A stretch of DNA of 64,000 nt from an uncultured Oscillospiraceae bacterium (lineage in GTDB: Bacteria > Bacillota > Clostridia > Oscillospirales > Ruminococcaceae). The notes below the pieces were generated by a model, which saw only the letters and a list, made by a program, of their open reading frames with translations, had not been told where the DNA came from and ran no database searches. The position numbers were made by a program, and so were the translations under genes. Positions within the stretch are counted from its first letter, which is position 1; each line of letters begins with the position of its first letter. The stretch covers positions 26,946 to 90,945 of the forward strand of contig CAYJGZ010000006.1 in assembly GCA_964370045.1 (NCBI GenBank), written 5' to 3'. Shown here piece after piece: positions 1-64,000 of this stretch.

Positions 1-269
1 GATGTCAGCGCCTCCACCGTCTTGTTGGAAGGACGAAGAATGTCCACAAGACGCTTGTGTGTGCGTGTTTCAAACTGCTCGCGAGAGTCTTTGTACTTGT
101 GCACCGCACGCAGAATGGTGACAATTTCCTTGTCTGTGGGTAGCGGCACAGGGCCCGAAATGCGAGCGCCGGTGCGGCGTGCTGTCTCCACAATCTTCTC
201 CGCCGCAGCGTCCACAAGCCCTGCGTCGTAGCTTTTGAGCCTTACTCTGATTTTTTCCTTGACTGCCAA
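1..269 (-). CDS. rpsJ: 30S ribosomal protein S10, partial (C-terminus runs off the window start)
   Basis: Reverse-strand translation from TTG at 267-269 reads [77 protein letters not shown]..., a typical S10 sequence. GGAGG at 278-282 lies 8 nt upstream. Absent from the ORF track because the window edge truncates it. Confidence 0.9.
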
Positions 270-995
270 AATAATCGCCTCCGTTTTGTTGTTTGACTGT
301 GATGTAGGCGGTATTGTCACACTGAGCGCAAGAGCGTACATTGTTTCTCACACCGTGCCGGGTGTTTCATCCCTTTACATGAGAAAAACCGGTGAACCGC
401 CCTGTCATCTTACGATGCCTTGCAGTTCGCCCGGACACACCCTACGGCAAATTCGTTTTGTGCATATTTCAGCAAAACGGTGGAAATTGGTTCGCCTTAC
501 TATATATAATAAGGTGAACATAGCCTTTGCCCTCAGTATCATTCGCCCGGTTCATGACCCGACATACTCCGCGGAAAAACCGTGGCGCACCATTCGCTCT
601 ATTGAGCCTTGCACGCCCCGCAACCTCCCGCTTCATCGCACATCATGCACCGTACTAACACACGGTGCACTTGCAGTCGCCTAATTACTTTAACAGATAT
701 AGGGCAATAATGCAAGTGTTTTTCAGCCAAAAATCAAATTTTTTTCAGCAAGTTCAAGCAGTGGCACAAGCAGGCACAGCCACACTTTTCCCGCCCCTTC
801 TCTGCGCAAAATACTTGTGCACAATATATCGACACAAATGCCGAAACATGCTACTATTATAGCGTATATTAAAGGCACTGCGCAAGAAACGTGCTTATAT
901 ATACATTATATATAGTATATATAATAGCTCAACAGCTTGTGCTTATCATTCGCAGGTGCAGGCTGTGTCAAAATAACCGACAAAAGGGTGTGTGC

Positions 996-1802
996 ATGGC
1001 ATCATTATTTTTTAAGATATTGGGAGCACGAGGCTCCATGCCCAAGACGGGCGAAAACTTTCTGAAATACGGCGGCAATACCTCCTGCATTTTTTTGCGC
1101 ATGGGTGGGCAGAACATTCTGCTGGATGCAGGCAGTGGCCTTTTGAACTTTGAGCGGGAGCTTTTGCAAGGAGACAACAAGCTTCATCTGCTCTTTTCGC
1201 ACACGCATATGGACCATTTAATGGGGCTTCCGTTTGCGGACATTATGTTTGATGATACGCTTAATATTGACATCTACGGCGAGAGTCGCAGTGGCCTTGA
1301 CATAAAGGAGCAGATAAGCCGCCTCGTCAGCCCTCCGCTTTGGCCCATCTCCTTTGATGATTTTTGCGCAAACGTGCGGTGCTATCCACTCAAAAGTGAG
1401 TTCTTTTTAGGGGATGTTCGTGTGCGCACCATGCACGCAAACCACCCCGGAGGCTGCTGCATAATTCGGCTGGACTGCGAGGACAAAAGCGTTGTGTACG
1501 CCACCGACAACGAGATGGCCGCCGCGCCGAGCGAGGAGTTTATCCGCTTTACCAAGGGGTGCACGCTACTTGTGTGCGACGGGCAGTACTCGAAGGAGGA
1601 GTACCCCCAAAAAAGGGGATTTGGGCACACAGGCAGAAACGTTGCGCTTAAAGCGGCCGCACAAACAGAGTGCGAGCAGTTTATAATTTTCCACCACGAC
1701 CCCTTGAGTACGGATGATATTTTAGACGCTGTACAGCGTAAAATTTCAAATTCTAACCCACAGTGTTTCCTTGCGAAGGAAGGGATGGAAATATCGCTAT
1801 GA
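996..1802 (+). CDS. MBL-fold metallo-hydrolase (possible cyclic-nucleotide phosphodiesterase)
   Basis: ORF 891..1802. HTHMDH (HxHxDH) metal motif plus later H/D ligands. The start is taken at ATG 996 (MASLFFKILGARGS...), which removes an implausible N-terminal extension. The stop overlaps the next gene start (ATGA at 1799-1802). Confidence 0.8.
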   Translation: MASLFFKILGARGSMPKTGENFLKYGGNTSCIFLRMGGQNILLDAGSGLLNFERELLQGDNKLHLLFSHTHMDHLMGLPFADIMFDDTLNIDIYGESRSGLDIKEQISRLVSPPLWPISFDDFCANVRCYPLKSEFFLGDVRVRTMHANHPGGCCIIRLDCEDKSVVYATDNEMAAAPSEEFIRFTKGCTLLVCDGQYSKEEYPQKRGFGHTGRNVALKAAAQTECEQFIIFHHDPLSTDDILDAVQRKISNSNPQCFLAKEGMEISL

Positions 1803-3280
1803 CAAACGACTACACCGAAAAACTACTGGAAATAAGCATTGCGCTGGCGGCGGAAAAGGACCGAGAGCTGCTTTTGGAGCGCATATTGACCGCCGCAATG
1901 GACCTGACGAATTGCGACGGCGGCACGCTGTACATAAAAAACGAGAGCGAGCTTGTTTTCAAGGTGATGATAACAAAGTCGCAAAACGTACTGCAAGGGG
2001 GCACCCACGGCAAAATTGAGCTGCCGCCCGTGCCACTGCAAAGGGGCAACGTGTGCGCATATTCCGTATTGGAAAACAAGCTCATAAACATCCCCGATGT
2101 GTACGACAGCGACCTTTTCGACTTTGCGGGGCCTTTACGCTACGATGCGCTAACAGGCTACAAGACAACGTCCATGATGGTTGTGCCCATGGAGAATAAC
2201 CACGGCGAAATCATCGGTGTGATGCAGCTTATTAACGCACAAAATGAAAATGGCGACATTATAGCCTTTAAGGAATCCTCAAAGGTAATTGTGCAGGCGC
2301 TCGCCTCACAAGCGGCCATCTGCCTTACAAACATGAACTACACAATGCAGGTGGAGGACCTTATGGAGTCCATCGTGCGCACCATATCCACCGCCATTCA
2401 CCTGCGCTCGCCCTACAACGTCACACACACGCACGCCATGGTAATTTACGCAAAGGCGTTTATCGAATGGCTCAACAGCAACAAGGACGAGCCGTGGAAG
2501 TTTTCACAGCTAAACGAGCGGCTGTTTATACTGAGCATCTGGCTGCATGATATAGGCAAGCTTATAACTCCGCTGGAAATAATGAACAAGGCCACAAGGC
2601 TGGACTTTAGGTATGATGAGCTTATGGCAAAGCTCGACTATATCTCGCTCTCGCAGGAGGTAAACTGCCTGCGCAAGGGGGAGGATGCCACCCCATTCAT
2701 GGAGGAGGTGGAGCGTGTAAGGGAGTTTGTGCGCAGGGTAAACACCATGGGCTATTTAGATGATGACACCTATGCGCAGGTGCGCATTTTAGCGGGCAAA
2801 ACGTACACTACGCGCACCGGTGAAACACGACTGTGGTTTTCAAAGGACGAAATTGAGGCGCTTTCCATTCGCAATGGAACGCTTACGGACAAAGAGCGCT
2901 CCATAATGCAGGAGCATGTGGTTATCACCGAAAAAATCCTCAGCAACATGAGCTTTTGGGGCGAATATGCAAAAATCCCAAGGTGGGCCTCCAAGCACCA
3001 CGAGCTACTGGACGGCTCGGGATACCCAAAACAGCTTTCCTCAGAGGGCATAGACAAAGAGGCTCGCTTACTCACCGTTTTGGATATTTTCGACGGGCTT
3101 TCCTCCAGCGACAGACCGTACAAAAAGGCCATACCTTTGGACAAAACACTCGCAATAATGCAGGAAATGGCACAGGAGAACAAGCTGGACAAGTATATTT
3201 TCGAGCTTTTTGTGCAAAGCCGTGCGTGGGAGAAAAAGGACGACATTGAAATTGCACATATCTTAGAGGGTATGTTTTAG
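1799..3280 (+). CDS. GAF domain + HD-GYP domain protein (c-di-GMP phosphodiesterase family)
   Basis: ORF 1763..3280. Start at ATG 1799 (MTNDYTEK), translationally coupled to the upstream gene. HDIGKL and HHELLDGSGYP motifs in the C-terminal half. The N-terminal ~170 aa are GAF-like. Confidence 0.85.
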   Translation: MTNDYTEKLLEISIALAAEKDRELLLERILTAAMDLTNCDGGTLYIKNESELVFKVMITKSQNVLQGGTHGKIELPPVPLQRGNVCAYSVLENKLINIPDVYDSDLFDFAGPLRYDALTGYKTTSMMVVPMENNHGEIIGVMQLINAQNENGDIIAFKESSKVIVQALASQAAICLTNMNYTMQVEDLMESIVRTISTAIHLRSPYNVTHTHAMVIYAKAFIEWLNSNKDEPWKFSQLNERLFILSIWLHDIGKLITPLEIMNKATRLDFRYDELMAKLDYISLSQEVNCLRKGEDATPFMEEVERVREFVRRVNTMGYLDDDTYAQVRILAGKTYTTRTGETRLWFSKDEIEALSIRNGTLTDKERSIMQEHVVITEKILSNMSFWGEYAKIPRWASKHHELLDGSGYPKQLSSEGIDKEARLLTVLDIFDGLSSSDRPYKKAIPLDKTLAIMQEMAQENKLDKYIFELFVQSRAWEKKDDIEIAHILEGMF

Positions 3281-3398
3281 ATAGTGTAGGCACTATCTAA
3301 TCTGTAGGCACACTTTTTCGGCAACTTTTTATGCCGTGCATATTTTGGCACAAGCAGATGCTCCGAAAACCTCGGGAAGGAATGACACACGTTTGTCC

Positions 3399-5231
3399 AT
3401 GCTAAAAAAGAAGATTTTCAAATCCCTGCCGCTTGCGCTTGCAGGCGGCATTGCCATGGTACTGCTAAGCACCTCACAGATATTTTCAGGCCTTGCAAAT
3501 ACCGCCTCGGATGCGCTGTACCAAACGCCCTCCGCCGCAAGCTCTGACATTATAATAGTGGGCATGGACGAGGCCTCGATAGAGGCTTACGGCTCCATGC
3601 CTTGGTCACGTGATGTCATCGCATCTGCGGTGGAATACCTAAACGCAGACCCTCAGCGCCGCCCCGCAGTGATAGGGCTGGATGCACTATTTGTGGGCGA
3701 AAGCTCCTCACCACAGGCGGATGCGTATCTTGCAGAGGTCTGCGGCGAATACGGCAACGTCGTCACCGCCACCTCCGCCACCTTCGGCTCACAGCTCATC
3801 ACCGACGCATCGGGTGGCTTTCACACGGATGAGTATTCTGTCCTGCTTTACGAAGAGCCGTACGAGGCGCTAAGAGAAGCCACTACGCAGGGACAGGTAA
3901 ACGCAATGATTGATGACGACGGCATACTGCGCCACGCCATTTGGCAGATAGAGCTGCCCGACGGCAGGACGATACCCTCCTTTCATCAGGCCATTTACAA
4001 GCTTTACGCAGAGCAAAAGGGCCTTGATACTACGCTTGTGCCCCCGATGGACTCCCTTTACCGCTGGTATCTTCCTTTCCAGTCTGCACCGCTCGGGTTC
4101 GACGATGGCTTTTCGGTAACACAGCTTGTAGACGGCACGCTCGACCCGGATATTTTCGCAGACAAAATCGTGCTTATCGGGCCGTTTGCGCAGGGAATGT
4201 TTGACGAATACACCACCGCCATAGACCATGCCGTGAAAATGTACGGCGTGGAATATCAGGCAAACGCACTTTCCGCACTGCTACGAGGCGAAGTAAAAAC
4301 CGAGGTGTTACCCCTGCCCCAAAATATTTTGCTTTTTCTCATCGCTATATTTTGCTTTTTATGGTTTTATGAGCGCAAAATTCTGCCATCTACTATCATG
4401 TGGCTGGGCATCTCGGTGGGCTGGGTACTATTATGCCTGCTTTTGTGGAATTTAGGCTATGTAGTGCACGTATTTTATGTGCCGGCGGCAGTGACGCTCA
4501 GCTACATTTTCTCCATCGCCGCAAACTACACCCGTGCCGCACTCGAAAAGCGCAATGTTATAAAAACATTTAGTCGATACGTTGCGCCGCAGGTGGTGAC
4601 AGAGCTACTAAACGGCGAGCCCAAGGCGCTGCAACTGGGCGGAAAGCTTGCGGACATAGTGGTGCTTTTTGTGGATATTCGAGGCTTTACCACCATGTCC
4701 GAAAAGCTCGCTCCCGAGACCGTAGTGGAGATTGTAAACAAATATTTAACGCTAACCAGCCGCTGTGTTTTCGATAACAACGGCACACTGGACAAGTATG
4801 TGGGCGACTGCACCATGGCGTTTTGGGGCGCCCCCCTGCCGCAGGAGGACAGCATTTTCAAGGCAGTGAAGGCGGCGATGGACATGGTAAGCGGCGCGCA
4901 GGAGCTGGGCGAGGAGCTTTTGGCGCAGTACGGCCACACCGTGCAGTTTGGGGTGGGCGTGCACTATGGGCCTGCCGTCGTGGGGAATATCGGCTCGCCC
5001 GTGCGCATGGACTACACTGCCATAGGCGACACCGTAAACACCGCCGCACGCCTTGAAAGCAACGCCCCCGCAGGGTGCATATACGTAAGCCGAGATGTTG
5101 CGGATGCCCTGCAAGGGCGTGTGGAGTTTGTTTCGCTTGGCACACAAATAAAGCTAAAGGGCAAAAGCGACAACTTTGAGATTTTCAAGGTGGAGGGCAT
5201 GTGCGTGCCTGCGACAGAGGCCGAAAGGTAA
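3399..5231 (+). CDS. CHASE2 sensor domain + class III adenylate/guanylate cyclase
   Basis: ORF 3336..5231. N-terminal TM, ~300-aa extracytoplasmic region and three TM helices (CHASE2 layout), then cyclase motifs FVDIRGFTTMSE, GDCTMAFWGAP and YTAIGDTVNTAARLES. The start is uncertain: ATG 3399 is chosen, and TTG 3393 or GTG 3336 are possible. Confidence 0.85.
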   Translation: MLKKKIFKSLPLALAGGIAMVLLSTSQIFSGLANTASDALYQTPSAASSDIIIVGMDEASIEAYGSMPWSRDVIASAVEYLNADPQRRPAVIGLDALFVGESSSPQADAYLAEVCGEYGNVVTATSATFGSQLITDASGGFHTDEYSVLLYEEPYEALREATTQGQVNAMIDDDGILRHAIWQIELPDGRTIPSFHQAIYKLYAEQKGLDTTLVPPMDSLYRWYLPFQSAPLGFDDGFSVTQLVDGTLDPDIFADKIVLIGPFAQGMFDEYTTAIDHAVKMYGVEYQANALSALLRGEVKTEVLPLPQNILLFLIAIFCFLWFYERKILPSTIMWLGISVGWVLLCLLLWNLGYVVHVFYVPAAVTLSYIFSIAANYTRAALEKRNVIKTFSRYVAPQVVTELLNGEPKALQLGGKLADIVVLFVDIRGFTTMSEKLAPETVVEIVNKYLTLTSRCVFDNNGTLDKYVGDCTMAFWGAPLPQEDSIFKAVKAAMDMVSGAQELGEELLAQYGHTVQFGVGVHYGPAVVGNIGSPVRMDYTAIGDTVNTAARLESNAPAGCIYVSRDVADALQGRVEFVSLGTQIKLKGKSDNFEIFKVEGMCVPATEAER

Positions 5232-5276
5232 GTTTCATCCTTCGTTTATACTATGTGCAACATAATACAGCACGCA

Positions 5277-5320
5277 ACAAAAGCACTGCTAAGCTTTAAC
5301 GGCTTAAGCAGTGCTTTTTG
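5277..5320. terminator. Bidirectional intrinsic terminator between convergent genes
   Basis: Stem agcactgc(t)taagc / gcttaagcagtgct with a 7-nt loop, A-run before and T-run after. Lies between the cyclase stop (5231) and the EAL-CBS-GGDEF stop (5379). Confidence 0.7.
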
Positions 5321-5378
5321 TTTGTCTGTTGCAACACACCTGCAAGCGGTGCTTGTCATAATTTTTAAGTAAGCACTA

Positions 5379-7259
5379 TTATATTATGCAGTAGTAGCTA
5401 CCCTCCTGCATTTTACTGCTCTTTTTCAGCAGCGCAATATCCCGTGAAAACTCATCCGCACTGCTGTATCTCTTGCCCTTGCTCGTAACACCCGCAACCG
5501 AAAGGCTCGCAAGCGCAAAATTCTCGGTCACGCCGCTTCTGTTTTTTGACACTATGTACCCTTTTTGTATATCCTCGTCCCTATACAGTTTTTTTACCTG
5601 CTCATCAAACTTTCGTATCACTCTCTCGCAAAAAAGCTTGCACTGCTCATGCCCATAATTTGCAATCACAATAAAATCATCGCCGCCTATGTGCCCCACA
5701 AACTCCCCCTTTTCGGCGCATTCCACCAGCAAGTCCGAAAGCAGTATCAGCATCAAGTCGCCGTTGTCAAAGCCGTACGCATCATTGTACGCCTTAAAAT
5801 TATCCAAGTCGTAATAGGTGATTGCGTAGTCGTCGCCTCCGAATATTCGCTGCTCTATTTCTTTTTCAATAATGAGATTGCCCGGCAGCTTTGTAAGCGG
5901 GCTTGCGTGTGTTGCCACATTTACCTCTATTTTTGTGCACAAATCAAGCAGGTCCTTTATGGTGACAACGCCGAAATACTTTTCATCTTTCAGCACCACC
6001 ACGGGATTGTACAGGCTGTCTGTGTCTCTTTGCATCGCAAGGCGGGACACCTTGTCCACCGTCATGTCCGCAGGCACGCTCAAAAAGTTTTCTTTCAGCA
6101 GGCAGGATATATTTTTCTTGGAAAAAAGGCTGTAGCCAAACCTTCCGCTCAGCTTGCCGTTTAGGTCCTGCCTTGTCATGAACCCAACCGCCTTTTCATT
6201 ATCCAAAACGGTAAACTCGGTGATGGCCGGGTTTTCCGAAAGCATAAAGTAAATGTCCTCCGCCTTTGTGTCCATTGTGAAGGTACACCCCTTGCGGCAG
6301 TAGTCCTTTATCACGGGGTATATGGAGGTTTTCGTTTTCTTTATGTAGTTTTTTTTGCTTTGCTTTAGTATAAATTCCTTTTTTTGCGCCTCTATTTCTT
6401 TCAGCTTTTCGCCCGGGTAGGACAAAAAGAAGCCCTGCCCATAGTCCACCCCGAGCGAAATCAGCTCCTCCAGCTCCTCCTCACGCTCTATGCCCTCCGC
6501 TATTATTTTTATGTTTGCGCTCTTGCAAAAGTCGGCGAGTGCACGGCACATCACACGCTTTGTCTCGTCCTCATCTATGTTGCGCACAAGGTGCATATCT
6601 AGCTTTATGAAGCTGGGCTTTACGTCCACTATTACATTAAGCCCCGAAAACCCCGAGCCGACATCATCAATAGCAATGGCAAAGTTTTGCGCCTTGTAGT
6701 GCTCTATTGTCTTAAAAAAAAGCGCCTTGTCCAAAATAGCAACACGCTCTGTTATTTCAAACGCAATCTTATCCTTAGAAATCCCAAGCTTGTCAAGGCT
6801 GTTTTTTGTGAAGCCGTTTTTGAAATCATCGTCGTAAATTATATTTGGGTCAACATTCAAAAACAGCCGCTTGTCCGAGGCCTGCTTCGCAAACTGCTCC
6901 AGCGCTTTTTTGCGGCAAATAGTATCTATTTCCCATGAGCGTCCATTTTTTTCAGCCATCTTAAAAACATCTTCTATGCCGATGTCAAAATTTTCCAAGT
7001 TTATTCGGCTGAGCGCCTCATATGCGTATATTTCGCCGTCCTGCAGCGATACAATCGGCTGATACACAGGATATACGCAGTCGCTTTGTAGCACCCTTGT
7101 AAGTACAGATGCGCTCATATCCTCCGCAGAACTCATCACTCTCATAGCGTTGTCTGCTCCCGCCTGCTTTGTTGCATCCGACACATAAAAGTCGCATACT
7201 TTTTTCTCTTTTCGAGCTACTTCAAGCACGTCCGCCGTGCATGTTCCCACTTGATACAT
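5379..7259 (-). CDS. EAL - tandem CBS - GGDEF-like (GGDDF) signalling protein
   Basis: 626-aa ORF. N-terminal EAL domain (YEALSRI, DDVGSGFSGLN, KLDMHLVRNI, AEGIEREEEL, QGFFLSYP), a central CBS pair, and a C-terminal GGDEF fold with HIGGDDFIVI. GGAGG lies upstream of ATG 7259. Confidence 0.85.
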   Translation of the reverse strand: MYQVGTCTADVLEVARKEKKVCDFYVSDATKQAGADNAMRVMSSAEDMSASVLTRVLQSDCVYPVYQPIVSLQDGEIYAYEALSRINLENFDIGIEDVFKMAEKNGRSWEIDTICRKKALEQFAKQASDKRLFLNVDPNIIYDDDFKNGFTKNSLDKLGISKDKIAFEITERVAILDKALFFKTIEHYKAQNFAIAIDDVGSGFSGLNVIVDVKPSFIKLDMHLVRNIDEDETKRVMCRALADFCKSANIKIIAEGIEREEELEELISLGVDYGQGFFLSYPGEKLKEIEAQKKEFILKQSKKNYIKKTKTSIYPVIKDYCRKGCTFTMDTKAEDIYFMLSENPAITEFTVLDNEKAVGFMTRQDLNGKLSGRFGYSLFSKKNISCLLKENFLSVPADMTVDKVSRLAMQRDTDSLYNPVVVLKDEKYFGVVTIKDLLDLCTKIEVNVATHASPLTKLPGNLIIEKEIEQRIFGGDDYAITYYDLDNFKAYNDAYGFDNGDLMLILLSDLLVECAEKGEFVGHIGGDDFIVIANYGHEQCKLFCERVIRKFDEQVKKLYRDEDIQKGYIVSKNRSGVTENFALASLSVAGVTSKGKRYSSADEFSRDIALLKKSSKMQEGSYYCII

Positions 7260-7544
7260 GTTTCAACCTCCACTTTGTTGTGCAAAGCTTATCACAGCAA
7301 AGTAAAATTCGAGTATGTGCTTTGTGAAATACATGCAAAATTTCGGCTTTTCGACGAAATATCGCACTATATCCAAAGCCAATTTGCTGTATATCACAAA
7401 AAACAAGCACCATGTGAATTAAATACAAGCGAACACGCCTAATAAATATTGCCTATTATTTTTACGCATACAAAAATTGTGAAGTCAACGAATAAAAATT
7501 CACACTTAGCGCATTGCTCAAAGCATAAAATCCATCCTGTGCGC

Positions 7545-7584
7545 AAAAAAGAACCTCAAGGCAGCTTTGCTACCTTGAGGTTCT
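7545..7584 (-). terminator. Intrinsic terminator downstream of tRNA-Tyr
   Basis: Stem gaacctcaagg / ccttgaggttc (7551-7584). On the minus strand it is followed by a T-run (A6 at 7545-7550 on the plus strand). Confidence 0.65.
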
Positions 7585-7585
7585 T

Positions 7586-7670
7586 TGGTGGGAGAAGATG
7601 GATTCGAACCATCGAAGCGAAACGCAACAGATTTACAGTCTGCCCCCTTTGGCCACTCGGGAATTCTCCC
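7586..7670 (-). tRNA. tRNA-Tyr (anticodon GTA)
   Basis: Reverse complement GGGAGAATTCCCGAGTGGCCAAAGGGGGCAGACTGTAAATCTGTTGCGTTTCGCTTCGATGGTTCGAATCCATCTTCTCCCACCA. It forms a cloverleaf with anticodon loop CTGTAAA, a long variable arm, T-loop GGTTCGAATCC and an encoded CCA. Confidence 0.95.
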
Positions 7671-7687
7671 CCTTGCAGTGCTTTATG

Positions 7688-7716
7688 ATTATATCAAATG
7701 CGCACATAAAATGCAA
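7688..7716 (-). promoter_or_regulatory. Sigma-70-type promoter for tRNA-Tyr
   Basis: Minus strand TTGCAT (7716-7711), 17-nt spacer, TATAAT (7693-7688), about 18 nt upstream of the tRNA 5' end. Confidence 0.5.
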
Positions 7717-7784
7717 GCACAAATTTCAAAAAAATTCACATTGTGCCGCAAATCGTGCCACAAAAAGCCTACAAGCGTCATTTA

Positions 7785-10751
7785 TCACTGCTGTTTTTCC
7801 CTGCTCGCACCTTCGTTCAGCCTTAGTATCTCATCCTTGCGCTCTTCGCTTATGGGCAAAATATCAAACGACGGCTTTGCTGTATAGTACCCTTGTACAT
7901 AGTCCACATCCAGCCGCACAAGCTCCGCTAAGTCTTTTTCGTCCTCCACGCCCTCCGCCACAAGCTGTATGCCCTTGGGGTGGCAGAAGGACACCACATT
8001 AGACACAAGCTTTTGCTTGTCGGGGCTGTCGTGTATCCCATTTATCATGCCCATATCTATCTTAACGATGTTCATGTTTATGGACAAAATACGCAGCTCA
8101 TTTGAATAGCCACTGCCAAAATCATCCAGCGCAATTTGCATACCCATGTTCTGGATATACTCCACCTTGTGCTGCATCTCCTGCTGTGTGACATTCTCCA
8201 CCTCGGTGATTTCCACCACAAGGTTTTTGAACAAATGCTTGTACTTGCGGCGCAGTGTCTTCCAGTCTTTCTCGCTCAGCATCTGGCTTGGTATGCTATT
8301 TATAAACACTTTTGAGCTGCCAAACTTTTTCACATTGTCATCTATAGTTTTCAGCACGGTGAAAAACACGGTACGCTCCAGCTGACTGAGCTTAGACTGC
8401 GCAGCGGCCACCGTCAATATCTCCATGGGAGACTTAAAGTTTTCCAAAAGCGGACGCATCAGCGCCTCGTATGCAAATATCTCTCCCGTTTTGAGGCAAA
8501 CAATAGGCTGGAACGCAAAGCGTATAAGGCTTTCGTCCAAAAGACGGTTTATCGCCTCTGTGTTTTCCAAGATGTATGCGCTCTGCTTGTAAGACACTTC
8601 GTTATACTCAAATATCGTGCCCTTTTCCTTATGTTTTGCCTCGTACATCGCAAAGTCGGATAGCTTCAAAAGGTCCGAAACATCATCCGAATCATCAGGA
8701 TACCACGCCATGCCCGAGGAGCAACGTATGCGCTGGTGCTCGCCGTTTGGCGTAATAATCGTCACGCTTTCGTTTTTGCGATACTGCTCCTCAATTACCT
8801 CTCTCGCCTGCTGCTTATCCTCAAAGCCGTGCAGGTACACCGCAAACTCATCCCCCGAAATACGTGCAACCACACCGCCATGCGCAGAGAATGCGCCGAA
8901 CATATCCCCCGCACCCATAATAAGCTTATCACCCATATCATGACCAAAAGTGTCGTTTATGTATTTCAGGTTATCAAGGTCCGCAAATATCATCACGCCT
9001 ATTTTGTCCGGCTGTTTGTTCATCCTCCTGTACGCCTTGCGCTTAAACGCAGTGCGGTTGTACAGCCCTGTCAGCGCATCATGGTCCAGCTCTTGTGCAA
9101 GGCGTATGTTTTCCTCAATGTCTCGTGTCACATCCAGCACCACGCCCACCGTGCCCGTAGCAGTTTTGTTTTGCAAAATCCGCAACCATTGCTGCTTATC
9201 GCTGTTTACTTGTTTATACTTGTATATATTCTCATGCTCTTGTGATGGCTCGGCGGTAAGCTGTGCAAGGTACTCTGCCCATCTACCCTTTGTGAGCTTG
9301 TCTGTTTGCTCTATGCCCAAAAGCGTATGCACGTACTCTGTCAAAACAACATACTCTTCGGCATTTTTCACCTCAAAGCCGCCAATGGGAAGTAGCGTCA
9401 TTTCCAGTATTTTGGAGGTGGTTTCGGAGGCGTTTATCACGCTTTCGTTAAGGCGTTCCACCGCCGAGGTAAGCTCGTCAATTTCACGCATACCCGTTTT
9501 TTGAAAGTGGATGCCTCTGTGCGGCGCAAGCCCACTTACATACTTTGAAAGGCCCGAAATTTTGCGTGTGGATATGTACGCCACCAAGAACACCGCCACA
9601 AAGCACACTGCGGTGATAATGACAATACTTGCCAAAACCACCATTCCAACACCCGAAGAGCTTTCGTGTAGCATATCCTGCGGAACAAAGCCCACAAGCG
9701 ACCAGCTCTCATTAACAAACGGGGAATTGTCGCTGTACATTCTCAGTTCATGAGTCGAGCAGTACATCTCACCCAATCCCTCAAGCTCGGCACTGTAAAA
9801 ACCCTCCTGCCGTACATCCTCAAGCTGTAGGTTTTGCCCCTGCTTTAGGTACACCTGTGCAATAGGGCCGCTTGGGATGGTCCAGTCCAGCAGTAGCTCA
9901 TCGTTTCGCACCGCCGCAATAGCATAAAAGCTGTTGTTATAAGGCAGGTCAACATTGGGCAAATATACCTGTGTGAAATGCGCAAGAGAAATCTCCACGC
10001 CCAAAATGCCATACGGCACATTGTCCTCTCCTATGAGCGGCATTGTATAGTATATTAGTTGCTGGTCCTCCCCCGGAAGCGACTCGGGCGAAGACCAGTA
10101 GCCATAGCGCTCGATTTCAGCATTTTGAATTTCGTTCGCCGCACTCATTGGCTTTTCATAAAAATCATATATTTCGGGGGTCTGCTCATCAAACACAATA
10201 TCAAGGTCCCAGCTTACCCCGGTGGTGATGGCGTATTCCTGCGATACAGAGATAGGTCCTGTTTGCAGGCTGTACTGTCTTTCGGTGACAGAAGAACCCG
10301 GAGCGGAGTCTCTTATGTACACAGCAGAATGTGCCATCTCGTTTTGCTTGTCCGAATTGGAGCGGTTGAGCGCAAAAAACGCACCGCTTATGCTATTGTC
10401 CTCCAAAAGGCTTATAATAGTCTGCGCACTTAACAGCGCCACTACATCATACACTTCGTCCTGCTCATATATTTCAAGTGCATCCACACCGCTTTGCTGT
10501 GCTAACTCGTTTATGGCGTTTGTAAGGCCCTCCGTATGTAGCGCCATGCTCCCCACAAGGCTACCCACCTGCGTATTAAAGGCCTGCACGCGAGTGTTCA
10601 CCGTGTTGCCAAAAAGGCGAAAAGACTCTGCGTCCAGCATGGTGAACACCTGCGAAATAAACAAAGACGCAACCAAAACAAGGCTTTGCAACAGCACAAG
10701 CAAAGCCATGGAAGCAGCAAGCTGCGTTCTCAGCGAAATCGAATTTTTCAT
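7785..10751 (-). CDS. Membrane sensor with large extracytoplasmic domain + GGDEF (SGDEF) + EAL domains
   Basis: ORF 7785..10799. The start is taken at ATG 10751 (MKNSISLRTQL...) behind AGGGG. Two TM segments flank a ~350-aa outside domain. GGDEF region DALTGLYNRTAF ... RISGDEFAVYL. EAL region YEALMRP, DDFGSGYSNE, KIDMGMI, AEGVEDEKDL, YVQGYY. Confidence 0.85.
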   Translation of the reverse strand: MKNSISLRTQLAASMALLVLLQSLVLVASLFISQVFTMLDAESFRLFGNTVNTRVQAFNTQVGSLVGSMALHTEGLTNAINELAQQSGVDALEIYEQDEVYDVVALLSAQTIISLLEDNSISGAFFALNRSNSDKQNEMAHSAVYIRDSAPGSSVTERQYSLQTGPISVSQEYAITTGVSWDLDIVFDEQTPEIYDFYEKPMSAANEIQNAEIERYGYWSSPESLPGEDQQLIYYTMPLIGEDNVPYGILGVEISLAHFTQVYLPNVDLPYNNSFYAIAAVRNDELLLDWTIPSGPIAQVYLKQGQNLQLEDVRQEGFYSAELEGLGEMYCSTHELRMYSDNSPFVNESWSLVGFVPQDMLHESSSGVGMVVLASIVIITAVCFVAVFLVAYISTRKISGLSKYVSGLAPHRGIHFQKTGMREIDELTSAVERLNESVINASETTSKILEMTLLPIGGFEVKNAEEYVVLTEYVHTLLGIEQTDKLTKGRWAEYLAQLTAEPSQEHENIYKYKQVNSDKQQWLRILQNKTATGTVGVVLDVTRDIEENIRLAQELDHDALTGLYNRTAFKRKAYRRMNKQPDKIGVMIFADLDNLKYINDTFGHDMGDKLIMGAGDMFGAFSAHGGVVARISGDEFAVYLHGFEDKQQAREVIEEQYRKNESVTIITPNGEHQRIRCSSGMAWYPDDSDDVSDLLKLSDFAMYEAKHKEKGTIFEYNEVSYKQSAYILENTEAINRLLDESLIRFAFQPIVCLKTGEIFAYEALMRPLLENFKSPMEILTVAAAQSKLSQLERTVFFTVLKTIDDNVKKFGSSKVFINSIPSQMLSEKDWKTLRRKYKHLFKNLVVEITEVENVTQQEMQHKVEYIQNMGMQIALDDFGSGYSNELRILSINMNIVKIDMGMINGIHDSPDKQKLVSNVVSFCHPKGIQLVAEGVEDEKDLAELVRLDVDYVQGYYTAKPSFDILPISEERKDEILRLNEGASREKQQ

Positions 10752-10857
10752 AGTTGAAATTACCCCTGACGCCCAAGGTAGTAGCGCATCCACAAACATG
10801 CCGTCTGCGCAAATCCCCCGAATTTAACACGTATCATTCCTGCAAGCGGCGTGCATC

Positions 10858-12390
10858 TTAGCTATAGGCTATTTCCCGCTCGCTCAGCTGTGTTTGTATC
10901 TGCGCAATCCACCCTTCAAACCGTGCGTCCATATCCAGTGCGTCCAGTATCTGCTCCTCGCTAAGGCCCTGTGCCTTCAGCTCGTCCGCCGCTTGCTGTG
11001 CACTTTGGGTTTCTTCTATAAGCGTGTTTTGCAAAATAAAGCGAACATCGTAGCTACCCTCAAACGCCTTTGCGGCATATGTTTGTGCATCCAATATCTG
11101 ATGCAGTGCAATCTCATACACCTTGGCTACATTGCTGTGTTCCACATCGCCCTGCCTTAGTTGCTCCAGCGAAGCATCAAAATCCTCGCTTTCGTAGGTG
11201 GCTGTTTGCACGGGAAGATAGCCCGTGGTCATGGCAAAGTCGATATTTTGCGCCGTTTGGGTAAACCACTTCAAAAACAGCGCCGCACCCTCCTGCCGCT
11301 GTGGGGTGGACTTGGACACGCACATGCCTGCGCCTTGCTGTATGGCATAAGGCTGTGCGCCCTCAAATACAGGATACGCAAACGCCTCAAAATCTATATC
11401 CACACGCTCATTATCACGCTCTATCCATGTGGGAAAGTATGCCGCACCGGAGGAGGAGCCTATAAACGACACAAGCTCACCCGACTTTATGTCGTCCGAG
11501 CGGAAGCCCTCTCCCGCGTAAAAATACCCAAGGCTCATGCCACCGCAATAAATATCAAATATCCTGCGCAAAACCTCCTCATCAAGGCTCGCACCCTCGA
11601 TTTGTGCATCAATAACATCCAGCCCCAGCTGCTTGCTACCTATAATGATAAAGTTTGCCAGCGAATCAAAGCCAACAAAGCCGGTGCCATCCCACGCCGT
11701 ATCGGGTGTTTGCTCATCCGTCCACATGTAGTAGCTTTTTGCCGTCTCGTACAGCGTTTCCCATGTTGCCAAATTTTCTGCGCTCGCTCCCTCACTTTGG
11801 GCAAACTCCTCCCATTCGGTAGCGTTTAGATAAAGAAGCTCGGTGCTCTTTACTATAGGCACCATCAGCAGGCGTCCATCGGAGGAGGCGCCGTCCTGCA
11901 TAAAGCTGTCTACATACATCGCCCTTTCTTCTTCAGTGAAATACTCGTTTAGGTCGCTTATCATGCCAAGCGCATCTATCTCTATCGCTTTGTCGGGATA
12001 GGATGAAAACATATCGGGCATTTCTTGTGAATTTATAACACCCATGGCGGAGTTTGTCACTTCCTCCTCCAGCTGGGATATGCTTCCTTTGGACACCGCC
12101 TGCACAATAACCCCACGCTCAATGCCCAGCGTTTGGTTGAATTCATCCACCGCAGCCTCCAGCGCCTGCTGGTTTTGCCCGGCGTAGTAGTGCCACAGCG
12201 TAATGGTTACCGGCTCTTGTGGGTTTAGCTGTGTATTTGGGTGGGGGGCAATTTCTTGTGTCATTGCTGTGCTTTGAGGCACAGCACCACCTGTGGATAC
12301 CTCCGAGGACGCACCCTGCTGCTGTGCACCACAAGCGCTTAGCAACATTAGCGCCGCAAGTGCCGATGACAACAATATTTTAGCTTTCAT
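10858..12390 (-). CDS. Extracellular solute-binding lipoprotein (ABC-type SBP family 1-like), orphan
   Basis: ORF 10858..12426. Start at ATG 12390 (MKAKILLSSALAALMLLSACG, lipobox LSAC) behind AGGAGTG. ~500-aa SBP-like sequence. No permease or ATPase genes are adjacent. Confidence 0.8.
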   Translation of the reverse strand: MKAKILLSSALAALMLLSACGAQQQGASSEVSTGGAVPQSTAMTQEIAPHPNTQLNPQEPVTITLWHYYAGQNQQALEAAVDEFNQTLGIERGVIVQAVSKGSISQLEEEVTNSAMGVINSQEMPDMFSSYPDKAIEIDALGMISDLNEYFTEEERAMYVDSFMQDGASSDGRLLMVPIVKSTELLYLNATEWEEFAQSEGASAENLATWETLYETAKSYYMWTDEQTPDTAWDGTGFVGFDSLANFIIIGSKQLGLDVIDAQIEGASLDEEVLRRIFDIYCGGMSLGYFYAGEGFRSDDIKSGELVSFIGSSSGAAYFPTWIERDNERVDIDFEAFAYPVFEGAQPYAIQQGAGMCVSKSTPQRQEGAALFLKWFTQTAQNIDFAMTTGYLPVQTATYESEDFDASLEQLRQGDVEHSNVAKVYEIALHQILDAQTYAAKAFEGSYDVRFILQNTLIEETQSAQQAADELKAQGLSEEQILDALDMDARFEGWIAQIQTQLSEREIAYS

Positions 12391-12668
12391 AAAAAACACT
12401 CCTTTCAACGACCCATAAAAGACCATATTGTTTGACGTATTCCCTACTTTTAATACACAAGTAAAGCTACCTATTATGTCACATTATACACTTTTTTGCC
12501 CAAAGCAACAACCACACGGCATATTATGTGTTAATTTATGTCGAACTATGCTTGTGCAATGTTGTTTGCGCAAGTGTGGGCATATATATGTGTGTGATTA
12601 AGAATATATTAAATGTGAAAAGAGGGCGGCATACCAAGAAAACTACACTTTTGTCCACTATCATTTAT

Positions 12669-12920
12669 GAGGGAGTGGACACATAGAGGTGATTTAGAAT
12701 ACGCTGGGCGCAAGAAGAAGGCGCTCAATTAAGGGGCTTGCCCCGTATTCAATGTGGCAACAGCGGATTTCAAGCCGCCGAATATTTAGTGGGCGATTGT
12801 ACGCTCACTAAATATTCAGGATGACCCTCGTCGCCTATGGAAGCGAGGGTCATCCTGCCTTACGCTATATCCCCCGCCTGCGGCGGGGAATATAGCAAAT
12901 AAATCATCGCACTTGGACAC
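12669..12920 (+). mobile_element. MITE-like repeat family A, long copy (A1)
   Basis: The 5' module GAGGGAGTGGACACATAGAGGTGATTTAGAATACGCTGGGCGCAAGAAGAAGGCGC and the 3' module GCTATATCCCCCGCCTGCGGCGGGGAATATAGCAAATAAATCATCGCACTTGGACAC are shared with copies at 37949-38053, 27049-27127 and 63105-63185 (all reverse orientation). The termini are imperfect inverted repeats (GTGGACACATAGAGGTGATTT / AAATCATCGCACTTGGACAC). Confidence 0.6.
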
Positions 12921-12939
12921 ACCCATTTATGCTCTCTGC

Positions 12940-12968
12940 TTGAATTGTGTGTGTGCAAAGGGTATACT
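12940..12968 (+). promoter_or_regulatory. Sigma-70-type promoter for argH
   Basis: TTGAAT (12940-12945), 17-nt spacer, TATACT (12963-12968), ~50 nt upstream of ATG 13021. Confidence 0.5.
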
Positions 12969-13020
12969 TAACATGCTGTCGCTCTTAGGCAGTCACTTTT
13001 TTTACAAAGGGGACAAATAT

Positions 13021-14394
13021 ATGAAAATGTGGCAGGGACGCTTTGAAAAGGAGCTGGATGCGGGCATTAACGACTTTAACTCCTCCATTTCCTTTGACAA
13101 CGTAATGTACAAGCAGGACATAAAGGGTAGCATAGCCCACGCAAACATGCTGGCAGGGTGCGGCATTATTCCGCAGGAGGATGCACAAAAAATAACGGAT
13201 GGGCTGTGCGGCATCCTCAGCGATATTACGAGCGGCGCACTGGCAATAGACCCTGCCGCCGAGGACATACACATGTTTGTGGAGCAGGAGCTGACGGCAC
13301 GCATAGGCGATGCGGGCAAGCGCCTGCACACCGCACGCAGCCGCAACGACCAAGTGGCCACCGACATGCGCCTATATCTAAAGGAAAAGACGGATGAAAT
13401 ACACGCCGCGGTGAAGGGGCTTGCGCTTATTTTGGCAGAGCTTGCAGGGGATAACACTCACACCGTGATGCCCGGCTACACCCACCTGCAGGTGGCACAG
13501 CCGGTGAGCTTTGCGCACCATATTATGGCGTATGCGCAGATGCTATACAGGGACATGGGCCGCCTGTGCGACTGCAAGCGCCGCATGGACGAAAGCCCCC
13601 TTGGCGCATGTGCGCTGGCCGGCACTACCTACCCCATAGACCGCACCGCAACAGCAAGCGAAATGGGCTTTGCCGCCGTGTGCCAAAACAGCATGGACGC
13701 AGTGAGCGACCGTGACTTTTGCGTGGAGCTTGTGAGTGCGTGCAGCCTCATCATGATGCACTTATCTCGCCTGTCGGAGGAGGTTATCCTGTGGTGCTCC
13801 TCCGAGTTTCGCTTTGTGGAGCTGGACGACGCATTCGCCACCGGCTCCTCCATAATGCCCCAAAAGAAAAACCCCGACATCACAGAGCTTGTGCGTGGAA
13901 AAACGGGCAGGGTGTACGGAGACCTTAACACACTGCTTGTGATGCTAAAGGGACTGCCGCTCGCCTACAACAAGGACATGCAGGAGGACAAGCCCGCAAC
14001 ATTCGACGCCGTGCAGACGGTACTGTCCTGCCTTTCGGCGGTGAGCCCCATGATGCAGACACTCAAAGTACGCGCGGACAACATGCGTGCGGCGGCGGCG
14101 AGGGGCTTTATAAACGCCACCGACTGTGCGGACTATCTAACGAAAAAAGGCGTGCCATTTCGGGATGCGTATAAAATAACCGGCCAGCTTGTAGCGCTTT
14201 GCATAAAGCAAAGCACCACGCTTGAAAATTTGCCGCTGAGCGACTACCAAAGCGCCTGCTCGCTTTTTGAGCAGGATATATACGCCGCAATCGACATTGA
14301 CAGCTGTATGAGCCAGCGCAAAAGCGAGGGTGGCCCTGCGCCCGAGGCGGTGGCAACGCAGATTGAGCGTTTGATAAAAAAGCTTAAAGCGTAG
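13021..14394 (+). CDS. argH: Argininosuccinate lyase
   Basis: ORF 12913..14394. Start at ATG 13021 (MKMWQGRFEKELD...) behind AAGGGGA. Fumarate-lyase signature GSSIMPQKKNPD. Full-length similarity to ArgH. Confidence 0.95.
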   Translation: MKMWQGRFEKELDAGINDFNSSISFDNVMYKQDIKGSIAHANMLAGCGIIPQEDAQKITDGLCGILSDITSGALAIDPAAEDIHMFVEQELTARIGDAGKRLHTARSRNDQVATDMRLYLKEKTDEIHAAVKGLALILAELAGDNTHTVMPGYTHLQVAQPVSFAHHIMAYAQMLYRDMGRLCDCKRRMDESPLGACALAGTTYPIDRTATASEMGFAAVCQNSMDAVSDRDFCVELVSACSLIMMHLSRLSEEVILWCSSEFRFVELDDAFATGSSIMPQKKNPDITELVRGKTGRVYGDLNTLLVMLKGLPLAYNKDMQEDKPATFDAVQTVLSCLSAVSPMMQTLKVRADNMRAAAARGFINATDCADYLTKKGVPFRDAYKITGQLVALCIKQSTTLENLPLSDYQSACSLFEQDIYAAIDIDSCMSQRKSEGGPAPEAVATQIERLIKKLKA

Positions 14395-14418
14395 GAATTT
14401 CTACGGAGGCTAAGTTTT

Positions 14419-14694
14419 ATGTCAGAAAACAAATTAGGGGTAAAAACAGAGGTGGAACTTGCCTTAGCGGAAGAGCGTATCAGCAAAATCAAAGCATATG
14501 AGCTGTTTGAAAAAAACCTATTTGCCACATTGGAAATAGGCAAATTTTCGTCGCTATCATACATTCATAAATGTTTGTTTAGTGAAATATACTATTTTGC
14601 GGGTAAAATTCGCACAGTAAACATTGCAAAAGGCAATTTTCGCTTTGCGCCTTTAATATATCTTGATGCCATTCACTGTGTTTTCGCCCCTTAA
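14419..14694 (+). pseudogene. Fic/DOC family protein, N-terminal fragment only
   Basis: The 91-aa ORF matches the N-terminal part of Fic proteins (...FAGKIRTVNIAKGNFRFAP...) but stops before the HPFxxGNGR active-site motif, and no continuation is found in any frame. Confidence 0.55.
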
Positions 14695-14852
14695 ATTAAA
14701 AGGCGAAAACAAAAGTGCAAGGTTTTTGTGTGAAAAACGAAAAAAACCTTGCACTTTCTCAAACAATAAATGATATTTATAATATGTAGATGTCATTTTT
14801 TGTTTGTTCAGTGGGCATTACTTTAGGACAAGATGTGCATTCCTCAAACCTC

Positions 14853-14895
14853 AAAAAACCTGCGCCCTCACTTATCACAGGGCGCAGGTTTTTGT
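14853..14895. terminator. Bidirectional intrinsic terminator
   Basis: Stem aacctgcgccct / agggcgcaggtt (14857-14890) flanked by an A-run and a T-run. Lies 3' of the minus-strand MATE gene. Confidence 0.65.
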
Positions 14896-14941
14896 GTTTG
14901 ACATGGGTAAAATATGCTTTGTACGCACGATGGCGTTGCGG

Positions 14942-16348
14942 CTATATTTTCTGCTCTGCCGCTTGTAGCGTGCTCTTGTTTTGCATTTTTCGCTCAAGGT
15001 AAAAGTAAAACGCAAGGCACATAATAATAGATGCTACGTTTGATATAGGCGATGCAAAGCCTATTATGTACAAATCGCCCGTAGGTATCTGCGCCAAAAG
15101 CCACGCCAGCGGTATGCGCAGTACCACTGCGGTTACTATACTGCGCAAAAGGCTGAACCAAGACTTTCCGTGGCTACAGAAGTACCCGTTTAGACAAAAC
15201 ACAAAGCAGGACAGTATCACATCGAATACGTAAGAGCGCAGATAGGTTGCGCCAAGGCTCAGCACGAGTGGGTCACTGCTCATAAGTGAAAGCATCTCCA
15301 CACCAAAAAATTGACATACAATCGTGACTATCACAGAAGGAACCAGCGCAATGGAAATGCCCATCCACAGGCTTTTTTTCGCACGCTGGGGCAGGTTCGC
15401 CCCAAGGTTTTGGGATGCGGCCGCACTTATGGAGCTGCTCATTGAGGAAGCAGGCAGCAGCAAAAATGTCTGCCACTTTCCCACAATGCCCGCAGCGGCG
15501 GCGGCGGCCACCCCAAGCTGGTTGATGATAGCCATGATAAACAGCGTGGCAAAGCCTATCAGGCTGTACTGCACCGCTATGGGAGAGCCTATTTTCAAAA
15601 TTTGCTTTGTTTCCTCTTTGTCAAACTTTATATGCTTAAAGCTCAGCGGATAGCCAAAGCCTTTGCGCTTTATGTACAAAAGCGCAAATGTAAAGCTTCC
15701 CGCCTGTGCAACGGTGGTGGCGATGGCCGTTCCGAATGCTCCCATTTGAAAAAAGTAAACAAAGACAATATCCAAAACAACGTTGATGCCGCACGCCACC
15801 AGCACAAACAAAAAGGGAGTGCGAGAATTTCCAAGCCCGGCAAGCACACCATTGAGAACATTATATCCCGCAATAAATATAATGCCCAAGCCGCATACCA
15901 AAAGATATTCCTCAGCCTTTGCCGCCGCATCGGCAGGGGTTTGCATCATGTCCACCATAGCGCCGTGAAACAACAAAAATATAGCCACAAGAGCAAGCGC
16001 CAAAGCGGCGAATATTGTAATAGCCGTGCCGGTTGCACATGAAAGCCGCTTTGTGTTTTGTGCGCCGAAGTGCCAGCCTATGCGCACCGTGACGCCCACC
16101 GACAGCCCCATGAGAAGATAAGTGGGAACGCTCATCACCTGGCTACCTATGGACACCGCCGCGGCGTCGGAGGTGCTCGCAAAATAGCTTACCACCGCCA
16201 AATCCACAGTGCCGTAAAGGTTTTGTATCAGCTCGCCCAGCAAAAAAGGCCATGCGAACATCAGCATGGAGCGCAAAAGGCTACCCTGTGTAAAGTTCAG
16301 CTTTTTGACAGTATGCTGCTTTGTGCTTGCGCTTTGCTGTTGTGACAT
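14942..16348 (-). CDS. MATE family efflux transporter (paralog 1)
   Basis: ORF 14942..16393. Start at ATG 16348 (MSQQQSASTKQ...) behind AGGAGAACC. 12-TM MATE-like sequence (FTQGSLLRSMLMFAWPFLLGELIQNLYGTVD...). Confidence 0.9.
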   Translation of the reverse strand: MSQQQSASTKQHTVKKLNFTQGSLLRSMLMFAWPFLLGELIQNLYGTVDLAVVSYFASTSDAAAVSIGSQVMSVPTYLLMGLSVGVTVRIGWHFGAQNTKRLSCATGTAITIFAALALALVAIFLLFHGAMVDMMQTPADAAAKAEEYLLVCGLGIIFIAGYNVLNGVLAGLGNSRTPFLFVLVACGINVVLDIVFVYFFQMGAFGTAIATTVAQAGSFTFALLYIKRKGFGYPLSFKHIKFDKEETKQILKIGSPIAVQYSLIGFATLFIMAIINQLGVAAAAAAGIVGKWQTFLLLPASSMSSSISAAASQNLGANLPQRAKKSLWMGISIALVPSVIVTIVCQFFGVEMLSLMSSDPLVLSLGATYLRSYVFDVILSCFVFCLNGYFCSHGKSWFSLLRSIVTAVVLRIPLAWLLAQIPTGDLYIIGFASPISNVASIIMCLAFYFYLERKMQNKSTLQAAEQKI

Positions 16349-16440
16349 TTCGGTTCTCCTTTTTGCCGAAAAAAATCGATGTGCAAAAACCACAGTGCTT
16401 TAAGTCTGTGCTACTTTTGGCACAAGCGTATCTTGCCTTA

Positions 16441-16601
16441 AGCAGTGTCTACACAAGTGTTCAATCTCCTGATTTTGGCAATTTTTCCGCCATACTTTGT
16501 TGTCAAAACTCGCATTCCACAAAGGAGTGCATCGCTTTTCCGCCGCGTCTTGCGAAAAAATTGCTTAAAATCATATAGTTTCAACTCGTGCAGACACTGC
16601 T
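16441..16601 (-). mobile_element. MITE-like repeat family B, copy B1 (161 bp)
   Basis: Near-identical over its central ~125 bp to the reverse complement of 50656-50816. Terminal inverted repeats AGCAGTGTCTACACAAG / CTCGTGCAGACACTGCT. Overlaps the last 6 codons and the stop of the upstream MATE gene. Confidence 0.6.
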
Positions 16602-17951
16602 TAGATATGTACGCTTTAGGTAGAAAAAGAATGCAACACACATAAACAACGAGACAAAATTTGAAGCGGGAGCGGCAAGACCTATTAGGTATAGGTTGTC
16701 CGATGGAATTTGCGCCATAAGCCAGGACACGGGAATTCGAACTCCAAACGTGGTGAGAATACTGCGCAAAAGACTGAACCAAGACTTGCCACAGCTACTA
16801 AAAAATGTGTTCATGCAAAAGACAAAGCATACCAAAACAACATCCAGCGAGAAAGAACGAAGATAGCTCGCCGCCAAGTCCAACACTGCGGGGTCGTTGT
16901 TTATGATAGACAGCATTTCTCTGGCAAAAAATTGACACACTATCGTAAATATTACAGAAGGTACAAGCGCTATAAACACGCCGCACCACAGGCTTTGCCC
17001 AGCGCGCCTTTTAAGGCCCGCACCAAGATTTTGGGAAGCGGCGGCACTCACGGCGGAGCTCATGGCGATGGCAGGCACAAACAAAAATGTTTGCAACTTT
17101 TCCACAACACCTGCGGCGGCGGAGGCATTTACCCCGAAAGAGTTGATAATTGCCATAATGAACAAAAACGAAACGCCTATCAGCACGTTTTGCACAGCTA
17201 CGGGTGCGCTGATGATAAAAATACTTTTCGCCTGTTCTTTGTCTATGCGGACATCCTTAAAGCTGAGCGGATAGCCCAGCCCTTTACGCCGCAGGTATAT
17301 AAGCGCAAATATAAAGCTTCCTGCTTGCGCAATAGTTGTGGCCAGCGCCGCCCCCAGTGCACCCATGTGAAAGTACCGCACAAAAATTATATCCAACACA
17401 ATGTTGATGCCGCACGCTACCAAGATAAACAAAAACGGCGTGCGAGAGTTTCCAAGGCCTGTGAGTATACCGTTTAGCACGTTGTATCCCGCCACGAAGA
17501 TAACGCCCACCGAGCACACCACAATATACTGCCGTGCAGGCTCTATCGCCTCACCGGGCGTTTGCATTGCCTCCACCATAGCACCATGGAAAATGAGGTA
17601 TATTAGCACCAGCGCCGATATAAAAATGGCTACTATAGCAATGGATGTGCCCGTGACGCAGGAAAGCTTTTTCATGTTTTTTGCGCCGAAATACCACCCT
17701 ATGCGCACCGTAACGCCGGTGGATATGCCCACAATAAGGTAGGTGGCAATGGTCATCATTTGGCTGCCTATGGACACCGCCGCAACGTCGGCTGTGCCCG
17801 CAAAATAGCTTACTATCAGCAAATCCACCGTGCCGTACAGCGTTTGCACCAGCACACCCAGCATGAACGGCACCGCAAATATTAGCATGGAGCGCACAAG
17901 ACTCCCCTGTGTGAAGTCTATCTTTTTCACTGCACGCTCTTGTGGCTTCAT
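16581..17951 (-). CDS. MATE family efflux transporter (paralog 2)
   Basis: ORF 16581..18011. Start at ATG 17951 (MKPQERAVKKIDFTQGSLVRSM...) behind GAGGAGAG. Collinear with paralog 1 and clearly homologous but diverged. The C-terminal SSVCTS* is encoded by repeat B1. Confidence 0.9.
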   Translation of the reverse strand: MKPQERAVKKIDFTQGSLVRSMLIFAVPFMLGVLVQTLYGTVDLLIVSYFAGTADVAAVSIGSQMMTIATYLIVGISTGVTVRIGWYFGAKNMKKLSCVTGTSIAIVAIFISALVLIYLIFHGAMVEAMQTPGEAIEPARQYIVVCSVGVIFVAGYNVLNGILTGLGNSRTPFLFILVACGINIVLDIIFVRYFHMGALGAALATTIAQAGSFIFALIYLRRKGLGYPLSFKDVRIDKEQAKSIFIISAPVAVQNVLIGVSFLFIMAIINSFGVNASAAAGVVEKLQTFLFVPAIAMSSAVSAAASQNLGAGLKRRAGQSLWCGVFIALVPSVIFTIVCQFFAREMLSIINNDPAVLDLAASYLRSFSLDVVLVCFVFCMNTFFSSCGKSWFSLLRSILTTFGVRIPVSWLMAQIPSDNLYLIGLAAPASNFVSLFMCVAFFFYLKRTYLSSVCTS

Positions 17952-18080
17952 ACGTGTGGCTCTCCTCGTGTGTTGGTGGCTATTCATGCTACTATAGCAC
18001 AAAAAAGACAACTGCGCTTTTATGGTAATTTTTGGCTTGAATTGTCATAAAAACGTAAAATTTATACGCCTAATGTGCGC

Positions 18081-18109
18081 AGTATATCACGCTGAAATGC
18101 GGATGTCAA
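18081..18109 (-). promoter_or_regulatory. Sigma-70-type promoter upstream of MATE paralog 2
   Basis: Minus strand TTGACA (18109-18104), 17-nt spacer, TATACT (18086-18081). Implies a ~125-nt leader. Confidence 0.45.
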
Positions 18110-18278
18110 CACACATGTGTGAAAGGGCATACGCTGTGTCTCACCCACAGAAAAACTACGTAAAAACGTCAAAAACACCCACAGCGAAAAGCTTCGGGTA
18201 AGCACAAAGGCTTTGAGGGAAGCTTTTCACTGCGGGCAAAAGTTCAAAGTATTTAACAGATATGTCCTACTGTCGGAA

Positions 18279-19391
18279 TTATGCGGTTTCGCCTACCTCG
18301 ATGTTGTGGCTTTTTGCATAGCCGGTAACTACATCCAAAATAAGCTCTTCGGGGTTTTCAAATTCCGCAACAGAGTCTATAATAGAGGACATGCGGTAGA
18401 AGTTTTTCACCGCAAGGAAAAACGCATCAATGTTTTTCCAGTCGGTTTTCGGGGGGATGTCACAGCCGGAGGAGATGATGAAGTTCGGGTGGACACAGCA
18501 CTTTGCCATAAGTTTTTGTGTCTCACGATAAACGGAGGTTGGCGTGCCGTTTCTGAACTGACGTGCGGGGTCGATGTTGCCCATGACAAGCACGTTTTTA
18601 GGCATAAGCTCCAGCGCCTGCTTAATGTCTATTGCATTGCCGAAATGATATGCGGCACAGCCCGTGCGCATAATCGACGCTATAATGCTTATTACAGTGT
18701 TGCCACAGTTGTGGTATACCACAATAAAGTTCTCGTCCTGCACCTCATCCACAATGCGCTTTACGTACGACTCGGAGAATGCCTTTGCAAGCTTGGGCGA
18801 GAGAAGCCCCACCAAAGGCTCGGACATAACAATACCGTTTGCACCCACCGCCTTAAATGCCTTGGCGTACTCCACCAAAAAGTCGGTAACCTTCTCAAGG
18901 ATGGTGTGCACAGTCTCCGGCTCACGGATGCACTTCATCATGGCGATGCTCACATCCAGCATACGCCCTGCGAGCGAGAAGGGGCCTATCATGCCGCCAA
19001 ACACGGGGCGGTCGTTGATGCTCTCCACCGCTTTTGCCACAGCCTGCACATATTTTCCGGTACGCCCGTTGTGAACAGGTGGAACGACAAGCGCTTTTGC
19101 ATCATCCAATGTCTTAACTAATGTGTCCACAACGGAAGGCACTTCGCCGTCCATGTAGCGTATTTTGGAGCCGAAGGCCTCCGCCTCTACGGACAAGTCC
19201 ATCACGCTAAGGCTGGCTGCCATGTTTGTGCTGGCGGCGATAAGCTTCATGCCGGCCGCTTGCATATCGCTGTTGTTTATAAACTCATCCACCGTAACGC
19301 CCATGAGGGTTGTTGACGGAAAAGACAGGATAGGAAGCGGGTTTTTGACCTTTGCCTCGATTTGTTCTTGTACCCATTTTTGCATATTCAT
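18279..19391 (-). CDS. Uroporphyrinogen decarboxylase (URO-D) / MtaA-CmuA-like methyltransferase family protein
   Basis: The 370-aa ORF (MNMQKWVQEQIEAKVKNPLPILSFPSTTLMG...) matches the URO-D-family proteins of Clostridia. Divergent from an AraC regulator. Confidence 0.75.
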   Translation of the reverse strand: MNMQKWVQEQIEAKVKNPLPILSFPSTTLMGVTVDEFINNSDMQAAGMKLIAASTNMAASLSVMDLSVEAEAFGSKIRYMDGEVPSVVDTLVKTLDDAKALVVPPVHNGRTGKYVQAVAKAVESINDRPVFGGMIGPFSLAGRMLDVSIAMMKCIREPETVHTILEKVTDFLVEYAKAFKAVGANGIVMSEPLVGLLSPKLAKAFSESYVKRIVDEVQDENFIVVYHNCGNTVISIIASIMRTGCAAYHFGNAIDIKQALELMPKNVLVMGNIDPARQFRNGTPTSVYRETQKLMAKCCVHPNFIISSGCDIPPKTDWKNIDAFFLAVKNFYRMSSIIDSVAEFENPEELILDVVTGYAKSHNIEVGETA

Positions 19392-19716
19392 AATATAATC
19401 CTTCTTTCATTTTAAGGGGGAAAATCGGCGAAGTCGCAACCGCTCGGCGCCGTAGCATCGGTTGCTGTGTGCCACTTTCTTGTATCTTTAGTATACTACA
19501 TTTTTTCACACATCCAATACCGCAGTGTGCTTTGTTTATATAGCTGGTGTGCCCAAAATGAGAAGAATATGCTATGCTGTTAGCGAGAATAAGTATCAAA
19601 AATTTTTGCAGATTGAGAATATATGTACTAAAAACAAAGAGAACTCATCTTAAAGTATATTTAAGGTGCATGTAGCTGCCTTTAAGGCACGAAAACACAA
19701 GTTAGGAGAATGCAGC

Positions 19717-20559
19717 ATGAGAAGTGAGCGAAAGGGTGTTTTGCCCGAGTCGTACTATCATATTGCGCCAAAAGTTCGTCTAAATCAAAGCCTACACTAT
19801 TATCTTGCGATAAGTGGTCATTTTTGGTGCGAGAAAGGCTATTTTATCAAGCGCCACTACTATAAGTACATGCTCCTTACATATATATTAAAGGGCGAGA
19901 TGAAGTTGGAGTATCAAAACAAGCAGTATGTGGCAAAAGAGGGGGATGCGGTATTTATCGACTGCCACAACCTGCACCACTACTCTACGGACAACGAGGT
20001 GGAGTTCTACTTTGTGTACATTGGCGGCGGACAAAGCCGCCTAATTTTTGAGGATTTGTACGCAAAATACGGCCCTGTTTTGCGGGGACTGAACCGCAAT
20101 AAGATAAAAAACAGCCTTCACTATATTTTATACTGCCAAAACAACGATAAGTTTCCCCTGCCGATGGAAATGTCCAATAGAGTCTATGGCCTTTTGTGCG
20201 ACCTATACCCATATGAGGAAATAGATGACGAGCGCAAGCTGTATCAGGCGATTTCCCCCGTGTTTGAGCATATAAGATACAATCTTTCCACGCCACTCAC
20301 CACCGAAGAGATGGCGGAGTCGGTGCACATGAGCCGCAGCTACTTTTCACGCTCGTTTAGAAAAATCACGGGGCAATCTCCACATGATTATCTCATTAAG
20401 CTACGCATGGAGCTGGCAAAGCAACTTTTGGCCGACACAAACATGACAATAAAAGAAATAGCCAGAACAGTGGGGTACGAAAGCGAGGTAGGCTTTATTG
20501 CGGCATTCACAAAAAAGGTGCTCACCACCCCCACACGCTACCGAAAGGCCCCGTGGTAA
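19717..20559 (+). CDS. AraC family transcriptional regulator (cupin + HTH_AraC)
   Basis: ORF 19666..20559. Start at ATG 19717 behind AGGAGAA. C-terminal AraC helix-turn-helix (MAESVHMSRSYFSRSFRKITGQSPHDYLIKLRMELAKQLL...IKEIARTVGYESEVGFIAAF). Confidence 0.85.
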   Translation: MRSERKGVLPESYYHIAPKVRLNQSLHYYLAISGHFWCEKGYFIKRHYYKYMLLTYILKGEMKLEYQNKQYVAKEGDAVFIDCHNLHHYSTDNEVEFYFVYIGGGQSRLIFEDLYAKYGPVLRGLNRNKIKNSLHYILYCQNNDKFPLPMEMSNRVYGLLCDLYPYEEIDDERKLYQAISPVFEHIRYNLSTPLTTEEMAESVHMSRSYFSRSFRKITGQSPHDYLIKLRMELAKQLLADTNMTIKEIARTVGYESEVGFIAAFTKKVLTTPTRYRKAPW

Positions 20560-20654
20560 CAAAAGAATCAGCATCAAAATATACGTCTGTACGCTTTTTG
20601 CGCCATCTGCCACAGCGGATGTAATTTTTGCTGTATAAAATTTCAAAGTAACTG

Positions 20655-20683
20655 TTGCATTTTTATTATGTTTGAGATATAAT
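20655..20683 (+). promoter_or_regulatory. Candidate sigma-70-type promoter upstream of tRNA-Ser(GCT)
   Basis: TTGCAT (20655-20660), 17-nt spacer, TATAAT (20678-20683). It lies ~85 nt upstream of the tRNA, so a leader would need processing. Confidence 0.4.
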
Positions 20684-20769
20684 TATTGTCACGCTGAAGT
20701 TTGCGCTTTCAATCGGTGCATTGCATAGCATATGCTTTAGCAGACAATATTATACGTTAATTCGACTGT

Positions 20770-20860
20770 GGAGAAGTACTCAAGAGGTCGAAGAGGCTCC
20801 CCTGCTAAGGGAGTAGGGCGTGAAAGCGTCGCGAGGGTTCGAATCCCTCCTTCTCCGCCA
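20770..20860 (+). tRNA. tRNA-Ser (anticodon GCT)
   Basis: GGAGAAGTACTCAAGAGGTCGAAGAGGCTCCCCTGCTAAGGGAGTAGGGCGTGAAAGCGTCGCGAGGGTTCGAATCCCTCCTTCTCCGCCA. Anticodon loop CTGCTAA, long variable arm, GGTTCGAATCC T-loop, encoded CCA. Confidence 0.95.
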
Positions 20861-20902
20861 ACAGAAAAGCACCCCTTTGGGGTGCTTTTCTGTTGGCGGA
20901 GA
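20852..20902 (+). terminator. 24-bp perfect hairpin that includes the tRNA-Ser 3' end
   Basis: Left arm TCTCCGCCAACAGAAAAGCACCCC (20852-20875; its first 9 nt are the tRNA acceptor 3' strand plus CCA), loop TTT, right arm GGGGTGCTTTTCTGTTGGCGGAGA (20879-20902). The inner part (GCACCCC/GGGGTGC followed by TTTTCT) looks like a normal terminator. Confidence 0.6.
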
Positions 20903-20905
20903 TAA
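20869..20905 (+). repeat. 37-bp perfect direct repeat, copy 1
   Basis: GCACCCCTTTGGGGTGCTTTTCTGTTGGCGGAGATAA. Identical to 21007-21043. Confidence 0.85.
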
Positions 20906-21006
20906 CCGGAGGATTCGAAAGGCGGCTCTTGAAAACAGCCTGAATGGCTGTTTTAACCGCCGTGGCTTTTCCGCAGAAAAGCGAATCCCGTGTTTGCAAT
21001 TTTCTT

Positions 21007-21043
21007 GCACCCCTTTGGGGTGCTTTTCTGTTGGCGGAGATAA
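21007..21043 (+). repeat. 37-bp perfect direct repeat, copy 2
   Basis: Identical to 20869-20905. Both copies are followed by a sequence resembling the antisense of a tRNA 3' half (TGGCGGAGATAA..GAGGATT[CT]GA). Confidence 0.85.
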
Positions 21044-21382
21044 TGCCGAGGATTTGAGCCCGAGCGTCGCAGGTGACGAAGCCGACCGCTACCTGTAGCA
21101 GGAAAAGGGAGGCGGAGGAAGGGAAATTTGGAGTTTTATATAAAATTTTTTTCCTTTTTTGGTATGTAAAATATTGGGGTATAAATACTGTGAAACAAAA
21201 CCCTTAGCAGTTTATGTATAATTATGTTATACTATACTTGCGGATATTATCAAAAAGAGGTATTTTGTTTCATCCTTCGGTGCAGCCACTGTAGGAGTTT
21301 GTTTTTCGCCCACTTTGTGTATTATAGAAGATTTTTCAGAACGAGCAAGCAGTTCTCGGCAAAATTTAAGGAGGTGGCTTCA

Positions 21383-23113
21383 ATGGCTAAAGGTTATTCC
21401 AATTGGGCAAACAATGCAGAGCTAAAAAAGAGGTTTATTCCCGTACAGGCGATTATTTCGGTGATTGTGCTTATTTTAATGGGCACATCTCTTGCGGCGA
21501 TTTTTCTTGTAAACTCCAGCTTCTCAACTATCATGACTGCGAACGTAGGAAGGCAAATCGCAGTGTATGAAATGATAGAAAACATGTACTTGTGTCGTGT
21601 TTTGGGGCGTGATATTCTTCTGCAAGAGGACGAAACTGCACGCATGGAGCTGTACGACAGGTACATTGATGCGTTTGACTCTCTCGATGAGAAGATGGAC
21701 ACCTACCACGCAGGGCTAAGCGGACAAGATGCCACCGACTTTGCCACCATTATCACATGGAAAGACGAGTACAAGCGTGCCATGATTCAATCGGCAGACT
21801 ACAAAAACATGGGCGGAATGGATGTTGAAGCGCTTGAAGCTTTGCGCAGCGTAACCCCCGTGGCAACCGACTTTTTCGGAAGCATGGAGGAGCTTTTCGA
21901 GACGGAAAGCATCAAAGCCGAGGAAGCTTTGACGAGAAAAGACGGCCTTGTGATGTCCACGATTATTTTCAACGTAGTATTTGCACTGGCCATCATCTTA
22001 TCCATCTTTATAATGATTCGCACTTTGGCAAAGTCCATCGGTAAAAAGCTGGCGCTTGTGGAGCATACCGTTACGCATATTGCGGATACGGGCGACATGG
22101 AGGTGGATATTCCACAAGAATACCTCACGCAGGATGAGGTGGGCAAAATCTTTGCCTCCACCAAAAAACTGCAGGCTCGGCTGAATGAATACTCTACGGT
22201 TGTTTCCAAAATGGCGAGCAAGGACTACACCGCAAGCATCCGCCCACTGTCCGAAAAGGACAAGCTTGCGCACAGCATTTTAGATGTTCTGCAAGCAACA
22301 AGCGGTGTTGTTTTCCAAATCCAAAAAGCATCTTCGGAGGTGGACTCGGGCGCACGGCATATGCAAGATTTTTCAAGCGGCCTAATAGATGGAGCACAGA
22401 TGCAAACAGCAGCGCTTAACACACTCACAGGCGAGGTTGCGTCCATTACAGAGCAGGTAAACTCCAGCAAAGAAATTGTTTGGGAGACAAATAGAGTAAA
22501 TGCGCTCACAGCAGAGCAGCTAATAGAGGGACGCCAGCAGATAGAGGAATTGCTCAAAGAAATGCAGGAGACGCAAAAAATCTCGGAGCAAATCCAAAAT
22601 ATTGTTACAACTATTGACGGCATTGCTTTCCAAACAAATATTTTGGCGCTTAACGCATCCGTAGAAGCAGCAAGAGCAGGCCAGGCAGGACAAGGGTTTG
22701 CCGTTGTGGCGGGCGAGGTTCGCACCTTGGCCGAAAACAGCGCAAGGGCGGCACACGATACGTCCAACTTAATCGAAACTGTTGTTGTGTCCATACGAAA
22801 CGGTCTACAAAAGGCAGAATCAGCAACAACCATGATGCAGCAAATCTCCGAAAACTCTCAAAAGCTAAACGAACTGATGTCGGATGTGGTAACATCTTCG
22901 GATGAGCAATCGCAGATGATTGAGCGTGTATCCGAGGAACTTGTGAGCATCACAAGAATCGTGGATGAAAACACAAATGTTTCCGGTCAGGGTAGCAATC
23001 TAAGTGCCCAGCTGTCCTTGCAGGCAAGCGAGCTACAAGGCACACTAAGTCAATTCAACTTGCCACAGCAGGCTATCTCGCCTACATCGGAGCAGCTGTA
23101 TCTGCCAAATTAG
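21383..23113 (+). CDS. Methyl-accepting chemotaxis protein
   Basis: ORF 21224..23113. Start at ATG 21383 ([10 protein letters not shown]...) behind AAGGAGGTG. Two TM segments, a HAMP-like region and the highly conserved MCP signalling hairpin ([41 protein letters not shown]). Confidence 0.9.
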
Positions 23114-23203
23114 TTTTATCGTTGTATCAAAGAACAATCTCACACAGGCAACGCAATCAAATGCACATCTCCTTGCAACAATCAAAGAGCATGGCGCATA
23201 AGT

Positions 23204-23251
23204 AAAAACGGCTTTTCAAGCGGAGGCATCTCCATTTGAAAGGCCGTTTTT
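23204..23251. terminator. Bidirectional terminator between the MCP gene and the holin gene
   Basis: Stem aaaacggcttttcaa / ttgaaaggccgtttt flanked by A- and T-runs. Confidence 0.6.
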
Positions 23252-23306
23252 GTGCTTTACTATGTTAACGAAATCCTTTTACTATCCTGCTACTTTTCGC
23301 TCTGCC

Positions 23307-23537
23307 CTACCCCCCATCCGACAACCCCGGGGTACTTGGGTCAACAAACACCCCAAGGCCTGCGAGCAGTACGCCTGCAAGCGTTGCAGGGTTTAGTGCA
23401 GTGTTTAGCAGCATCCGCCCCACTGCCTCCCACGAGGTAAGCTGTGCAAGCGATGTTCCGGTAGCGGCGAGCAATACACCCACAAGCCCTATCCAAAACC
23501 ACGGATTTTTAATGCGCTTTTTTAGTCCTTCTTTCAT
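23307..23537 (-). CDS. Phage holin (phi LC3 / Phage_holin_1-like)
   Basis: 76 aa. KNPWFWIGLVGVLLAA TM region and C-terminal VDPSTPGLSDGG, typical of this holin family. GGAGG upstream. ATGA overlap with the upstream gene. Confidence 0.8.
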   Translation of the reverse strand: MKEGLKKRIKNPWFWIGLVGVLLAATGTSLAQLTSWEAVGRMLLNTALNPATLAGVLLAGLGVFVDPSTPGLSDGG

Positions 23538-23866
23538 TGTTGATAGCCTCCTTTTGTGTTTTGATGCTCTTTTTGTGCGTTTTTTGCGTCCATACCATCC
23601 AGCCGCTTGTGCGCCTGTTTACTGGATGCCTCCACCGCCGTCAGACGTGTGAGTATCTCGATGTTAATTTTCGCTTGCTCTCGTTGTTCACGCTTTATGT
23701 CGTCAATTCCGCTTTTCACATATCCCATCTCCGCAAATAATGTACCGTCCCTCTCGGCGCTTTGGGTAACAGCGTAAGCAGTGTGCCTGCGCAGTGCCAA
23801 AAATGAAACCAAAAATCCCCCCACAGCGCAGAAAATCGAGATAAGTAACGTAAGCTCCACCGTCAT
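23534..23866 (-). CDS. Phage lysis-cassette membrane protein (N-terminal TM + coiled coil; XhlA-like role)
   Basis: ORF 23534..23875. The start is taken at ATG 23866, 9 nt after GGAGG. One TM helix then a charged coiled-coil region. Translationally coupled to the holin. Confidence 0.55.
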   Translation of the reverse strand: MTVELTLLISIFCAVGGFLVSFLALRRHTAYAVTQSAERDGTLFAEMGYVKSGIDDIKREQREQAKINIEILTRLTAVEASSKQAHKRLDGMDAKNAQKEHQNTKGGYQQ

Positions 23867-23867
23867 G

Positions 23868-24314
23868 TCAAACACCCTCCGTATTCGGTATGCTTATGTT
23901 TCCCGCCTGCCTCCACACCTTTGTATTAAGCTCGGGGCTGTGCACGTTTGCACCGGGGTCCTGAACCGCCTCGTAAATCACGTCCTCCAACATTCTTAAA
24001 TAGCCCACCTCACAGTATTCGCCCGACACCCACGGGTGCATACCCTCGCCTTGGTGCAGCCGAAAAATGTCGCTCGCCCCTGACACCAACGGCCTATTCT
24101 GCACCGTAAGCATTGTGTCTTGCATCACCATGTACTTTTTGCCGTCACACTGTAGAATAGCGCCTCTTTGCACACTTTTTCCGATTAGCTCATCAAAGTC
24201 TGTACAAAAATTTTGGGGTATTTCAGACAGGATAGCCTGCCTGTTTTCTGCCGACACAAAAAGCGTTAATACTCGTATTTGTGTCAATTTTTCCTCAACT
24301 GTCAAAAGTTTCAT
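23868..24314 (-). CDS. Phage-associated hypothetical protein
   Basis: 148-aa ORF behind GGAGGTG, with an ATGA overlap with the upstream LRR gene. No motif recognised. Confidence 0.55.
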   Translation of the reverse strand: MKLLTVEEKLTQIRVLTLFVSAENRQAILSEIPQNFCTDFDELIGKSVQRGAILQCDGKKYMVMQDTMLTVQNRPLVSGASDIFRLHQGEGMHPWVSGEYCEVGYLRMLEDVIYEAVQDPGANVHSPELNTKVWRQAGNISIPNTEGV

Positions 24315-25246
24315 CTGTATTCACCTCCTGCTTGTATGTCCATTGCCTCGGGGTCAACACCTAAATTTGTCAGCTGGAGCATCTGCGCTTGCTTCGTCAT
24401 CTCAGGCAGTACTCCCAGCGCCAAAAGCGCCTGCACCTCGGGGCTATTCTGCGCACGAATAAACGTACCTTCAAAGCTTGTCTGTTCCTCTGTCAACGCC
24501 CAGTGTTCCCCTACAAACACCTGTGCGTCCGCAGGCACTCTTGAAAAAACTTTTTCAAAAGCTGCTATATTGCGTGTGTCAATGTTTGAAATGTCTATAT
24601 ATCGCAAATTAGTACAGTTTGCAAACATTCTGCTGATGTCCGTAAGCGATGGCGCTGAAAAATAAATCATTGCGCTTTCAAGCACAGGGCAAACGTTAAA
24701 CATGTCCGCCGTGCTTGTAAGAAACTTTAGCTCCCCACCAGGCGACTTAAACCGCTTAAGTGCGTAACATTCTAAAAACGCATATCTAAACGAGGTTAAT
24801 GCGCTAAAGTCCAGCGACGACAAATCAACATCTGTAAGTGATGTAGCCCTTGCAAAGCCTGCGTATGCAGTAGTTACGTTGCTCATGTCGCTATCTTCGC
24901 TTATTTCAATGCTTACAATGTTAGAGTTGTTTTTTACCAAAGTATCAATGCTTGTCAGCCGTCCATCCTGAGAAAAAATCCGTGCGGCGGTGATGTCAAT
25001 TTGTATTCCTGCTATGTTCGAGCCAAACCCCACAGAACTACCCGAAATATCCGCCCTGCGCCACTCGTCCTCCTGCGTAATAGTGGCAATATCAACACCT
25101 GCAGGAATGTTATTTCCCTGCCACAGTACACAGTTTTCGTGTGTGAACATTCTCCAAAAGTTTGCGCCACCTTTCGCCATACCTGCGAGTTTTTCCCCCT
25201 CTATCATAAAGCCTGAAACACCCTTGCCACCGATGGATGCCCCCAT
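24311..25246 (-). CDS. BspA-type leucine-rich-repeat protein (putative tail fibre / receptor-binding protein)
   Basis: ORF 24311..25306. The start is taken at ATG 25246 behind a G-rich Shine-Dalgarno. Repeats of the F..C..L..I type (FLECYALKRF, MFNVCPVLESAMIYF, MFANCTNLRYIDISNI). Confidence 0.65.
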   Translation of the reverse strand: MGASIGGKGVSGFMIEGEKLAGMAKGGANFWRMFTHENCVLWQGNNIPAGVDIATITQEDEWRRADISGSSVGFGSNIAGIQIDITAARIFSQDGRLTSIDTLVKNNSNIVSIEISEDSDMSNVTTAYAGFARATSLTDVDLSSLDFSALTSFRYAFLECYALKRFKSPGGELKFLTSTADMFNVCPVLESAMIYFSAPSLTDISRMFANCTNLRYIDISNIDTRNIAAFEKVFSRVPADAQVFVGEHWALTEEQTSFEGTFIRAQNSPEVQALLALGVLPEMTKQAQMLQLTNLGVDPEAMDIQAGGEYR

Positions 25247-25250
25247 GAAA

Positions 25251-25817
25251 TCACTCCCCCCACCAGTAGATATTTGCAGGGTCTTGCGCCGAGAGCGCCA
25301 GCGCATCCGCCTCGTTCAGCGCCTTTATGACAGCCGTGCCCTGCGGCAGGCGCACCACCTCCTCACCACGGCTGTTTTTCACCGAAATGTAGCCCTCACC
25401 TTGTGAATATTCACCGTACCACGCATTTTCTAAGAGGTTCTCGGTTGGTGTTGGCAATGGCTCAGGCTCGGGTGCACCTGATACAAGGCTGTCCCTGAAA
25501 CCAAGCGTCACAAGCTGTGTGTGCTCGATTTGCCCGTCTGTGCTCGTAAAAGCTACCTGCATTTTTAGCACCGTCCACTGCGTAAGCATGTTAGGCAGCG
25601 TGTAGCTATTTTGCGTGCCGATGTCTATTTCAAACGAATTGCCCATGCCGTAAAAATACAGCGTCAACCTGCTGTTTTCAAAGCCGAGCGGCCGCACAAA
25701 GCTGAGCTGTTGCGCCATGTGGTCGTACCTTGAGCCGACGGTCAGCTCGGAGGGGCTGATGCTCAAAATCCCTTCGTTTTGTTCGATGGTAAAGCTAAAA
25801 ATATCCGTGCCTGCCAT
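25251..25817 (-). CDS. Phage-associated hypothetical protein (tail-fibre module)
   Basis: 188-aa ORF behind AAAGGAGGAA, immediately upstream of the LRR gene. Contains a PEPEPLPTP linker. No motif recognised. Confidence 0.55.
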   Translation of the reverse strand: MAGTDIFSFTIEQNEGILSISPSELTVGSRYDHMAQQLSFVRPLGFENSRLTLYFYGMGNSFEIDIGTQNSYTLPNMLTQWTVLKMQVAFTSTDGQIEHTQLVTLGFRDSLVSGAPEPEPLPTPTENLLENAWYGEYSQGEGYISVKNSRGEEVVRLPQGTAVIKALNEADALALSAQDPANIYWWGE

Positions 25818-25917
25818 AATTCCTCCTTTTTGTTTGGTAAGTTACCAACAAGTTAAATATGCACGGTATACCGATATATTCACGTATACTTGCATGTTTT
25901 TTTGCCTTTCGGGCAAG

Positions 25918-26820
25918 TTAAACCCCCAGCATACCGCCCGCACGCTTCAGAAGGCTCTCCGCTTGCTCAAAGTATGTCGAGACACTCGCAAGGCGATTTT
26001 CCGCCGCATCCTTTGCAGCTTTTTGTGCCTCAATTTCCTGCAAGGCCTGCTCGTAGTCCGCACGGCTTACTTCACCCCCTGCGCCCTCGCACAGCGGCGC
26101 ATAGGGTATGTTGCCTAAATCTCTCGCAAGTTGCATCAGCGGCACTTGGTCGCCTGCCGACACCGCTACGTTCGTCTTGATAACACCGCCACTTTCGTTG
26201 TAGGGTATTCCTTTTTGGCTTAGCATCGTTCTGAACTGCGCCGCATCCCCCTGCGACATTGCACCGAACTGCATTTTTGTGGGGCTTGTGCTCATGGGCA
26301 TAGTTTCTCCTCCTTCGCTCTCGTTAAGTTTGTTTGCCTCGTCTGTAATGTACTGCATCCTGCTTAAAAGATACGGCCCCGGGCAGGCGGTGGCGGCGTA
26401 CATGCTGTGCCATGTGAGCGTTTCGCCGCATATCAGCGGATGCAAACCGCACCGCTTTGCGATGTCCGCCACAAGTTGGATGAGTGTTTGCAGCGTTGCG
26501 TCCGACACAGGCCAGTCGGGTTCGCCGCCGCTGTTCGCCGTCTCGATGGTGACCGACGTGCAGTTGGATGCCCAGTTGCTATCTGTCCACGCTATGTCGT
26601 TTTCGGCGACATACTGCCCCACCTGTGTGCCGTTTACCCCATAGTGGGACGAGCCCTGCCGCCCCGGCGTTTGCCACAGCCAGCCCAGCTGTTCCACAGA
26701 CAGGTTCCCCGCCATGTGGTGTATGGTGATTTTTCCGATTTCGCCGTATTTTGCACGTCCTGCCGTGTAATTACCCACATATGCAGGCATAAGGCAAGTA
26801 GCAAGCCGTGAATCACTCAT
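25918..26820 (-). CDS. N-acetylmuramoyl-L-alanine amidase (Amidase_2/PGRP-type endolysin)
   Basis: ORF 25918..26844. Start at ATG 26820 behind AAGGAGGA. ITIHHMAGNL...GSSHYGV...AWTDSNWASNCTSVTIETAN is an Amidase_2 pattern. The C-terminal half is probably a cell-wall-binding region. Confidence 0.85.
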   Translation of the reverse strand: MSDSRLATCLMPAYVGNYTAGRAKYGEIGKITIHHMAGNLSVEQLGWLWQTPGRQGSSHYGVNGTQVGQYVAENDIAWTDSNWASNCTSVTIETANSGGEPDWPVSDATLQTLIQLVADIAKRCGLHPLICGETLTWHSMYAATACPGPYLLSRMQYITDEANKLNESEGGETMPMSTSPTKMQFGAMSQGDAAQFRTMLSQKGIPYNESGGVIKTNVAVSAGDQVPLMQLARDLGNIPYAPLCEGAGGEVSRADYEQALQEIEAQKAAKDAAENRLASVSTYFEQAESLLKRAGGMLGV

Positions 26821-26947
26821 GCGCTTTTTCCTCCTTTTGCTCACTCTTTCCCTCGGTGTAAATCGCCTCTTTTGGGATGTCTTTTCCTGCGCCGGCGCAA
26901 GGGTCAGCGTCGAACTGCTGTAGGGTACTATTTTGGGTCTTGTCCAT
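26813..26947 (-). CDS. Small hypothetical ORF (44 aa) coupled to the endolysin
   Basis: Not in the ORF track (<60 aa). ATG 26947 lies behind CGGAGGTAG. Reads MDKTQNSTLQQFDADPCAGAGKDIPKEAIYTEGKSEQKEEKAHE. Its TGA (26815-26813) overlaps the first codons after the endolysin ATG. Confidence 0.3.
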   Translation of the reverse strand: MDKTQNSTLQQFDADPCAGAGKDIPKEAIYTEGKSEQKEEKAHE

Positions 26948-27048
26948 TTTAACTACCTCCGTTTTTTTGCTGACTTTACTTTAGGCTGAAACGGACAAAA
27001 TATAGTGGCATACTTGTCACATGTCATAAAATATTCCCCAAAAAAGGC

Positions 27049-27127
27049 GTTGCAAATGCGGCGATTTAGTTTTTTACTATGTCCTGCGCTTACCGTATTC
27101 TAAATCATTTTTATGTGTCCACTCCTC
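27049..27127 (-). mobile_element. MITE-like repeat family A, short copy (A3)
   Basis: Reverse complement GAGGAGTGGACACATAAAAATGATTTAGAATACGG...AAATCGCCGCATTTGCAAC. Carries both family A end modules with a short interior. Confidence 0.5.
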
Positions 27128-27147
27128 AAAAAAAATAGTGTACAAAA

Positions 27148-27176
27148 CAAAAAAACACCCTCTCGGGTGTTTTTTG
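27148..27176. terminator. Intrinsic terminator after the kinase gene
   Basis: Stem acaccc / gggtgt with loop tctc, flanked by A7 and T5. Confidence 0.65.
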
Positions 27177-27223
27177 TTAAGGTTCACTTGTCAGCTTGAG
27201 ATTCAAAATCTTAGTAAATATAT

Positions 27224-28525
27224 TTACTTGCCTGTTTTCATAATATCTGAAGCCACTGTAAAAAAGTCCTCTTTACCGAAATTTCCCGATTTAAGCACTA
27301 TGCGCACACCGCTGTTTGTGGTGGGTATCATAATAGGAACGCCCTCCTCCACCGACTCGCCCACAAAAAAGCTGTCGTAGCCCAGCGCCTGCGTCACTGC
27401 GCCGGAGGTTTCCCCGCCCGCAACAGTAATGCGGCTGATGCCTATTTTCAGAGCGAAAGCCGCAACCCGTGCAACAACACCCTCAATAAGGCCAAGCACC
27501 TTTTCAATGCCAAGCTCCTGGTTTTTGCGCACGGCGCTCGGCGTGTCTGTACTGTACAAAAGAATATCACGCTGGCGGTTGTCCTCAACAAACTGCATGA
27601 AATCCCCGATGGTTTGCTCGCCACTCGCCAGCATTTCGGGCACAATTTTCAGCGAAGCACCGCCACGATTTATAAAGTGAGCCACCTGCGCATTTGTGAC
27701 CTCGGAGCAGCTTCCCGAAAGAGTGAGGCATCCCATTTTGTCCTGTGTCAGCGGAGGGAGGGGTTTTTGCTCGCCCGATGCGAGTGTATCCTTTGTCCAC
27801 ATTTCAGCAAGCGCCCAGCCAAGGCCGGAGCCGCCCGTCAAAAATGGCAAATGCCCGAATATTTCCACAATTCTTTGTGCATCTTCTTCAAACTCATAGT
27901 CCGGCACAACATAAAAATAGGGGTGCCTTTTTTGCACATCGGCCATATAATCGGTGATGCTGCTTGCATCTTTTTGCATATCCTGCCGGCTTATAGGCAT
28001 ACACATCCAGGAGCTTTGCATCTGCATCAGCTTGCACACATCGCTGTCCCTCATGGGGGTGAGCGGGTGCTCGCCCATGGGGCTTTCGTGCAGCGGCACA
28101 CCATCCACATACAGGTGCCCACCTCGCACTATACGGCCGTTCACAGGCAGGGAGGGGCAGAGGACAGTATACGGTATATCGTACTTTTCCAGCACTGCAT
28201 CCGCCACAGGGCCTATGTTGCCCTCGGCGGTGGAGTTAAAGGTGGAGCAGTACTTAAAGTACATTTGCTTTACACCCTGCTTTTTCAGCCAGTCCAGTGC
28301 CGCAAGGCTTTGCGATACCGCTTCTTTTGGTGAAAGTGCACGTGTTTTCAGCGCTATCACCATCACACCGGGCATGTCGCCTTCGTGGTTTTTGCTCGGT
28401 ATGCCGTTGTAAATCGCAGTAGAAAGCCCACCCTTCGCAAAAAAGGAGGCAATGTCGCTTGCGCCTGTAAAGTCGTCCGCAATGCAGCCGATAATGGGAT
28501 ACTTTTGTTCAGACAATATTTTCAC
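27224..28525 (-). CDS. Four-carbon acid sugar kinase family protein (DUF1537; OtnK/DtnK-like)
   Basis: 433-aa ORF. N-terminal IGCIADDFTGASDIASFF motif characteristic of the family. Lies 21 nt downstream of gpmI. Confidence 0.8.
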   Translation of the reverse strand: MKILSEQKYPIIGCIADDFTGASDIASFFAKGGLSTAIYNGIPSKNHEGDMPGVMVIALKTRALSPKEAVSQSLAALDWLKKQGVKQMYFKYCSTFNSTAEGNIGPVADAVLEKYDIPYTVLCPSLPVNGRIVRGGHLYVDGVPLHESPMGEHPLTPMRDSDVCKLMQMQSSWMCMPISRQDMQKDASSITDYMADVQKRHPYFYVVPDYEFEEDAQRIVEIFGHLPFLTGGSGLGWALAEMWTKDTLASGEQKPLPPLTQDKMGCLTLSGSCSEVTNAQVAHFINRGGASLKIVPEMLASGEQTIGDFMQFVEDNRQRDILLYSTDTPSAVRKNQELGIEKVLGLIEGVVARVAAFALKIGISRITVAGGETSGAVTQALGYDSFFVGESVEEGVPIMIPTTNSGVRIVLKSGNFGKEDFFTVASDIMKTGK

Positions 28526-28546
28526 TACCTTAGATGTAAATTTTTG

Positions 28547-30058
28547 TCACAGAATAATACTTTTGCCCTGCATTTCGCTCGGCGTGGGAAGCTCTAGAAG
28601 TTTTAGCATAGTAGGGGCAATATCCGCCAAAACTCCGCCCTCTCGTAGATTTACATCCCCCGCTCCCATAACAATTAGTGGCACGGGATTTGTGGTGTGC
28701 GCAGTAAAAGGCGCTTTATTTTCGGCATACATTTTTTCAGCATTGCCGTGGTCCGCCGTGAGTAGCACAACACCGCCCTGCTGTAAAACGGCGCTCACCA
28801 CCTGCCCAACGGCGCTGTCCACCGCCTGCACAGCCTGCACAGCCGCATCAAAAATGCCCGTGTGCCCCACCATGTCGCCATTGGCAAAGTTCAGGATAAT
28901 AACGTCATATTTCCCCGAGTTTATACAGGTGACACACTCGTGCGCAACCTTTGCCGCGCTCATTTCGGGCATAAGGTCGTAGGTGGGCACTTTGGGGCTG
29001 TTCACCAGCACTCTGTCCTCATTTGGGAAAGTTTTTTCCACACCACCGTTGAAAAAGAAGGTAACATGCGCATACTTTTCCGTCTCCGCAATGCGTAGCT
29101 GTGTCTTATCACACTCCGCAAGATATGCTCCCAAAACATTGTCAAGGTTTTGCGGTGAGAACGCAACACGTACGTTTGGCATGGTGGCATCGTACTGTGT
29201 GAGACACACGTAGTTGAGCGCAAAGCGCCCAAATTTACGCTCAAATCCTGTAAAGGCATCATCCACAAGCGCACGTGTTATCTCCCGTGCACGGTCGGGG
29301 CGGAAGTTAAAAAATATCAGCGAGTCCCCCTCGGAGAGTCTGCCGCCCTCGCACGTAACCGCCGGAATGACAAACTCATCTGTCACGCCTGCGTCATAAG
29401 AGCGGCGCATCACCTCGAGCGGCTCGCCCTTGTCCCCCTCGCCGTACACAAAGGCGGCATACGCTTTTTGCACCCTATCCCAGCGGTTGTCCCTGTCCAT
29501 AGCGTAGTAGCGGCCCGTTATGGTGGCAATCTTGCCCACGCCTATCCTTTGCATCTCATCCAAAAGGTTTTGTATATGCTGAATGCCGCTGTCCGGCGCA
29601 ACATCCCGCCCGTCCATTATTGCGTGCACAAAAACTTCCGCAAGGCCAATATTTTTCGCCATTTCAAGCAGTGCGTACAGGTGTGTATTGTGGCTGTGCA
29701 CTCCGCCGTCACTCACAAGCCCCATAAGGTGCAGTGCCTTGCCTGCGCTTTTTACGGCGCTCATTGCCTCGCACAAGGCGGCGTTTTCAAAAAAGTCGCC
29801 GTCCTTTATGGACTTTGTTATGCGTGTTAGGTCCTGGTAGACAATGCGCCCTGCGCCGATGTTTGTGTGCCCCACCTCGCTGTTGCCCATTTGGCCGTCG
29901 GGCAGGCCCACATCAAGGCCGCTCGCCCCCACCAGTGTGTGTGGGTACTGCTCAAAGTAGCTGTCGATGTTTGGTGTTTTTGCCGCTGTAATGGCATTTC
30001 CATAGCTTTCGGGGCTGTAGCCGTAGCCATCCATAATGCACAATAAAACAGGTTTCAT
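28547..30058 (-). CDS. gpmI: 2,3-bisphosphoglycerate-independent phosphoglycerate mutase
   Basis: 503 aa. MKPVLLCIMDGYGYSP..., GNSEVGHTNIGAGR, ADHGNAE motifs. Follows tpiA as in typical Firmicute glycolytic operons. Confidence 0.95.
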   Translation of the reverse strand: MKPVLLCIMDGYGYSPESYGNAITAAKTPNIDSYFEQYPHTLVGASGLDVGLPDGQMGNSEVGHTNIGAGRIVYQDLTRITKSIKDGDFFENAALCEAMSAVKSAGKALHLMGLVSDGGVHSHNTHLYALLEMAKNIGLAEVFVHAIMDGRDVAPDSGIQHIQNLLDEMQRIGVGKIATITGRYYAMDRDNRWDRVQKAYAAFVYGEGDKGEPLEVMRRSYDAGVTDEFVIPAVTCEGGRLSEGDSLIFFNFRPDRAREITRALVDDAFTGFERKFGRFALNYVCLTQYDATMPNVRVAFSPQNLDNVLGAYLAECDKTQLRIAETEKYAHVTFFFNGGVEKTFPNEDRVLVNSPKVPTYDLMPEMSAAKVAHECVTCINSGKYDVIILNFANGDMVGHTGIFDAAVQAVQAVDSAVGQVVSAVLQQGGVVLLTADHGNAEKMYAENKAPFTAHTTNPVPLIVMGAGDVNLREGGVLADIAPTMLKLLELPTPSEMQGKSIIL

Positions 30059-30080
30059 ATGTATCTCCTATATTCTCATG

Positions 30081-30119
30081 AAAAACGACACCGCACACAC
30101 TTCCACCCGTGCGGTGTCG
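30081..30119 (-). terminator. Hairpin + T-run between tpiA and gpmI (internal terminator/attenuator candidate)
   Basis: Stem cgacaccgcac / gtgcggtgtcg (30086-30119), followed on the minus strand by T5 (A5 at 30081-30085). Confidence 0.4.
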
Positions 30120-30141
30120 CATGTCATTCCTTGGGCGAATA

Positions 30142-30909
30142 TTAAACGCTTGCCGCCTTGATGATAGCCGCAAAGTCGGCAGGCTTTAGGCTTGCGCCAC
30201 CAATAAGCCCCCCGTCCACATCCGGCTGGGAAAGAAGCTCTTCGGCGTTTGCCGCATTCATGCTGCCGCCGTACTGTATGCTCACGCTGTCCGCCACATC
30301 CTGCCCGTACAGCTCCGCCAAAAGGTTACGTATTGCACAGCACACATCCTGTGCCTGCTGTGCTGTGGCGGTGCGCCCTGTGCCTATCGCCCACACAGGC
30401 TCGTATGCGATAATCACGCTTTGCATCTCCTGTGCGCTGAAGCCCTGCAACGCCACCTTTGTTTGCAGGCGCACCACTTCCTCGGTTATGCCCTGCTCAC
30501 GCTGTTGTAGCAGCTCGCCCACGCACACAATGGCGCAAAGCCCTGCCGCCACCGCCGCCTTTGCACGAAGGTTTACGGTCTCGTCCGTCTCGGCAAAGTA
30601 CTGCCTGCGCTCCGAGTGCCCCACGATAGCGTACTTCACGCCCATCTCCGCCAGCATGTCGGCAGAGATTTCCCCCGTGTAAGCGCCGCTTTTTTCAAAA
30701 TGCACGTTTTGTGCACCAACCGAGACACAGCTGTCCTTTGTGTTTTCCAGCGCTGTGCAAAGGCTCACGTATGTGGGGCAAATCACCACATCACAGGTGG
30801 CATCCTTTGCGATTTGTGCAATCTCTTTGGCAAGTGCTCCTGCCTCGGCAGGTGTTTTGTTCATCTTCCAGTTGCCTGCGATAACCGCCTTGCGCTTTGA
30901 CTTATCCAT
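30142..30909 (-). CDS. tpiA: Triosephosphate isomerase
   Basis: 255 aa. AGNWKMNKT, IVGHSERR and AYEPVWAIGTG motifs. Confidence 0.95.
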   Translation of the reverse strand: MDKSKRKAVIAGNWKMNKTPAEAGALAKEIAQIAKDATCDVVICPTYVSLCTALENTKDSCVSVGAQNVHFEKSGAYTGEISADMLAEMGVKYAIVGHSERRQYFAETDETVNLRAKAAVAAGLCAIVCVGELLQQREQGITEEVVRLQTKVALQGFSAQEMQSVIIAYEPVWAIGTGRTATAQQAQDVCCAIRNLLAELYGQDVADSVSIQYGGSMNAANAEELLSQPDVDGGLIGGASLKPADFAAIIKAASV

Positions 30910-30962
30910 GTATATTTATCCCCCTGATTTATGTTTAGTTTGTGGACACTATATAAGTGACA

Positions 30963-32168
30963 TTACTCGTCCGCAATAGCCGCAATGCCGGGAAGCGCCT
31001 TACCCTCAAGGTACTCAAGGCTTGCGCCGCCACCTGTGGAAATGTGCGTCATCTTATCCGCAAGGCCCAGCTGTACCACTGCGGCGGCGGAGTCGCCCCC
31101 TCCGATAATGGTGCTTGCGCTGGAGTCCGCCATCGCCTTTGCAACGGCAAGCGTGCCCTTATTTAAGAGTGAGTTTTCAAAAACGCCCATAGGCCCGTTC
31201 CACACCACCGTCTTTGCGTCCTTTACGGCATTTGCGTAAATTTCGCTCGTCTTAGCGCCTATATCAAGGCCGATGCCCTCCTTGGGCATAGCGGTGGCAT
31301 CCACGTTTTGCACGGGTATTTGCGCATCAATGGGGTTTGGGAAAGCGTCCGCCACCACAGTGTCCACCGGCAAAAGCAGGCTTACATTCTTTTCCTTCGC
31401 CTTTTTAATCATGTCGGCACAGTAGCTCAGCTTTTCCTCGTCCACAAGGCTCTTGCCCACCTCAAGCCCCTGCGCTTTCAAAAAGGTAAACGCCATGCCG
31501 CCGCCGATGATAAGCGTGTCCACCTTGTTCAGCAGGTTGTCTATTACCAGCAGCTTGTCCGCTATTTTTGCGCCGCCGAGTATTGCAACAAAGGGGCGCT
31601 GTGGGCTGTTCACTGCGTTGCCAAGGTACTCAATCTCCTTGCCCATAAGGTAGCCCACCGCCGTCTCGCTGACAAATTCTGTAACGCCCACTGTGGAGCA
31701 GTGTGCACGGTGTGCCGAGCCGAACGCATCGTTTACATACGCATCGCACAAAGAGGCAAGCTCTTTGCTGAATTCGGGCAGGTTTTTTGTCTCCTCCGCA
31801 CGAAAACGGGTGTTTTGCAAAAGCACCACATCGCCCGCATTCATGGCGTCCACCGCTTTTTTTGCGTTTTCGCCCACAACGGTATCATCATCCGCAAACA
31901 CCACATCCTTGCCCAAAAGCTGGCCAAGGCGCACAGCGCAGGGCAAAAGGGAAAACTTTGCGTCGGGTGCTTTGGGCTTGCCCAAATGACTGCACAGAAT
32001 AAGCTTTGCATCCTTCTCTATCAGCTTTCTAATTGTCGGAAGCGCCGCCACAATACGGTTGTCGTTTGTGATAGCGCCATCTTTCATAGGCACGTTAAAG
32101 TCCACCCGAACCAAAACACGCTTGTTTGCAACGTCGATGTTGTCCACTGTTTTTTTGCCAAGTCCCAT
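30963..32168 (-). CDS. pgk: Phosphoglycerate kinase
   Basis: ORF 30963..32177. The start is taken at ATG 32168 ([13 protein letters not shown]...). RVDFNVP, SHLGKP and GGGDSAAAV motifs. Confidence 0.95.
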
Positions 32169-32247
32169 TTCAAACACCCTTTCAAATAAAGTTTGTGTTG
32201 TTTGCTGTGTAACACAGCAAAATCATACCGTATATTTTACCTTAATT

Positions 32248-32276
32248 ATTATACCCAATTTACGCACCCCCCGCAA
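32248..32276 (-). promoter_or_regulatory. Sigma-70-type promoter for the pgk operon
   Basis: Minus strand TTGCGG (32276-32271), 17-nt spacer, TATAAT (32253-32248). Confidence 0.45.
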
Positions 32277-32441
32277 GGAAAAAAAGCGCCTACACCAAAT
32301 ATATCCCTCCAAAAAAGCACAGAGTGACAATGTTTGACACTTTGTGGCGACTGTGTTATTATATTCAGCGTGATGCCTTGTATAAAAGTTACAGCTTGTG
32401 TTCTTTTTATTCAAATTTTTCCAAAGCAGGGTGGTAATATA

Positions 32442-32843
32442 ATGAAATACGAGCTAACCCCCGACCTATTCACAGGCCATGCGATGATTGACTCACAGCA
32501 CAAGGAACTTTTCAAGGCCATAGATAACCTTATGCAGGCATGTGCCACAGGCAAGGGCAGAGCCTCCATAGAGAGCACGTTCAAGTTTTTGCAAAGCTAC
32601 ACCGTAAAGCACTTCGCGGACGAGGAAAAATTGCAGCAGTCGGTGCATTTCCCCGACTATACAAGACATGTAAAGCTACATGTAGCCTACAAAACGCTAA
32701 GCCAAAAGGTAGGCGACACACTGATAAAGGAAGGCCCCACAATCAAGGCATTGGCCGACCTCAACAGCGCCGTATCCGTTTTGATTAACCATGTCAAGAT
32801 GGAGGACAAAAAGATAGCCGACTTTATTAAGTCCTCAAAGTAA
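32442..32843 (+). CDS. Bacteriohemerythrin (hemerythrin-like metal-binding protein)
   Basis: ORF 32334..32843. Start at ATG 32442 (MKYELTPDLFTGHAMIDSQHKELF...). H...H...E / H...H...D iron-ligand spacing (IDSQHKELF, KHFADEE, NHVKMEDKK). Confidence 0.8.
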   Translation: MKYELTPDLFTGHAMIDSQHKELFKAIDNLMQACATGKGRASIESTFKFLQSYTVKHFADEEKLQQSVHFPDYTRHVKLHVAYKTLSQKVGDTLIKEGPTIKALADLNSAVSVLINHVKMEDKKIADFIKSSK

Positions 32844-32907
32844 GATAGGTTTGCCACTCGGTCTTTTGGGAGGTTTTTTGCACAAAAGACCGATGAAAAT
32901 TACACAC

Positions 32908-32996
32908 GGAGACGTACCGAAGTGGTCATAACGGGGCGGTCTTGAAAACCGTTAGGGTGCAAGCCCACAAGAGTTCGAATCTCTTCGTCTCCGCCA
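32908..32996 (+). tRNA. tRNA-Ser (anticodon TGA)
   Basis: GGAGACGTACCGAAGTGGTCATAACGGGGCGGTCTTGAAAACCGTTAGGGTGCAAGCCCACAAGAGTTCGAATCTCTTCGTCTCCGCCA. Anticodon loop CTTGAAA, long variable arm, encoded CCA. Confidence 0.95.
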
Positions 32997-33016
32997 CGCA
33001 CGCATATTTGCGTTAG

Positions 33017-33050
33017 CAAAAACAGCCTTGCTTTTGCAAGGCTGTTTTTG
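33017..33050 (+). terminator. Intrinsic terminator after tRNA-Ser(TGA)
   Basis: Stem aaaacagccttgc / gcaaggctgtttt with loop tttt and a T-run. Confidence 0.7.
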
Positions 33051-33417
33051 CTTATCCGAAACGCAGTGAAGGACGACGCCGGCTAAAATTTGCCTTTTGT
33101 GCCGAATAGGCGCTAAAAAGGTGAATTGTAGCCAAGGAGCGCAGCTCGAAATTTATATGGCACACAATCACTTTTTCACAGCGACTGCTTGTACAACATA
33201 CTCAAAAAAGAATACTTTCGCCAAAAGTGCGCCACATAACAAAAAATACATATTTTTTACTTTATAAAAAGCATTTTATATGATAGAATATGATGTCACT
33301 ACATAGGAACACACGGCGAGTATTATCCAGTATATTTTTTACTGAGAGTATGGTGCAACGCTATTCTATCCAAGGCAGTGCGCACAAAAAACTATCTATG
33401 GGATGGTTTGAAACTTT

Positions 33418-35373
33418 ATGAGCTATACTTTTTTGGAGCTTGATTATAATCTTATGGCGGAGATTTCCGCACTGCTTATCATCACTGTGTCGATGACAAG
33501 CTTCCTTTTGGATGAAAAAACAGTCTCTTCACGGCATCGGATATTCGGGGTGCTGTATTACGCAACATTTGCATCTATCTTAGTTACGCTGGCATCCATT
33601 ATCACCGCAGAAAACTTCACGGCATTTCCGCTATGGCTCACCGACTTATTTAAGCTTTTGTATTTTCTCACTTCGCCTATCGCTGCGCCCATTGCACTTT
33701 TTTACGCCATATCGCTCGGCTATCGCAAAGGGTTTAAGATTAGCTTTATAAAAAAATATGTGTGGGCATGGCTTCCGTATGCGGTGTACTGCCTTATTGT
33801 GCTGACAAACTTCCTGCATCATGCCGTATTTGTAATTTCACCCACACAGGGCTACGGCAGGGGGCCGCTTGTTCGTATATCCTATATAATAGCCATCTTA
33901 TACGCTGTGCTTATTTTGGCATACACCATAATGAATATACGAAGGCCCCAGCGCACAAGCCTGCTCATAATATGCCTTAATCTGCTTATATCCTCTGTTG
34001 TTTTCGGCCTGCAGCTGTTTTTTCCACCCATACAGCTTTCAGGGCTTGCAAGCGTTTCGGGCATTTTGGTTATTCATTTTTACCTGCAAAGCGTCACCAA
34101 GGTTACCGACCCACTCACCGAGCTCAAAAACCGACAGGCTCTCACCATACAGCTCACACGGCTGTGCGATGCCGGCACCCCCTTTTCATTGATAGTGTGT
34201 AGCCTGCGAAACTTCAAAGGCATAAACGAACGCTTGGGGCTTGAGTTTGGAGACACCCTGCTTGAGTCTTTAGCAATACGCTTCAAAAAAATCTTGCCTC
34301 CGAACGAAATTTACCGCTATTCGGGAGATGAGTTTGCGTGGCTTACCACACACAGGCAGGATATAGCCGAAATACACAACGTTGAGAAGATTGCAGACAG
34401 GGTAGAAATGCCATTTAGCATAGATGGCACATCAATCATGCTGGACATGACATACGCCCGTGTGGACTATCCCGAATTTGGCACAGGGGTAAAGGAGATA
34501 ATCTCCACCATGGACTATTCGCTGTCTATGGTGAAGAAAAACTCGGGCGAGACAAACTACATTTACGATTTGGCCGTGTGCGAAAAAATGCGGCGAAGAA
34601 GCCATATAATAGAACGGCTCAAAGCCGCCATTGCAAACAACGGCTTCGAGGCACACTACCAGCCGATATATGCGGGAAGTAGCAAAAGTTTTCAAATGGC
34701 AGAGGCGCTCATCCGCATGAAAAAGACGCAGGAAGAGCCGATTTATCCGGGCGAGTTCATCCCCATTGCGGAGGAAACCGGCCTTATTGTAAAAATAACG
34801 CTCATGATGCTGGAGATGGTATGTTCCGATTACCGCGACCTGCTGAACAAGCATGAGGATGCGCTGGGCTTGCGCACCATATCCATAAACTTTCCGTATG
34901 TGCAGTTTTCTCTGCCGAATACTGCGCAGGAAGTTACGGACATTTTGCGCAAGTATGACATCCCCTCCGACCGAATACGAATAGAGCTTACCGAGCGAAC
35001 ACTCGCCTCTGACCTACACACCACAAAAAACACCATTGACGAGCTTGTGCGCCGAGGGTTTTCCTTTGAGCTGGACGACTTTGGCGTGGAATACTCAAAC
35101 CTCACCATGTTCCTCAGTATGCCTGTGGATACCATCAAGTTTGACAGAAGCCTTGTGCTGTCCGCCACTGAAACCGAAGTGCGCCGTGTGTTTTTCTTGC
35201 GCTTTTTGCAGGCTGTCAAGGTGGTGGGCATCGAGGTTGTTATGGAGGGCGTGGAGGACGAGGAGCTGCTAAATTTCCTGCTTGAGTGCGGCAGCGACTA
35301 CATACAGGGCTACATCTTCTCAAAGCCTTTGCCACAAGATGAGTTTGTGCACTTTTTAGAGGAGCACCGATAG
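33418..35373 (+). CDS. Polytopic membrane sensor + GGDEF (SGDEF) + EAL protein
   Basis: 651 aa. ~6-7 N-terminal TM helices. GGDEF region (LTELKNRQAL...RYSGDEFAWL). EAL region (AEALIRM, DDFGVEYSNL, KFDRSLV, MEGVEDEELL, YIQGYIFSKP). Confidence 0.85.
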   Translation: MSYTFLELDYNLMAEISALLIITVSMTSFLLDEKTVSSRHRIFGVLYYATFASILVTLASIITAENFTAFPLWLTDLFKLLYFLTSPIAAPIALFYAISLGYRKGFKISFIKKYVWAWLPYAVYCLIVLTNFLHHAVFVISPTQGYGRGPLVRISYIIAILYAVLILAYTIMNIRRPQRTSLLIICLNLLISSVVFGLQLFFPPIQLSGLASVSGILVIHFYLQSVTKVTDPLTELKNRQALTIQLTRLCDAGTPFSLIVCSLRNFKGINERLGLEFGDTLLESLAIRFKKILPPNEIYRYSGDEFAWLTTHRQDIAEIHNVEKIADRVEMPFSIDGTSIMLDMTYARVDYPEFGTGVKEIISTMDYSLSMVKKNSGETNYIYDLAVCEKMRRRSHIIERLKAAIANNGFEAHYQPIYAGSSKSFQMAEALIRMKKTQEEPIYPGEFIPIAEETGLIVKITLMMLEMVCSDYRDLLNKHEDALGLRTISINFPYVQFSLPNTAQEVTDILRKYDIPSDRIRIELTERTLASDLHTTKNTIDELVRRGFSFELDDFGVEYSNLTMFLSMPVDTIKFDRSLVLSATETEVRRVFFLRFLQAVKVVGIEVVMEGVEDEELLNFLLECGSDYIQGYIFSKPLPQDEFVHFLEEHR

Positions 35374-35404
35374 CTCCCCCCCTGCAGGGTAAATTTCACA
35401 CAAT

Positions 35405-35446
35405 AGAAAGCGCCTACACCAAGAAAGTTTGGTGTAGGCGTTTTTC
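35405..35446. terminator. Bidirectional terminator between the GGDEF-EAL gene and the ferredoxin gene
   Basis: Stem cgcctacaccaa / ttggtgtaggcg (35411-35440), flanked by an A-rich stretch and T5. Confidence 0.65.
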
Positions 35447-35471
35447 TTTTATAGGTGTGGTTTTCACCTCG

Positions 35472-35690
35472 CTAATTATTCAGCGGAATCCATGTATAAA
35501 TGCCACTGTTCGACGTTATAGCTTTTTTGGGACAGTCGGTCATGGCGGTGATTGCACATTCCTCGTTATCCTTGTTAGTCTCGCCCAAAACATGGGCCTT
35601 TTGGTCATCTCCCATTTCAAAAGTCTGTGCGCAGATACTTGCACAAATGCCACACCCGTTGCACTTGGAGCGTTTTACCTCAAAAGTCAT
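35472..35690 (-). CDS. Small [4Fe-4S] ferredoxin
   Basis: 72 aa. CNGCGICASIC...CP cluster-binding pattern (MTFEVKRSKCNGCGICASICAQTFEMGDD...). Confidence 0.75.
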   Translation of the reverse strand: MTFEVKRSKCNGCGICASICAQTFEMGDDQKAHVLGETNKDNEECAITAMTDCPKKAITSNSGIYTWIPLNN

Positions 35691-35806
35691 AGCTCATCGT
35701 CCTTTCTTTTTTGCACGTATTGGAATACAATCATGCGTTTGTACTCAGCCTAAACGCCTGCGTGCGATAAAAAAAGAAATATGTGTCGAGCAAGGTTTGC
35801 ACAGGC

Positions 35807-35842
35807 AAAAAAAATCCCCCGCCGAAAACTTACATCGGCGAG
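35807..35842 (-). terminator. Terminator candidate after typA
   Basis: Short GC stem (cgccg / cggcg), followed on the minus strand by T8. Confidence 0.45.
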
Positions 35843-35867
35843 AGCATTTATTTTATTTCACAAGTTT

Positions 35868-37688
35868 TTACACTTTCTTCTTTTCGGCCTTCATGCGCAT
35901 GTCGTGGTTTAGGATTTTTTTGCGGATGCGGATGTTTTTGGGCGTTACTTCCACCAGCTCATCCTCCCGAACAAACTCCAGCGCCTGCTCAAGGCTCATC
36001 TTGTTCACAGGCACAAGGCGCAGTGCGTCGTCACTGCCCGAGGCACGGATGTTTGTGAGGTGCTTTTGCTTGCATATATTTACGGTGATGTTTTCACTCT
36101 TTGGCGATACGCCCACCACCATGCCCGCATACACCTTTTCGCCCGGCGTTATTATCAGCCTGCCCCTTGACTGTGCGGCGTGCAGGCCGTACGCCACCGC
36201 ATCGCCCGTCTCGTAGCTGATAAGGCTGCCGCTGCTGCGTGTGGGCAAATCGCCCTTCCATGGGGCGTAGCCGTCAAATATGGTGTTCAAAATGCCCTCG
36301 CCGTGCGTGTCGGTCAAAAACTCGCTCCTGTAGCCGAAAAGCCCTCGGCTGGGTATCTTGAACTCAATGCGCATACGGCTTGCCTGCGGCGCCATCTGTA
36401 TCATCTCGCCCTTGCGCAGGCTCAGCTTTTGTATCACAGCGCCTTGGTACAGCTCGGGCACGTCCACCACCACGTACTCCATCGGCTCCATCATCTGGCC
36501 GTCCTCCTCACGCAACAGCACCTTGGGGGGAGACACCTGAAACTCATACCCCTCCCTGCGCATGTTTTCAATGAGGATGGACAGGTGCATTTCGCCACGG
36601 CCCATTACCTTAAAGGAATCGGTGGAGGAGCTATCCGCCACCTTCAGTGCCACATCCCGCAAAAGCTCCCTGAAAAGGCGGTCTCTCAGCTGACGGCTGG
36701 TGACAAACTTGCCCTCCTTGCCTGCAAAGGGGGAGTCGTTTACCGAAAATGTCATCTCCACGGTGGGCTCGGTAATTTTCAAAAATGGCAACGCTTTCAC
36801 CGCAGTCACATCGCACAGCGTGTTGCCTATGGTAACGCCCTCAATGCCCGAAAACGCCACAATGTCCCCCGCCGATGCGCTCTCCACAGGCACTCTCTCT
36901 ACACCCTCAAAGCTGTAAAGCGCAGTTATGCGGCCCCTTTTCATCAGCGACGGCTCGTTGCTATCGCACAGCATGATGTCCATATTTTGCTTTACAACGC
37001 CGCTCTCCACCCTGCCAATACCTATGCGACCCACATACTCGCTATAGTCCACGGAGGAACATAGCATACTCAAAGGCTCGCTCACCTCACACTTGGGCGC
37101 ACGAACATACTCAAGTATGGTGGAAAACAGCGGCTTTAGGTCCTCGCCCTGCACATCGGGCGAGTAGCTGGCGGTGCCGTGTCTGCCCGAGGTGAACACC
37201 ATGGGCGAATCCAGCTGCTCGTCCGTTGCGCCAAGGTCCATGAGCAGCAGCAAAATCTCGTCGATGACCTCTTTTATGCGTGCATCCGGCCTGTCCACCT
37301 TGTTCACAACGATTACAAGGTTGAGGTCCTGCGCCAGCGCCTTTTGCAGCACAAAGCGTGTCTGGGGCATACATCCCTCGGCGGCATCCACCAAAAGAAG
37401 CACGCCGCTCACCATCTTGAGCACACGCTCCACCTCGCCGCCAAAGTCGGCGTGCCCTGGGGTGTCCACAATGTTTACCTTGACACCCTCGTAGGTGAGG
37501 CTTGCGTTTTTCGCGAGGATGGTGATGCCCCTTTCCCTCTCGATGTCGCCCGAGTCCATCACACGCTCGGCCACCTGCTGGTTTTCCCTAAATGTGCCGC
37601 TCTGCTTGAGCATCTCGTCCACAAGGGTGGTCTTGCCGTGGTCAACGTGTGCGATAATTGCGATGTTACGAATGTTTGATGTCTCCAT
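35868..37688 (-). CDS. typA: Translational GTPase TypA/BipA
   Basis: ORF 35868..37766. Start at ATG 37688 (METSNIRNIAIIAHVDHGKTTLVD...) behind AAGGAGAA. G1-G4 GTPase motifs and the BipA C-terminal domain. Confidence 0.95.
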   Translation of the reverse strand: METSNIRNIAIIAHVDHGKTTLVDEMLKQSGTFRENQQVAERVMDSGDIERERGITILAKNASLTYEGVKVNIVDTPGHADFGGEVERVLKMVSGVLLLVDAAEGCMPQTRFVLQKALAQDLNLVIVVNKVDRPDARIKEVIDEILLLLMDLGATDEQLDSPMVFTSGRHGTASYSPDVQGEDLKPLFSTILEYVRAPKCEVSEPLSMLCSSVDYSEYVGRIGIGRVESGVVKQNMDIMLCDSNEPSLMKRGRITALYSFEGVERVPVESASAGDIVAFSGIEGVTIGNTLCDVTAVKALPFLKITEPTVEMTFSVNDSPFAGKEGKFVTSRQLRDRLFRELLRDVALKVADSSSTDSFKVMGRGEMHLSILIENMRREGYEFQVSPPKVLLREEDGQMMEPMEYVVVDVPELYQGAVIQKLSLRKGEMIQMAPQASRMRIEFKIPSRGLFGYRSEFLTDTHGEGILNTIFDGYAPWKGDLPTRSSGSLISYETGDAVAYGLHAAQSRGRLIITPGEKVYAGMVVGVSPKSENITVNICKQKHLTNIRASGSDDALRLVPVNKMSLEQALEFVREDELVEVTPKNIRIRKKILNHDMRMKAEKKKV

Positions 37689-37948
37689 AATTCTCCTTAC
37701 ACAATGTCGGTGCACACGCATACCGTGCGCACCATGCGATATATTTGCACTATGCCGAAATGGCAATATAGTCCTTTAAGCTACAGCCCATGTAGGCTAC
37801 CTCTGTGAAAATGTGTCCTATAAAACCAACAAATCCGCAGACTTATTAAGTATAGCACGTACAGATACCTCGTGTCAAAAAATCCTACTATTTTGCACCG
37901 CTTGGCAAAACACATTTTACACAAAACAAGCTGCTACGTTTTTTGGAA

Positions 37949-38053
37949 GTGTCCAAATGCGGTGATTTTGCTATATCCCCGCCGCAGGCGGGGGATATAG
38001 CGCCTTCTTCTTGCACCCAGCGTATTCCAAATCACCTCTATGTGTCCACTCCC
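37949..38053 (-). mobile_element. MITE-like repeat family A, intermediate copy (A2)
   Basis: The reverse complement matches A1 at both ends (..GGAGTGGACACATAGAGGTGATTTGGAATACGCTGGGTGCAAGAAGAAGGCGCTATATCCCCCGCCTGCGGCGGGGATATAGCAAAATCACCGCATTTGGACAC) and lacks the 138-bp interior block of A1. Confidence 0.6.
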
Positions 38054-38121
38054 CGTTTTTGTAACGGCATTGTAATGTGCTTTTTGTTGATGTACGGGGT
38101 GTGTAATGGTAGAATTAAATT

Positions 38122-38153
38122 AAAGAAATCAAGTGGTAAAGAAATCAAGTGGT
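38122..38153 (+). repeat. Tandem 16-bp direct repeat x2
   Basis: AAAGAAATCAAGTGGT repeated head-to-tail, ~90 nt upstream of the lipoprotein gene start. Confidence 0.6.
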
Positions 38154-38240
38154 GTTTTTTTTGGTGCTTTGTGCTGTTGATGCACAGGGCAATTTTGGAA
38201 TTATGCGGTAATATATCCAAGCTATGGGAGGTGGTGCAAA

Positions 38241-39413
38241 GTGAGCGTATTCAAGAAAACTTTGATATTTATGCTAACAGTACTTGTGCCGATGGCGCTT
38301 GTGCTTGCCTCCTGCGGTAGCACCACCCAAACTGTTTCCCTAAGCGCACCAGCTCCCGCCGTTTCGGGCATGGAGCCGCCCAGTGCAGGTGCCGAAATTG
38401 CGCTCATCACCACCGAGGCCTGCCTTGAGGATACCACAGGCCAGCAGCTGCAAGCGGACATTGGCACGTTTGCGGGGCAGGCGGGGCACACCATCGCCAC
38501 CTACAAAACGGAGGAGGAAAACCCACAGGCGGCCGTTGCCACGTTAGAGCTTGCGGTTACGGGCGGTGCGGATGTGGTGGTGGTGCTGGGAGATACCCAA
38601 AGTGCCGCAATAAGCGAGGTGAGCGGACAGTACCACGCACAAAGCTTTATCTTGGTGGGTGCGCCACCCAGCGCCGAGCTTTCCTCCAACACGGTGTCGG
38701 TTCAGTTTGCAACAGAGCAGGCTGGCTGGCTACTGGGACACTTTGCGATGTACGAGGCCGCAGGGGATTTAGCGGTGGCGTGGGATGGCAGCGACACCTC
38801 CCTACAATATGTTTTAGGTTTTTTGATGGGTGCACAGGCCGCCGCACAAGAGAGAGAACAGTCCCCTCCCGCAAGGGTGCTGGACATTAGAGTATCGCCT
38901 GATGAAGCTTTGCCCGAAAGCGAAATTTTAGCACGCTTTGAGGAGGCGTACGCAAGTGGGGTAAACCTAATCTTTGCCGCCTGCACAGAAATGCAGGAAT
39001 ATGCACTCACGGCATCTCGTGTAGCGGAAAAAAAGCTGGTGAGCATAGGCACAGACCTTGCTATAGCGGGCGCAACTGCGCTTGCAAGCGTGCAGATGTC
39101 CCCCACACACATGGTGAGCACACTACTTAGCGAATGGGACAAGGGCATGTTTGTGGGTGGCAGAGTAGTTACAGGCACCGTCGCACAGGGTGATATTGTT
39201 TTTGAGGCGGACAGCAGTCGGCTGGAAAATGTCGGCACAGCAAGGCTGAACCGCCTGCACGGCTACTTCGAGGACACTGCCCTGCAAACACAGCTTGAAA
39301 ACACCATATTCCCCCAAGGGGAAAGCGCACTTGCAACACCGCAGGAACTGCCGCTGGAGGACATTATCTTTATACCTGCCGAGGGTGCGCAGGCAGATGA
39401 CGCTTCAAATTAG
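38241..39413 (+). CDS. Lipoprotein, BMP/PnrA-like substrate-binding fold (tentative)
   Basis: GTG start behind GGGAGGTGGTG. Signal peptide plus lipobox (LVLASCG). Loose resemblance to BMP-family binding proteins (VVVLGD..., VQFATEQAGWLLGHFAM). Confidence 0.5.
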   Translation: MSVFKKTLIFMLTVLVPMALVLASCGSTTQTVSLSAPAPAVSGMEPPSAGAEIALITTEACLEDTTGQQLQADIGTFAGQAGHTIATYKTEEENPQAAVATLELAVTGGADVVVVLGDTQSAAISEVSGQYHAQSFILVGAPPSAELSSNTVSVQFATEQAGWLLGHFAMYEAAGDLAVAWDGSDTSLQYVLGFLMGAQAAAQEREQSPPARVLDIRVSPDEALPESEILARFEEAYASGVNLIFAACTEMQEYALTASRVAEKKLVSIGTDLAIAGATALASVQMSPTHMVSTLLSEWDKGMFVGGRVVTGTVAQGDIVFEADSSRLENVGTARLNRLHGYFEDTALQTQLENTIFPQGESALATPQELPLEDIIFIPAEGAQADDASN

Positions 39414-39576
39414 GGAGCTGCTCGCACAAAATAGATTTCACAAAAAAAGGCTCAAACCAAGCTATCAGGCAAGGTTTGGCCTTTTTTTGTTAATTTGGCA
39501 GATAATCTTTGGCAGGGCAAAAAGCTCGCAGTGGGAGTGTCCTAAAAAGTGTGCAAACTCCAATAATATAGTTGTT

Positions 39577-40242
39577 TTATTTACTCCAAAGCAATACGCT
39601 ACCTTCTAACGCATGTGTAATTTCCTCGTCATTGAGCTCTTCAAGTCCCTCAAAATCACCTGTGTAGTAATAAACCTTATCAATTTCCTCTGCTCCTTTG
39701 TCCGCATAGGCAAGGGTAAACTCCGTAAAAGAGTTGTTGTTTGAAATTAAATTATCCCACTCATTATGAATTAAACAAAAGACAATATAGGTTTCAGTTA
39801 TTCCGTTATTCTCTATTTCAACTGTTTTCACCCTAACCTGTTCCCAGACACTGCCTTTTAATCTCCCGACTAAATCGTCATCTATCGTATGAACGGATAT
39901 ATTATTATCATTGTATGGTACAATACCGCGATTGTTTTTCAAGACCGTCGTTACAACAAAGGAAATAATAACGAGCGAGAGTATACAAACAGCGGATATG
40001 ATAAACTGTTTTTTGCGAAGTTTTTTCTTTATCTCCTTAAATGATTTTGCTTTTTCAAGTTCTTTGCGCTCATCAAAAGCAGAGGAAGCTATTTTATCCG
40101 CGTCACATAGCATCGTATAGTATTCGTCACAAGAGGTGCATTCAGATAAATGCTTTTTGATAATTTCCGCACTTTCTTCGCTACACACACCGTCATAATA
40201 AAGTGGCAACAAATCCTTAATCACAGTACAGTCTGTTTTCAT
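39577..40242 (-). CDS. Anti-sigma factor (zf-HC2 N-terminus, one TM, extracytoplasmic domain)
   Basis: 221 aa. ...HLSECTSCDEYY zinc-finger motif, a central TM helix, and a 4-nt overlap with the upstream sigma factor gene. Confidence 0.8.
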   Translation of the reverse strand: MKTDCTVIKDLLPLYYDGVCSEESAEIIKKHLSECTSCDEYYTMLCDADKIASSAFDERKELEKAKSFKEIKKKLRKKQFIISAVCILSLVIISFVVTTVLKNNRGIVPYNDNNISVHTIDDDLVGRLKGSVWEQVRVKTVEIENNGITETYIVFCLIHNEWDNLISNNNSFTEFTLAYADKGAEEIDKVYYYTGDFEGLEELNDEEITHALEGSVLLWSK

Positions 40243-40712
40243 TGGATTTCCTCCTTGATTTTCATCTTTGCTCTATGATAAGTGACACGAGCCCAAGTTT
40301 CCGTTTTGGAGAAAAGTTGCCCGATTTCCTTAAAGGAGAGCTCCGCAAATGTGCGCATCCAAAATATCTCTTTATATGGCTCGCCTAATAAATGTAAAAC
40401 TTTATGAACGCTAAATGCGATGTCCTTATTTATCAGGTTTTGTTCTAAGTCTTCATCTGACGGTATTGTTTCTAAAGGATAATCAACCTTGCGGTTTATA
40501 CGCTTCACAGAAGTTGAAAATTTATTCTTCGCTATTTGACATAGCCATACACTTAGCTTGCACTCACCACGAAAGCTGTTGATATTTTTCATTGCTTCAA
40601 AAAAGGCGTCTTGAGTGATTTCTTCCGCAAGTTCTTTGTTTCCACATAATTTCATCACATACATAAAAACCACATCATAGTAATCTGCGTATATTTTTTC
40701 GAAATCATTCAC
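40239..40712 (-). CDS. ECF-type sigma-70 family RNA polymerase sigma factor
   Basis: 157 aa. Region 2 (ELAEEITQDAFFEA) and region 4 (SFKEIGQLFSKTETWARVTYHRAK) patterns. Confidence 0.85.
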   Translation of the reverse strand: MNDFEKIYADYYDVVFMYVMKLCGNKELAEEITQDAFFEAMKNINSFRGECKLSVWLCQIAKNKFSTSVKRINRKVDYPLETIPSDEDLEQNLINKDIAFSVHKVLHLLGEPYKEIFWMRTFAELSFKEIGQLFSKTETWARVTYHRAKMKIKEEIQ

Positions 40713-40830
40713 AGGCTCACCTCTCTTCCTGATATTTTATTATTAAACTCGCTGTCTATATATTAAGACTATCTAAAAGCCAAAACGTTACAAATTTTTG
40801 CTTTTATTTTTAAGTGAGAATTTTCTTTGA

Positions 40831-42390
40831 TTACTTTTGTGCATCTGTCTCTTTTGCATTTTTTGGAAAAGGCCGAGCTTTGCCTGCTTTCCCCGGCCCC
40901 AAACGCAGTGGGGATATTGCCGCAAGCCCGAGCGACGCAAGTGCTATGTATATGGGTATCTGGTTCACCAGCTGGCGCTGGTTGCTCTCCCAAAACAGCA
41001 TAAACAGGAAAAAGCCGAGCAGTGCCAAAAACATTGCGTCGGCTTTGTTGTTTCGCCGCCTCAGCGAAGCCGTCGCCCCCACAACACCCAGCACGCACAA
41101 AAGCACATACACACTTTGGTTCAGATGGAAAAATTCCGTGTAAAACCGCCCCTCTGGCAAAATGAGCGAATAGATAAAGTTGTCCTCGTTTACAGGCCCA
41201 CGTGAAAGCATGTAGCTTATGTCGCCGTCACCACTGCCGAAGGTGTAGTTTAGCTTGCGTGCAAAAAACTCTAAGTTTTCACTCGCAGAGCGGCTTTGCA
41301 GACGCTCTGTGATAAGCTGCCATGTGTAATCCTGTTTACCCTGCTGGTTGTCTATGGACAAAACGCTGTCGTAGTCGAGCTGCTCATAAGCGCCGTTTTG
41401 TCCCCCAAGGCCCATCGCCACCCAAAATGTTGCGGGCATTTGGAACTGCTCCAGCGATTCCTCGCTTAAAACAGTGCTCATCTCTATTTGTGTAAGCCCT
41501 AAGCTTAGCACAAAAAACACAGCCGCAGACACGGCGGAAATAATCAGCGTCTTTTTCACTTTTTTGGAGATAAGCCCCACTAAAAACAGCGCTATAAACA
41601 CAAAAAGTACAGTGCTTTTCATCGCATATCCGCAAAAAAGCACCAGCGCAGTGAGCAGCGTAAATACCCAAAAGCTTTTTTTGGAGGTGGCGCTTTTGGC
41701 ACGCTCGAACAAATAAAGAATAGCAGGCACAAACGCAAGCGAATACGTGTCGGTGTAAAACACCGAGCCTTGCAGGTAGACAAGCGGAAATATCAGCCAA
41801 AAAACAAGGCTGATATAAGCGGCAACGATGCCCGCAATGCGCCGCAGGTACAAAAACGTGAGGCATATTGCCGCGGTGAACACAAGCTGTGCGATTACGA
41901 CGGCGACGGCGTAGTAGGCCTCGTAGCTTGCTGCCCCCAGCGCATCCACCACCGACATCATGCCCACAAAAAACAGGAAAATAGGCACGTTGTTCGGCCA
42001 GATGTTGAAATATCGGATGTACTGATAGTAGTCGTCCCTGCCTGCGTCGTGCAGATAATAGCCTGCGCCGTTAAACACACGCCCAATATCGTGGTCCAGC
42101 GACTGAAAAGTAGCGATGCTCACAAAGCTTTGGACGATAAACACAGCCCCCACGGTTACGATAAGCGCAACAACCGCAAAGCGCTTTAGCTGTGCAACGC
42201 TCACAAACCTTTTGCCCAGGTAGCAAAGCCCAAGCACAAACGCAAACAGCACCGCCACAAGTGCCAGTATGACGGGTGCGCTGTAGGAATATTCCGAGCC
42301 AAAAAATATCGTCTGTATTGTAAGCGAGCCAAATATGACGATAAAAGCTATTTTTATTGCGCTGTGCGCAGTCTTGCAAACAGTTTTCAT
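40831..42390 (-). CDS. Polytopic membrane protein, GT-C (ArnT/PMT-like) glycosyltransferase fold suspected
   Basis: 519 aa with >10 predicted TM helices and a C-terminal soluble-looking region. The family assignment rests on topology and general resemblance only. Confidence 0.45.
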   Translation of the reverse strand: MKTVCKTAHSAIKIAFIVIFGSLTIQTIFFGSEYSYSAPVILALVAVLFAFVLGLCYLGKRFVSVAQLKRFAVVALIVTVGAVFIVQSFVSIATFQSLDHDIGRVFNGAGYYLHDAGRDDYYQYIRYFNIWPNNVPIFLFFVGMMSVVDALGAASYEAYYAVAVVIAQLVFTAAICLTFLYLRRIAGIVAAYISLVFWLIFPLVYLQGSVFYTDTYSLAFVPAILYLFERAKSATSKKSFWVFTLLTALVLFCGYAMKSTVLFVFIALFLVGLISKKVKKTLIISAVSAAVFFVLSLGLTQIEMSTVLSEESLEQFQMPATFWVAMGLGGQNGAYEQLDYDSVLSIDNQQGKQDYTWQLITERLQSRSASENLEFFARKLNYTFGSGDGDISYMLSRGPVNEDNFIYSLILPEGRFYTEFFHLNQSVYVLLCVLGVVGATASLRRRNNKADAMFLALLGFFLFMLFWESNQRQLVNQIPIYIALASLGLAAISPLRLGPGKAGKARPFPKNAKETDAQK

Positions 42391-42494
42391 AGTATGACGT
42401 GTCCTTTAATATTGTAAGTGTTTCGTTATTTAGTGTAGCAATTTTTTCCCAAAAGTGCAATTAGTACAAAAAAGCAATCAATCATCAAAAACAC

Positions 42495-42523
42495 TTGAAA
42501 TCATGCAAAAATTATACTATAAT
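42495..42523 (+). promoter_or_regulatory. Sigma-70-type promoter for tRNA-Val
   Basis: TTGAAA (42495-42500), 17-nt spacer, TATAAT (42518-42523), 27 nt before the tRNA. Confidence 0.55.
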
Positions 42524-42550
42524 ACCTAACATGCTACAAAAAATCCATAC

Positions 42551-42626
42551 GGAAGCTTAGCTCAGCTGGTAGAGCACCTGCTTGACGTGCAGGGGGTCAG
42601 GGATTCGAGTTCCTTAGCTTCCACCA
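42551..42626 (+). tRNA. tRNA-Val (anticodon GAC)
   Basis: GGAAGCTTAGCTCAGCTGGTAGAGCACCTGCTTGACGTGCAGGGGGTCAGGGATTCGAGTTCCTTAGCTTCCACCA. Anticodon loop TTGACGT, encoded CCA. Confidence 0.95.
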
Positions 42627-42633
42627 AGAAAAG

Positions 42634-42679
42634 GCCATAGTTCAGCGCTGTGAAAGGCGCTGGGTTGTGGCTCTTTTTA
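42634..42679 (+). terminator. Intrinsic terminator after tRNA-Val
   Basis: 15-bp stem with G-U pairs (gccatagttcagcgc / gcgctgggttgtggc), followed by TCTTTTT. Confidence 0.6.
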
Positions 42680-42782
42680 TTGCGCAAATGCGCACCTGCT
42701 TATGATTATATCTGCGTTTTGCTCCGAAAAATCTCACAAGCTTTGAGGCAGACATGTTGTATGAAATTTGGCATTTTCACCA

Positions 42783-42811
42783 TTGACACACAATATGTAG
42801 TGTAGTAAAAT
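42783..42811 (+). promoter_or_regulatory. Sigma-70-type promoter for nrdD
   Basis: TTGACA (42783-42788), 17-nt spacer, TAAAAT (42806-42811). Confidence 0.55.
42788..42803 (+). promoter_or_regulatory. NrdR-box-like operator in the nrdD promoter spacer
   Basis: ACACAATATGTAGTGT resembles the 16-bp NrdR box consensus (acaCwAtATaTwGtgt) and sits between the -35 and -10 boxes. I could not find a convincing second box. Confidence 0.5.
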
Positions 42812-42861
42812 AACACTTGCACCCAAATGGTATATCTTTTGAAATGTGAAAGGGGCTTTCG

Positions 42862-45153
42862 ATGCCAAAATCTCAGGTGAGGACAATTACAAAGCGGGAC
42901 GGGCGCATTGTGCCGTATGACGAGAGCAAGATTGCGCAGGCTATTTTGAAGGCGCTTGCCGCAAGCGGCGAGGAGGATGCCACAGTTGCGATGCGGCTTG
43001 CCGCCGAGGTGGGCGAGGCGATGTCCGTGAACGAGGGCGACTGCTGCCAAATCGAGGACATACAGGACGAGGCGGAAAAGGCGCTGATGCGCGCAGGCTT
43101 TGAGCAGGCGGCGAAAGCGTATATTTTGTATCGTGACGCTCGCACACGTGTGAGGGAGAGCAATACCTCGCTAATGCGTGCGTTTGATGAGATTATTAGG
43201 GCGGATGCCCGTGCGTCCGACCTAAAAAGAGACAACGCAAACGTGGACGGAAACACCGCCATGGGCAGTATGCTTCAGATAGGTGCGGCGGCATCCAAGG
43301 CATACGGCGCAAGCTACCTGCTCACAAAGGAGCAGCTTGCCGCATATAACGAGGGCTGGATTCACATTCACGATTTCGATTTTTACTCGCTGACAACCAC
43401 CTGTTGCCAAACGGACATAGAGAAGCTGTTTGAGGGTGGGTTTTCCACCGGGCACGGCTACCTGCGCAGTCCGCAGGATATTCAGAGCTATGCTGCGCTT
43501 GCGTGCATTGCTATTCAAAGTTGCCAAAACGACCAGCACGGCGGGCAGAGCATTGCAAACTTTGACTACGGCCTTGGCAAGGGTGTCGCAAAGACATATG
43601 AGCGGCTGTTCGCCGAAAATCTGGGCAAAGCGCTGCAGCTTTTAGCGCCCGAAAGCGGCGAGTGGACACGTGAAGAGCTGCGCACATGGTGCGCCGAAAT
43701 TAAAAAGCAGAGCGGCACTGCGCCAAAGCTTTCCCAATCGGCGGAGGAGCTGCTGCCCTACAAGCAGGCGCTTTGCAAAAAAGTGAGCGAGGATGTGGCG
43801 CAAAAGGCGCTCGACTTTGCGGCAAAGTCGGCCGAAAAGGAGACCGACCGCCGTTGCTACCAGGCAATGGAGGCACTGGTGCACAACCTAAACTCCATGC
43901 ACTCACGTGCAGGGGCACAAACACCCTTCTCCTCCATAAACTACGGCACGGACACCTCCCCCGAGGGGCGCATGGTCATTCGCAACGTACTGCTTGTGAC
44001 GCTGGCAGGCCTTGGCCACGGCGAAACGCCCATATTCCCCATTCAGATTTTCAAGCTGAAAGAGGGCGTAAACTATAGCCCCGAGGACCCGAACTACGAC
44101 CTGTTTGAGCTGGCGTGCAAGTGCAGTGCAAAGCGCTTGTTCCCGAACTTCAGCAACTTGGATGCGCCGTTCAACCTGCAATACTACGTAAAAGGCCGCC
44201 CCGAAACGGAGATAGCCACCATGGGGTGCCGCACACGTGTGATGGCAAACAACTACGACCCCACCCGCCAAACGGCATACGGCAGGGGCAACCTTTCCTT
44301 TACGTCCATCAACCTGCCCCGCCTTGCCATACAGGCAAAGGGCGACGAGGCTGTATTTTACAAAAACCTTGATGCGGCGATGGAATTTGTGGTGCAGCAG
44401 CTGCTGGACCGCTACGAAATCCAAGCGAAAAAGAAGGTGCGAAACTTCCCCTTCCTCATGGGGCAGGGTGTGTGGCTGGACTCGGATACGCTCTCTCCCG
44501 ACGATGAAATCCGTGAGGTAATAAAGCACGGCACGCTGTCCATGGGCTTTATCGGCCTTGCGGAGACGCTCGTGTCGCTGTACGGGCATCACCACGGCGA
44601 AAGCGAGGAGATGCAAAAGAAGGGGCTGGAAATTATCGGCCGCATGAACGCCTTTAACGTGCAAAAGGGCAAAGAGACGGGCATGAACTTCACACTGCTC
44701 GCCACCCCTGCGGAGGGGCTTTCGGGACGCTTTGTGCGCATGGATAGGGAGCGCTACGGCAGTATCCCCGGCGTGACGGACAAGGAATACTACACCAACA
44801 GCTTTCACGTGCCTGTGTACTATCCCATCTCGGCGCATGAGAAAATCCAAATCGAAGCGCCCTACCACGCGCTCACGCCGGCGGGGCACATCACCTACGT
44901 GGAGCTGAACGGTGACACCGCCCAAAACACCGAGGCGTTTATGTCCATCGTAAAGTGTATGCACGATGCAGGCGTGGGCTACGGCAGCATAAACCACCCC
45001 GTGGACAGAGACCCGGTGTGCGGATATGTGGGTGTTATAGGGGAAGTTTGCCCACGTTGCGGCCGAAAAGCAGGCGAGGCGATACCCGCAGAAAAGCTTG
45101 AGCAGTTGCGCAAGATGTACCCCGAAATAGGCAGATTTTGCGCAAAATCTTAG
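42862..45153 (+). CDS. nrdD: Anaerobic ribonucleoside-triphosphate reductase, large polypeptide lacking the glycyl-radical tail
   Basis: 763 aa. N-terminal ATP-cone (VRTITKRDGRIVPYDESKI...) and class III RNR core. Ends ...HPVDRDPVCGYVGVIGEVCPRCGRK... (zinc-ribbon region) plus a 27-aa tail, with no RxxGYL radical loop. Confidence 0.9.
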   Translation: MPKSQVRTITKRDGRIVPYDESKIAQAILKALAASGEEDATVAMRLAAEVGEAMSVNEGDCCQIEDIQDEAEKALMRAGFEQAAKAYILYRDARTRVRESNTSLMRAFDEIIRADARASDLKRDNANVDGNTAMGSMLQIGAAASKAYGASYLLTKEQLAAYNEGWIHIHDFDFYSLTTTCCQTDIEKLFEGGFSTGHGYLRSPQDIQSYAALACIAIQSCQNDQHGGQSIANFDYGLGKGVAKTYERLFAENLGKALQLLAPESGEWTREELRTWCAEIKKQSGTAPKLSQSAEELLPYKQALCKKVSEDVAQKALDFAAKSAEKETDRRCYQAMEALVHNLNSMHSRAGAQTPFSSINYGTDTSPEGRMVIRNVLLVTLAGLGHGETPIFPIQIFKLKEGVNYSPEDPNYDLFELACKCSAKRLFPNFSNLDAPFNLQYYVKGRPETEIATMGCRTRVMANNYDPTRQTAYGRGNLSFTSINLPRLAIQAKGDEAVFYKNLDAAMEFVVQQLLDRYEIQAKKKVRNFPFLMGQGVWLDSDTLSPDDEIREVIKHGTLSMGFIGLAETLVSLYGHHHGESEEMQKKGLEIIGRMNAFNVQKGKETGMNFTLLATPAEGLSGRFVRMDRERYGSIPGVTDKEYYTNSFHVPVYYPISAHEKIQIEAPYHALTPAGHITYVELNGDTAQNTEAFMSIVKCMHDAGVGYGSINHPVDRDPVCGYVGVIGEVCPRCGRKAGEAIPAEKLEQLRKMYPEIGRFCAKS

Positions 45154-45203
45154 TATAAACACAATAAAGTGCGAAATACATAACACGAAAGAGAGGCAAT
45201 GTT

Positions 45204-45356
45204 ATGAATACATCACAAAACACATCGGTGGGTAGCGGCGTTGAGTTCGAGCGCATACGCAGAATCACGGGCTATCTTGTGGGCACAATGGACAAGTGGA
45301 ACGACGCAAAGAAAGTGGAAGAAAAGGACCGCATCAAGCATGAGCTTCAGCGCTGA
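45204..45356 (+). CDS. 50-aa ORF encoding the NrdD-type glycyl-radical segment
   Basis: Not in the ORF track (<60 aa). ATG 45204 lies behind AAAGAGAGG. Reads MNTSQNTSVGSGVEFERIRRITGYLVGTMDKWNDAKKVEEKDRIKHELQR, matching the canonical NrdD C-terminus (RRxTGYL...N.AK..E...R.KH). Confidence 0.6.
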   Translation: MNTSQNTSVGSGVEFERIRRITGYLVGTMDKWNDAKKVEEKDRIKHELQR

Positions 45357-45897
45357 TAGCCTTTCGGGCGAGGCGCTCGCCGCCACGATAATACTGGCGG
45401 AGGGTGGCTTTGTGGGCGACTCCATAGTGGACGGGCCGGGCCTGCGCTGTACTGTGTTTGTGCAGGGCTGTCCCCACCACTGCCCCGGCTGTCACAACCC
45501 AGCCACCCACCCTTTTGAGGGCGGCGTTTCCACCACGGTGGGTGAGCTTGTGCAAATGATAAAGCGCTACCCCCTATGCCGTGGGGTAACGCTTTCGGGT
45601 GGCGAGCCGTTTTCGCAGGCCGCACCGCTTACGCTACTTGCACAGCTGTTGCGTGCGGAGGGATACGAGGTGGCGGCGTACAGCGGCTATACTTTTGAGC
45701 AGCTGCATGTTGGTAGCGAGCAACAAAAGGCACTTTTGGCACAGCTGAATATTTTGGTGGACGGCAGATACATAAGCGCCCAAAGAAATTTGACACTGCG
45801 CTTTAGGGGCAGTACCAACCAGCGGATTTTGGATGTACCCAAGAGCCTTTCGTGCAAAGCCGCACACATCACCGAGCAGGAACGCTGGGTGGGGTAG
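45340..45897 (+). CDS. nrdG: Anaerobic ribonucleotide reductase activating protein (radical SAM)
   Basis: ORF 45241..45897. VDGPGLRCTVFVQGCPHHCPGCHNP radical-SAM cluster motif. The start is uncertain: ATG 45340 overlaps the small ORF, and GTG 45412 behind GGAGGG is equally or more plausible. Confidence 0.85.
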   Translation: MSFSADSLSGEALAATIILAEGGFVGDSIVDGPGLRCTVFVQGCPHHCPGCHNPATHPFEGGVSTTVGELVQMIKRYPLCRGVTLSGGEPFSQAAPLTLLAQLLRAEGYEVAAYSGYTFEQLHVGSEQQKALLAQLNILVDGRYISAQRNLTLRFRGSTNQRILDVPKSLSCKAAHITEQERWVG

Positions 45898-45949
45898 CGC
45901 AGATTTACAGCACATAATTTTGCCAAAAATAATGCACCGCAACAAAGCC

Positions 45950-46001
45950 AAAAGCACCGAAGGTACGCCGTGTTTCAAGCGGATACCCTCGGTGCTTTTT
46001 T
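45950..46001 (+). terminator. Intrinsic terminator after nrdG
   Basis: Stem gcaccgaagg / ccctcggtgc (one mismatch) followed by T6. Confidence 0.6.
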
Positions 46002-46075
46002 GCTTTTTAATGGTGTGAAAACCACCTATGCGGTAATAGATAGTATCCACACTATCTACATAGCCTCAACACTAT

Positions 46076-46585
46076 CTAATCCTTTTCCAGCGCCCAAGAC
46101 TGAATCTTGTCGCTCGCCACAATCCACTCGCCCGTAATCATCCATTTGCCGTTTACCCGCTCCACAAGGCACTCGCACATGTTCATGTGGTTGTCCTCAC
46201 ACAGCTTTTTGCCGGTGGGGCCGTCCTTCATGTTGGGGCCCGTCATGGTGACGTTGCGGGAGGTGATTTGAATAAACTTAAACGTGTTATCGTCCACCTT
46301 GTGTGCCATGAAGTCCAAGAACAAAATTTCAAGGTCAGGTGAAGCGTTCAAGCACCAGATGGTAGCGTTTACCTCGTCCTCCACGCCCACAAGGTCTCCT
46401 GCGGAGTGGTGAACCACTATGTCCTCGGGGTAGCAGTCGTATATTGCACCCAGCATCTTATAGTCGTGGATATACAGCGTGTAGGCGATAAAAAACTCCT
46501 TAACATCCTCCTCGGTGTTCAGCTCGGCACGCTCCACAATCTCTTTATAACGAAGAAACTCTTCGTGTGTTCTCGTTTTAGCCAC
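46076..46585 (-). CDS. SnoaL-like / ester cyclase (NTF2-fold) family protein, copy c
   Basis: 169 aa, GTG start behind AAAGAGGTG. ...GPTGKKL...NGKWMITGEW... pattern typical of SnoaL-like cyclases. Identical to copy b apart from residue 4 and one extra C-terminal residue. Confidence 0.7.
   Translation of the reverse strand: MAKTRTHEEFLRYKEIVERAELNTEEDVKEFFIAYTLYIHDYKMLGAIYDCYPEDIVVHHSAGDLVGVEDEVNATIWCLNASPDLEILFLDFMAHKVDDNTFKFIQITSRNVTMTGPNMKDGPTGKKLCEDNHMNMCECLVERVNGKWMITGEWIVASDKIQSWALEKD
46082..46575. repeat. 494-bp repeat, unit 1 (identical by eye to 46733-47226)
   Basis: Line-by-line comparison shows no mismatch. Identity begins one codon inside the stop codon and ends 4 codons inside the start codon, and the flanks are unrelated. 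Confidence 0.85.
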
Positions 46586-46729
46586 AGATGCACCTCTTTT
46601 CTCATGTTTTCAGCTTTTAGTGGAAAATAAAACCATTCGCTAATAGAAAAACAGCACTGCCCATAATTATGGCATATAAGAGCACATCGCAATGTGGGTC
46701 AGTGCTAAAATTTCAGCGCAAAACAAGCT

Positions 46730-47236
46730 CTACTTTTCCAGCGCCCAAGACTGAATCTTGTCGCTCGCCACAATCCACTCGCCCGTAATCATCCATTTGC
46801 CGTTTACCCGCTCCACAAGGCACTCGCACATGTTCATGTGGTTGTCCTCACACAGCTTTTTGCCGGTGGGGCCGTCCTTCATGTTGGGGCCCGTCATGGT
46901 GACGTTGCGGGAGGTGATTTGAATAAACTTAAACGTGTTATCGTCCACCTTGTGTGCCATGAAGTCCAAGAACAAAATTTCAAGGTCAGGTGAAGCGTTC
47001 AAGCACCAGATGGTAGCGTTTACCTCGTCCTCCACGCCCACAAGGTCTCCTGCGGAGTGGTGAACCACTATGTCCTCGGGGTAGCAGTCGTATATTGCAC
47101 CCAGCATCTTATAGTCGTGGATATACAGCGTGTAGGCGATAAAAAACTCCTTAACATCCTCCTCGGTGTTCAGCTCGGCACGCTCCACAATCTCTTTATA
47201 ACGAAGAAACTCTTCGTGTGTTCTCGCCTTAGCCAT
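46730..47236 (-). CDS. SnoaL-like / ester cyclase (NTF2-fold) family protein, copy b
   Basis: 168 aa. ATG behind GAGGAGG, abutting the stop of the upstream paralog. Has its own hairpin + T-run terminator at ~46640-46705. Confidence 0.7.
   Translation of the reverse strand: MAKARTHEEFLRYKEIVERAELNTEEDVKEFFIAYTLYIHDYKMLGAIYDCYPEDIVVHHSAGDLVGVEDEVNATIWCLNASPDLEILFLDFMAHKVDDNTFKFIQITSRNVTMTGPNMKDGPTGKKLCEDNHMNMCECLVERVNGKWMITGEWIVASDKIQSWALEK
46733..47226. repeat. 494-bp repeat, unit 2
   Basis: See unit 1; the offset is 651 bp. Confidence 0.85.
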
Positions 47237-47238
47237 TA

Positions 47239-47832
47239 CTATGCCTCCTCATTGAGTTCTTGCTTTAACTCTTGCATAGATACCTGCTGTGGCTCTTGTG
47301 GTGTCTTTTGGTTTTCACGTATCAATTTTTCAACGGCGAAGTTGCTGCGGATGGTGTATTCAATGGCAACTTTCCAGCGGCCGTCCAGCTTGCGGAACAC
47401 AAACAGCGACTCGCCTGCGCAGTTGGACTCGTCTATTTTCTTGTATGTAGGTGCGCCGTATATGCTGGGGCCGTCGTTTGTGCCCGTGCAGTAGTAGCGC
47501 TGATATGCCTTAAACTCGCTCTCGAAATCACCCGAGGCAAATGTTTCCACGATGTTTATGCTGAAATCGGTAAACGCCGAAATCCAGCTAAGTGCTTCTT
47601 TCGTGACATCCTCTTTGTTTGTTATTTTGCGTCCGTCCGCTGTTTTGTAAACAATATTGTCCGCATAGTACTCATAAATCAGGCCAACCATCTTATAATC
47701 GAAAATGAGTTTTGTAAGCGCACGGGCGTACTCTACCGCCTCGTCTCTGTCCTTCACCTGGGAGTAGCGCTCTAGCATTTGCTCATAAACCGCACGGTCC
47801 TGTACAATTTTTGCCGACTTGTCCATTTTCAA
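47239..47832 (-). CDS. SnoaL-like (NTF2-fold) family protein, divergent paralog a
   Basis: 197 aa, with the same fold signature as copies b and c (IFDYKMVGLIYEYY..., ...DGRWKVAIEYTIRSN) but low identity. C-terminal charged tail. Confidence 0.6.
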   Translation of the reverse strand: MKMDKSAKIVQDRAVYEQMLERYSQVKDRDEAVEYARALTKLIFDYKMVGLIYEYYADNIVYKTADGRKITNKEDVTKEALSWISAFTDFSINIVETFASGDFESEFKAYQRYYCTGTNDGPSIYGAPTYKKIDESNCAGESLFVFRKLDGRWKVAIEYTIRSNFAVEKLIRENQKTPQEPQQVSMQELKQELNEEA

Positions 47833-47932
47833 CCTCCGATAATTTTAATGAGATACCATATATTTCTAAAGACCACATTATGCACCCTCTGTGCACAAAG
47901 CGAGCACAAGAAAACAAGTACTTTTACGCTAT

Positions 47933-49135
47933 TTAACCATCACCATCGTCGCCATCGTCGTCGTCACCGCCATCATCACCGTCGTCATCGCCATCATCGT
48001 CGTCATCGTCATTGACCGGTACCACGGTGGGTGCAGGCGTTGTGGGAGCAGGAGCTGCAGGGGCGGGCGTTGCCGTGGCCGTGGCCGCAGGAGCAGGAGT
48101 TGTGGTCGCCACAATCACATCTTCACCGCCACCCTCATTTCCTGTGGGCGCATCATCACCGTCGTCACCTGTATTTGCAGGTGTTGCAGGGGCATCATCC
48201 TCATCGTCACCATCATCTGTATTTGTGGGTGCTCTGCCACCCGTGGCCACACTGCTCACATCACTATCGTCCTCATCATCGGATGTATCGCTGTCGTCCG
48301 CATCATTGGAGGTGTCGCTGTCGTCCGCATCATCGGGGGTGTCGCTGTCGTCTTTATCGTCCTCATCCGTGCGCTCGGACAGTACCGCTATTTCTCCGGC
48401 CAAATCCATGCCACTTTGCTGTGTGATTTCGCTGAGTAAAGCGTCGTTATCCTGAATGTGCTCAAGCACAAAGTTTGGCACATCCTCGGGGGAGATGCTC
48501 GCTTGCTCCACTATAGGCGGCGCATCATCCTGCGCTGTGGTAATAAGCACACTCTGCCCCGCAGTGAGCGAAACAAGCTGCTCTTCTCCCGTGGCATTAT
48601 CTGTGTAGGTAATGTCCACCTTGCCTGTGAGCAGGGTATAGCGAGAGGTGTGCTCATCTATGTTTTGAATATATCCCGAAGTTCCTCGGATGCTTGTAAC
48701 AGCATTGGAGGTGCGAATTTCAAACAGCTCATTTTCCGCAAGCGGTGCGGTAACCTCAAAAAACAAGTCCCCTGCCAGCAAATCCACCTGCAACTGCTCG
48801 CCGTTCTCTGTCAGCGTGCAGCTGGAGGAAGCATCCAGCTTTACCGACTTTTCATCGTCCAAGCTGATAAATGCGGCGCTATCTGTCTTTGTTTCAAGCG
48901 AGTTTCCGCTAAAAAGCCGCATTCCCTGTGTGATGTCCAGCGTCTTTTCCTCATCATCTGTCAGTGTGACACTGCCCTGCGTTTGCACAAGGCGCATGGT
49001 GGTAGCCACCGCCCCTGCGGAACTTCCCAGTATAAAACCAAGTATGGCAATTCCCACAGCAAGGCCTATCAGCACATATATATGCTTTACCATCCATTTT
49101 TTTGCCATATCCAAAAATTCTTTAGTGCTGCTCAC
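47933..49135 (-). CDS. FecR-domain membrane protein with ~150-aa poly-acidic C-terminal tail
   Basis: ORF 47933..49213. The likely start is GTG 49135, 6 nt after AAGGAGA (ATG 49141 or 49108 also possible). One TM helix, then a FecR-like beta region (VQTQGSVTLTDDEEKTLDITQGMRLFSGNSLETKTDSAAFISLDDEKSVKLDASS...). The tail is rich in D/S/T/P and ends DDDDDDGDDDGDDGGDDDDGDDGDG. Confidence 0.7.
   Translation of the reverse strand: MSSTKEFLDMAKKWMVKHIYVLIGLAVGIAILGFILGSSAGAVATTMRLVQTQGSVTLTDDEEKTLDITQGMRLFSGNSLETKTDSAAFISLDDEKSVKLDASSSCTLTENGEQLQVDLLAGDLFFEVTAPLAENELFEIRTSNAVTSIRGTSGYIQNIDEHTSRYTLLTGKVDITYTDNATGEEQLVSLTAGQSVLITTAQDDAPPIVEQASISPEDVPNFVLEHIQDNDALLSEITQQSGMDLAGEIAVLSERTDEDDKDDSDTPDDADDSDTSNDADDSDTSDDEDDSDVSSVATGGRAPTNTDDGDDEDDAPATPANTGDDGDDAPTGNEGGGEDVIVATTTPAPAATATATPAPAAPAPTTPAPTVVPVNDDDDDDGDDDGDDGGDDDDGDDGDG
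48285..48353 (-). repeat. In-frame 27-bp tandem repeat (~2.5 units) within the acidic tail
   Basis: GT[AG]TCGCTGTCGTCCGCATCAT[TC]GG[AG]G units encoding DADDSDT(S/P)x nonapeptides. Confidence 0.7.
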
Positions 49136-49497
49136 AAACATTCTCCTTAAATAGGTGCCCAAAATTAAAAACCACGAAAAACAGCGAAACAAAATGCGCT
49201 CCTTTTGGCGCAAAATGACACAAATAAATGTGCCAAATATGCCCTCATACCACCAACCAGTATGACACCTTTAATATAAAAAGTAAATAGTGCTACCGAT
49301 TGTTTTCATGCTTAAAAGTGACGAAATTTTAGATGCAAAATTGGTTGTTTTTCAGGGTGTATACGCATCACCGTTCGACACCCTCCCAAAGCATATTTAT
49401 GGGTATGACTTTGTGGCGTTTTACTCACACTTTTCGTTTTGAACAAAAAAAGAAAGCACAAAGCTTTTACACAAAGCCTTGTGCCCCCATATCGCTT

Positions 49498-50436
49498 TTA
49501 TTCGTCCTCCTGCATGCCTTCAACCACCATGGCGTCCACCTGCTGTGCCGTCAGCTGCTGAGTGCTGCCCGTTCTTATATTTTGCAGGCTCAGCGTGCCG
49601 CCCTGTGTGTCCTCTATCAGCTCAAAGTTTCCTGCCGTGTATGTTCTTACACCGTTTTGCTCCTCGTAAAGAGTGGGCATCTCGGGGTAGCTGTCCGCCC
49701 TATCCGCAATTATTCCCTCGCTGTCCGCCTTAGCTCTGCCCGTAACGGACAAAACAAGCGTGCGAATATACGTTTCTTCACCATTTGGATAGCTCATAAA
49801 CGCCGCAACATCCCCATCCTCAAGCTCCCAAAACAAAATATCCTTCGCATAAACCTCCTGGCCGTTCAGCTCTATCTGCGCACCCTCCTCAAACACAATC
49901 ACCTGCCGCTCGTTTGTGCTTAAATCAAACCCAAAAAAGGTTTTAACCTCCCCCGTGTTCTCCTGCCGTGCATAAAACATGTGATTCTTCAGCGGCCTTG
50001 TGAGCGTAGCGCTGTGAATATCCCGCAAAAAATATGTGTACGCATCCGAGGTGGGGTTGTATATTCCCACATCGGTGGGCACAGGCCCCTCGTGTTCCTC
50101 GGTCGCGCCGCCGTCATACAGCGCAATAAGGTATATGCCCTCGGCGTTTGCGCCTGCGATGTTCACAACATCCTGCAAAAGCAGCTCGTATGTCTCGCCG
50201 TCCGAGTAAAAAAGCTTTTGCCTGTATATAAAGTACATGTCCTCCTCGCTGTACAATACACCCCCCACATCCTGCTGCTGTGTTACGGCAGCAGGCAAAA
50301 GCGTGTAGCTTTCGTAGTCAAAAGGCACAATCTCCTCGGGCTGTAGCGGCGTGACTAACGAGTCTCCCCCACCACACCCTGCGAGCGTGACACACACAAG
50401 TGTGAACGTCAAAATCAGCGCAGTAATCCTCTTCAT
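49498..50436 (-). CDS. Hypothetical lipoprotein
   Basis: 312 aa. MKRITALILTFTLVCVTLAGCGG signal peptide plus lipobox. GGGGAG Shine-Dalgarno. No motif recognised. Confidence 0.7.
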   Translation of the reverse strand: MKRITALILTFTLVCVTLAGCGGGDSLVTPLQPEEIVPFDYESYTLLPAAVTQQQDVGGVLYSEEDMYFIYRQKLFYSDGETYELLLQDVVNIAGANAEGIYLIALYDGGATEEHEGPVPTDVGIYNPTSDAYTYFLRDIHSATLTRPLKNHMFYARQENTGEVKTFFGFDLSTNERQVIVFEEGAQIELNGQEVYAKDILFWELEDGDVAAFMSYPNGEETYIRTLVLSVTGRAKADSEGIIADRADSYPEMPTLYEEQNGVRTYTAGNFELIEDTQGGTLSLQNIRTGSTQQLTAQQVDAMVVEGMQEDE

Positions 50437-50655
50437 ATATAAAGTTCTCCCCTCGGTTTGGGCTTTGTTCTTTTTTCATTGCATACTGTAGAGTATAGCA
50501 AAAAATCACCCCGCTTGCCAGTTTTCACACTCAAAAGGTATGCACAAAAGCAATTATTTGGCTTTTTGGCATACCCTCCCCCGCCTTTTTATTAACCCGA
50601 CACTTCCACACACAGCCAAAACCCCCAACACCTTGGGCAGGCATTGGGGGTTTTT

Positions 50656-50816
50656 GATAGTGTCGTCATGAGCCCGAACGAGCAGATTTTGAGCAATTTT
50701 TTCGTCAGACAAGGAGAAAAAACGATGCACTCCTTTGTGGAATGCGAGTTTTGACAACGCCGTATGGCGGAAAAATTGCCAAAATCGGCCGGCTGAACAC
50801 TCGTGACGACACTATC
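50656..50816 (+). mobile_element. MITE-like repeat family B, copy B2 (161 bp)
   Basis: Perfect 13-bp terminal inverted repeats GATAGTGTCGTCA (50656-50668) / TGACGACACTATC (50804-50816). The interior matches the reverse complement of 16441-16601. Confidence 0.65.
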
Positions 50817-50856
50817 TGGGGGAGAATACGGAAAATGTTCATTTCATCAAGCGACG

Positions 50857-51024
50857 TTAGTGCTTATTTTTATGGCTTGAGCAAGCATCCTTTGTGGCCT
50901 GGTCACACTCGCCGCCACACCCGTGGCATCCGCCGCCGCTCTTCTTTTTGCGCACCATGTTCCACACAGCAAGGCACACGAGTGCAATAAATACCACCAG
51001 CACTATAATTGATGCAGCATTCAT
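50857..51024 (-). CDS. FeoB-associated Cys-rich membrane protein
   Basis: ORF 50857..51066. Start at ATG 51024 (MNAASIIVLVVFIALVCLAVWNMVRKKKSGGGCHGCGGEC...). One TM helix plus a CxxCxxxC tail. Located downstream of feoB, as is usual for this family. Confidence 0.7.
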   Translation of the reverse strand: MNAASIIVLVVFIALVCLAVWNMVRKKKSGGGCHGCGGECDQATKDACSSHKNKH

Positions 51025-51172
51025 TTTTCGAGCACCTCTCTTTCGCAGCCTTTGTAATTTATGCACAGTGCAATTTTAAGCGACCGTTTTATTCACCGAG
51101 TGGCGCACAGCTCCTGTTGTCCTATGCAGTGCGCCACTCCAATGTTTGCTTGTAGATGATTTTACCAAAACT

Positions 51173-53308
51173 CTACTTGCTAATTTTTGGTGTAGGACGG
51201 AACAGCAGGAATATAAACCCTATCAGCACGATAAACGCCGCCACCGTACCTGCGCCGAAGCTTCCGCCGAGGAACAGGCTGCCGAACTGGTACACCATGA
51301 GCGAAATGCAATAAGCGTAAACAACCTGGTAGCAAATCGCAAATGCTGTCCACTTTCCGCTGTTCATCTGCTTGCGCATAGCGCCCATCGCCGCAAAGCA
51401 GGGGGGGTTCACCATGTTGAACAAAAGGAAGGAAAGGCCTGCCGCCATGTTGGGGATAAGCGTCTGCAGGTGTCCCCACAGCGCCGATGTGTCGTCCAGT
51501 ATAGCGTCGGTGGCCTCTGCGGAGAGGTTTGCCACAATAGCCATGGTGGCAACGAGGTTTTCCTTTGCCACAAAGCCGGCGATGACGCCCACAACGGCCT
51601 CCCAGTTACCAAAGCCGAGCGGAGCAAACAGCACTGCGATAGCACTGCCCAAGGATGCCATAAGGCTGTTGTTGATGTCGTCCACAAGGCCGAAGCTGCC
51701 GTCCGTGAAACCAAGGCTAAGCAGCAGCCACATTGCGATGCTGGACAGGAAGATGATAGTGCCTGCTTTCACGAAGAAGCTTGCCACACGCTCCCACACC
51801 TGCATGAACACCGTCTTAAAGGTGGGCAGGTGATACTGCGGAAGCTCCATAACGAAGGGAGCGGGGTCGCCCGCAAAGAGCTTTGTTTTCTTAAGTATAA
51901 TGCCCGAGATGATAACAGAGCCAACACCCGCAAAGTACACAACGGGAGAAACCCACCAACCATCGTTCAAAAGTGCGCCACCGATAAGTGCGATGATGGG
52001 CAGCTTTGCGCCGCAGGGAATGAACGAGGTGGTCATGGAGGTCATGCGACGGTCTTTCTCGTTTTCGATAGTCTTTGTGGCCATGATTCCCGGAACTGCA
52101 CAGCCGGAGGAAATGAGCATGGGGATAAAGCTCTTGCCCGAAAGACCGAACTTACGGAAGATGCGGTCCATGATAAACGCAACACGAGCCATGTAGCCGA
52201 TACCCTCAAGGAAGGAGAGCATTATGTACAAGATTGCCATCTGCGGCAAAAAGCCCAAAACGCCACCGACGCCCGCAATAGCTCCGTCCACAATAAGGCC
52301 TATCAGCCACTCGGGTGCTGCAATACCCTCAAGGAAAGAGGTGGCAGCAGGCATAATCCACTCGCCCACAAACACATCGTTTGTCCAGCCTGTTACGGTG
52401 TCACCTATCGTCATGATGGCGATGTAGTAAACGGCGGTCATCACAAGCGCAAATATGGGAAGCGCCAGCCAACGGTTTGTCACAATACGGTCAATTTTGT
52501 CCGAGCGTGTCATGGTGCGGGGCTTTTTAGTTACGCAAGCGGCGATTATGCCGGTGATTTGCGCATAGCGCTCGCTTGTTACAATGCCCTCCGCATCGTC
52601 GTCCATCTCCGCTTCAAGCGGCTTTATCAGCTCCTCAATCTCCGCAATAAGCGCAGGCGAGAGCGACAGCTCTTTTTGCACCAGCTCATCCCGCTCAAAC
52701 AGCTTTATGCTGTACCAGCGCAGGCGCTTTTCGGATACCTTTTCCGCAATTTTGCCCGCAATTCCTGCAAGCGCCGCCTCAAGGCTTTCGGAAAATGTAA
52801 TGTACTTGGGTGCTGTGCCCGCATCAGCCAGCTGTGCTGTAAGCTTTGCGGCTTCCATTGTGCCCTTACCCCTCAGTGCGCTTATCTCCACTACAGCGCA
52901 TCCAATGCTCTCACTCAGCTTTTTTACGTTTATTTTATCGCCGTTCTTTTGCAAAAGGTCTGTCATGTTCAGCGCAAGCACCATGGGCAGGCCAAGCTCC
53001 AAAAGCTGGGTTGTCAAAAACAGGTTGCGCTCGATGTTTGTGCTGTCCACAAGGTTTAGGATAGAGCCTGCCTCGCCCGAAAGCAAAAAGTCTCGGCTGA
53101 CAACCTCCTCCGGGGTGTAGGGCGACAACGAGTATATGCCGGGCAGGTCAACTACACTCACCTGCTTGTCGCCTCGCAGCTTGCCCTCCTTTTTTTCCAC
53201 CGTAACGCCCGGCCAGTTGCCCACATACTGTGTTGCACCCGTCAGGTTATTAAATATAGTAGTTTTGCCGCTATTGGGGTTACCCGCCAATGTAATTACC
53301 TTACTCAT
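51173..53308 (-). CDS. feoB: Ferrous iron transporter FeoB
   Basis: ORF 51173..53365. Start at ATG 53308 (MSKVITLAGNPNSGKTTIFNNLTG...) behind GAGGAG. N-terminal G-domain plus polytopic permease. Confidence 0.95.
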   Translation of the reverse strand: MSKVITLAGNPNSGKTTIFNNLTGATQYVGNWPGVTVEKKEGKLRGDKQVSVVDLPGIYSLSPYTPEEVVSRDFLLSGEAGSILNLVDSTNIERNLFLTTQLLELGLPMVLALNMTDLLQKNGDKINVKKLSESIGCAVVEISALRGKGTMEAAKLTAQLADAGTAPKYITFSESLEAALAGIAGKIAEKVSEKRLRWYSIKLFERDELVQKELSLSPALIAEIEELIKPLEAEMDDDAEGIVTSERYAQITGIIAACVTKKPRTMTRSDKIDRIVTNRWLALPIFALVMTAVYYIAIMTIGDTVTGWTNDVFVGEWIMPAATSFLEGIAAPEWLIGLIVDGAIAGVGGVLGFLPQMAILYIMLSFLEGIGYMARVAFIMDRIFRKFGLSGKSFIPMLISSGCAVPGIMATKTIENEKDRRMTSMTTSFIPCGAKLPIIALIGGALLNDGWWVSPVVYFAGVGSVIISGIILKKTKLFAGDPAPFVMELPQYHLPTFKTVFMQVWERVASFFVKAGTIIFLSSIAMWLLLSLGFTDGSFGLVDDINNSLMASLGSAIAVLFAPLGFGNWEAVVGVIAGFVAKENLVATMAIVANLSAEATDAILDDTSALWGHLQTLIPNMAAGLSFLLFNMVNPPCFAAMGAMRKQMNSGKWTAFAICYQVVYAYCISLMVYQFGSLFLGGSFGAGTVAAFIVLIGFIFLLFRPTPKISK

Positions 53309-53384
53309 GAAACATCTCCTCATAAAATACTGTTTTGCATAAAGTTCTTGTTGTTTTTTTTGCAAGCTAATGCGCAGTCGTCAA

Positions 53385-53412
53385 TTAGTTTGTGCTAATT
53401 AGTTTTCGCTAA
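53385..53412. promoter_or_regulatory. Two abutting TTAGT-N4-GCTAA palindromes (candidate operator)
   Basis: TTAGTTTGTGCTAA (53385-53398) and TTAGTTTTCGCTAA (53399-53412), in the 276-nt feoA-feoB spacer. Confidence 0.35.
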
Positions 53413-53518
53413 CCACTCGGCGCATCCGCCTGAAAATGAACATGCTGTTATGACACTGCCATTTCATTCGCCACTCTTGCTGCGCGCTACACATTCTCAT
53501 AAAAAAGCAAGGTGCGTA

Positions 53519-53532
53519 TTAGCTTTCGCTAA
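53519..53532. promoter_or_regulatory. TTAGC-N4-GCTAA palindrome (candidate operator)
   Basis: TTAGCTTTCGCTAA, embedded in the loop of a ggtgcgt/acgcacc stem. Confidence 0.35.
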
Positions 53533-53584
53533 CAAGCCGACGCACCCCTGCGCACTTTTAGCTTGCGGCACACTACGGCATCAC

Positions 53585-53806
53585 TTACCCAATCACAATG
53601 CTCTCTGCCTCGCTCTTGCGCAGTGTCAGCTCAAATCCACGCACCGTAATCTCAATAGGGTCACCCAGTGGTGCCACCTTTCGCACGCTTACCTCTGTTC
53701 CGCGGGTAAGGCCCATGTCCATTATGCGCCTTCTGATAGCTCCCTCACCGTTCAGCTTTTCCACCCGCACTGTCTCGCCGGTTCTGGCATCTTTCAAAGT
53801 TCTCAT
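53585..53806 (-). CDS. feoA: FeoA family protein
   Basis: ORF 53585..53827. Start at ATG 53806 (MRTLKDARTGETVRVEKLNGEGAIRRRIMDMGLTRGTEVSV...). SH3-like FeoA pattern. Confidence 0.85.
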   Translation of the reverse strand: MRTLKDARTGETVRVEKLNGEGAIRRRIMDMGLTRGTEVSVRKVAPLGDPIEITVRGFELTLRKSEAESIVIG

Positions 53807-53862
53807 TCGCAAAATTCCCCCCATCACTATAATCTTTGCTTATTCAAAAAGGCAAAAAATAC

Positions 53863-54189
53863 CTATTTAACCATTACATTGCAGGCCATCTCACGGCTCA
53901 GCGCAACCCTTGTGCCCTTTACGTTCACTATAAGGTTGCCGCCATTTTCGCACACCACCGTAACCTCGCTTCCCTCTACAAACCCAAGGTTGTTCAGAAA
54001 TGAGCGTGCCTCACTTTTTCCTTTTACTTTAATTACACTCATCACACCATCTGTCCGCACAAGCGACAGCGGCATTGCCCCTTGCGATGCCGCTTTTGCC
54101 ATATTTACATCGGCAACTTGGGCCTGCTCATCGCTTTCCCCGAATCCGTGCTTTAATTGTTGCGAGTTCAAAGGCATACTGTAACTCAT
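53863..54189 (-). CDS. FeoA-like protein with N-terminal extension
   Basis: ORF 53863..54201. Start at ATG 54189 behind GGGAGGAA. The C-terminal ~70 aa are FeoA-like (VIKVKGKSEARSFLNNLGFVEGSEVTVV...). Confidence 0.7.
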   Translation of the reverse strand: MSYSMPLNSQQLKHGFGESDEQAQVADVNMAKAASQGAMPLSLVRTDGVMSVIKVKGKSEARSFLNNLGFVEGSEVTVVCENGGNLIVNVKGTRVALSREMACNVMVK

Positions 54190-54293
54190 AGTTCCTCCCA
54201 AAATATCGCACCATATATATAATGTACTTCACGAAATGCTATGCAAACGGTAAAATACATTGCGTCAGATAAAATCACACGATAGACAGCAAT

Positions 54294-54321
54294 ATATTAG
54301 CTCTTGCTAACCAAGTTGTAA
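54294..54321 (-). promoter_or_regulatory. Candidate promoter of the feo operon
   Basis: Minus strand TTACAA (54321-54316), 16-nt spacer, TAATAT (54299-54294). The spacer contains one of the TTAGC-N4-GCTAA palindromes. Confidence 0.35.
54297..54310. promoter_or_regulatory. TTAGC-N4-GCTAA palindrome (candidate operator)
   Basis: TTAGCTCTTGCTAA, overlapping the candidate -10 box and spacer. Confidence 0.35.
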
Positions 54322-54346
54322 AAAAATATTCCAGAAAAGCGCATAG

Positions 54347-54388
54347 TTAGCAGATACTAATCTTTAGTTAAAGGTTAGCACATGCTAT
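54347..54388. promoter_or_regulatory. Two imperfect copies of the same palindrome
   Basis: TTAGCAGATACTAA (54347-54360) and TTAGCACATGCTAT (54375-54388). Confidence 0.3.
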
Positions 54389-54521
54389 ATTGTTCTGTCA
54401 AGCAGATTGCTTGAATCCTAAAATTTTCGGCAAATTTGTCATATTTTCAGGGATTGCTGCATCTTTTTTTCACAAAAAATAAACCGGGCGTGTACACACA
54501 AAAGCATTGTGAAGTCGCATT

Positions 54522-55478
54522 TTACAGCGATACCGCCCCTATAAGCCCTGCGTCATTTCCCAGCGCCGCCCTTATTATAGGCGGTGTGTATCCGCGCTCA
54601 GCCGCAAACACACGTGGGCGCACATACTCATTCAGCGGAACAAAAAGCCCGTCACCCTCGTTGGACACGCCACCACCCAGCAAAAATTTTTCAGGTCTCC
54701 AGATATTTATGAAGTTTATAATGCCCTCGCCAAGGTGCTTTATGTAGCTTTGCACCACATATTTTGCGGCCTCATCTCCATTATTTGCAGCCTCAAACGG
54801 AATTTTACCGTTCATGTTGGCAGGCTCTCCCTTGCAAAGCTCCGCCATCAGGCTTTCGGGATGCTTTTGCATTGCAGCACGCGCATTACTTTTCAGCGCA
54901 TTTGCAGAGGCATACGCCTCAAGGCACCCCTTGCGGCCGCAGGTACATTCCTCGCCATCCACAACAAGCAGCGTGTGCCCAAGCTCCAGCCCGCCCGCAC
55001 TACCGCCATGCTGTAAAACGCCGCCCGTAACAACTCCACCGCCGACACCCGTACCCAGTGTGAGCATCACCACATCATGCGCACCCTTTGCCGCACCTGC
55101 CACCGCCTCGCCCAGCACTGCACAGTTTGCATCGTTTGCGATGCGCATGGGCAGCTCAAAATAACGCCGCAACTCGGTGATAAGCGGAATATCCTCCCAG
55201 CCAAAGTTGCCCGCAAACACCACCACGCCCGCCTGATAGTCTATCATGCCGGGACTGCCCACGCCTATTTTTTCACACTGCTCAATCTCAACACCGGCCT
55301 CGGGCAATAGTTCCCACACAAGGTCCGCCATAGCGGCAATGACCTCCTGCCACGTCCTCTCCATCGCCAGTGTTTTACAGGATTTTTTAGCAACAATGAC
55401 ATTGTTTTTGTCAACAACACCTACTTTTATGTTAGTGCCGCCCAAATCAATGCCTATGCGGTATGGTTTTTGTGTCAT
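54522..55478 (-). CDS. ROK family sugar kinase (glucokinase-like)
   Basis: ORF 54522..55559. Start at ATG 55478 (MTQKPYRIGIDLGGTNIKVGVVD...) behind GAGAGG. ROK zinc motif CTCGRKGCLE. Confidence 0.85.
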   Translation of the reverse strand: MTQKPYRIGIDLGGTNIKVGVVDKNNVIVAKKSCKTLAMERTWQEVIAAMADLVWELLPEAGVEIEQCEKIGVGSPGMIDYQAGVVVFAGNFGWEDIPLITELRRYFELPMRIANDANCAVLGEAVAGAAKGAHDVVMLTLGTGVGGGVVTGGVLQHGGSAGGLELGHTLLVVDGEECTCGRKGCLEAYASANALKSNARAAMQKHPESLMAELCKGEPANMNGKIPFEAANNGDEAAKYVVQSYIKHLGEGIINFINIWRPEKFLLGGGVSNEGDGLFVPLNEYVRPRVFAAERGYTPPIIRAALGNDAGLIGAVSL

Positions 55479-55540
55479 AAGATACCTCTCGATTGTACGG
55501 ATAGGTACTAAATCAAAAATAATTTTAGCATTCCACCAAA

Positions 55541-55588
55541 CAATCAAGATACATGACAAGACACGTGCATCGTCATGTATCTTGATTG
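55541..55588 (-). terminator. 17-bp perfect hairpin after secA
   Basis: caatcaagatacatgac / gtcatgtatcttgattg. Only a weak T-run follows on the minus strand. Confidence 0.5.
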
Positions 55589-55667
55589 CAGTTTTGTGCT
55601 ATTTTTCAGCTGATGTCATACATAATTTTGTACTTTCTGCTCTTACATGCCATTCACTCTTTACTTG

Positions 55668-58430
55668 CTACTCTTCATCTTTCATTCCACAACACTTTTT
55701 ATACTTTTTACCACTTCCGCAGGGGCACACATCATTGCGGCCTACCTTTACCTCTTTGCTTCGCACAGGTTGCTTTTTTATCGGCTGTCCGCTTGCACCA
55801 CCCGCAGATTGACCCGTTACCTTTGCCACCGGCTCACGCCTAGGTGCATCTTCCGCACGGCGTATCTCCACGGTCAGTAGCATTTTTGTGGTGTCCTCAC
55901 GAATAGAATCCACCATAGCATCGAACATTTCGAAGCCCTCGATGCGGTATTCCACCACGGGGTCACGCTGTGCCATTCCTCGTAGGTAAATGCCTCTGCG
56001 TAGCTCATCCATCGCATCAATGTGGTCCATCCATTTGGTATCCACGTTGCGCAAAAGCACCGCACGCTCCAGCTCTCTCATCGTATTATCGCCGTATTTT
56101 TCCTCTTTTGCATCCAAAATCTTCGTGGCACGCTCTGTGAGCAACTTTACTATATCCTCACGGCTCACTTCGTCCAGCTCGCCTGTCTTGTACTCAAAGT
56201 CATCCTCTTTTGTCAGCCACTTGAGGTAGTGGGCACGCAGCGCAGTCAGATTCCACTCGTCCTGCTCCTCACCCGCACAGTAGGTAGCCACGTTGCCCTG
56301 GATGCTTTCCTTCAACATGTTGTGCACGCTGTCCGTCACGTTGTCTCCGCTCAGCACTTTTTGGCGCTGGCCGTAGATAATCTCACGCTGGCTGTTCATA
56401 ACATCGTCAAATCGGAGCACATTTTTACGAGCTTCAAAGTTGCGACCCTCTATTTTGCGCTGAGCGCTCTCGATAGAGCCGGTGATGATGCGGTTTTCGA
56501 TGGGGGTATCCTCGTCCACGCCGAGAGAATCCATCATATTTTGGATGCGCTCCCCACCAAAAAGGCGCATGAGGTCATCCTCAAGACTTAGGTAAAAGCG
56601 TGTCTCGCCCTCATCACCCTGACGACCCGCACGTCCACGCAGCTGGTTGTCAATACGCCTGCTTTCGTGGCGCTCTGTGCCTATGATGAAAAGGCCTCCG
56701 GCCTGCTTCACCTGCTCTGCCTCTACGTCAATGTCCTTCTTTTTTTCTTGATACAGCGCATTATATGCCCTGCGTGCCTCGATGATGCCTTCATCTTCCG
56801 TCTCGGCGTGGCCTGTGGCCTCCACCAGCTGCTCGGGCGTAAAGCCACGCTTTGCCATCTCTATTTTTGCAGAAAACTCAGCGTTGCCCCCCAGCATAAT
56901 ATCCGTACCACGGCCCGCCATGTTCGTCGCAATGGTAACAGCACCCTTGCGGCCTGCCTGCGCTACAATCAGCGCCTCTTTTTCGTGAAACTTTGCGTTT
57001 AGCACCTCATGCTTTATGCCCTTTTTCTTGAGCATTTTGGACAAAAGCTCGCTTCGTTCTATATTTATTGTGCCCACAAGCACCGGCTGTCCTTTTTCGT
57101 GGCACTCCTCCACCTGCTCTATGACGGCACGGTACTTACCCGCCACTGTTTTGTACACCGCATCCGAGTTGTCCTTACGTACCATCGGCTTATTTGTGGG
57201 AACTTCCACCACTTGTAGCCCGTAAATTTCGTTAAACTCGCTCTCCTCCGTCTTTGCAGTACCCGTCATGCCGGAAAGCTTTTTATACATACGGAAGAAG
57301 TTTTGGAAGGTAATTGTGGCAAGCGTCTTGCTCTCACGCTCCACTTTTACACCCTCTTTTGCCTCTATCGCTTGGTGCAAGCCCTCATTATAACGGCGCC
57401 CCATCATGAGACGACCGGTAAACTCATCAACGATGATAACCTCGCCGTCACGCACCACATAGTCAACGTCCCGCTTCATCACGCCACGTGCCTTGATAGC
57501 CTGGTTAATGTGGTGGGATATTTCCATGTTGTTTGCGTCCGAAAGGTTTTCGATGTTAAAGTAGCTTTCCGCCTTTTGAATGCCGCTCTTGGTCAGCGTT
57601 GCATTTTTGGCCTTTTCGTCCACAATATAGTCGCCGTCAATCTCCTCAACCTCATCGTGGTCAACCTTGTCATCCAGCTGAGTGACACGAGATACTTTGA
57701 GTGTTTTAACAAAAGAATCCGCTCTATTATACATTTCTGTGCTTTTATTGCCCTGTCCTGAAATTATTAGCGGCGTGCGAGCCTCGTCCACCAAGATGGA
57801 GTCCACCTCATCAACAATGGCATACGCCTGCCCTCTCTGCACCATGTTTTCCTTATAAGTCACCATATTGTCACGCAGGTAATCAAAGCCAAACTCATTG
57901 TTTGTGCCGTAGGTGATGTCCGCCGCATACGCCTTTTTGCGCCCTGCGTTGTCCACCCCGTGAATTACCAGCCCCACCGACAGCCCCAAAAAGCGGTATA
58001 GTTTACCCATCCACTCGCTGTCACGCTTTGCGAGGTAGTCGTTCACCGTGATGACGTGAACGCCGTTTCCGCTAAGCGCATTAAGGTACACAGGCAACGT
58101 AGCAACGAGTGTTTTACCCTCACCAGTCCTCATTTCGGCTATCATACCACGGTGAAGCACCATGCCGCCTATCAGCTGTACGGGGAAGTGCGTCATGCCC
58201 AAAACGCGGGTGGATGCCTCCCTACACACCGCAAAGGCCTCGGGCAGGATGTCGTCCAGCGTTTCCCCCTTTTCAAGGCGCTCCTTAAATGCAGGTGTCA
58301 TCGCCTGAAGCTCTGCATCGCTCATTTTTTCAAAGCGAGACTGCATACCCAAAATAGCCTCGCTTATGGGGCGAATGCGCTTTAGCTCCTTATCGGAAAA
58401 TGTTCCGAAAATTTTATCAAAAATACCCAA
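55668..58430 (-). CDS. secA: Preprotein translocase ATPase SecA
   Basis: 920 aa. TTG start behind GAGGAG (MGIFDKIFG...). DEAD-like motor motifs. C-terminal zinc tail [14 protein letters not shown]. Confidence 0.97.
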
Positions 58431-58595
58431 AATTATCTCCTCAAATACATAGTTGCATTTTTATACTAAAATTATAAAATTACCATATATATATTGTCAA
58501 ATCTGCTGTGTTATGAATATATAACACAGCAGTTATAACACAAAATTGTTTTATACAAAGCACAATATGCTTATTCTGCTCATCACACTTTTGCT

Positions 58596-60278
58596 TTACT
58601 CCACGCCAATCATGTAATAGTACACCGGCTGGCTGCCGTTTATCAGCGTTACCTCTATGCTGTCGGATATTTTTTCACGCAACACATCCGCTGTGCGCTG
58701 TGCATCCTCCTCGCTCACGTCCTCGCCGTAGATGAGCGTTACAAAGCTCGTGTTTTTGGAGCACATGCTGCGTGCCAAGCGGTATGTGGTTTTGGCTATG
58801 TCGGTGCCCACGAGCGAGAGCTTGCCGTTCTCTATGCCCAAAATCTCACCCTTGGTGATTTTGCGCCCCTCAAAGTTTGAGTCACGTGCCGCAAAGGTAA
58901 CCTGACCTGTGTCCACCTTCGCCGCCTCACGGTTCATCGCTATTGTGTTGGCATCCACGTCTGCGTCCGGGTCCATCGCCAGCATGGCGCTCATGCCCTG
59001 CGGAATGGTGCTGGTGGGCAGTACCACCATGCGCCTGTCTGCCATTTTCACCGCCTGCTCCGCCGCCATAATGATGTTTTTGTTGTTGGGCAGTACAAAA
59101 ACCGTCTGTGCGGGCACGCTGTGCACCGCTTTTAGTATGTCGTCGGTAGAGGGGTTCATCGTCTGGCCGCCCGTCACCACGGCGTTCACCCCAAGGTCGC
59201 AAAACACATCCTTTATGCCCTGCCCTGCGGCCACCGCCACAAAGCCATACTTTTGCTCCTCGTCCACCGCCATGTATGCGAACTCATCCTCCGGCTGTGC
59301 CGCCGCCTGCTTTTCAAGCCCCTGTGCCTGCTGCTGACGCTGTGCAAACTGCTCGTGCATGTTCTCTATTTTTAGGCTACTTAGGTAGCCGTGGGCTATC
59401 GCCTCGCTCAAAATCTTGCCCGGGTCTTGCGTGTGTACGTGGCATTTTATAATTTCATCATCCTCTACCACCACCACGCTGTCGCCACTCGATTCCAAAA
59501 ACGCGCGCAACTTTTCCGCCGAAGCATCCTTTTGCTTATTCACCAAAAATTCCGTGCAGTATCCGTTGGTGATGTCGGGGTTCAGCTCCTGCGAAAAGAC
59601 TCCCTTACCAAGGGTTGCGCCCATCGGCAATGGCTGGCTTTGAGCAGGTGCACCCTGCTCCTGTTCAATAATCGCGCCGCCCGAAATAACAGCACCCATG
59701 CCCTCCAAAATATAGCAAAAGCCCATGCCGCCCGCGTCCACAACACCCGCCTTTTTAAGAACAGGGAGCTGCTCGGGCGTTTGCGCCAGGGCCTCTCTTG
59801 CGCTTTTCAGCGCAATATCCCACAGCTGTATCACATCATCTGTCGCAGCCTCGCTCGCACACTCGGACATAACACGCGCCACCGTGAGCATAGTGCCCTC
59901 GGTGGGCTTCATCACAGCTTTGTACGCCGCCTGCACACCATTGTCGAAAGCCTCCCGTATATCCTGCGCATCTGCGTCTTTTTTATCCGCAAGCGCCGTG
60001 GAAAACCCACGGAACAAAAGGGAGGTAATAACACCCGAGTTGCCCCGTGCGCCCCTTAGCATAGCGGAGGCCGCCGTATGCGATGCCTCTGCTACGGTGC
60101 AGCTATCCGAAAGCCGAAGAAGCTCTGTGCGTGCAACGCCCGTCGTCATGCTCATGTTTGTACCCGTGTCGCCGTCCGGCACGGGGAACACGTTCAGCTC
60201 GTCCACCTCTGCACGATGCAACGTAATATTGTTCGCACCCGAAATAATTGCATCCCGCAAAGTTTTTCCATCTATCAT
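58596..60278 (-). CDS. yloV: DAK2 domain fusion protein YloV
   Basis: 560 aa. N-terminal Dak2 region (VFPVPDGDTGTNM). Sits downstream of an Asp23 gene as in Bacillus yloU-yloV. Confidence 0.9.
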   Translation of the reverse strand: MIDGKTLRDAIISGANNITLHRAEVDELNVFPVPDGDTGTNMSMTTGVARTELLRLSDSCTVAEASHTAASAMLRGARGNSGVITSLLFRGFSTALADKKDADAQDIREAFDNGVQAAYKAVMKPTEGTMLTVARVMSECASEAATDDVIQLWDIALKSAREALAQTPEQLPVLKKAGVVDAGGMGFCYILEGMGAVISGGAIIEQEQGAPAQSQPLPMGATLGKGVFSQELNPDITNGYCTEFLVNKQKDASAEKLRAFLESSGDSVVVVEDDEIIKCHVHTQDPGKILSEAIAHGYLSSLKIENMHEQFAQRQQQAQGLEKQAAAQPEDEFAYMAVDEEQKYGFVAVAAGQGIKDVFCDLGVNAVVTGGQTMNPSTDDILKAVHSVPAQTVFVLPNNKNIIMAAEQAVKMADRRMVVLPTSTIPQGMSAMLAMDPDADVDANTIAMNREAAKVDTGQVTFAARDSNFEGRKITKGEILGIENGKLSLVGTDIAKTTYRLARSMCSKNTSFVTLIYGEDVSEEDAQRTADVLREKISDSIEVTLINGSQPVYYYMIGVE

Positions 60279-60398
60279 TCTAAGTCCACCTCAAAAATTT
60301 TCCGCTTGTGCGGATGTTTCTTTACTTATATCTACTGCAAAAAGCTATTTTGCCATGTGAACGTGTCCGCTTAGGGCACATTCACACCCGGGCATAGC

Positions 60399-60746
60399 TT
60401 ATATCACCACGTCGTCCACCGTCACATCTATCTTTGAAACTTTAAGCCCCGTGGCTTCCTCCACCACGTACTTCACCTTGTGCGTGATACTCTTTACCGC
60501 CTGTGCAATGTTTAGCCCATACGTAACCACAATGCGCAACGCTATCACAAGCTCGCCGTTTTCCTCACGCACCTGCACGCCCTGCTCGGAGCTTCCTTTT
60601 TTCACCAGCATACGTAGGCCGTCCTTTGCCTTGCGGCTTGTCATGCCGGCCACTCCAAAACCGCTTTGAGTCACTGCGCAAACAAGCTGTGTAAAATAAG
60701 CGCTTGTCATGCTGACTTTTCCGGATGTGTTGTAAAAAGAAATCAT
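60399..60746 (-). CDS. Asp23/Gls24 family envelope stress protein
   Basis: 115 aa. Asp23 pattern (...VTYGLNIAQAVKSITHKVKYVVEEATGLKVSKIDVTVDDV). Confidence 0.9.
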   Translation of the reverse strand: MISFYNTSGKVSMTSAYFTQLVCAVTQSGFGVAGMTSRKAKDGLRMLVKKGSSEQGVQVREENGELVIALRIVVTYGLNIAQAVKSITHKVKYVVEEATGLKVSKIDVTVDDVVI

Positions 60747-61005
60747 AGCCGCAATCCTCCTTTTGGTACAGCAATAACACTAATAAGCTAATGTGCTGCA
60801 TTTATCTTTTGACGCCACGAATGGGTTTCACCAAAATGCTACCCACACGAGCAACGTGACAAACACTACTTTGCCTATGCTACCGAAATATTATACAATA
60901 ATTTGCCTTAGTTGTACAGAAAAACCGCTCGTAGGCGCAGACAAAAGCGCTTGTTCATCTTTTTAACACACATTCCGCTACCCACTCATAGCAAATCATC
61001 CGCCT

Positions 61006-61926
61006 TTATTTGCTCCACAGCGGTGTTGGGTACTGCCCTGCCTCATGCTTTTGCGCAATGGCATTCACAACGCTCGGCTTGTCCTCTTTGTACGTAACAC
61101 CGTGCCAAACGTCGGTACTTTGCAGTACTTTCACGTCCGCTTTGCCCTCTGTTATAAGCTCGCCCACAAAATTCGGCAGTAACGCCTCGCACTTTTCGGG
61201 ATTTTTAGCAAGGCTTTCCCTTAAAAACTCCTCAAAGTTTTTCTCCGCCATTTGCAGTAGGCCTTTTTGGAAGCCCCAAAAGTTCATCGAGACAAGCGCA
61301 TCGGCCGAAATGTCCGTCCAGCTCTGCCCCTCATCCTCCGTAAACCTTGCGCCGCTCTCGGTCTTTTCTATCTTGGTGCGCTCCACAATTTTTGTAAGGT
61401 AGCCGCTTTCGTCCTGCTCGCACACACCACGTGCCACACTGCCGTGGTCGGTTACAGTGTTGCCCAGATGGTAGCCCACCATGGCGTAGCTTTGCGCATC
61501 ACCCGAAGTTTGCGAAAGAAAATCATACAGCTCCTTGTATGCGCAAGGCCCGTAATAGTCGTCCGCATTTATCACCGCAAAGGGGCCGTTTATCAGCTGC
61601 TTTGCCGCCAGTATTGCATGTGTTGTGCCCCACGGCTTCACCCTGCCGTCTGGCACGCTAAAGCCTTCGGGCAGCTGCTCCAGCTCCTGAAAAGCGTACT
61701 CCACCTTGATGTGGTCTTTCACTCTTTCGCCTATTATATTGCGGAAATCTTCCTCTATCGCACGCTTTATTATGAATATTACCCTCTCAAAGCCCGCCTT
61801 TGCCGCATCGTATATGGAGTAGTCCATGATGACCTCGCCCGAGGGACCTACCGGGTCCATCTGCTTTAGCCCACCGTAGCGGCTTCCCATTCCCGCCGCA
61901 AGCACAACCAGTACAGGTTTATCCAT
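61006..61926 (-). CDS. Sugar-phosphate nucleotidyltransferase family protein
   Basis: 306 aa. N-terminal LAAGMGSRYGGLKQ nucleotide-binding loop. Lies 88 nt downstream of galE. Confidence 0.75.
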   Translation of the reverse strand: MDKPVLVVLAAGMGSRYGGLKQMDPVGPSGEVIMDYSIYDAAKAGFERVIFIIKRAIEEDFRNIIGERVKDHIKVEYAFQELEQLPEGFSVPDGRVKPWGTTHAILAAKQLINGPFAVINADDYYGPCAYKELYDFLSQTSGDAQSYAMVGYHLGNTVTDHGSVARGVCEQDESGYLTKIVERTKIEKTESGARFTEDEGQSWTDISADALVSMNFWGFQKGLLQMAEKNFEEFLRESLAKNPEKCEALLPNFVGELITEGKADVKVLQSTDVWHGVTYKEDKPSVVNAIAQKHEAGQYPTPLWSK

Positions 61927-62014
61927 GATGTTCTCCTTTGTATAACAAATTTATTTAAGTGAAAATTTACACAGGGCAAAAGCTTTGTGCCATATTCGCC
62001 CAAATATTCGTTTG

Positions 62015-63034
62015 TTATTCGGTGTATCCGTCGGGGTTTTGGCTTTGCCAGCGCCAGCTGTCGGCACACATGCGCTCAATGCCAAACTGCGCCTTCCACG
62101 AAAGTTCCCTTTCCGCCTTGCTCGTCTCGGCGTACACCTGCGCAATATCCCCTGCTCTGCGTCCCTCTATCACGTAGGGAATTTCCTTTCCGCACGCCTT
62201 TTCAAACGCCTTTATTACCTCCAAAACGCTGTAGCCCCTACCCGTGCCGAGGTTGCACACAAACAGCCCACACTTTTCGCTCAGCTTTGCCAGCGCCGAT
62301 ACATGCCCCTTTGCCAAGTCCACCACGTGTATGTAGTCTCTCACGCCTGTGCCGTCGGGGGTGGGGTAGTCGTCTCCAAACACATACACCCTTTCCCTTT
62401 TGCCCACAGCCACCTGCGCAATGTAGGGCATCAGGTTGTTTGGTATGCCTGCAGGGTCCTCCCCTATAAGGCCGCTCTCGTGCGCCCCGATAGGGTTAAA
62501 ATAACGCAAAAGCGCTATGTTTAGCGACGTATCCGCCGCCGCATAGTCCATCAAAATGCGCTCTATAAACAGCTTTGTGCTGCCGTATGGGTTTGTAGCG
62601 GCGGAGATGGGCGATGTCTCGGTAACGGGCACAACATCCGGCTGGCCGTACACCGTGGCGGAGGAGGAAAACACAAAGTCCTTCACCCCCGCTTTGCGCA
62701 TGGCGTTTAGTAGCAGTAGCGTAGTGGAAAGGTTGTTCGTATAGTACTCAAGCGGCTTTTGCACGCTCTCGCCCACCGCTTTCAGCGCCGCAAAGTGTAT
62801 CACCGCCGTTATGTCGGGGTGCTTTTGAAACAGCTCGTCCACTGCACTTTCATCGCACAGCTCAATCTCGCAAAACGAAAGTGTCTTGCCCGTGATTTGC
62901 TCCACACGCTTTAGCGACTGCCTTGAGGAATTCGACAGGTTGTCCGCCACCACAACATCATATCCACTTTGCAAAAGCTCTACGCAGGTGTGGCTGCCTA
63001 TATATCCTGCACCGCCCGAAACCAATATTGACAT
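62015..63034 (-). CDS. galE: UDP-glucose 4-epimerase
   Basis: 339 aa. GGAGYIGSH Rossmann motif, YGSTK catalytic motif, full-length GalE similarity. Confidence 0.95.
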
Positions 63035-63104
63035 AGCTTAATACTCCTTTTTAGCTCAGCATTTTGCACCAAATTTTATTTCAAACCACATCACACCCAC
63101 AGGT

Positions 63105-63185
63105 GTGTACAAAAACGGTGATTTGGATTTTTGGTATATTCTCTCGCTTGACGTATTCTAAATCAACTCTATGTGTCTACTCCTC
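63105..63185 (-). mobile_element. MITE-like repeat family A, short copy (A4)
   Basis: Reverse complement GAGGAGTAGACACATAGAGTTGATTTAGAATACG...AAATCACCGTTTTTGTACAC. Sits 8 nt after the pncB stop and 70 nt before the galE start. Confidence 0.5.
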
Positions 63186-63193
63186 GCACCCAC

Positions 63194-64000
63194 TTACACA
63201 GACGCACTCTCCAGCATACGCCTGCGCTCGTCCCACAGCGCCTGCGAAAGGTCCACGTAGTACCTGTGCGGATACTCAAAGCGCTTTACCTCATCCCACA
63301 GCTTGTCCACCTGCTCTTTGCAGTGCTCTCGCACTTCGCTAAGCGGCGGCGGGCTGTACACCAGCTTGCCCCCCTCAAAAATGGGCACGCTCAAAAGATG
63401 TGCGCTACACCCCGTAAAGGTTTTGCGCTTCCATGTTTGCAGTGGGTCAAACAGCGTAATGCCGTCTTTTGTGTCGGGTATTTCGTCGCAAAGCGTCACG
63501 TAATCCGCCATAGCCATGCCGCTCTCGTCGTCATATATGCGCCACAGCTTTTTAAGGCAGGGAGTTGTCAGCTTGTCCGCCGTCTCGCTCACCTTTATTT
63601 TGGGTATATACTCGCCGCCACGCTTCACCGCCGCCAGCTTGTACACTCCTCCAAACACGGGGTCGCTTTTGGAGGTTATCAGGTTTTCCCCCACGCCGAA
63701 CATGTCAATCTCCGCATTTTGTAAAAACAAATCACGCACGATATACTCGTCCAGCGCATTTGAGGCGCATATGGGCACATCGCCGTAGCCTGCCTCTTTC
63801 AGCATGGCACGTGCTTTTTTGGATAGATACGCTATATCGCCCGAATCTATGCGAATGCCGGCAGGCTTTTTGCCCATGGGCTTCAAAATTTCATCAAACA
63901 CACGTATGGCGTTTGGCACGCCGCTTTTGAGCGTGTTGTATGTGTCCACCAACAGCATACAGCTGTCCGAATACCTGCGCGCATACTGCGCAAATGCCTC
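63194..64000 (-). CDS. pncB: Nicotinate phosphoribosyltransferase, C-terminal part (N-terminus beyond the window end)
   Basis: The reading frame stays open to the window edge (...EAFAQYARRYSDSCMLLVDTYNTLKSGVPNAI...), matching the NAPRTase core and C-terminal domain. Confidence 0.85.
   Translation of the reverse strand, partial: EAFAQYARRYSDSCMLLVDTYNTLKSGVPNAIRVFDEILKPMGKKPAGIRIDSGDIAYLSKKARAMLKEAGYGDVPICASNALDEYIVRDLFLQNAEIDMFGVGENLITSKSDPVFGGVYKLAAVKRGGEYIPKIKVSETADKLTTPCLKKLWRIYDDESGMAMADYVTLCDEIPDTKDGITLFDPLQTWKRKTFTGCSAHLLSVPIFEGGKLVYSPPPLSEVREHCKEQVDKLWDEVKRFEYPHRYYVDLSQALWDERRRMLESASV

What the first reader, a model, noticed from the sequence alone, without database searches (positions are those of the whole stretch)
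45040..45415. Class III ribonucleotide reductase whose glycyl-radical segment is on a separate 50-aa ORF
The 763-aa NrdD ORF ends ...HPVDRDPVCGYVGVIGEVCPRCGRKAGEAIPAEKLEQLRKMYPEIGRFCAKS* at 45153. It therefore stops just after the C-terminal zinc-ribbon region and has no R-x-x-G-Y-L ... N.AK..E...R.KH tail. Fifty nt later, behind an AAAGAGAGG Shine-Dalgarno, an unlisted ORF (45204..45356) reads MNTSQNTSVGSGVEFERIRRITGYLVGTMDKWNDAKKVEEKDRIKHELQR. This matches the canonical NrdD C-terminal glycyl-radical segment as I recall it. The two ORFs are in different frames. Stops at 45151 (nrdD frame) and at 45156 and 45165 (small-ORF frame) mean no single indel can fuse them. The spacer is AT-rich and looks like real intergenic DNA. 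The first Cys of the usual CxxC...CxxC ribbon also appears replaced (DRDPVCG). Either this is a two-piece enzyme with the radical-bearing peptide supplied in trans (conceptually like GrcA/YfiD for pyruvate formate-lyase), or a recently disrupted gene. I do not know of a described autonomous NrdD radical peptide.
Basis: partly seen in the sequence, partly recalled or inferred. Interest (0 to 1): 0.72.

Follow-up and report, generated by a model that had tools for sequence, protein, structure and literature searches.

The report
Two-piece anaerobic ribonucleotide reductase
The enzyme that makes DNA building blocks without oxygen is here encoded in two pieces, with the radical-carrying glycine on a separate 50-residue protein; the same split is conserved in many anaerobic bacteria and I found no description of it.

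Summary
nrdD (42862..45153, 763 aa) stops after the zinc ribbon. A separate ORF with its own Shine-Dalgarno (45204..45356, 50 aa) carries the RRITG23Y glycyl-radical loop. nrdG follows.

This is not a recent disruption:
- The small ORF has 2832 homologues, and the best 120 are all free-standing proteins of 47-82 aa.
- Of the 80 species-level genomes whose Gly segment is closest to this small ORF, 58 hold it as a short free-standing ORF; in 52 the truncated nrdD lies just upstream.
- These include Ruthenibacterium lactatiformans and Elusimicrobium minutum Pei191.
- The spacer varies from 1 to 450 nt and all three frame relations occur. A strong SD is present in 48 of 53 loci (52 plus the window).
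- The 33-codon core is under strong purifying selection (pN 0.13, pS 0.82).
- The large subunit keeps the thiyl Cys, NxN flap, HxHD motif and ATP-cone.

The large subunit also has a conserved tail that looks like a dead copy of the Gly loop, which suggests an origin by partial duplication.

Best reading: a two-subunit class III RNR whose radical-bearing peptide is supplied in trans and activated by NrdG. Pfam and NCBIfam have no dedicated family, and the literature I could search does not describe it. A second family of about 95 aa, not linked to nrdD, turned up in passing.

The parts
42783..42811 (+). Sigma-70-like promoter of the operon (TTGACA, 17 nt, TAAAAT)
   Evidence: Consensus scan, 11 of 12 matches. 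Inferred, not shown to be active.
42788..42803 (+). NrdR-box-like palindrome ACACAATATGTAGTGT inside the promoter spacer
   Evidence: Perfect match to ACACWANATNTWGTGT and the only perfect one in 64 kb. The consensus is taken from my own knowledge of NrdR boxes.
42862..45153 (+). nrdD large subunit, 763 aa. Holds the ATP-cone (aa 8-95), the catalytic barrel with thiyl Cys456, the NxN flap (N125, N127), HxHD (168-171) and a zinc ribbon D717-x2-C720...C730-x2-C733. It has no radical glycine.
   Evidence: Pfam and NCBIfam. Alignment to 8P23. Invariant columns in 47 homologues. AF2 model pLDDT 76.
45067..45150 (+). Tail of the large subunit specific to split forms (aa 736-763, KAGEAIPAEKLEQLRKMYPEIGRFCAKS). 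It looks like a degenerate copy of the linker plus Gly loop, with the radical Gly replaced.
   Evidence: Conserved consensus REGExxxxEKLxELRKKYPxxPxF in 36 split homologues. In register with the small-ORF leader. Predicted helices 743-752 and 756-760 at low to moderate confidence.
45154..45203 (+). 50-nt intergenic spacer with the Shine-Dalgarno AAAGAGAGG at 45188-45196
   Evidence: Sequence. No significant RNA structure, z -0.5. No Rfam match. Spacer length in relatives is 1-450 nt.
45204..45356 (+). Small subunit, 50 aa. Holds the glycyl-radical loop RRITG23Y (Gly23 codon 45270-45272) and the C-terminal DRIKH segment.
   Evidence: for homology. for the free-standing family. for purifying selection.
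45340..45897 (+). nrdG activase (radical SAM). The ATG at 45340 overlaps the small ORF by 17 nt. An alternative GTG start at 45413 lies behind GGAGGG.
   Evidence: TIGR02491 NrdG E 4e-38, Pfam Fer4_12 and Radical_SAM. nrdG overlaps the small ORF stop in most related loci.
45945..46005 (+). Intrinsic terminator after nrdG (hairpin followed by a U run)
   Evidence: RNA fold -29.5 kcal/mol, z -5.8.

Best explanation
This is a naturally split class III (anaerobic) ribonucleotide reductase.

One NrdR-controlled transcript appears to encode three proteins:
- a 763-aa large subunit (ATP-cone, catalytic barrel, zinc ribbon) that lacks the radical glycine;
- an independently translated 50-aa small subunit that consists of the glycyl-radical loop and the C-terminal tail of a normal NrdD;
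- the activase NrdG.

Inferred mechanism:
- NrdG abstracts the C-alpha hydrogen of Gly23 of the small subunit.
- The peptide loop sits in the barrel of the large subunit next to Cys456, as residues 705-739 do in P. copri NrdD.
- The radical shuttles between Gly23 and Cys456 in trans.

The split probably arose by partial tandem duplication of the 3' end of nrdD. The upstream copy lost the glycine and became the conserved tail of the large subunit. The downstream copy gained a Shine-Dalgarno and a start codon.

A likely benefit, which is inference only, is cheaper recovery from oxygen damage. Oxygen cleaves the chain at the glycyl radical, so it would destroy only a 6-kDa peptide that can be replaced. 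The free peptide may also be easier for the activase to reach.
For: Shown:
- The break maps exactly between the Zn site and the Gly loop.
- The small ORF belongs to a large family of free-standing proteins. It has 2832 homologues, and the best 120 are all 47-82 aa with an invariant core FERIRRITGYLVGT..W/FN..K..EE.DRVKH.
- In a library clustered at 50% identity there are 2028 representatives at E<=1e-3. The best 150 are all 48-196 aa.
- In 52 species-level loci plus the window (53 in all), a truncated nrdD is followed by the small ORF. The spacer is 1-450 nt, frame relations 0/1/2 number 21/17/15, and the SD matches at least 5 of 6 in 48 of 53.
- The core is under purifying selection: pS 0.82, pN 0.13, and codon-position identities 0.84/0.89/0.42.
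- 119 of the 120 nearest large-subunit homologues lack the Gly motif.
- The same arrangement occurs in Ruthenibacterium lactatiformans (L081) and Elusimicrobium minutum Pei191 (CP001055.1, L083).
- It also occurs in Allofournierella, Acutalibacter, Scatolibacter, Mailhella and Treponemataceae.
- The large subunit keeps the thiyl Cys, NxN flap, HxHD and ATP-cone.
- nrdG is adjacent and often overlaps the small ORF.
- The tail is in register with the Gly-loop leader: BLOSUM score 20.9 against -2.4 +/- 1.1 for shuffled tails (hhalign P 0.005).
- A fused relative at 80% identity differs by a clean 165-290-nt indel between two G-E-G-coding repeats.
Against: - There is no direct evidence that the 50-aa product is made, binds the large subunit or carries a radical.
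- I could not co-fold the two chains.
- The AF2 model of the large subunit alone is uninformative about the tail (pLDDT 45-67).
- I could not check whole genomes for a second, Gly-bearing NrdD. The window holds none.
- The hhalign support for the duplication origin is weak (probability 7%). The shuffle test uses related, non-independent sequences.
- The proposed selective advantage is inference only.
Confidence: 0.8

Rival explanations
1. Recently disrupted gene: nrdD was broken by a mutation or insertion and is decaying. The 50-aa ORF is a leftover.
For: Two ORFs in different frames with stops in between. A fused relative at 80% identity exists.
Against: The split is conserved in at least 52 species-level genomes from several phyla, with 48-77% identity of the large subunit. 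The small ORF is under strong purifying selection. An SD and ATG are conserved. A conserved tail is specific to split forms. All catalytic motifs are intact.
Confidence: 0.02
2. One polypeptide is still made, by recoding (frameshift, readthrough, ribosomal bypass), RNA splicing or protein trans-splicing across the gap.
For: The 50-nt gap recalls the T4 gene 60 bypass. In Elusimicrobium minutum the two ORFs are in frame and separated by one stop. Phage nrdD genes are often interrupted by introns or inteins that are spliced out.
Against: Frame relations are evenly spread (21/17/15) and the spacer ranges from 1 to 450 nt. There is no Rfam intron or other RNA family here and no stable structure in the spacer. 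A strong SD precedes the small-ORF ATG in 48 of 53 loci. The 28-aa tail and 14-aa leader are far too short for split-intein halves and carry no intein motifs (own knowledge).
Confidence: 0.03
3. The small protein is a GrcA-like spare part for a different, full-length NrdD encoded elsewhere. The truncated large ORF is inactive or has another role.
For: Free-standing Gly-loop proteins not linked to nrdD exist. These are the 92-97-aa family and several about 55-aa ORFs. I could not scan whole genomes for a second nrdD.
Against: The small ORF sits between the truncated nrdD and nrdG in most loci. The truncated large subunits keep every catalytic motif and are themselves highly conserved. 119 of the 120 nearest homologues are truncated in the same way. 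The window holds no second nrdD.
Confidence: 0.1
4. Sequencing or assembly artefact at 45150-45210.
For: None specific. Read support could not be inspected.
Against: The same architecture appears in dozens of independent assemblies, including finished genomes of isolates.
Confidence: 0.01

Closest known systems
Canonical single-chain class III RNR NrdD with NrdG (for example Prevotella copri NrdD, PDB 8P23; E. coli and T4 NrdD)
   Same: Same ATP-cone, barrel, thiyl Cys, NxN flap, zinc ribbon, Gly-loop sequence (RITGYLVGT..W.N) and adjacent activase. The large ORF matches 8P23 at E 3e-175 and the small ORF matches residues 707-738.
   Different: The glycyl-radical domain is cut in two between the Zn site and the Gly loop. 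The Gly loop and C-terminal tail are a separate, independently translated 50-aa protein. The large chain carries an extra 28-aa tail. Asp replaces the first zinc Cys, although this is clade-wide.
GrcA/YfiD (and T4 Y06I), the autonomous glycyl-radical 'spare part' of pyruvate formate-lyase
   Same: A small free-standing protein that carries a glycyl-radical loop homologous to the C-terminus of a large glycyl radical enzyme. It is presumably activated by that enzyme's activase and works in trans (PMC13450708).
   Different: GrcA backs up a PFL that has its own Gly734. Here the large subunit has no radical glycine, so the peptide would be obligatory. It is homologous to NrdD and not to PFL, with no Pfam Gly_radical hit. 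It is encoded inside the nrdD-nrdG operon. The unlinked 92-97-aa family noticed in passing is the closer analogue of GrcA.
Split class II RNR NrdJa/NrdJb (Pseudomonas aeruginosa, Thermus phage YS40)
   Same: An RNR catalytic chain encoded by two consecutive ORFs that assemble into an active enzyme. The C-terminal piece carries a functionally essential module (PMC9669993, PMC4520616).
   Different: A different RNR class and a different split site. NrdJb is a large folded domain (IscU-like plus zinc finger) that carries no radical site.
Phage 'genes-in-pieces' RNRs (Aeh1 nrdA-a/nrdA-b split by mobE; phage nrdD split by group I introns, inteins or homing endonucleases)
   Same: RNR genes, nrdD included, found as separate fragments (PMC3653736, PMC12880540).
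   Different: Those splits are caused by mobile elements and most are repaired by splicing. Here there is no intron, intein or endonuclease (50-nt spacer). The split site and the small ORF are conserved in cellular genomes.
Glycyl radical enzymes with small accessory subunits (benzylsuccinate synthase beta/gamma, 4-hydroxyphenylacetate decarboxylase gamma)
   Same: A large glycyl-radical-type catalytic subunit that works with one or more small polypeptides (own knowledge).
   Different: In those enzymes the radical glycine stays on the large subunit and the small subunits bind Fe-S clusters. Here the small polypeptide carries the radical site itself.

Membership tests
Class III RNR catalytic subunit NrdD (Pfam PF13597, NCBIfam PRK07111/TIGR02487) | RNR/GRE barrel with the thiyl-radical Cys on the finger loop, plus the substrate-binding motifs | tested here: met
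   PRK07111 score 1057 bits against a cut-off of 764. Aligned to 8P23 with TMGCRTRV (Cys456), NxN (N125, N127) and HxHD conserved.
Class III RNR catalytic subunit NrdD (Pfam PF13597, NCBIfam PRK07111/TIGR02487) | C-terminal zinc ribbon (CxxC...CxxC) | tested here: inconclusive
   D717-x2-C720...C730-x2-C733: three Cys plus Asp. The same holds in all 47 aligned homologues and in fused relatives. Metal binding is not testable here.
Class III RNR catalytic subunit NrdD (Pfam PF13597, NCBIfam PRK07111/TIGR02487) | Radical glycine (RxxGY) at the C-terminus of the same polypeptide | tested here: not met
   The large ORF stops at profile position 711 of 746. The motif RRITG23Y is on the separate ORF 45204..45356.
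Class III RNR catalytic subunit NrdD (Pfam PF13597, NCBIfam PRK07111/TIGR02487) | Cognate radical-SAM activase NrdG encoded alongside | tested here: met
   TIGR02491 130.8 bits against a cut-off of 126.1. The gene is at 45340..45897.
Class III RNR catalytic subunit NrdD (Pfam PF13597, NCBIfam PRK07111/TIGR02487) | Glycyl radical formation and NTP reduction | not testable with these tools
   Needs anaerobic reconstitution, EPR and an activity assay.
GrcA/YfiD autonomous glycyl radical cofactor | Small free-standing protein that carries a glycyl-radical loop | tested here: met
   A 50-aa ORF with its own SD. The family consists of free-standing 47-82-aa proteins.
GrcA/YfiD autonomous glycyl radical cofactor | Sequence homology to the PFL glycyl-radical domain (Pfam Gly_radical) | tested here: not met
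   The only Pfam or NCBIfam hits are to NrdD families.
GrcA/YfiD autonomous glycyl radical cofactor | Partner enzyme has its own radical glycine, so the small protein is a back-up used after oxygen damage | tested here: not met
   The partner large ORF lacks the Gly loop altogether.
RNR genes interrupted by a group I intron, intein or homing endonuclease | Intervening sequence encodes or forms an intron, intein or endonuclease | tested here: not met
   No Rfam hit in 42300-46100 at E<=1 apart from a tRNA. The spacer is 50 nt and has no stable fold. The ORFs in the region show nothing else.
Split RNR of two consecutive ORFs (NrdJa/NrdJb type) | Two adjacent, separately translated ORFs that together cover one RNR catalytic chain, conserved across species | tested here: met
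   This is an analogy of architecture only. The class and the split site differ.

The most novel reading that the evidence does not exclude
The 50-aa protein may be a consumable, exchangeable radical cofactor subunit. NrdG would activate it off the enzyme, and it would then dock into the barrel. After oxygen cleavage at Gly23 it would simply be replaced. The conserved tail of the large subunit, a dead copy of the Gly loop, would act as a placeholder or docking element. Together with the unlinked 92-97-aa family, this would mean class III RNRs have their own, previously unrecognised spare-part or trans-radical system. That would answer the open question of whether such proteins exist outside pyruvate formate-lyase.
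Probability: 0.35. Interest if true: 0.88.

Novelty: new variant of a known kind. Interest (0 to 1): 0.75.

Why it matters
- **Textbook rule.** Every glycyl radical enzyme described so far carries its radical glycine at the C-terminus of the catalytic chain. The only trans-acting Gly-loop protein known is GrcA/YfiD for pyruvate formate-lyase. A June 2026 review says it is still undetermined whether spare parts exist for other glycyl radical enzymes.
- **What the split would show.** A widespread, conserved class III RNR with the radical site on a 6-kDa peptide would show that radical storage and catalysis can be physically separated in this family.
- **Experimental value.** It offers a tractable system: a peptide that can be synthesised and isotope-labelled, for studying activase recognition, radical transfer in trans and repair after oxygen damage.
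- **Annotation.** Databases currently call the small gene 'hypothetical' or miss it, and call the truncated large gene a normal NrdD.
- **Relevance to gut anaerobes.** The split occurs in abundant human-gut bacteria such as Ruthenibacterium lactatiformans, where oxygen tolerance matters.

Tried and rejected
- **Co-folding.** I tried to fold large subunit, linker and small subunit as one chain. The AF2 model of the large subunit alone gave only a low-confidence helical tail.
- **Source organism.** Exact-sequence look-ups of the window's own small and large proteins found nothing. The cluster look-up gave no names.
- **RNA elements.** The Rfam scan found no intron or riboswitch. The spacer fold was not significant.
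- **Duplication origin.** hhalign of tail against small ORF was weak (probability 7%, P 0.005). I complemented it with a shuffle test.
- **Orphan family.** The fold search of the orphan model against the PDB found nothing significant (best E 0.13).
- **Literature.** Seven searches and six papers gave no description of a split NrdD Gly peptide.
- **Explanations rejected.** Pseudogene, recoding or splicing, split intein, and assembly error. The reasons are under the rival explanations.
- **Zn-ligand change.** I rejected any link between the Asp-for-Cys change and the split, because the change is clade-wide.
Full report
**1. The observation**

- nrdD runs from 42862 to the TAG at 45151-45153 (763 aa).
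- After a 50-nt A+T-rich spacer with AAAGAGAGG at 45188-45196, an ATG at 45204 opens a 50-codon ORF that ends at 45356.
- The two ORFs are in different frames. Stops at 45156 and 45165 close the small-ORF frame upstream.

Profile searches place the break precisely.
- The large ORF covers NCBIfam PRK07111 positions 3-711 of 746 (1057 bits) and Pfam NRDD 1-530 of 562. It also has an ATP-cone.
- The small ORF covers PRK07111 710-744 and Pfam NRDD 532-562 (E 4.5e-8; E 1e-14 against PRK14704).

Solved structures agree.
- The large ORF aligns to Prevotella copri NrdD (8P23) up to residue 704 (CPKCGS).
- The small ORF aligns to residues 707-738, which contain the radical Gly711.
- In that enzyme the glycyl radical domain is residues 676-739: a Zn site, then the buried Gly loop, then a surface tail (PMC11226230).
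- The split therefore cuts that domain in two, inside a two-residue linker.

nrdG follows at 45340..45897 (TIGR02491). A strong terminator lies after it. A promoter-like site with a perfect NrdR-type box lies upstream of nrdD.

**2. Not a broken gene**

The small ORF belongs to a large family of free-standing proteins.
- It has 2832 homologues at E<=1e-3. The best 120 are all free-standing proteins of 47-82 aa.
- They share an invariant core (FERIRRITGYLVGT..W/FN..K..EE.DRVKH) and have variable ends.
- In a library clustered at 50% identity there are 2028 representatives. The best 150 are all 48-196 aa.

A scan of one genome per species returned 80 loci.
- In 58 of them the Gly segment is a short free-standing ORF. 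In 52 of these the truncated nrdD lies directly upstream on the fetched stretch.
- Counting the window as a 53rd locus, the spacer ranges from 1 to 450 nt (median 50).
- The three frame relations occur 21, 17 and 15 times.
- An ATG preceded by an SD matching at least 5 of 6 positions of AGGAGG is present in 48 of 53.
- nrdG usually overlaps the small ORF stop.
- What is conserved is therefore independent initiation, not any recoding geometry.

The 33-codon core is under strong purifying selection. Across 59 sequences (58 loci plus the window), pS is 0.82 and pN 0.13. Identity at codon positions 1, 2 and 3 is 0.84, 0.89 and 0.42.

Of the 120 nearest homologues of the large subunit, 119 lack the Gly motif.

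The same arrangement is seen in cultured organisms and in several phyla.
- Ruthenibacterium lactatiformans: 759 aa, then 53 aa, then nrdG (L081).
- Elusimicrobium minutum Pei191, finished genome: nrdG, then a 746-aa nrdD, then 49 aa (L083).
- Isolates of Allofournierella, Acutalibacter and Scatolibacter.
- Metagenome-assembled genomes assigned to Lachnospiraceae, Peptococcaceae, Treponemataceae and Desulfovibrionaceae.

The large subunit keeps the thiyl-radical Cys (C456), the NxN flap, the HxHD motif and the ATP-cone.

**3. Anatomy specific to the split form**

Fused relatives join the zinc ribbon to the Gly loop by about 10 residues (CGRTEDEGDLGFERIRR). Split large subunits instead end in a conserved tail, REGExxxxEKLxELRKKYPxxPxF.

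This tail lies in register with the leader and Gly loop of the small ORF.
- Example from L003: the tail reads GEEIPFERIEELRKKYP and the small ORF reads GQGVGFERIRRITGYL.
- The mean in-register BLOSUM62 score is 20.9, against -2.4 +/- 1.1 for shuffled tails.
- hhalign finds the same register but weakly (P 0.005, probability 7%).

I read the tail as a dead copy of the Gly loop. This suggests the split arose by partial tandem duplication of the 3' end of nrdD.

Assembly GCA_003324335.1 is consistent with that reading.
- It holds a split locus (L088) and a fused locus (L084) behind the same upstream gene family.
- The fused form equals the split form minus 165-290 nt lying between two repeats that encode G-E-G.
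- A neighbour-joining tree places fused forms among split ones. It is unrooted in effect and has no support values. It suggests several transitions between the two states.

The AF2 model of the large subunit (pLDDT 76) predicts short helices at 743-752 and 756-760. Their placement has low confidence.

The Asp at the first zinc-ligand position is invariant in the whole clade, fused forms included. It is therefore unrelated to the split.

**4. Mechanism**

Shown: the gene architecture, its conservation, the purifying selection and the homology mapping.

Inferred:
- The 50-aa product is activated by NrdG at Gly23.
- It inserts its loop into the barrel beside Cys456.
- It exchanges the radical with Cys456 in trans.

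The proposed advantage rests on established knowledge that oxygen cleaves glycyl radical enzymes at the radical glycine. Only a small peptide would be lost, and it could be replaced. This is untested.

Recoding, splicing and protein trans-splicing are unlikely.
- The frames and spacers vary widely.
- There is no Rfam intron here and no structured spacer.
- The tail and leader are too short for split inteins.

A role purely as a spare part for another NrdD cannot be fully excluded without whole-genome scans. It fits poorly with the operon position and with the intact, conserved large subunit.

**5. Comparison with what is known**

- It works like a canonical NrdD-NrdG system, but it fails the defining feature 'radical glycine on the catalytic chain'.
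- It resembles GrcA/YfiD in concept. It is not homologous to GrcA and would be obligatory rather than a back-up.
- Split RNRs are known for class II (NrdJa/NrdJb) and in phages through introns, inteins or endonucleases. None of these has this split site or this logic.
- Pfam (2025) and NCBIfam (June 2026) have no model for the small protein. Source databases call it 'hypothetical protein'.
- A June 2026 review states that spare-part proteins are known only for formate lyases.
- Large RNR phylogenies discarded sequences under 400 aa.
- Within the searchable literature I found no description of this split. Subscription-only papers were not covered.

**6. Verdict**

This is a real, conserved and apparently undescribed two-piece class III RNR. 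It is a new variant of a known kind. My confidence in the two-subunit reading is 0.8, and I rate the interest at 0.75.

Noticed in passing
L052 3824-4111; L058 3854-4138; L085 8001-8279; also L037, L042, L048, L050, L065, L066, L071, L073, L078: A second family of free-standing proteins of 92-97 aa. A conserved N-terminal domain of about 50 aa (ITGNAS..EAQAYV.YLE.KYNRKLE.LDI.IDGDYADL) is fused to the NrdD Gly loop and a G..METL end like that of fused NrdDs. These genes are not next to nrdD or nrdG. At least 120 clusters exist, all annotated as hypothetical. The family is a candidate GrcA-like spare part for class III RNR. AF2 predicts a beta-alpha-beta-beta N-domain (pLDDT 72-81), and the PDB fold search found nothing significant.
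   Followed up: partly
L017, L029, L035, L038, L049 (small ORFs at the match positions given): Short Gly-loop ORFs of about 50-60 aa with no nrdD or nrdG detectable within the fetched flanks. The small gene can therefore be unlinked from the large one.
   Followed up: partly
L084 2501-4843 (fused) and L088 1501-4121 (split), both from GCA_003324335.1: One assembly holds a fused and a split version at 77-80% identity to the window's NrdD, behind the same upstream His_Phos_1 gene family. The difference is a clean indel between two repeats that encode G-E-G. The L088 spacer also contains a long perfect palindrome.
   Followed up: partly
L022, L040, L062, L079 (large-subunit tails): Some split large subunits have longer tails with CGYCGD...EE.DR..PN. 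This is reminiscent of a shortened Gly-radical motif. It is unclear whether it is a relic or still functional.
   Followed up: no
L083 4640-4909 (Elusimicrobium minutum Pei191, CP001055.1): Here the large and small ORFs are in the same frame, separated by a single stop and 18 nt (…NNFCS*LLEGKNMENNK…). The tail is only about 13 aa and nrdG lies upstream of nrdD. Readthrough would give a fused chain in this species.
   Followed up: no
window 42788-42803: Perfect NrdR-box-like palindrome ACACAATATGTAGTGT inside the spacer of the promoter-like site TTGACA-17-TAAAAT (42783-42811). I did not find a convincing second box.
   Followed up: partly
window 45010-45012 (Asp717 of NrdD): Asp replaces the first Cys of the zinc ribbon (DxxC...CxxC) in every member of this NrdD clade, split or fused. 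P. copri NrdD has Cys at this position.
   Followed up: yes
window 46082-47236 (- strand ORFs 46076..46585 and 46730..47236); also 47239..47832: Tandem duplication with a period of 651 nt and 100% identity over at least 300 nt. It gives two near-identical ORFs of 168-169 aa, followed by a diverged 197-aa paralogue. It could be a recent duplication or an assembly artefact.
   Followed up: partly
window 42551-42626 and 42633-42672: tRNA-Val (GAC) followed by a terminator-like hairpin, just upstream of the nrdD promoter.
   Followed up: yes
L005 3814-4667: In an Anaerostipes MAG only the last roughly 37 codons of the nrdD tail remain upstream of the small ORF and nrdG. This may be a rearrangement, an insertion or a misassembly.
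   Followed up: no
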